From assembly GCA_000004695.1 (NCBI GenBank), contig CH709161.1, positions 1 through 8,929 of the forward strand: DNA of 8,929 nucleotides. The letters run 5' to 3'. Under the pieces are notes generated by a model. That model was not told the origin of the DNA. It saw only the letters and a list, made by a program, of their open reading frames with translations, and ran no database searches. Position numbers and translations under genes: made by a program. Source of the DNA: Dictyostelium discoideum (lineage: Eukaryota). Positions 1 through 8,929 of the stretch are shown here, one piece after another (positions within the stretch are counted from its first letter, which is position 1; each line of letters begins with the position of its first letter).

Positions 1-60
1 TTTTTTCATTTTCGGGCAGACTGAAAAAGCGAAAATGATTTCAATACATATTTTTTTAAA

Positions 61-399
61 ATGAATTCATCTGCAAATTTTATAGAACCAAATGGTAATG
101 TACCTGATTTTGACCAATCACCAATCCAAAGAAGAACAAACAATAATATTTCTATCGGAGATGAATCATTTAATAATTTGTCAATAGGTAATGTATTAGG
201 AAATGCAAATGTTCCAAACCCAATGGAAAACCAGAGAATAATAATTAGAAGAGTTCCAAGGCCAACTGTTCCACCAATCCAAGAAACAGTGCAAATAGCC
301 ACAAACCCACGTGTAACATACATATTGGAATACGAAAGTCTTCAGAAAGTTTGTCAAAGTAAATACTATTCAGATGGCGATGTATGTTACCAGATTAAT

Positions 400-431
<32 letters not shown>

Positions 432-732
432 CTTACTTAATTTAAATAAATAGGTTTCAAATTTCTTTATTACTGGAATAATTAAACAAGCAGGTGGTAG
501 TAACGAAGATTGTACCAGTCAAAATATTTTTGCAAGGTTAAAGTTTGTTGACTCTTGTAAAACAGGTGAAGAGAAACACTGGTACCCAGATTCAGTTCCT
601 TTAATAAAGAGATTAATTTCAATATTAAATGATTTTAGTAGTAAATTTGACTCTAAGGCTAAAATGAGAAAAGATGCACAAGAAGCTTTTCAATTTCCTC
701 ATTCTGCACTTTACTTAAATTCTTCCCAATAA
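61..732 (+). CDS. Two-exon gene for a hypothetical 199-aa protein. Exon 1 is 61-381, the intron is 382-453 (GTATGT...poly(A)26...AAATAG) and exon 2 is 454-732, ending in a TAA stop.
   Basis: ATG at 61 sits in an aaaATG context. The frame stays open to 453 and ends on a TAG, which is a rare stop in Dictyostelium. Directly after that TAG the same frame stays open for 92 more codons (454-729) with no ATG, and then ends with TAA. The codon usage is coding-like (ggt, cca, caa, aat). An in-phase GTATGT at 382 and an AG at 452-453 define a 72-nt, >90% AT intron that contains the 26-nt A tract. An AATAAA motif overlaps the stop. Confidence 0.6.
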
Positions 733-983
733 AAGTTTTAAAATAATTTTTAAAATTTAAAAATAAATTTTATTATTAAAAAATAATATATCTGTGTATT
801 TTATTTTTCACATAAAATTTTATTTCATACTATAGTTTTAAAATAATTTTTAAATTTTTTTTATTTATTTTTGTAGCATTATTAATAAGGTGCTTTTAAA
901 TGTAAATATTAATAAACTTTAAAATTCAATTTTTAAGGAGCTTTAAAATGTAATTATTAATATAATTTTTAATCATATTTTTA

Positions 984-1175
984 AGTAATTTTAAAGAGCA
1001 TTATAAAGTTAATTTTAAAGGGCATTTTAAACTTAATTTTAAAGAGAATTATAAAGGTAATTTTAAAGGTCATTTTAAAGGTAATTTTCAAGGTCATTTT
1101 AAAGTTAATTTTAAAGGTGATTTTAAAGGTAATTTTAAAGGTGATTTTAAAGGTGATTTTAAAGGTGATTTAAAA
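984..1175. repeat. Phased 12-bp minisatellite with 16 core units of consensus g-g-t-[a/g/c]-a-t-t-t-t-a-a-a. Diverged flanking copies extend to roughly 889-1262.
   Basis: The units gtaattttaaa/gagcattataaa/gttaattttaaa/gggcattttaaa...ggtgattttaaa x3/ggtgatttaaaa can be read directly as a 12-nt register. Related gtgcttttaaa and gagctttaaaa motifs lie upstream and ttgcttttaaa and gttgctttaaa downstream. Confidence 0.9.
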
Positions 1176-1470
1176 AATTGCTTTTAAATTAATTTTTAAG
1201 TGACTTTTTTATAGGACTTTAAATCCACTTTTAATTTAATTTAAAGTTGCTTTAAAGGTGTAATTTTCATCGCTGTGATAATATAAAACCCAAGGCAACT
1301 GAAACACTTATTTATGATTAATTAATAAAAATAATAATAATAGAATTCAATTGCCACTGAAACAAATAAATAAAGAATTAAAATTAATTTGGTTATCTTT
1401 TTAGTTTTTTTTTTTTTAATTTTCATAATTTTTTTTTTTTTTAATTTTCATAAAATTAAAAAGCATCACT

Positions 1471-1519
1471 AAAGCCAATTTAAAGCAAATTTAAATTGAA
1501 TTTGCTTTAAATTGGCTTT
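1471..1519. repeat. Inverted repeat (hairpin) of 49 bp. The arms are perfect 21-bp sequences (aaagccaatttaaagcaaatt and aatttgctttaaattggcttt) separated by a 7-nt spacer (taaattg).
   Basis: The arms are exact reverse complements of each other. The hairpin lies 20 bp upstream of a short GC-rich island (1540-1615) inside otherwise ~90% AT DNA. Confidence 0.85.
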
Positions 1520-1779
1520 AAAAATGCATTTTTCTTCGCTTTGTAACGTAAAAATTAGCATTTTAATCGCTTTAAAAGCGAGGTCCGGATTTCGAAGCCG
1601 TTATTTAACGGATAAATATTTTAAATTTTTTTTTTGAATTTTTGTAAACTATATTAGGAATAAAAATGAAAATAAAAATAAAAAAAAAATATTCTAAAAG
1701 AATTACAAACCTTTTTAAATGGCAATGTTCTTTTTTTTTATTGGCAATGGTTTATATATATATATATATTTTTTTTTTT

Positions 1780-1805
1780 AGATTTTCTAGATTTTCTAGA
1801 TTTTA
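1780..1805. repeat. Tandem 9-bp repeat agattttct in about 2.9 copies. It contains repeated TTCTAGA motifs.
   Basis: The sequence reads agattttct agattttct agatttta. A (TA)8 microsatellite lies at 1754-1769. Confidence 0.7.
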
Positions 1806-2494
1806 CATATTATTCTTTATTGGACCTTTCTGTGAATAATTGAATTAATTCTGAACAAAAAAAGTTATTTTTAAAAAGATAGAGTTACCCCGATCAATCT
1901 TTTCGCGAATAATTTTTCATTTTTCATATTATTTTTTTTTTAAATTTTTTTCATTTATTCACAATTAAAATAAAAAATATAATAAATAAATAAATAAAAT
2001 AAATAGTATTGACAAAAAAATCAAAAATACCGGGACTCAAATAAAGGATTTATTTTTTATATGTAGTTTTTTTTTTTTTAAGTTCTTTTTTTTTTTTCAA
2101 GTTTATTTTATTTTTATATTTTCTTTATTTCTCTATAAATACAACCAAATTTAAATATACGATAGGTCTTAACAAATATTGTTTAATATTATTTAAAATT
2201 TTTGTTTTAAATAATGTGTTTTATTAAAAAAAAAAAAAAAAAAAACATATGAAAAGTGAAAAATTTTTCAAAAATAAAAAATTTTTTTTCGAAATAACTG
2301 GATTTATTCCGGGATAACTCGATCTTTTTCAAAATAACTTTATATAGAATTAATTCAATTATCCACTGATAGGTTCATTTTAATAATGAATTAATTCTAA
2401 TTTTTTTTTTTTTTTTTATAATTATTATTCGTATTTCTATAATTAAAAACATGAATTTTATTATTCTTATTATATAATTAATTTTTTAATGATT

Positions 2495-3106
2495 TCATAT
2501 TTTATTTTTGTTATTAATACTGTTTAATTTTATACGACTTGAATGAAAAGTGTTTTGTGAATTATAAATTTTTTTTTTTATTTTTCTTTTTTTTTCAATT
2601 ATTTTAATTTTTTTCAATTTTTTAAAATATATATTTTTTTTTTTTTGGCTAATAATTCCTTTCTTGAAAATTTTAACTTTTTTTGGTTTTTGAGGGGAGT
2701 CATGTTTTAGGGATCTTAGGATGATCTGTTTGTTATGTTGAATTTTGATTGGAGACAACATGGGTACAATGACATTATCTGGATGGTTTGAAAGTGTTTG
2801 AGTGACAATTGCTTGTGTATTTGATGGTGTCTGAGTGACAATTGCTGGTGGATTTGATGGTGCTTGAATAACAATGGTTGGTGTATATGATGGTGCTTGA
2901 GTAACAATGGTTGGTGGATTTGATGGTGCTATGGTAACAATGGTTGGTGGATTTGATGGTGTTTGAGAGACAATATCTGGTGGATTTAAAGTCTGAACAA
3001 AAGATGATGATGTGTTTGAAGTTGGTGGTTGTTGCAAAGCATTTGTCAAATGATGAATATTGGATATATGTTCAATAGATGACACAAGTTGACGAGCAAC
3101 ATTCAA
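2495..3106 (-). CDS. Open frame rich in Pro/Thr/Ser/Gln repeats (…QTPSNPPTIVTIAPSNPPTIVTQAPSYTPTIVIQAPSNPPAIVTQTPSN…). The coding-like part is about 2700-3106. The ~200-nt AT-rich K-rich tail down to 2495 is doubtful.
   Basis: The frame runs about 135 codons with Dictyostelium-like codons (cca, caa, att, gtt) across the 33-bp repeats. The first codon is TTG, not ATG. No in-frame ATG occurs before residue ~112. There is no AG acceptor between the upstream in-frame TAA (3131-3133) and the ORF. The minus strand here is T-poor, so all three frames are open and ORF length alone is weak evidence. Confidence 0.35.
   Translation of the reverse strand: MNVARQLVSSIEHISNIHHLTNALQQPPTSNTSSSFVQTLNPPDIVSQTPSNPPTIVTIAPSNPPTIVTQAPSYTPTIVIQAPSNPPAIVTQTPSNTQAIVTQTLSNHPDNVIVPMLSPIKIQHNKQIILRSLKHDSPQKPKKVKIFKKGIISQKKKNIYFKKLKKIKIIEKKRKIKKKIYNSQNTFHSSRIKLNSINNKNKI
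2800..2995 (-). repeat. A 33-bp tandem repeat in about 5.5 copies. On the minus strand the unit is caccatcaaatccaccaaccattgttac(t/c)ca(a/g)g(c/a), which encodes PSNPPTIVTQA-like units.
   Basis: The plus-strand units tgagtgacaattgc(t)tgtgtatttgatggtgtc, tgagtgacaattgctggtggatttgatggtgct, tgaataacaatggttggtgtatatgatggtgct, tgagtaacaatggttggtggatttgatggtgct and atggtaacaatggttggtggatttgatggtgtt are read directly in a 33-nt register. Confidence 0.85.
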
Positions 3107-3174
3107 AGAAGGATTACAGGTAACAGATTTTTAAATAACATATTGGGGTATAGTAAGTAAACCTAATTCTTTCC

Positions 3175-3384
3175 TTAATTAACTTTTAAAGGATCATCTG
3201 GAATTGCGATTGCATTAAAATTGTAATTAGTAAGATCATACCCAATTTTCTTTGTAAAAGATAATAATATCTCAACAACTTTTCTATGGTTTGATAGGTA
3301 CAAATTTGATGTAAAAGAAGTTAAATCGTTTGAATCATTTGAATCATTTGAATCATCTAAATCATTGTACTGTGGTAAAATCAT
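3175..3384 (-). CDS. Short ORF of 69 aa, MILPQYNDLDDSNDSNDSNDLTSF…HRKVVEILLSFTKKIGYDL… It is hypothetical and may be a continuation of the same decayed element.
   Basis: It has an ATG start and (DSN)3 low complexity. HRKVVEILLS…KK weakly resembles the start of a chromodomain (..R.VEKIL…KG…YLVKW), but the remaining positions do not fit. It lies on the same strand as 3470-3706, 85 nt downstream, in another frame. Confidence 0.25.
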   Translation of the reverse strand: MILPQYNDLDDSNDSNDSNDLTSFTSNLYLSNHRKVVEILLSFTKKIGYDLTNYNFNAIAIPDDPLKVN

Positions 3385-3469
3385 GGGTTCTTTCCTTTGC
3401 TTGATTATAATGAACTAATTTATTTGGTCCAAGACATATCGGTTTTTTGTTTGTTATTAATAACATCCT

Positions 3470-3706
3470 CTAGAAATTGTATCCTATAGGTTTTTTATTG
3501 TTTTGATCATCATTATGTATTTCAATAATCTTGTTCTTTACCAATGTTTTCTTTTTATTTAATGTTTCTAATAAAAACACTGTATCACCAATTTTAAATT
3601 GTTTTTTTGTTGATTTTGATGACCAATTGTTTTTATATTTTTCAATATTTTTAAGAATAATTTCTTGTCTTTGTTTATATGATATATCTGGTATACTAAC
3701 TAACAT
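3470..3706 (-). CDS. Short ORF of 78 aa, MLVSIPDISYKQRQEIILKNIEKYKNNWSSKSTKKQFKIGDTVFLL… It may be a degenerate fragment of the C-terminus of a retrotransposon integrase.
   Basis: It has an ATG in an aaaaATG context. The pattern Q.RQ…KY.N…K.F.IGD.V.LL resembles the conserved '…QKKYADRKRR.VEF.VGDKVLL' block that follows the catalytic core of Ty3/gypsy-type integrases. It ends with a TAG, which is rare in Dictyostelium. This is by-eye similarity only. Confidence 0.35.
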   Translation of the reverse strand: MLVSIPDISYKQRQEIILKNIEKYKNNWSSKSTKKQFKIGDTVFLLETLNKKKTLVKNKIIEIHNDDQNNKKPIGYNF

Positions 3707-4199
3707 TTTTCTTCTATATTTACATGAAATCCATTATCTAATGTAGCTGTTTGAAATAATAATAATAACTGCATTTGCATTATTTGACCCTTCAATTATT
3801 ATTGTTAAAATTTCGATTTTACAAAATTATAATTTAAATGTTAGAGTAAGTTTTTTTTTTAAAAAAAAAAAAAATAATAATAATTAATATAAATAACAAA
3901 AAAAAAAAAAAAAAAAAGAAATAATAAAAAGTTATCTAATTTTCATTTTTTATTTTTTTTTTATAATTTCAAAAAAAAAAAAAAAAGAGATGGGAAACAA
4001 TTTATAAAAAAAATTTTTCCGATTGCTTGACAAGGTGACATGTCGATATCTCTGTGTTTTCTATAATTATATACTTCCAAGGCTAATTCTAAATAAGAGC
4101 AAATTGTTTGAGTTTTACATATATTTTCACTGTCATTACATTAGGTAAATAAATGATAGTAATTTAAAAAATATAGGGTGTATATTAGAAGAGGGTACT

Positions 4200-6343
4200 T
4201 ACTCTTCCTTATGAAAAAGTAGTCCAATACCACGCCAAAAACCTAGCTGCTCAAAGGCTACAATCCGCCCAGCAAGTCAACCTCCATACCACCAAAAGAC
4301 TATTTGAAGATACTGACGATCTCACTCAATCCCTCAAGCAAACATTAACAAAGAAGCGTAAGGAGCTAGACCAAGCACTCAACCACACCCAAAAAGAACT
4401 ACAGGAGCTAAGAAAATCACATGATAGTACGCAGAAAATGGCACAAAAGATCACTTAGAGATGTACTCTTAATGAAGAACTCGCCAAAGAGCTCCTTAAC
4501 TAAACCAAGCACAATAAATATACCATCGAAAGGATTATACCCGCTAGGCTAGATGCGCCAGCAACGCCTCAAAGAGGTTACTCAACAAATAAAACACGCA
4601 CAAGCAAAACAGATCGAAGTAACAAAGGGAATTCAAGAATGATCCCAGCAAATAAAACAGCTTCAAGCCCAAATTGATGGAATAAACAAGCAATACCAGC
4701 CTGCTAGTCAAACTAGGCCGCTAGAAGAAGTGGAGCGTGAGCAGCAAGCACTTGAAGCGAAACTACAGCAACTCCTCAACGATTTTAGGACAAAAAAAAC
4801 ACAGCTTGAGCAAGCCCAGAACCTAGCTCAAAAGGCCCAAGCAGATTTAGGGCAAGAAATAGCGCAAGAAAAAGCCAAACAAGAGCAATTGGAGGCGATC
4901 GAGAAAGAGCTAAAGGAACGCATTGAAGAAGGTAAAGTACTCAATGAGCAGGAACAAGAAGCTTGATTGATCAACAGCGCACCCCCAGCTGTTCATAGAT
5001 CTCAAAGCGCCCGAAGTACCGCATTGACTGAAAAAAAGAAAAGCTCTCTTGCATCGAAGAAAAGACGATCCGAGGCAGCTAGCCCATATGCGGCAACAGC
5101 AGCACCTTAACCTCAAAGAGAGGATGATCGCGCTTCAAAATGCACAAACCATGCGTGAGCAAGCAGCTAGAAGAAAGGTAGAGTTTACTAACTCTAACGC
5201 TTCTTGCTGTAAAACAAGAAGTACACCAATCGCAGCAAACATGAGAGCAAGAAAACAAACGCATCATCGAAGAGAATATTCAGGGTATAGAAGCGCTCAC
5301 CAAAGAGCCCCACCAGGATAAAGAAAGGGAGAGCAGAAGAGACCAAGAAGATGTAAAAAATACAAAGAGAAAACAGGAGTGGGAAAACAGGGCATGGTAT
5401 GTAAATTATGGGATTGGGTCAAAGAAAATCCCATTACCGCAACTATTGTAGGGATTCTGGCTGTGGGTGCATTGGTGTGTCTGGTTTCTTATGTGGCCCT
5501 ACCATTATTAAAAAGCAGCATCGCGTCAACGGGAGCTGGTGGCTTTTTTTGGTGGTTGTTTTCAAACAAAACCCGGCTTATCTGTCTTTGGCTCATTTGC
5601 TGGTAGATGGTTAAACAATAATCTACAACGGATTAATAATTGGGGCAATGGAAAAGGCTGGAAAACAAATGATGAGCTAAAAGCACCTTCCAAGAAAGAA
5701 TTTTAGCATCTAAAAACCAACTTGGATAGGAACTCCAAGGGATACAACGTGATCTGCAAGAGGCGAAAAGAAAGTAAATAGAGGAACGTGAAAAGGAAGC
5801 AGAAAAACCCGAGCAAGAGCAGGAAGAAGTTTCAGGGTAATAGTTAAACATCCTCGCTCAGCAATTCAATGCTACTTCTATGCAGCATGAGCCAATGCAA
5901 AACGTGACTAATCTGACCAAGCAGGCACAGGAATTGCTAAAACAATGGGATACAAATACGATGACCCTTCTCTATTCATGCAAAGCAGTGTTTTGCTAGA
6001 TCAGATGGATCAGCAGATAGCGCAAGTGGAGGAAGCTAAAGAAGAGGTCTTTTCTGGTGAATTTAAAGGGAATTTACCAAATCAGAAAAGCGGCCCCGCA
6101 ATCTCAACTCGATACACTCATACAAGCCAAAGAGCAGCTATATCAAAGATCATTCGAGATACGCAACAAGAAGCCATGGTATTTGAGCAAGACTTTGAAA
6201 AAATAACAAAGAAGCTCCATGATTTCTTATCCAGTCATGAGTACGTCCAAGAAGAATTTAAACCAACTACAACTGAGCAGCATGAACCTATCCTCACTAG
6301 ACCTACCATCGACTTGACAAACTCCCTCTCCCTAAGGCTTTAG
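4200..6343 (+). pseudogene. Decayed coding sequence of 2.1 kb with coiled-coil character (rich in Q/E/K/A/L). It is a degenerate gene or a retroelement ORF1/gag-like remnant. It includes a hydrophobic segment at 5379-5606 that looks like a transmembrane region, and one uninterrupted 132-codon stretch at 5945-6343.
   Basis: GC content rises abruptly at about 4195. The plus strand is A/C-rich and T-poor, so chance stops should be rare, yet TAG, TAA and TGA interrupt every plus frame about every 20-40 codons between 4200 and 4730. Surviving segments read as heptad-like text, for example MEREQQALEAKLQQLLNDFRTKKTQLEQAQNLAQKAQADLGQEIAQEKAKQEQLEAIEKELKERIEEGK. Internal modules such as 'caagcact.a.c…aactacag.a.ct' are repeated. 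The codons differ from the neighbouring host gene (ctg, gcc, ggg). Confidence 0.5.
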
Positions 6344-6498
6344 AAGAAACAATTATGCTGCTTGCCGAAAAGATGAGCTATAATGGTTTAAAATTGGATT
6401 TTAAACAAGCCAAGCAATTTGAATTTCCCAAATATTTAAGATAATTTTTTAGAATGTTCTAGAACATGAGAAGAATAAAAAATTTTCGAAAGAAAAGT

Positions 6499-6601
6499 AA
6501 AAATTTCGAACCGGCACAATGACGCGATCATTGCGCAAGGTCGAAAAACTGAAAAATTCCGAACCGACACTATGCACAAAGTTGTGAAGGGTCGAAAACT
6601 C
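6499..6601. repeat. Tandem duplication of a ~50-bp block inside the ITR-like region. Copy 1 (6499-6551) is aaaaatttcgaaccggcacaatgacgcgatcattgcgcaaggtcgaaaaactg. Copy 2 (6552-6601) is aaaaattccgaaccgacactatgcacaaagttgtgaagggtcgaaaactc.
   Basis: The two copies are about 70% identical and directly adjacent. Each begins with aaaa(a)tt(t/c)cgaaccg and ends with ggtcgaaaa(a)ct. Copy 1 contains a small hairpin, cacaatga-cgcga-tcattgcg. Confidence 0.8.
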
Positions 6602-6699
6602 TTATTTTTTTGAGTTTTGCGAAATTTTTAAGAAAATAAAAACGTATAAATAGTGGCACTAAAAACTAAAAACAATTTGATTTATGGAATTCCGACTAA

Positions 6700-6715
6700 G
6701 GGCGGGTGGGATGGG
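6700..6715 (+). other. G-quadruplex motif GGGcGGGtGGGatGGG at the inner edge of the ITR-like region. It lies 5 bp from a (TA)9 tract (6721-6738) and 45 bp from the YR stop.
   Basis: Four G3 runs with 1-2-nt loops are read directly. The motif is conspicuous in DNA that is otherwise about 80% AT. Confidence 0.7.
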
Positions 6716-6760
6716 ACTAATATATATATATATATTTAATATAAAATATAATTTAATAAA

Positions 6761-7680
6761 TTAAATGATTCTTTTATCGTAGAAGGTATCTACAGTATCA
6801 TTTGATTTCCAACGACCCATCTTCTTGACAACATGGAACGGAACGTTATTGGACAACAGCAGAGAAGCCATAGCGGAACGGGTAGAGTGAGATTTGAACT
6901 TGACAATATCAATGCCTGACTTTGAGAGCGTTGATAATACAATTGAGTTAATATCATTAACTTGGAGCGGTTCACCCTCATTCTTAATAAAGACAGAGTC
7001 ACCCGAATGGGGCTTTCTTCTTCCTTTTGAGGTTCTAAGGTATGTTGCAAGGTGGCGAACAGGGCATACTTGAGAGTTTGTATCATCTATCGAAGTTAAT
7101 TCTAAGATTGAAACAACACCACTTCTTTGTTCTTTAGCATTAATAACTGGACCTTTGATTGAGTCAGGAGTAATAATGAGACCTTTGAACGACCACTTCA
7201 CCAAGTCTGATGATCTTGGTAAACCAAACATTTTACAGAGTACAAGTGTCTTGTTTAATAGTGCAGTGTATGTGTACTTAGGGATGACTTTTATAGTAGA
7301 TAAGTGCTTGAATACTTGGTTTGCATCCCATATCTCTTTATACTTTGCTGATGAAGGACGCAACTTGTGAATACCAGTCATAATTCTTGTGATGAATGGA
7401 TCATTAACAATATCAGTTTGATTCTTAAGGAGTAACAACTGATTCAACATAGATCGATGACCATTAATTGTTGAGAAGGCTAACGGAGGTTGTGCTTGAA
7501 CAGATGTGTAAGATAATCCATGAAAACAACTAAGGTAATGTTTGCTGGATTCAAAGAGTTTAAAGTACAGAAATTGCGGAATCTTGTATAACTGGAGCTA
7601 TATACTTTGAGAGTTGAAGGTTCCCATGACTTCATTAACAGCTCAGCTGTTTTTGTATTTGTTGTACGAGCGAAGGACAT
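6761..7680 (-). CDS. Tyrosine recombinase of about 305 aa (DIRS/Ngaro/Cre-like). The N-terminal core-binding-like domain is MSFARTTNTKTAELLMKSWEPSTLKVYSSSYTRFRNFCTLNSLNPANITLVVFMDYLTHLFKHNL… and the catalytic domain is …AFSTINGHRSMLNQLL……GLPRSSDLVKW……KFKSHSTRSAMASLLLSNNVPFHVVKKMGRWKSNDTVDTFYDKRII. The two halves are in different frames, consistent with a 1-nt frameshift near 7485.
   Basis: The ATG is at 7680-7678. The N-terminal signature SW…STLKVY…RF.NFC…P…V.F..YL.HLF is present. The catalytic residues follow in order: Arg (LPRSSDL), HxxR (HSTR), W in the position of the second His (GRWKS) and the Tyr nucleophile (TFYDKR). Frame A stops at TAG 7480-7482. Frame B is open from at least 7560 and carries the rest. 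A single-nucleotide insertion at about 7484-7486 would fuse them as …THLFKHNL.LAFSTINGHRS…. Confidence 0.85.
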
Positions 7681-8929
7681 TACATGAGATTGGAAAGTTG
7701 AATAATCCCGAGCTTCCAACGTTGTTGAATCTGGATTGGTATCGACTCTACTGATTGTTTGGTCAATACTTCTTGGAATGTTCCCAGTACTTGAGGAAAC
7801 ATGTGGCGATGATGACGAGGAACTTGAGCTTGAATCATCGGATACCAAGTTGCTGATCTCCAGATTGGGAAGATCAGTATTATAGAAACCTTCTTCGAAC
7901 TGGATGAGTTCATCTTCTCCAGGATAGAAGGCAAAAGAATGGGTGGTGGAAAGGCCAAACATTGCTTCCATTGACTCTAATCGAGGTGGAGTGCATTCAT
8001 TCTGATTGTTGAGTAGTTGTTCGTTTGATGGTTGAGGTGAGATGCGAACAGATCCATCTGTATTTGACCGAAGTGAAGTTGGATGCGATTGAACACTTCC
8101 TTCTTCAGTTCCCAGTTGTAACTCTTGATTACTCTGGACGATGATTTGTGATTCATCTCTGAAAGACGGCTGAGGTGGTCGGCTTTTACATTGAATCCTG
8201 GAATATGCTCTCCAATCAAGTTCACTTTCTTTTTGAGGCATTGTTTCCATAGTTGTTCGAACAGAACTGAGAGATCTTGTATTTGACCACCCTGCCGATT
8301 GATGTAAGAGAGAGTGGCAGTGTTGTCGGTTTGAATCTTCAGCTTGCAGTTGTTCAGTTTCCGACATAGCGCTTGATAGGCCATTAGCAGTGCGAGCATT
8401 TCTCGACGATTTGATGACATGTTTGATTGAGTTGTTGACCACTGGAATGACCAAGTTTTGATTACCTTGTTTCCTTTCTTGAGAGTGGCACCTGCACCCG
8501 ATTCCGAGGCATCGGTTGTAAGAACATAGTCGTAACTTGGAAACAGACTGATTTCTTTTCCATTCCATTGGTTTAGAACTGTTAACCAATGTGAAATCTC
8601 TGACTTGACCTCTTGAGGAATGGGGGACGATTGATCCCAATCTCCATTGGCTAGAGTCAGACACTGAGAGTGAAACTTGTTTGTTCGACGAGTGTAAAGT
8701 CTGAATGGGATGACTGCATCTTTCAGTGCAATTAGCTTTCCTTTTAAACCAGCAAGCTTTCTTGGGGAGCAACAATCTAGTTTTAAAAAGTTTCTTATTT
8801 CTTTGATGACACTTTTCTTCTTTTCTTTGGGAACAAGAAGCTTCATTGATACCGAATCGATTTGTAATCCGAGAAACGTAATTGATTGAGTTGGTTCGAG
8901 AACGCTCTTTTCTAGGTTTAACTTGAGTA
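7680..8929 (-). CDS. Retroelement pol fragment, incomplete at the 5' end. It contains the RT C-terminal/thumb region (…ITFLGLQIDSVSMKLLVPKEKKKSVIKEIRNFLKLDCCSPRKLAGLKGKLIALKDAVIP…), RNase H (…VLTTDASESGAGATL…REMLALL…IQTDNTATLSYINRQGG…HIPGFNVKADHLSRL…) and a conserved post-RH segment (…IQMDLFASHLNHQTNNYST…[TAG]SQWKQCLAFPPPILLPSILEKM…ILIFPIWRSATWYP…). An in-frame TAG lies at 7977-7979 and the terminal TAA at 7680-7682.
   Basis: One frame (coordinate mod 3 = 2) is open from the window edge to 7977 and again from 7976 to 7683. The RNase H catalytic motifs D, E, D and H..D are all present in order. The frame extends upstream of the listed Met to 8929, giving LKLNLEKSVLEPTQSITFLGLQIDSVS, which is the RT region just C-terminal to the YxDD box. 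The TAG falls inside the conserved '…D[A/x]…W……AFPP' block. Confidence 0.85.

Follow-up and report, generated by a model that had tools for sequence, protein, structure and literature searches.

The centromeres of Dictyostelium discoideum carry 'non-unique sequences not derived from transposons', and DIRS-1 inserts preferentially into other DIRS copies (Gloeckner and Heidel 2009, PMC2665215). The decayed block described here lies on an unplaced contig of D. discoideum AX4, the entire 8,929 bp of which form the window, that is, the whole stretch of DNA analysed. Like the non-unique sequences, the block is low-copy, duplicated in DIRS/DDT-rich centromere-type DNA and part of no defined transposon. 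Those published motifs are, however, small, lack any evident coding capacity and match the G+C content of their surroundings, whereas the block spans 2.2 kb, once encoded protein and has 42% GC beside an AT-rich flank at ~18%. Despite the likeness between the block and the DIRS-1 copy that it adjoins in G+C, GC3 and genomic compartment, the two share no DNA or protein similarity, and the block lacks RT, RNase H, YR, LTR and internal complementary region (ICR).

Coiled coils are common in ORF1 and gag products, and a protein that combines heptad repeats with a membrane-spanning helix may be likened to those of the class-I fusion or env-like type. With non-LTR ORF1 and retroviral gag the block shares a coiled-coil-like region, but the knuckle, RRM and pol domain are absent from it, and it is cut off at the 3' side. 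The Inc proteins and coiled-coil effectors of Chlamydiae and Legionella pair a long coiled coil with a hydrophobic membrane segment, an arrangement to which the block may be likened by analogy, although no homology was found. The bilobed domain of the Inc type consists of two transmembrane helices joined by a short loop, and the block encodes one clear helix followed by a segment that reaches only ~1.1 on the Kyte–Doolittle scale; its hydrophobic part is located mid-protein and not near the N terminus, and it is dead and resides on a eukaryotic chromosome. The block also resembles mis-annotated unitary or duplicated pseudogenes in that three gene models have been placed on ORFs surviving in a frameshifted, stop-ridden frame, but, unlike them, it has no known functional parent gene.

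The limits of the block, which the original prediction had drawn at 4200-6343, were moved to 4217/4218 and 6416 by comparison with other loci (Table 1); its convergent orientation relative to DIRS-1 stands as predicted. The block is a decayed coding sequence. On its plus strand, open stretches that are 60 or more codons long add up to 782 codons, compared with 242 on average and 567 at most in 500 mononucleotide shuffles. Coding on the minus strand was rejected, as the open content there (351) lies under the shuffle mean (463). The best frame path contains 10 in-frame stops (4 TGA, 3 TAG and 3 TAA) and ~8 frame switches, in keeping with the earlier description of a long-dead coding text riddled with all three stop codons. 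Short introns were considered as a source of the frame switches and discarded: the one GT...TACTAAC...AG candidate, at 5178-5218 (41 nt), fails to restore the best frame, AT-rich segments are absent, and the composition profile displays no AT-rich introns or interruptions anywhere in the block. Past 6343, 38 codons are open in another frame, too few to tell a 3'UTR from coding sequence, and the TAG at 6341 may represent the original stop codon, in which case the fragment would be truncated at its 5' end only. Apart from a 16-nt chance pair, 4100-6500 contains neither terminal nor inverted repeats; internal repeats are likewise missing from the block, and nothing in it matches the DIRS part of the window.

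Table 1. Features of the window and the coordinates assigned to them.
Feature	Position	Strand	Basis or remark
DDT/Tdd-type DNA transposon fragment, broken inside integrase (rve) gene; left boundary	4017..4217	-	92.5% identical to L001 12115-12312
Block, decayed internal piece of protein-coding sequence, ~733 codons	4218..6416	+	Three-frame translation; ORF-length excess over shuffles; comparison with L001, L002 and L004
Frame path, first half	A 4219-4548, B 4553-4969, C 4971-5192, A 5197-5388	+	
Frame path, second half	C 5391-5540, A 5545-5678, C 5679-5950, B 5954-6340, possibly A 6301-6416	+	
Q/E/K/L-rich helical, coiled-coil-like N-terminal part	4219..5388	+	Heptad periodicity
DDB_G0294276, 68-codon ORF, judged spurious	5408..5614	+	Out of frame over transmembrane region
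Predicted transmembrane helix ITATIVGILAVGALVCLVSYVALPLL	5433..5510	+	Kyte–Doolittle 19-residue mean up to 2.64
132-codon open stretch, AX4 hypothetical protein DDB_G0294278; last intact piece of dead ORF	5945..6343	+	ORF
DIRS-1 right LTR without outermost 71 nt; right boundary	6417..6693	-	LTR copies in L002, L004 and L006
DIRS-1 ICR (R' part), perfect complement of missing LTR end	6718..6766	-	49 nt, 100%, against consensus outer LTR end
DIRS-1 body: tyrosine recombinase (one frameshift near 7455-7480) and RNase H part; runs off contig end	6761..8929	-	ORFs

The base composition and codon usage of the block are not those of Dictyostelium genes. Its plus strand contains 38.4% A, 21.3% C, 20.8% G and 19.6% T (GC 42.1%), with a GC content of 17.7% in the left flank and 39.8% in the DIRS part of the window; the T-poor strand and the elevated GC had been recognized from the outset. 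GC3 along the block is 0.41, within the range of DIRS-1 ORFs (0.33-0.43) and unlike most host- or DDT-type ORFs (0.12-0.19), a value that speaks against the block having been a host gene; two of the host-type ORFs sampled are exceptions at 0.26 and 0.38. Leucine is encoded by CTC in 27% and by TTA in 15% of cases, compared with 0% and 60% in a neighbouring host-type gene. Correlations of RSCU were uninformative (r 0.25-0.47 for DIRS-like and host-like sequences alike), leaving GC3 as the only discriminating measure. Codon-position bias along the frame path is strong, with 12% T at the first position, an effect exaggerated by the choice of a path that avoids stops, and 45% A and 13% G at the second. 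The observed/expected ratio is 0.59 for CpG and 0.75 for TpA, so the block has no TpA excess.

The reconstructed protein is rich in Q (12.6%), L (10.5%), E (10.5%), K (9.9%) and A (7.3%). A hydrophobic periodicity of 3.5 residues is strong at residues 29-112 (z 6.8-6.9) and weaker outside them (2-2.7 at residues 113-224), so that the heptad-like Q/E/K/A/L text of the original prediction holds best, with z ~7, over this first segment. The reading frame of the N-terminal part stays open as far as the left breakpoint, so this part is 5'-truncated. Within the hydrophobic stretch previously proposed as a transmembrane helix at 5379-5606, we find one strong predicted helix, directly followed at 5511-5620 by a Gly-rich and weakly hydrophobic segment whose Kyte–Doolittle value is only ~1.1. 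In the second copy of the block (locus L004, see below) the helix and the subsequent GAGGFFGGCFQ share one frame, and the frameshift in the T-run at 5544 is thus private to the window. The clean stretch of 132 codons near the 3' end was likewise recovered as described; the AlphaFold model of this ORF consists of two helices plus disorder (pLDDT 66, pTM 0.28) and is too weak for a fold search.

Three AX4 gene models, DDB_G0294276, DDB_G0294278 (UniProt Q54AQ7) and DDB_G0267196 (Q55H67), have been drawn on the block or its second copy. That they might be real short genes is suggested by their presence in the AX4 gene set, two of the three with counterparts in the second assembly. Against this, DDB_G0294278 is broken in L004 by a TAG that aligns with window 5959 and by a frameshifting insertion of 23 bp, which the L004 annotation bridges with an 'intron'; DDB_G0267196 owes its existence solely to a CGA in place of the TGA of the window and terminates where 2 bp are deleted; the frame of DDB_G0294276 differs from that in which the transmembrane helix is evidently read; and all three have non-host codon usage. 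We consider genuine genes here extremely improbable; the three models are chance-surviving ORFs and annotation artefacts. None of four DDB_G gene identifiers is mentioned in the literature, and P0001 corresponds to DDB_G0294266 with 100% identity.

Both edges of the block coincide with damaged transposons. On the left, the related gene in L001 (Integrase_H2C2, rve) runs on past the junction point into sequence unrelated to the block. On the right, eight LTR copies in L002, together with others in L004 and L006, begin to match at 6417/6418, and all of them possess a further conserved 71 nt that the window is missing. As the right LTR lacks these outer 71 nt, the junction is a breakpoint of a deletion or rearrangement and not a YR integration site. 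The ICR, arranged as described for DIRS-1 (PMC7192593), is intact next to the truncated LTR, which again makes the right junction a breakpoint. Further inward, the DIRS-1 body is 96-98% identical to copies in L002, L003 and L006. An inverted terminal repeat had been expected to start ~50 bp past the last stop; in fact, homology to DIRS-1 begins 74 nt past the TAG at 6341, at position 6417. Judged from these alignments, neither junction appears to be an integration junction or the end of a mobile element.

A second copy of the block is found in another assembly at L004 8197-10433, with 97.1% identity to that in the window. The two copies agree in their left junction and in no less than 2.7 kb of the flank beyond it, and the L004 contig ends 2 nt short of the right-hand junction. 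These shared flanks indicate that the copies are segmental duplicates and not independent insertions, the block having been duplicated as part of a larger segment and not transposed. It is absent from four further loci that total ~77 kb (L001, L002, L003 and L006), and an exact orthologue of the window in the second assembly was not encountered among L001, L003 and L006, which contain paralogous pieces only. A 123-aa ORF of L004 is identical to the AX4 chromosome-1 gene DDB_G0267196, and the chromosome-1 copy probably lies in the centromeric region.

Most lesions are common to both copies, and each copy has private ones as well. The window alone has a TGA at 4640 (where L004 reads CGA), one additional T at 5544 and a TAA at 5775 (where L004 reads TAC); confined to L004 are two deletions, of 2 bp and 1 bp, the stops TAA and TAG and the 23-bp insertion. 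Altogether the copies differ by 34 substitutions and 5 indels; of the A/T alleles, 13 fall to one copy and 14 to the other. A decay dominated by C>T changes, as formerly suggested, finds no support in what has happened since the duplication (18 transitions against 16 transversions), and the five differing stops (CGA/TGA, TGG/TAG, TAC/TAA, CAA/TAA and TAC/TAG) do not derive from C>T alone. The same proportion of transversions (16 of 34) and the lack of excess TpA led us to reject RIP-like or deamination-driven hypermutation. Stops at positions where CAG or CAA would be expected had been read as compatible with C>T decay, but composition alone predicts them: Q codons supply 27% of the one-step nonsense changes available in the block, and C>T accounts for 28% of such changes, A>T for 25% and G>T for 24%.

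Searches for relatives of the block returned next to nothing. Its C-terminal 132 aa match only their own cluster among 1.84 billion representatives, metagenomes included (HMMER), and none of the proteins annotated as transposon-derived in Dictyostelium assemblies; by these comparisons the C terminus appears to be an orphan. In Pfam, no piece of the block reached the threshold of any family, with sub-threshold coiled-coil noise only, and RT, RNase H, IN, YR, gag, zinc-knuckle and RRM domains were not detected. NCBIfam, PHROGs and PDB contained nothing similar, and plasmids and phages gave no match by tblastn. Scans of 185,579 bacterial species genomes and of viral and metagenome collections, which detect near-identical peptide words (8-mers) only, were equally negative. 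A word-indexed comparison of the 755-aa reconstruction with 5.8 billion proteins gave no hit, a negative without weight, as it also missed DDB_G0294278, which is 100% identical to part of the query; the coiled-coil query probably filled the list of 8000 candidates. Within D. discoideum, ~95 kb of repeat clusters yielded no nucleotide or translated similarity to DIRS-1 or any other transposon, and tblastx against the full-length DIRS-1 copies in L002 and L006 found nothing. An rRNA or rDNA-palindrome origin, prompted by the rDNA scars at Dictyostelium centromeres, was set aside, as the window contains no Rfam family.

The block is probably a dead orphan relic, bounded by breakpoints, duplicated and without function, that derives from the interior of a gene whose product was a coiled-coil membrane protein. 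The source gene would have comprised at least 730 codons, and its product would have joined a long coiled coil, a single transmembrane helix and a C-terminal part that was helical. The fragment lies trapped in a centromere-type transposon mosaic, between a broken DDT/Tdd-type element on the left and an LTR-truncated DIRS-1 on the right, and was already disabled when no less than 5 kb of DNA around it became duplicated in the AX4 lineage. Of the two copies, one lies on chromosome 1 near the DIRS cluster and the other on the unplaced contig; each has gone on decaying independently with an unremarkable substitution spectrum, and the block would now do nothing. On composition alone, the source was probably no host gene but a foreign or selfish sequence, whether a transferred gene or an element now extinct. 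A more specific form of this idea, which we consider unlikely, makes the block the sole surviving trace of a foreign gene captured at a centromeric repeat break, be it an effector-like coiled-coil membrane protein of an unsequenced intracellular symbiont or virus or the membrane or env-like protein of an extinct retroelement family with the unusual composition of DIRS-1. Horizontal acquisition proper, in which an effector or inclusion-membrane-type gene of an intracellular bacterium, or a gene of a large DNA virus, integrated into the centromeric repeats and then decayed, would account for the non-host composition (42% GC, GC3 0.41), for the succession of coiled coil, transmembrane helix with Gly-rich second hydrophobic segment and further helices, for a C-terminal 132 aa without a dictyostelid paralogue and for the illegitimate junctions at both ends, which would be expected of DNA captured at a break. 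Yet DIRS-1 has the same composition, which consequently does not point outside the genome; the collections searched hold no bacterial, plasmid, phage or viral relative, the 132-aa piece is without a match among the 1.84 billion representatives even with metagenomes included, and the second hydrophobic segment is so weak that a bilobed hairpin is not established. We therefore regard such an acquisition as rather unlikely.

Also doubtful is the origin that the original prediction favoured, an older retroelement (DIRS-like, or of a family with a coiled-coil gag/ORF1 or env-like membrane protein) that later served as a target for DIRS-1. The block does sit inside a DIRS cluster, and DIRS-1 prefers DIRS targets (PMC2665215); its GC3 is in the DIRS-1 range and unlike that of most host- or DDT-type ORFs, the 5' side of the fragment is truncated, and its architecture may be compared with class-I fusion and env-like proteins and with the coiled coils of ORF1 and gag. 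However, the sampled loci reveal no similarity to the gag, RT or YR of DIRS-1 or to other elements, and only two copies, with shared flanks; RT, RNase H, IN, YR and zinc knuckle are absent, as are repeats in the form of LTR, ITR or ICR; the C-terminal 132 aa match no annotated Dictyostelium transposon protein; and the truncation of the DIRS-1 LTR at the junction is incompatible with a simple insertion. The other origin first proposed, a dead host gene, here an ordinary Dictyostelium gene whose product was a membrane protein with a coiled coil and over which the transposon cluster of the centromere spread, we hold to be very unlikely. Coiled-coil proteins are abundant in Dictyostelium, and the low copy number in the sampled loci and the lack of element-like termini would suit a host gene, but the choice of codons differs greatly from the host pattern (GC3 0.41, non-host leucine codons), AT-biased mutation in the host would be expected to raise, not lower, AT during decay, AT-rich introns are absent, and the C-terminal 132 aa have no paralogue among the 1.84 billion representatives.

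As a dead orphan relic, the block is ordinary genomic debris. The three 'hypothetical protein' entries of AX4 that derive from it are pieces of one dead frame and are to be flagged as pseudogene fragments. If a donor were identified, the block would document the capture of foreign DNA in a Dictyostelium centromere, although no finding here requires that. In the repetitive centromeric mosaic of DIRS and DDT elements, it can be used as a low-copy marker of segmental duplication and of illegitimate junctions.

The decayed coding stretch at 4218-6416 of the window (the block) contains 38.4% A, 21.3% C, 20.8% G and 19.6% T, with a GC content of 42.1% versus 17.7% in its left flank. Open stretches of at least 60 codons on its plus strand total 782 codons, whereas 500 shuffled trials averaged 242 and never exceeded 567; the minus strand shows no enrichment in long open stretches in the shuffle comparison. 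Read across three frames, the block gives one continuous protein-like text with about eight frame hops and ten stops (four TGA, three TAG and three TAA). Q, L, E and K abound in the conceptual product, which displays a 3.5-residue hydrophobic periodicity (z ≈7 at residues 29-112, weaker beyond), as well as a single strong predicted transmembrane helix (Kyte–Doolittle mean up to 2.64). For the 132-aa ORF, AlphaFold returns two helices plus disorder. The original prediction thus described the block correctly, apart from its coordinates and its remark on the ITR, and the 132-codon ORF is real. The frame is open at both block junctions, and the TAG at 6341 may be a true stop codon, as just 38 open codons follow.

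The limits of the block are not those first proposed (4200-6343). The transposon match between the window and L001, a comparison locus from a repeat cluster, ends at ~4217, where L001 runs on into unrelated sequence that is the remainder of its integrase gene; the start of the block, 4217/4218, therefore falls within a transposon gene rather than at the end of a transposon. On the right, all LTR copies of the tyrosine-recombinase retrotransposon DIRS-1 in L002, L004 and L006 begin to match the window at 6417/6418 and extend outward by another conserved 71 nt that the window lacks, which corrects the earlier placement of an ITR about 50 bp after the last stop. A 49-nt perfect complement of the missing LTR end lies within the element's internal complementary region (ICR), a defining feature of DIRS-1 (PMC7192593). 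Because the outer 71 nt are missing and the complementary ICR is intact, this DIRS-1 copy is terminally truncated, and its junction with the block is a breakpoint rather than an integration junction. By the published replication model, the copy (6417-6766: truncated right LTR, intact ICR) could not regenerate its own ends. It is itself defective, since a frameshift splits its tyrosine-recombinase frame between '...FMDYLTHLFKHNL' and 'PLAFSTINGHRSMLNQ...'.

The window is a complete unplaced AX4 contig, a transposon mosaic. Its two segments collinear with L001 (assembly GCA_054883475.1) correspond to a locus bearing the integrase gene (Integrase_H2C2/rve) of a DDT/Tdd-type DNA transposon, and the insertion between them also occurs in L004, where other sequence flanks it on the left. 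DDB_G0294266, labelled a 'host' gene, has ~20 paralogues over D. discoideum assemblies, a multi-copy family with some members beside integrase genes (window 61-732, L001 10001-10975), and may be transposon-associated rather than an ordinary host gene.

Features of the window and their coordinates
Feature	Position	Strand	Content or evidence
Spliced gene DDB_G0294266	61-381 + 454-732		199-aa translation, 100% identical to D. discoideum AX4 protein
Tandem array of 12-nt unit ATTTTAAAGGTA	977-1175		16.7 copies, 80% matches; 3' of DDB_G0294266
Segments collinear with L001	1-1277 + 3191-4217		
1.9-kb insertion	1278-3190		Relative to L001 11505/11506
MITE-like inverted arms	1907-1950 and 2226-2269		Within the insertion
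ORF in the insertion	2495-3106	minus	33-nt repeats (2779-2987) encode PSNPPTIVTQA-type units
Predicted transmembrane helix	5433-5510	plus	
132-codon ORF	5945-6343	plus	Confirmed as real
DIRS-1 copy	6417 to contig end	minus	LTR, ICR, tyrosine recombinase, RNase H
ICR complement of LTR end	6718-6766		
DIRS-1 frameshift	7455-7480	minus	

A full HMMER search with the C-terminal 132 aa, the only part of the block covered by an exhaustive protein search, matched solely its own cluster among 1.84 billion representatives, in which the window ORF itself, AX4 DDB_G0294278, is joined by ACTFIT_005021 of assembly GCA_054883475.1. The contig with ACTFIT_005021 (L004, L005) contains the entire block at 97.1% identity (34 substitutions, 5 indels), with a left junction identical to the window's and ~2.7 kb of homologous left flank, and stops 2 nt short of the DIRS junction. 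A 123-aa ORF of this copy has an identical counterpart on the 4.92-Mb chromosome 1 of AX4, DDB_G0267196, a gene whose number is near those of chromosome 1 DIRS recombinase genes; together with the window copy, this identity indicates that AX4 carries at least two copies. The block was not found in four further repeat-cluster loci (L001, L002, L003 and L006, ~77 kb in all). The two copies stem from segmental duplication, not transposition. L004 has 16 nt (8181-8197) in place of 181 nt of the DDT/Tdd-type fragment in the window (4019-4199), yet retains the final 18 nt of that fragment adjoining the block, so one copy has undergone a secondary deletion.

The two copies have most of their stops and frameshifts in common, so the sequence was already dead by the time of the duplication. 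Lesions private to the window are a TGA at 4640 and a TAA at 5775, for which L004 reads CGA and TAC, and one additional T in a run at 5544; those private to L004 are 2-bp and 1-bp deletions, a 23-bp insertion and stops TAA and TAG (CAA and TAC in the window). Once the copies are merged, the frame runs without a break from the transmembrane helix on through '...GAGGFFGGCFQTKPGLSVFGSFAG...', confirming the frame assignment. The substitution spectrum between copies is unremarkable: 18 transitions and 16 transversions, with A/T alleles split 13 to 14, a pattern inconsistent with RIP-like or deamination-driven decay. Stops do sit at Gln positions, as originally noted, but the C>T decay with which they were called compatible is not upheld by these substitutions for the time since duplication, and such stops are expected from composition: of all single-step changes that can create a stop, 27% fall in Q codons, and by type C>T provides 28%, close to A>T with 25% and G>T with 24%.

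As to origin, the original prediction offered a dead host gene or an older nested element that DIRS-1 had targeted. Codon usage in the block is near unbiased (GC3 0.41, CAG 36% of Gln codons, CTC the top Leu codon), similar to DIRS-1 ORFs (GC3 0.33-0.43) and unlike the sampled host-type and DDT-type ORFs, mostly 0.12-0.19 with two outliers of 0.26 and 0.38; the host-type gene next to it uses TTA for 60% of its Leu codons and never CTC. This usage argues against a dead host gene, and AT-biased decay would not be expected to increase G+C. The 0.38 outlier, high for a Dictyostelium locus, is a 382-aa ORF (L001 1203-2351, minus strand) with no Pfam family and no relation to the block by tblastx. 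The nested-element reading is unsupported, as the LTR is truncated, the copies share flanks and an element signature is absent. Apart from composition, nothing ties the block to DIRS-1 or any other element: it lacks repeats, whether terminal or internal, belongs to no Rfam family, and stays below threshold in Pfam, NCBIfam, PHROGs and PDB. The source could conceivably be a gene acquired horizontally or an element now extinct; tblastn against 7.3 Gb of plasmids and 2.3 Gb of phages gave no match, and scans of bacterial/archaeal, viral and metagenome collections for near-identical peptide words gave no relative. A word-indexed search with the 755-aa coiled-coil reconstruction gave no hit but is void, having missed a database protein that shares 132 aa of the query at 100% identity; negatives from this search are not trustworthy for low-complexity queries.

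The feature originally predicted is real and largely well described, its interpretation partly right. On the best-supported reading, the block is the relic of an orphan pseudogene whose composition is not that of the host; two illegitimate junctions within centromere-type transposon DNA bound it, it was carried along as a passenger when a bigger segment was duplicated, and its decay continues. It is best to treat the AX4 models DDB_G0294276, DDB_G0294278 and DDB_G0267196 as ORF artefacts. Published work puts the share of D. discoideum centromeres that cannot be identified as transposon at ~14% and describes duplication of non-transposon sequences in them (PMC2665215); the block is an example of this fraction, its own traits being that it is coding-derived and G+C-rich. 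Biologically, it is ordinary debris.

Follow-up and report, generated by a model that had tools for sequence, protein, structure and literature searches.

The minus strand of the window, an 8,929-nucleotide stretch of Dictyostelium discoideum DNA, is occupied from 8929 to 6417 by what is almost certainly the 3' half of a degenerate genomic copy of DIRS-1 with the published architecture. DIRS-1, the founding tyrosine-recombinase retrotransposon of D. discoideum (reference sequence GenBank M11339), was reportedly described by Cappello et al. in 1985, and approximately 200-300 DIRS-1 fragments have already been reported in the genome. The copy in the window is one of these many fragments; it is already known and brings no new retrotransposon architecture. 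An earlier, sequence-only reading of this DNA had recognised a defective tyrosine-recombinase retrotransposon of the DIRS group that has a terminal repeat of DIRS-1 type and lacks an integrase, and this was borne out; the motifs, the TAG codon, the frameshift, the heat-shock element and the lack of an integrase that it listed all stand. What did not survive is its interpretation of the element as a Ngaro/PAT-like form without a methyltransferase-like (MT) domain. The main value of the present analysis is this correction: the MT-less DIRS variant is an artefact, a very short and divergent PCIF1/Dam-like domain having been overlooked by eye.

Identity and coding organization of the copy

We translated the three minus-strand frames of 6300-8929 and compared the products with known proteins. 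The pol translation matches P0001, a D. discoideum protein of 608 amino acids, at 97% identity and 100% coverage (E 2.8e-266), as well as a D. firmibasis protein at 87%, and more than 100 further Dictyostelium gene models also match. The Pfam content of P0001 comprises RVT_1, RT_RNaseH, RT_RNaseH_2 and Dam. At the DNA level, positions 8926-6764 share 92-93% identity with four DIRS-1 copies of D. discoideum and 80% with one of D. firmibasis. Alignment to other copies places the boundary of the element in the window at 6417, rather than at 6390 as had been proposed. The window holds only the 3' ~2.5 kb of the element; the GAG-like ORF I, the reverse transcriptase (RT) core and the left repeat would lie beyond the edge at 8929, where the RT part is cut. 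The Pfam matches on the minus strand are co-oriented and follow the order RT_RNaseH (8537-8295), Dam (8117-7824) and Phage_integrase (7027-6779), that is RT-(RH)-MT-YR, where the RT in the window is the C-terminal part only and is recognised through P0001. Rfam and tRNA scans of the window returned nothing.

From its first codon at 8927, the pol frame (ORF III) runs from the RT thumb (LKLNLEKSVLEPTQSITFLGLQIDS...) through RNase H into GQIQMDLFAS and on to LD, an internal stop, SQWKQCLAFPPPILLPSILE and LIFPIWRSATWYP, before it ends at a stop codon at 7682-7680. The TAG at 7977-7979 is the sole internal stop, and the claim of one continuous minus-strand frame reaching from the RT thumb through RNase H into the DLFAS...IFPIW segment thus holds apart from this codon. 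The stop at 7680-7682 is the natural one: ...LSNLM is also the C-terminus of P0001 and of a second protein, P0002. The C-terminal part of RT (thumb/connection; 8538-8927) aligns to P0001 from residue ~194 on at 97% identity. The RNase H domain (8193-8537) is matched by Pfam RT_RNaseH (E 1.6e-10), RT_RNaseH_2 (E 3.9e-8) and RNase_H (E 2e-4), and the motifs TTDAS (8519-8505), RREMLA (8408-8391), QTDNT (8333-8319) and KADHLSR (8186-8166) can be read in this region.

The tyrosine recombinase (YR) had been described as a separate ORF that simply follows pol. Instead, the ORF II frame is open from the window edge at 8928 to 7480 (482 codons), overlapping the whole RH-MT region in a frame other than that of pol, and ends at a frameshift-created TAG at 7482-7480. 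The equivalent frame is open for 712 codons in a related D. discoideum copy (L001) and for 740 codons in the D. firmibasis copy (L005), despite only 80% DNA identity to the latter. An overlap of ORF II and ORF III is known for DIRS-1 (PMC3266345, PMC3950715). Beyond the frameshift, a third minus-strand frame carries the YR motifs from ~7489 to a TAA at 6763-6761.

Assignment of this product to the tyrosine recombinases was confirmed by Pfam. Phage_int_SAM_5/4 matches identify a SAM-like core-binding domain at 7641-7433, and the C-terminal part of ORF II (6764-7489), the catalytic domain, matches Phage_integrase PF00589 at 7027-6779 (E 9.1e-10; 39 bits, cut-off 27.1). Read from the sequence, the YR motifs are LPRSSDL (7222-7202), HSTR (6889-6872), GRW (6817-6803) and the tyrosine of DTFYDK (6790-6773); the last three are intact, and Arg I (PRSSDL) was assigned by inspection only. 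A PDB sequence search with the YR gave no significant match, and exact-sequence look-ups of the window's 229-residue YR ORF and of a further protein, P0101, found no contig. No DDE (rve) integrase was detected by Pfam in any translated frame, in agreement with the earlier claim. A Ty3/gypsy-type LTR retrotransposon, with a DDE rve integrase and direct LTRs, was ruled out by the lack of an rve match and the presence of the YR.

The methyltransferase-like domain of pol

The segment of pol at 7683-8135, which carries MDLFAS (8057-8040), AFPPP (7955-7941) and LIFPIW (7877-7860) when read from the sequence, had been taken to be a conserved block of an element with no detectable MT-like domain. An MT-domain HMM search, the check that the sequence-only reading had itself put forward, found one. 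In the pol translation of the window itself, residues 271-368 (8117-7824) are recognised by Pfam Dam (PF05869, DNA N-6-adenine-methyltransferase) with E 6.1e-9; the score of 36.2 bits exceeds the curated gathering cut-off of 28.1 bits, and a weak PCIF1_WW-family match falls at the same place. MDLFAS, AFPP/AHPP and LIxPxW are invariant among relatives that share only ~30% identity, and a profile of the DLFAS/AFPP block retrieved 59 more proteins. PDB sequence searches with the segment alone and with a 5-sequence profile gave no significant match, so that the MT relationship could be reached only through Pfam and a comparison of folds.

For the latter we modelled with AlphaFold2 the 151-residue segment of P0001, an intact homologue that differs at 5 of 151 residues, and not the interrupted sequence of the window; with 53 aligned sequences, the model reached a pLDDT of 90.8 and a pTM of 0.86. 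Together with the Pfam Dam match, the model identifies the DLFAS/AFPP block as an MT-like domain with a predicted PCIF1/N6-adenine-methyltransferase fold. This modelled likeness to PCIF1 agrees independently with a published, sequence-based proposal and adds no new biology. The DIRS1 MT domain has been placed in the PCIF1 clade and is considered to be probably catalytically inactive (Iyer et al., PMC4738411). Compared with PCIF1/CAPAM, the cap-specific adenosine N6-methyltransferase (PDB 6irx), the DIRS domain is a minimal core of ~150 residues within a polyprotein. The position of the (D/N)PP(Y/F) catalytic motif reads F-P-P-P in the window and A-F-P-P-Y/F in relatives, and the catalytic D/N of PCIF1/CAPAM is therefore absent from the DIRS domain as judged by sequence. 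The F-P-P-P of the window is thus consistent with the inactivity that the literature ascribes to the domain.

DIRS-1 of D. discoideum has been reviewed, and its reference pol described as RT-RH-MT, in PMC3266345, PMC3950715 and PMC7192593. If the element were instead a DIRS-like variant without an MT domain, with RT-RH-'DUF'-YR order and Ngaro/PAT-like affinities, the shortness of the stretch between RNase H and the YR domain (~170 codons) would fit, as would the empty PDB sequence search with the segment, and the MT nature of the block is not obvious from its motifs alone. The argument from space had been that no room was left for an MT domain between RNase H and YR. The MT-encoding fragments of DIRS1-like elements are, however, only 300-320 bp long, that is ~100 codons (PMC3266345), and in the window the domain is the described block itself. 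Moreover, Dam is also assigned, in precomputed annotation, to the 97%-identical P0001 and to P0002. The Pfam Dam match above the curated cut-off refutes the MT-less interpretation, to which we attach next to no credence.

A Ngaro/PAT-like layout fails on further grounds. The MT domain is missing only from Ngaro and VIPER and is present in PAT elements (PMC3266345, PMC7192593). Ngaro and VIPER resemble the element of the window in combining RT-RH with a tyrosine recombinase and in having no DDE integrase; they lack the MT domain and usually the ORF overlap, and the repeats of Ngaro are split direct ones (PMC3266345, PMC7192593), whereas the window has an MT domain, an ORF overlap and a DIRS-1 LTR. 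Membership of Ngaro was ruled out by the MT domain and the overlap. PAT-like elements share the RT-RH-MT-YR domain set and differ in their split direct repeats from the DIRS-1 copies related to that of the window, which have inverted repeats and an internal complementary region (ICR). With DIRS-1 itself the window shares the protein sequence (97% for pol), the RT-RH-MT pol with an overlapping ORF II/YR, the ICR sequence in so far as it survives and the LTR sequence (inverted in related copies) with its heat-shock element; the two differ only in the damage that the window copy has suffered, as set out below.

Lesions, terminal repeat and residual capacity

The lesions were called by alignment to five or six other copies (L001, L003, both L004 copies and L005, with L002 and LTR copies used as well). 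The copy had been thought to bear exactly two lesions; at least five are specific to the window: a TGG-to-TAG change, a 1-nt deletion, the loss of a TTC, an 83-nt deletion and a truncation of the right LTR. The nonsense change, TGG (Trp) to TAG at 7977-7979, lies in the MT-like domain and is private to the window, as all five other copies aligned there (L001, L003, both L004 copies and L005) have TGG, and P0001 and P0002 have a tryptophan at this position. The frameshift that had been noted near 7485 in the YR core-binding domain of ORF II could be traced to the loss of one A at 7491-7490 (AAA to AA): three D. discoideum copies read CACAAACC, as against CACAACC (7494-7488) in the window, and the proteins P0022 and P0101 have LFKHKPPLAFST at this site. 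The in-frame loss of TTC (8195-8196), where five of five other copies have TTCTTC, turns GFFNVKADH into GFNVKADH in pol and leaves ORF II one leucine shorter; P0001 and P0002 read GFFNVK.

The 83-nt deletion, with its junction at 6764/6763 and an ATT microhomology, was defined by alignment to L001, L003, both L004 copies, L005 and L002. It removes the last 15 YR codons (GEKSGGFLNTVVQIS) together with the stop codon, creating the TAA at 6763-6761. From the ICR it takes all 33 nt complementary to the left LTR end, and ~17 nt of those complementary to the right LTR end are lost as well. The DIRS-1 ICR is 88 nt long and complementary to both repeat ends (33 + 55 nt, PMC7192593). We located it in L001 by two inverted-repeat relations, of 8129-8162 with the left LTR end and of 8154-8216 with the right LTR end, a layout that agrees with the published one. 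In the window a remnant of 46 nt (6718-6763) is left, which matches 8171-8216 of L001. Complementarity between ICR and LTR ends was sought within the window and none was found, the remnant having no partner there because of the 83-nt deletion and the missing LTR end. Since the remnant shares homology with the ICR found in intact copies, the element is a damaged member of the DIRS1-like group rather than a non-member.

The right inverted terminal repeat retains 301 nt (6417-6717) that are 97% identical to 2697-2997 of L002, and its outer ~79 nt are missing: the LTR of L002 runs on for 79 nt to 3076, and past the point of divergence at 6417 all other copies continue with AAATAAATGTTATTC... (AAATAAATGTTATTCAT...). 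The left repeat of the window copy would lie beyond the window, and the inverted arrangement was seen in the related copy L001, where the same repeat sequence stands inverted on either side of the element (210 nt at 93%). A pattern match located the predicted heat-shock element, TTCTAGAACATTC, at 6464-6452 within DIRS-1 LTR sequence; every D. discoideum LTR copy that was aligned retains it. A scan of the LTR for bacterial-type promoters and terminators, which is of a type not relevant to a eukaryote, was empty. A heat-shock-induced antisense transcript of 900 nt, E1, and activity of the right LTR as a promoter have been reported (PMC3950715).

The small number of lesions first counted had suggested recent inactivation, or else sequencing errors in an active copy. 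It is true that a single substitution accounts for TGG to TAG and that losing 1 nt from an A run, as at the frameshift, is a typical type of error. An 83-nt deletion with microhomology, the clean loss of a 3-nt codon and the absence of a 79-nt LTR end are, in contrast, atypical of read errors; furthermore, the copy differs from four other D. discoideum copies by 7-8% of substitutions, and the unrelated sequence next to its LTR shows synteny, up to 6414, with another assembly. That the window holds an intact, active DIRS-1 copy whose lesions only seem so through errors of sequencing or assembly is accordingly very improbable, and, with nearly half of the ICR gone, the right LTR end missing and this degree of divergence, a recent inactivation is not supported either. 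The degenerate DIRS-1 copy is the reading that we retain. The ICR is experimentally essential for retrotransposition (PMC7192593), and, regardless of its ORFs, the window copy is therefore dead.

These lesions can be set against what the literature describes for an intact DIRS-1, in which reverse transcription of the mRNA is followed by a rebuilding of the missing ends, through pairing between repeat ends and ICR, and the YR then inserts a circular double-stranded form, with other DIRS-1 copies as its preferred targets. In such an element ORF III supplies RT, RNase H and a short MT-like domain, and ORF II is read in another frame across RH-MT, ending in the tyrosine recombinase, with the ICR and the right inverted repeat downstream. 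The window copy is unable to replicate in this way: a nonsense codon interrupts its pol in the MT-like domain, its ORF II is frameshifted and without its C-terminal tail, the left-end half of its ICR is deleted, and the terminal ~79 nt of the right repeat, which should pair with the ICR, are missing. The fragment is thus presumably immobile; at most, heat-shock-inducible antisense RNA driven by the LTR, and small RNAs, might still be made from it.

Sequence adjoining the element

The window is AT-rich, with a GC content of 0.15-0.20 in its non-coding parts, and becomes GC-richer from ~4200 to the right edge. The host-like flank at 1278-6414 shares 95-98% identity with a contig of D. discoideum. 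Directly left of the truncated LTR lies a GC-rich block of 2.2 kb (4200-6414) with A-rich, coiled-coil-like ORFs on the plus strand; frameshifts interrupt these ORFs in the window and likewise in the D. discoideum contig that is syntenic with it. The block contains no Pfam family, its homologues in two very large protein libraries are confined to the same locus in another strain, and blastn and tblastx found no similarity to DIRS/Skipper-rich loci. We considered that the block might be DIRS-1 ORF I in opposite orientation and rejected this, since L003 and L004 hold DIRS-1 5' parts and yet give no match. It is conceivable, if unlikely, that the block is what remains of a low-copy mobile element not yet described, or of a captured gene, and that its arrival truncated the DIRS-1 copy, and, separately, that the dead copy feeds antisense RNA, inducible by heat shock, into the RrpC/AgnA silencing pathway. 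Further left, the window consists of AT-rich intergenic DNA and a minus-strand host ORF with 33-nt repeats.

Dual-coding overlap and right LTR of DIRS-1

The pol frame of DIRS-1 (RT-RNase H-MT) and the overlapping ORF2 frame, which ends in the tyrosine recombinase, are both intact in a D. discoideum copy (L001, 5995-8567) and in a D. firmibasis copy (L005, 5272-7927), where pol spans 415 codons and ORF2 712-740 codons. The D. firmibasis copy shares only 80% DNA identity with the window, yet retains both frames, so the dual-coding overlap of ~1.2 kb is conserved between species.

The right LTR contains internal direct repeats of ~50 nt (TTCGACC...GTGTCGGTTCGGAATTTTT), found in the window as two pairs (6499-6521/6552-6574 and 6531-6547/6582-6598). 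Because these units are present or absent depending on the copy (D. discoideum loci L001, L003 and L004), LTR length differs by copy.

A GC-rich block beside the element

At 6416/6417 the truncated LTR meets a 2.2-kb plus-strand block (4200-6414) with a GC content of 0.41-0.45, against 0.15-0.20 in the adjoining DNA. Its ORFs are A-rich and K/E/Q coiled-coil-like, with a single hydrophobic segment (5379-5606, plus strand), and are interrupted by frameshifts both in the window and in a 97%-identical D. discoideum counterpart (L002, 8197-10433). No Pfam family was found for the block, two protein libraries yielded no homologue beyond the same locus (P0121), and comparison with DIRS/Skipper-rich loci revealed no similarity. 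The block may represent a pseudogene or the remains of an element.

Minus-strand reading frames and tandem repeats

A minus-strand host ORF (2495-3106) contains a tandem repeat with a 33/66-nt unit (2770-2987; 6.3 copies, 82% matches), which is translated as PSNPPTIVTQA-type repeats; the counterpart of this repeat region is included in a 567-aa hypothetical gene model in syntenic L002 (3065-7872). A 78-aa minus-strand ORF (3470-3706), without a significant Pfam match, is probably a portion of the L002 host gene model. Its FKIGDTVFL motif recalls the integrase C-terminal SH3-like fold. The AT-rich intergenic region carries 16.7 copies of a 12-nt tandem repeat (ATTTTAAAGGTA; 977-1175).

Follow-up and report, generated by a model that had tools for sequence, protein, structure and literature searches.

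The stretch analysed (referred to below as the window) comprises 8,929 nt of D. discoideum DNA (GenBank accession number CH709161.1; coordinates 1 to 8929) and is very AT-rich, with 12-20% G+C between genes. A coding block was found to extend on the minus strand from position 6761 to the end of the window, and translation of its frames revealed that one of them encodes the C-terminal part of a reverse transcriptase (RT), RNase H and a Dam-like methyltransferase domain, with a tyrosine recombinase encoded in frames that overlap it. Phage_integrase (PF00589; E 4.7e-10) and RNase H domains were detected above the cutoff in a Pfam analysis, and the match to the Dam-like methyltransferase was weak and fell below it. 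When 5.8 billion proteins were searched, matches came almost exclusively from Dictyostelium, and included D. discoideum DIRS-1 fragments with 96-99% identity and a D. firmibasis protein with 87% identity. Between this coding block and position 6417 lies a series of features (Table 1) that had been predicted, from the sequence, to form the right-hand copy of an inverted terminal repeat (ITR). Scans of the window for tRNA genes and Rfam families gave no matches, and a scan for promoters and terminators of the bacterial type, which is irrelevant for a eukaryote, found nothing.

Table 1. Features of the DIRS-1 copy in the window and of its immediate flank, with the positions of the G-run counterparts in the reference loci
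Feature	Position	Strand	Remarks
Flanking DNA outside the element	6390-6416		End of the unrelated 4200-6416 stretch, abutting the truncated repeat
ITR body	6417-6693	+	277 bp remaining of the 321-bp repeat proper, read inward; common to left and right repeats
HSE, aGAAtgTTCtaGAAc	6451-6465		Three perfect inverted nGAAn units
Block copy 1	6500-6547	+	Imperfect palindrome
Block copy 2	6553-6598	+	More decayed
Core promoter block	6605-6659	+	55 nt, conserved in four species; holds TATAAATA at 6645-6652
Inner ITR boundary, GGAATTCC	6686-6693		Last bases common to left and right repeats
Right-end-only spacer	6694-6717	+	24 nt between ITR and ICR; absent from left ends; contains the G-run
G-run, GGGcGGGtGGGatGGG	6700-6715	+	Sole (G3 N1-7)x4 motif in the window; 0.002 expected per shuffle
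ICR remnant	6718-6766	+	49 of 57 nt complementary to the outer end of the full right terminus; includes the TA tract
83-bp deletion breakpoint	6766-6767		From alignment with four other copies (L001 and three in L002)
Recombinase ORF, C-terminal part	6761-7450	-	PF00589, E 4.7e-10; split from the N-terminal part
Rest of the copy	7451-8929	-	Recombinase N-terminal part overlapping the RT C-terminal/RNase H/methyltransferase-like ORF; runs off the window
G-run counterparts	L003 9580-9594; L004 9405-9420 and 9017-9032; L005 ~690-720		

Loci around DIRS-1 proteins (L001-L006) were fetched from public assemblies as reference DNA. A full-length element of 4822 bp is present in the D. discoideum locus L002 (coordinates 1554-6375), the canonical length of DIRS-1 being 4814 bp (PMC7192593). 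This element carries a left repeat of 324 bp (1555-1878) and a right repeat of 321 bp (6026-6346), which are inverted relative to each other and identical at 317 of 320 aligned positions, and the right repeat is followed by an extension of 29 bp, for which the published length is 27 bp (PMC4482531). [quoted passage not shown]

Alignment with these copies established that a DIRS-1 copy occupies positions 6417-8929 on the minus strand of the window, with DNA ~97% identical to that of full-length D. discoideum copies. The coding sequence shares 96.9% identity with D. discoideum copies over 2167 nt, and positions 6417-6777 are ~97% identical over 361 nt to the right ends of three copies in L002 and one in L006. 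The segment 6417-6693 maps onto coordinates 6302-6026 of the full-length copy in L002, and shares 96-98% identity with five D. discoideum ITR copies, left and right ends alike. The left ends of other copies align as far as 6693 and no further, continuing instead with tcctatatatatttaagatacacaca and the start of ORF1, both of which are absent from the window copy. As the inner flank of the window repeat consists of the spacer and ICR sequence typical of right ends, and not of tcctatatatatttaagatacacaca and ORF1, this is the right end of the element. The original prediction of a right-hand ITR was therefore borne out by the inner flank and by the presence of the same sequence, inverted, at both ends of the L002 copy. 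Within the window, a search for an inverted copy of the ITR returned only low-complexity AT matches, and look-ups with three ORFs of the window yielded no sequence that continues the locus; the copy is read here without its left end, which is expected near 10,840-11,165, beyond position 8929.

The identity, boundaries, orientation and defects of the window copy are matters of direct observation. On the evidence of these sequence comparisons, it is highly likely (at a probability of about 0.93) that 6417-6693 represents the right ITR of a defective D. discoideum DIRS-1 copy with its genes on the minus strand. The feature is thus the long-known right terminal repeat of DIRS-1, in this case in a truncated, non-functional copy. 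Its closest known counterpart is the right ITR of DIRS-1/Tdd-1 (GenBank accession number M11339; Zuker et al. 1984; Cappello et al. 1985), and the likeness extends to the proteins, the ~97% DNA identity to full-length copies, the organism group, the length and layout of the repeat, the right extension, the 88-nt ICR, the inward-pointing heat-shock element (HSE) and TATA box, and an EcoRI site at the repeat's inner edge. However, the window copy is truncated by 73 bp at its outer end, has lost 83 bp spanning the ICR and the stop codon of the recombinase, contains a frameshift as well as a premature stop, and possesses three HSE units instead of four.

Homology to DIRS-1 starts abruptly at 6417, and not at 6390, where the edge of the ITR had been placed; positions 6390-6416 were without a match to any DIRS-1 copy in the alignment with the fetched copies, and belong to the flanking DNA. 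Compared with full right termini, the window copy has lost 44 bp of the repeat as well as the right extension of 29 bp, with unrelated DNA in their place at 6416/6417, so that, contrary to the original prediction, its outer end is missing. From the ICR, the 83-bp deletion has taken the final 8 nt of the right-end half, together with the junction and the whole of the left-end half (34 nt); it also deprives the recombinase ORF of its final 16 codons, and has created the junction sequence AAATTA/AATGATTC at 6766/6767. The 49 nt that remain of the right-end half (window 6766-6718) match nt 9-57 of the L002 right terminus, counted from its outer end, with 100% identity, and the full 88-nt ICR complementary to both termini is absent from the window copy. 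Comparison with two intact L002 copies further identified the loss of 1 bp near 7492, which puts the long ORF out of frame and separates the C-terminal from the N-terminal part of the recombinase, and of 3 bp at 8196; a premature stop leaves the ORF3 frame open for 316 codons, as against 417 in intact copies.

An incomplete ICR makes the window copy defective, but does not speak against its descent from DIRS-1. DIRS-1 relies on the ICR to rebuild its ends when it replicates. As the outer 73 bp and half of the ICR are missing, the reading frames are disrupted, and the ICR is needed for retrotransposition (PMC7192593), the window copy cannot transpose. Between the HSE and the TATA box, the copy is nearly intact and shares ~97% identity with full-length copies.

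The three-unit HSE that had been predicted at 6451-6465 is present, at least three contiguous inverted nGAAn units being found as GAAtgTTCtaGAA at 6452-6464. A fourth unit, which reads caTTCga in most copies, has been mutated to caTGAga in the window copy (6466-6472). The bare pattern GAAnnTTCnnGAA is insignificant alone, with 0.24 occurrences expected per shuffled window and at least one found in 45 of 200 shuffles. However, at least three units are kept in eight of nine D. discoideum ITR copies (and four units in six of the nine), and the HSE was accepted as real on this basis. Likewise, TATAAATA occurs three times in the window against 1.2 expected, and is unremarkable alone in such AT-rich DNA. 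The weight given to the HSE and TATA box thus comes from their conservation among copies. As predicted, the TATA box lies at 6645 on the same strand as the HSE, at a measured distance of 180 bp, and both are directed into the element, in antisense orientation relative to the genes for the recombinase and polymerase.

The length of this spacing had been taken to leave the transcription start site in doubt. Extrachromosomal DIRS-1 cDNA lacks ~300 nt of the left repeat (PMC7192593), and the TATA box begins at approximately position 273 in repeat coordinates, so a start ~27 nt downstream fits both observations and answers this doubt. From the position of the TATA box and the end of the cDNA (PMC7192593), we infer that transcription starts at ~6672-6680, ~27 nt past the TATA box. 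The repeat would act as an RNA polymerase II promoter that is read from its outer end inward. Judging by the motif, heat-shock factor is expected to recognise the GAA/TTC array (6451-6465), and the TATA box (6645) would set a start just before the inner edge of the repeat.

A duplicated block of ~50 bp with ttcgaaccgg cores had been described between the HSE and the TATA box. The duplication was recovered with a period of 53 nt and 37 of 49 aligned columns identical, and its local score of 33 was reached by none of 1000 shuffles (13.5 +/- 2.2). However, only copy 1 contains the ttcgaaccgg core, copy 2 having tccgaaccga in its place. The palindrome of copy 1 is formed by TTTCGAACC...GGTCGAAA around GCACAATGA/TCATTGCGC, and its DNA hairpin has a predicted energy of -10.8 kcal/mol (z -2.8 relative to shuffles). 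Copy 2 does not fold better than shuffled sequences.

Three sister species, D. firmibasis, D. dimigraforme and D. citrinum, were sampled with nine repeat copies (loci L003-L005). The DIRS-1-type elements of these species are like that of D. discoideum in the outer terminal sequence, the TATA core block corresponding to 6605-6659, GGAATTCC, the G-rich spacer and the ICR. They differ in that no perfect three-unit HSE was seen in them, that the ~50-bp block is present once, and that D. citrinum has three G-runs. None of the nine sampled copies (0/9) carries a perfect three-unit HSE, the corresponding place being occupied by GAAttTTCtgGAG in D. firmibasis and affected by deletions or substitutions in D. 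dimigraforme and D. citrinum. The ~50-bp block is single in all three sister species, and its duplication is specific to D. discoideum.

As no perfect HSE was found in the sampled sister-species copies, heat induction is not general to the element group. On comparison of these sequences, the perfect HSE may be a recent gain in the D. discoideum lineage, and if this is correct, the heat-induced antisense control would be species-specific. The pattern of conservation gives a hint as to which portions of the repeat have a part in replication and basal transcription, and which were added recently for regulation.

The original prediction also placed a G-quadruplex motif followed by a (TA)9 tract at the inner edge of the ITR. 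The G motif is present, and as a DNA oligonucleotide reads d(GGGCGGGTGGGATGGG). The TA tract at 6720-6735 can be read as (TA)7 at 6721-6734 or as (AT)8, but not as (TA)9. As the repeat ends with GGAATTCC at 6686-6693, the G-run and the TA tract are both located inside the element but beyond the repeat. The sequence rule of four runs of at least three G with loops of 1-7 nt describes the G-run, and every G-quadruplex motif found in the fetched loci belongs to the G-rich spacer box. This box reads GGGaGGGcGGGtGGG in D. firmibasis and GGGcGGGtGGGcaGGG and GGGaGGGtGGGcaGGG in D. dimigraforme, the G-tracts being kept and the loops differing. Four G-runs with differing loops are thus present in D. 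discoideum, D. firmibasis and D. dimigraforme; D. citrinum, represented by a single copy, has three, and a G-to-T change is present in one of the D. discoideum copies. The G-rich strand is the antisense strand, to which the minus-strand cDNA and the antisense RNAs correspond in polarity.

When the antisense RNA was folded with ViennaRNA allowing for G-quadruplexes, three tetrads were predicted, at -41.0 kcal/mol compared with -19.0 kcal/mol without the quadruplex. Folded as single-stranded DNA, 6640-6800 does not differ from shuffled sequences (z -1.5). The text of a D. discoideum quadruplex survey and a part of its supplements make no mention of a link between this G-run and DIRS-1. The G-run may form a quadruplex either within the minus-strand cDNA while this is single-stranded, or in the antisense RNA at its 5' end, and would then have a role of its own, which could, for example, be to help the termini to fold back on the ICR or to tune the stability of the antisense RNA. 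Taken jointly, a G-run quadruplex with a role of its own and a recent gain of the HSE in the D. discoideum lineage make a distinctly improbable combination, and the conserved G-run is regarded as a minor lead and not as a finding.

A different account of the G-run, tentative but worth weighing, is that it does not form a quadruplex and is either a protein-binding G-box, such as a binding site of GBF, a developmental factor, or a conserved part of the region that restores the terminus. The GBF element is (T/G)G(T/G)G(T/G)G(T/G) (PMC2257962), and GGTGGGA at 6705-6711 fits it at six of seven positions. A CA repeat occupies the equivalent place in left ends, and its complement, TGTGTGT, fits the GBF element perfectly. 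DIRS-1 RNA accumulates in development (PMC3950715), and the presence of only three G-runs in the one D. citrinum copy would also be in keeping with a G-box. Against this, the right-end spacer is without a perfect GBF match, four G-runs are kept in the other species while the three loops between them vary, and the quadruplex-aware fold strongly favours the three-tetrad structure.

The promoter activity, heat induction and small-RNA link of DIRS-1 are established in the literature. Both ITRs are strong promoters, stronger than the actin15 promoter, and are also strong when isolated on plasmids (PMC4482531). A 4.5-kb mRNA is transcribed from the left repeat, and antisense RNA from the right repeat, namely the 4-kb lasDIRS-1 and, upon heat shock or stress, the 900-nt E1 (PMC3950715). 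Going by the title of Zuker et al. as cited in PMC2175303, a heat-shock promoter in the repeats was reported in 1984. The opposing ITRs and their transcription give rise to siRNAs, and small RNAs of ~21 nt silence the element (PMC4482531, PMC2175303), mapping over its whole length (PMC2175303). That a heat-inducible antisense promoter and small-RNA control are known for DIRS-1, as had been stated in the original prediction, agrees with the published work (PMC3950715, PMC4482531). In the proposed sequence of events, the promoter at the right end would make RNA that is antisense to the recombinase and polymerase genes, as E1 or lasDIRS-1, and this RNA would pair with sense transcripts and feed the RNAi pathway that keeps DIRS-1 silent. 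The arrangement can be compared with that of another heat-activated element.

In ONSEN, a heat-activated retrotransposon of Arabidopsis, heat-shock-factor sites in the terminal repeat tie transcription to stress, as in DIRS-1. However, terminal repeats of the ONSEN type are direct and lead to sense RNA only, whereas the DIRS-1 repeats are inverted, so that antisense RNA arises from the right-end promoter.

To judge from its sequence, the window copy may still contribute antisense RNA, as little has changed in its promoter segment between the HSE and the TATA box. It probably lies in DIRS-rich heterochromatin, and hence may be silent. DIRS-1 clusters are heterochromatic and centromeric, and the right repeat is methylated (PMC7192593, PMC3950715). 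These properties, the missing outer 73 bp, the deletion that removes half of the ICR, the frameshift and premature stop, and the loss of one HSE unit would all suit a functionally inert heterochromatic relic, a DIRS-1 right repeat by descent in which the motifs persist as fossils. That the copy is wholly inert in this way is nevertheless unlikely, as the segment between the HSE and the TATA box retains ~97% identity to full-length copies with three HSE units remaining, ITRs placed on plasmids by themselves show strong promoter activity (PMC4482531), and small RNAs are found along the entire element (PMC2175303). The junction of the 83-bp deletion, ~90 nt past the predicted start, provides a unique tag for copy-specific transcripts in RNA data, and could show whether dead copies still supply antisense RNA.

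That the region could instead represent a left repeat or a host heat-shock promoter, and drive sense transcription of something else, is scarcely credible and was rejected on the alignments: although the left and right repeats are near identical (317/320), making the promoter part alone indistinct, and a three-unit HSE can occur by chance, the right-end spacer and ICR are followed directly by the stop codon of the recombinase, which is encoded on the other strand, whereas in left ends this place is taken by tcctatatatatttaagatacacaca and the beginning of ORF1, and there are no plus-strand ORFs of at least 80 aa downstream. A solo repeat was ruled out by the contiguity of the region with the recombinase gene. 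With the region read as the right repeat of a defective DIRS-1 copy, the analysis provides an exact map of one degenerate copy, giving the bounds of the repeat, spacer and ICR, and the losses. Beyond correct annotation this carries little weight, as the DIRS-1 repeats, their heat-shock promoter, the antisense RNA and the link to RNAi have been studied since 1983-84.

The DNA that abuts the truncated repeat (4200-6416, plus strand) is a 2.2-kb stretch of 42-47% G+C that is strongly A-rich. Its translation resembles that of a degenerate gene for a coiled-coil protein with a hydrophobic hairpin of two helices, interrupted by many in-frame stops and frame changes. In Pfam, it gave only weak matches to DUF3927 and IFT57, which were below the cutoff and treated as noise, and a word-indexed search of 5.8 billion proteins found no homologue. 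The only match in an exhaustive HMMER search was the prediction for the same locus in another D. discoideum assembly. Positions 4200-6414 are 97% identical to L006 8197-10433, and the L006 contig stops at the junction with the repeat.

Other features were observed further upstream in the window. An ORF on the minus strand (2495-3106) includes approximately six copies of a 33-nt (11-codon) coding repeat at 2779-2987; positions 2645-2792 are 90% identical to L001 662-810, and the whole of the 2495-3106 stretch recurs at 97% identity in L006. A tandem array of ~17 copies of the 12-nt unit ATTTTAAAGGTA is located at 977-1175 (more widely, 886-1260), and related arrays are found near DIRS-1 clusters in L001 (~15100-15850) and L006 (~6850-7630); the array may be a dispersed satellite-like repeat. 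Finally, an apparent host gene of two exons (61-381 and 454-732, plus strand) encodes a product of ~199 aa, and its intron (382-453) has the form GTATGT...TAG and contains a run of A27.
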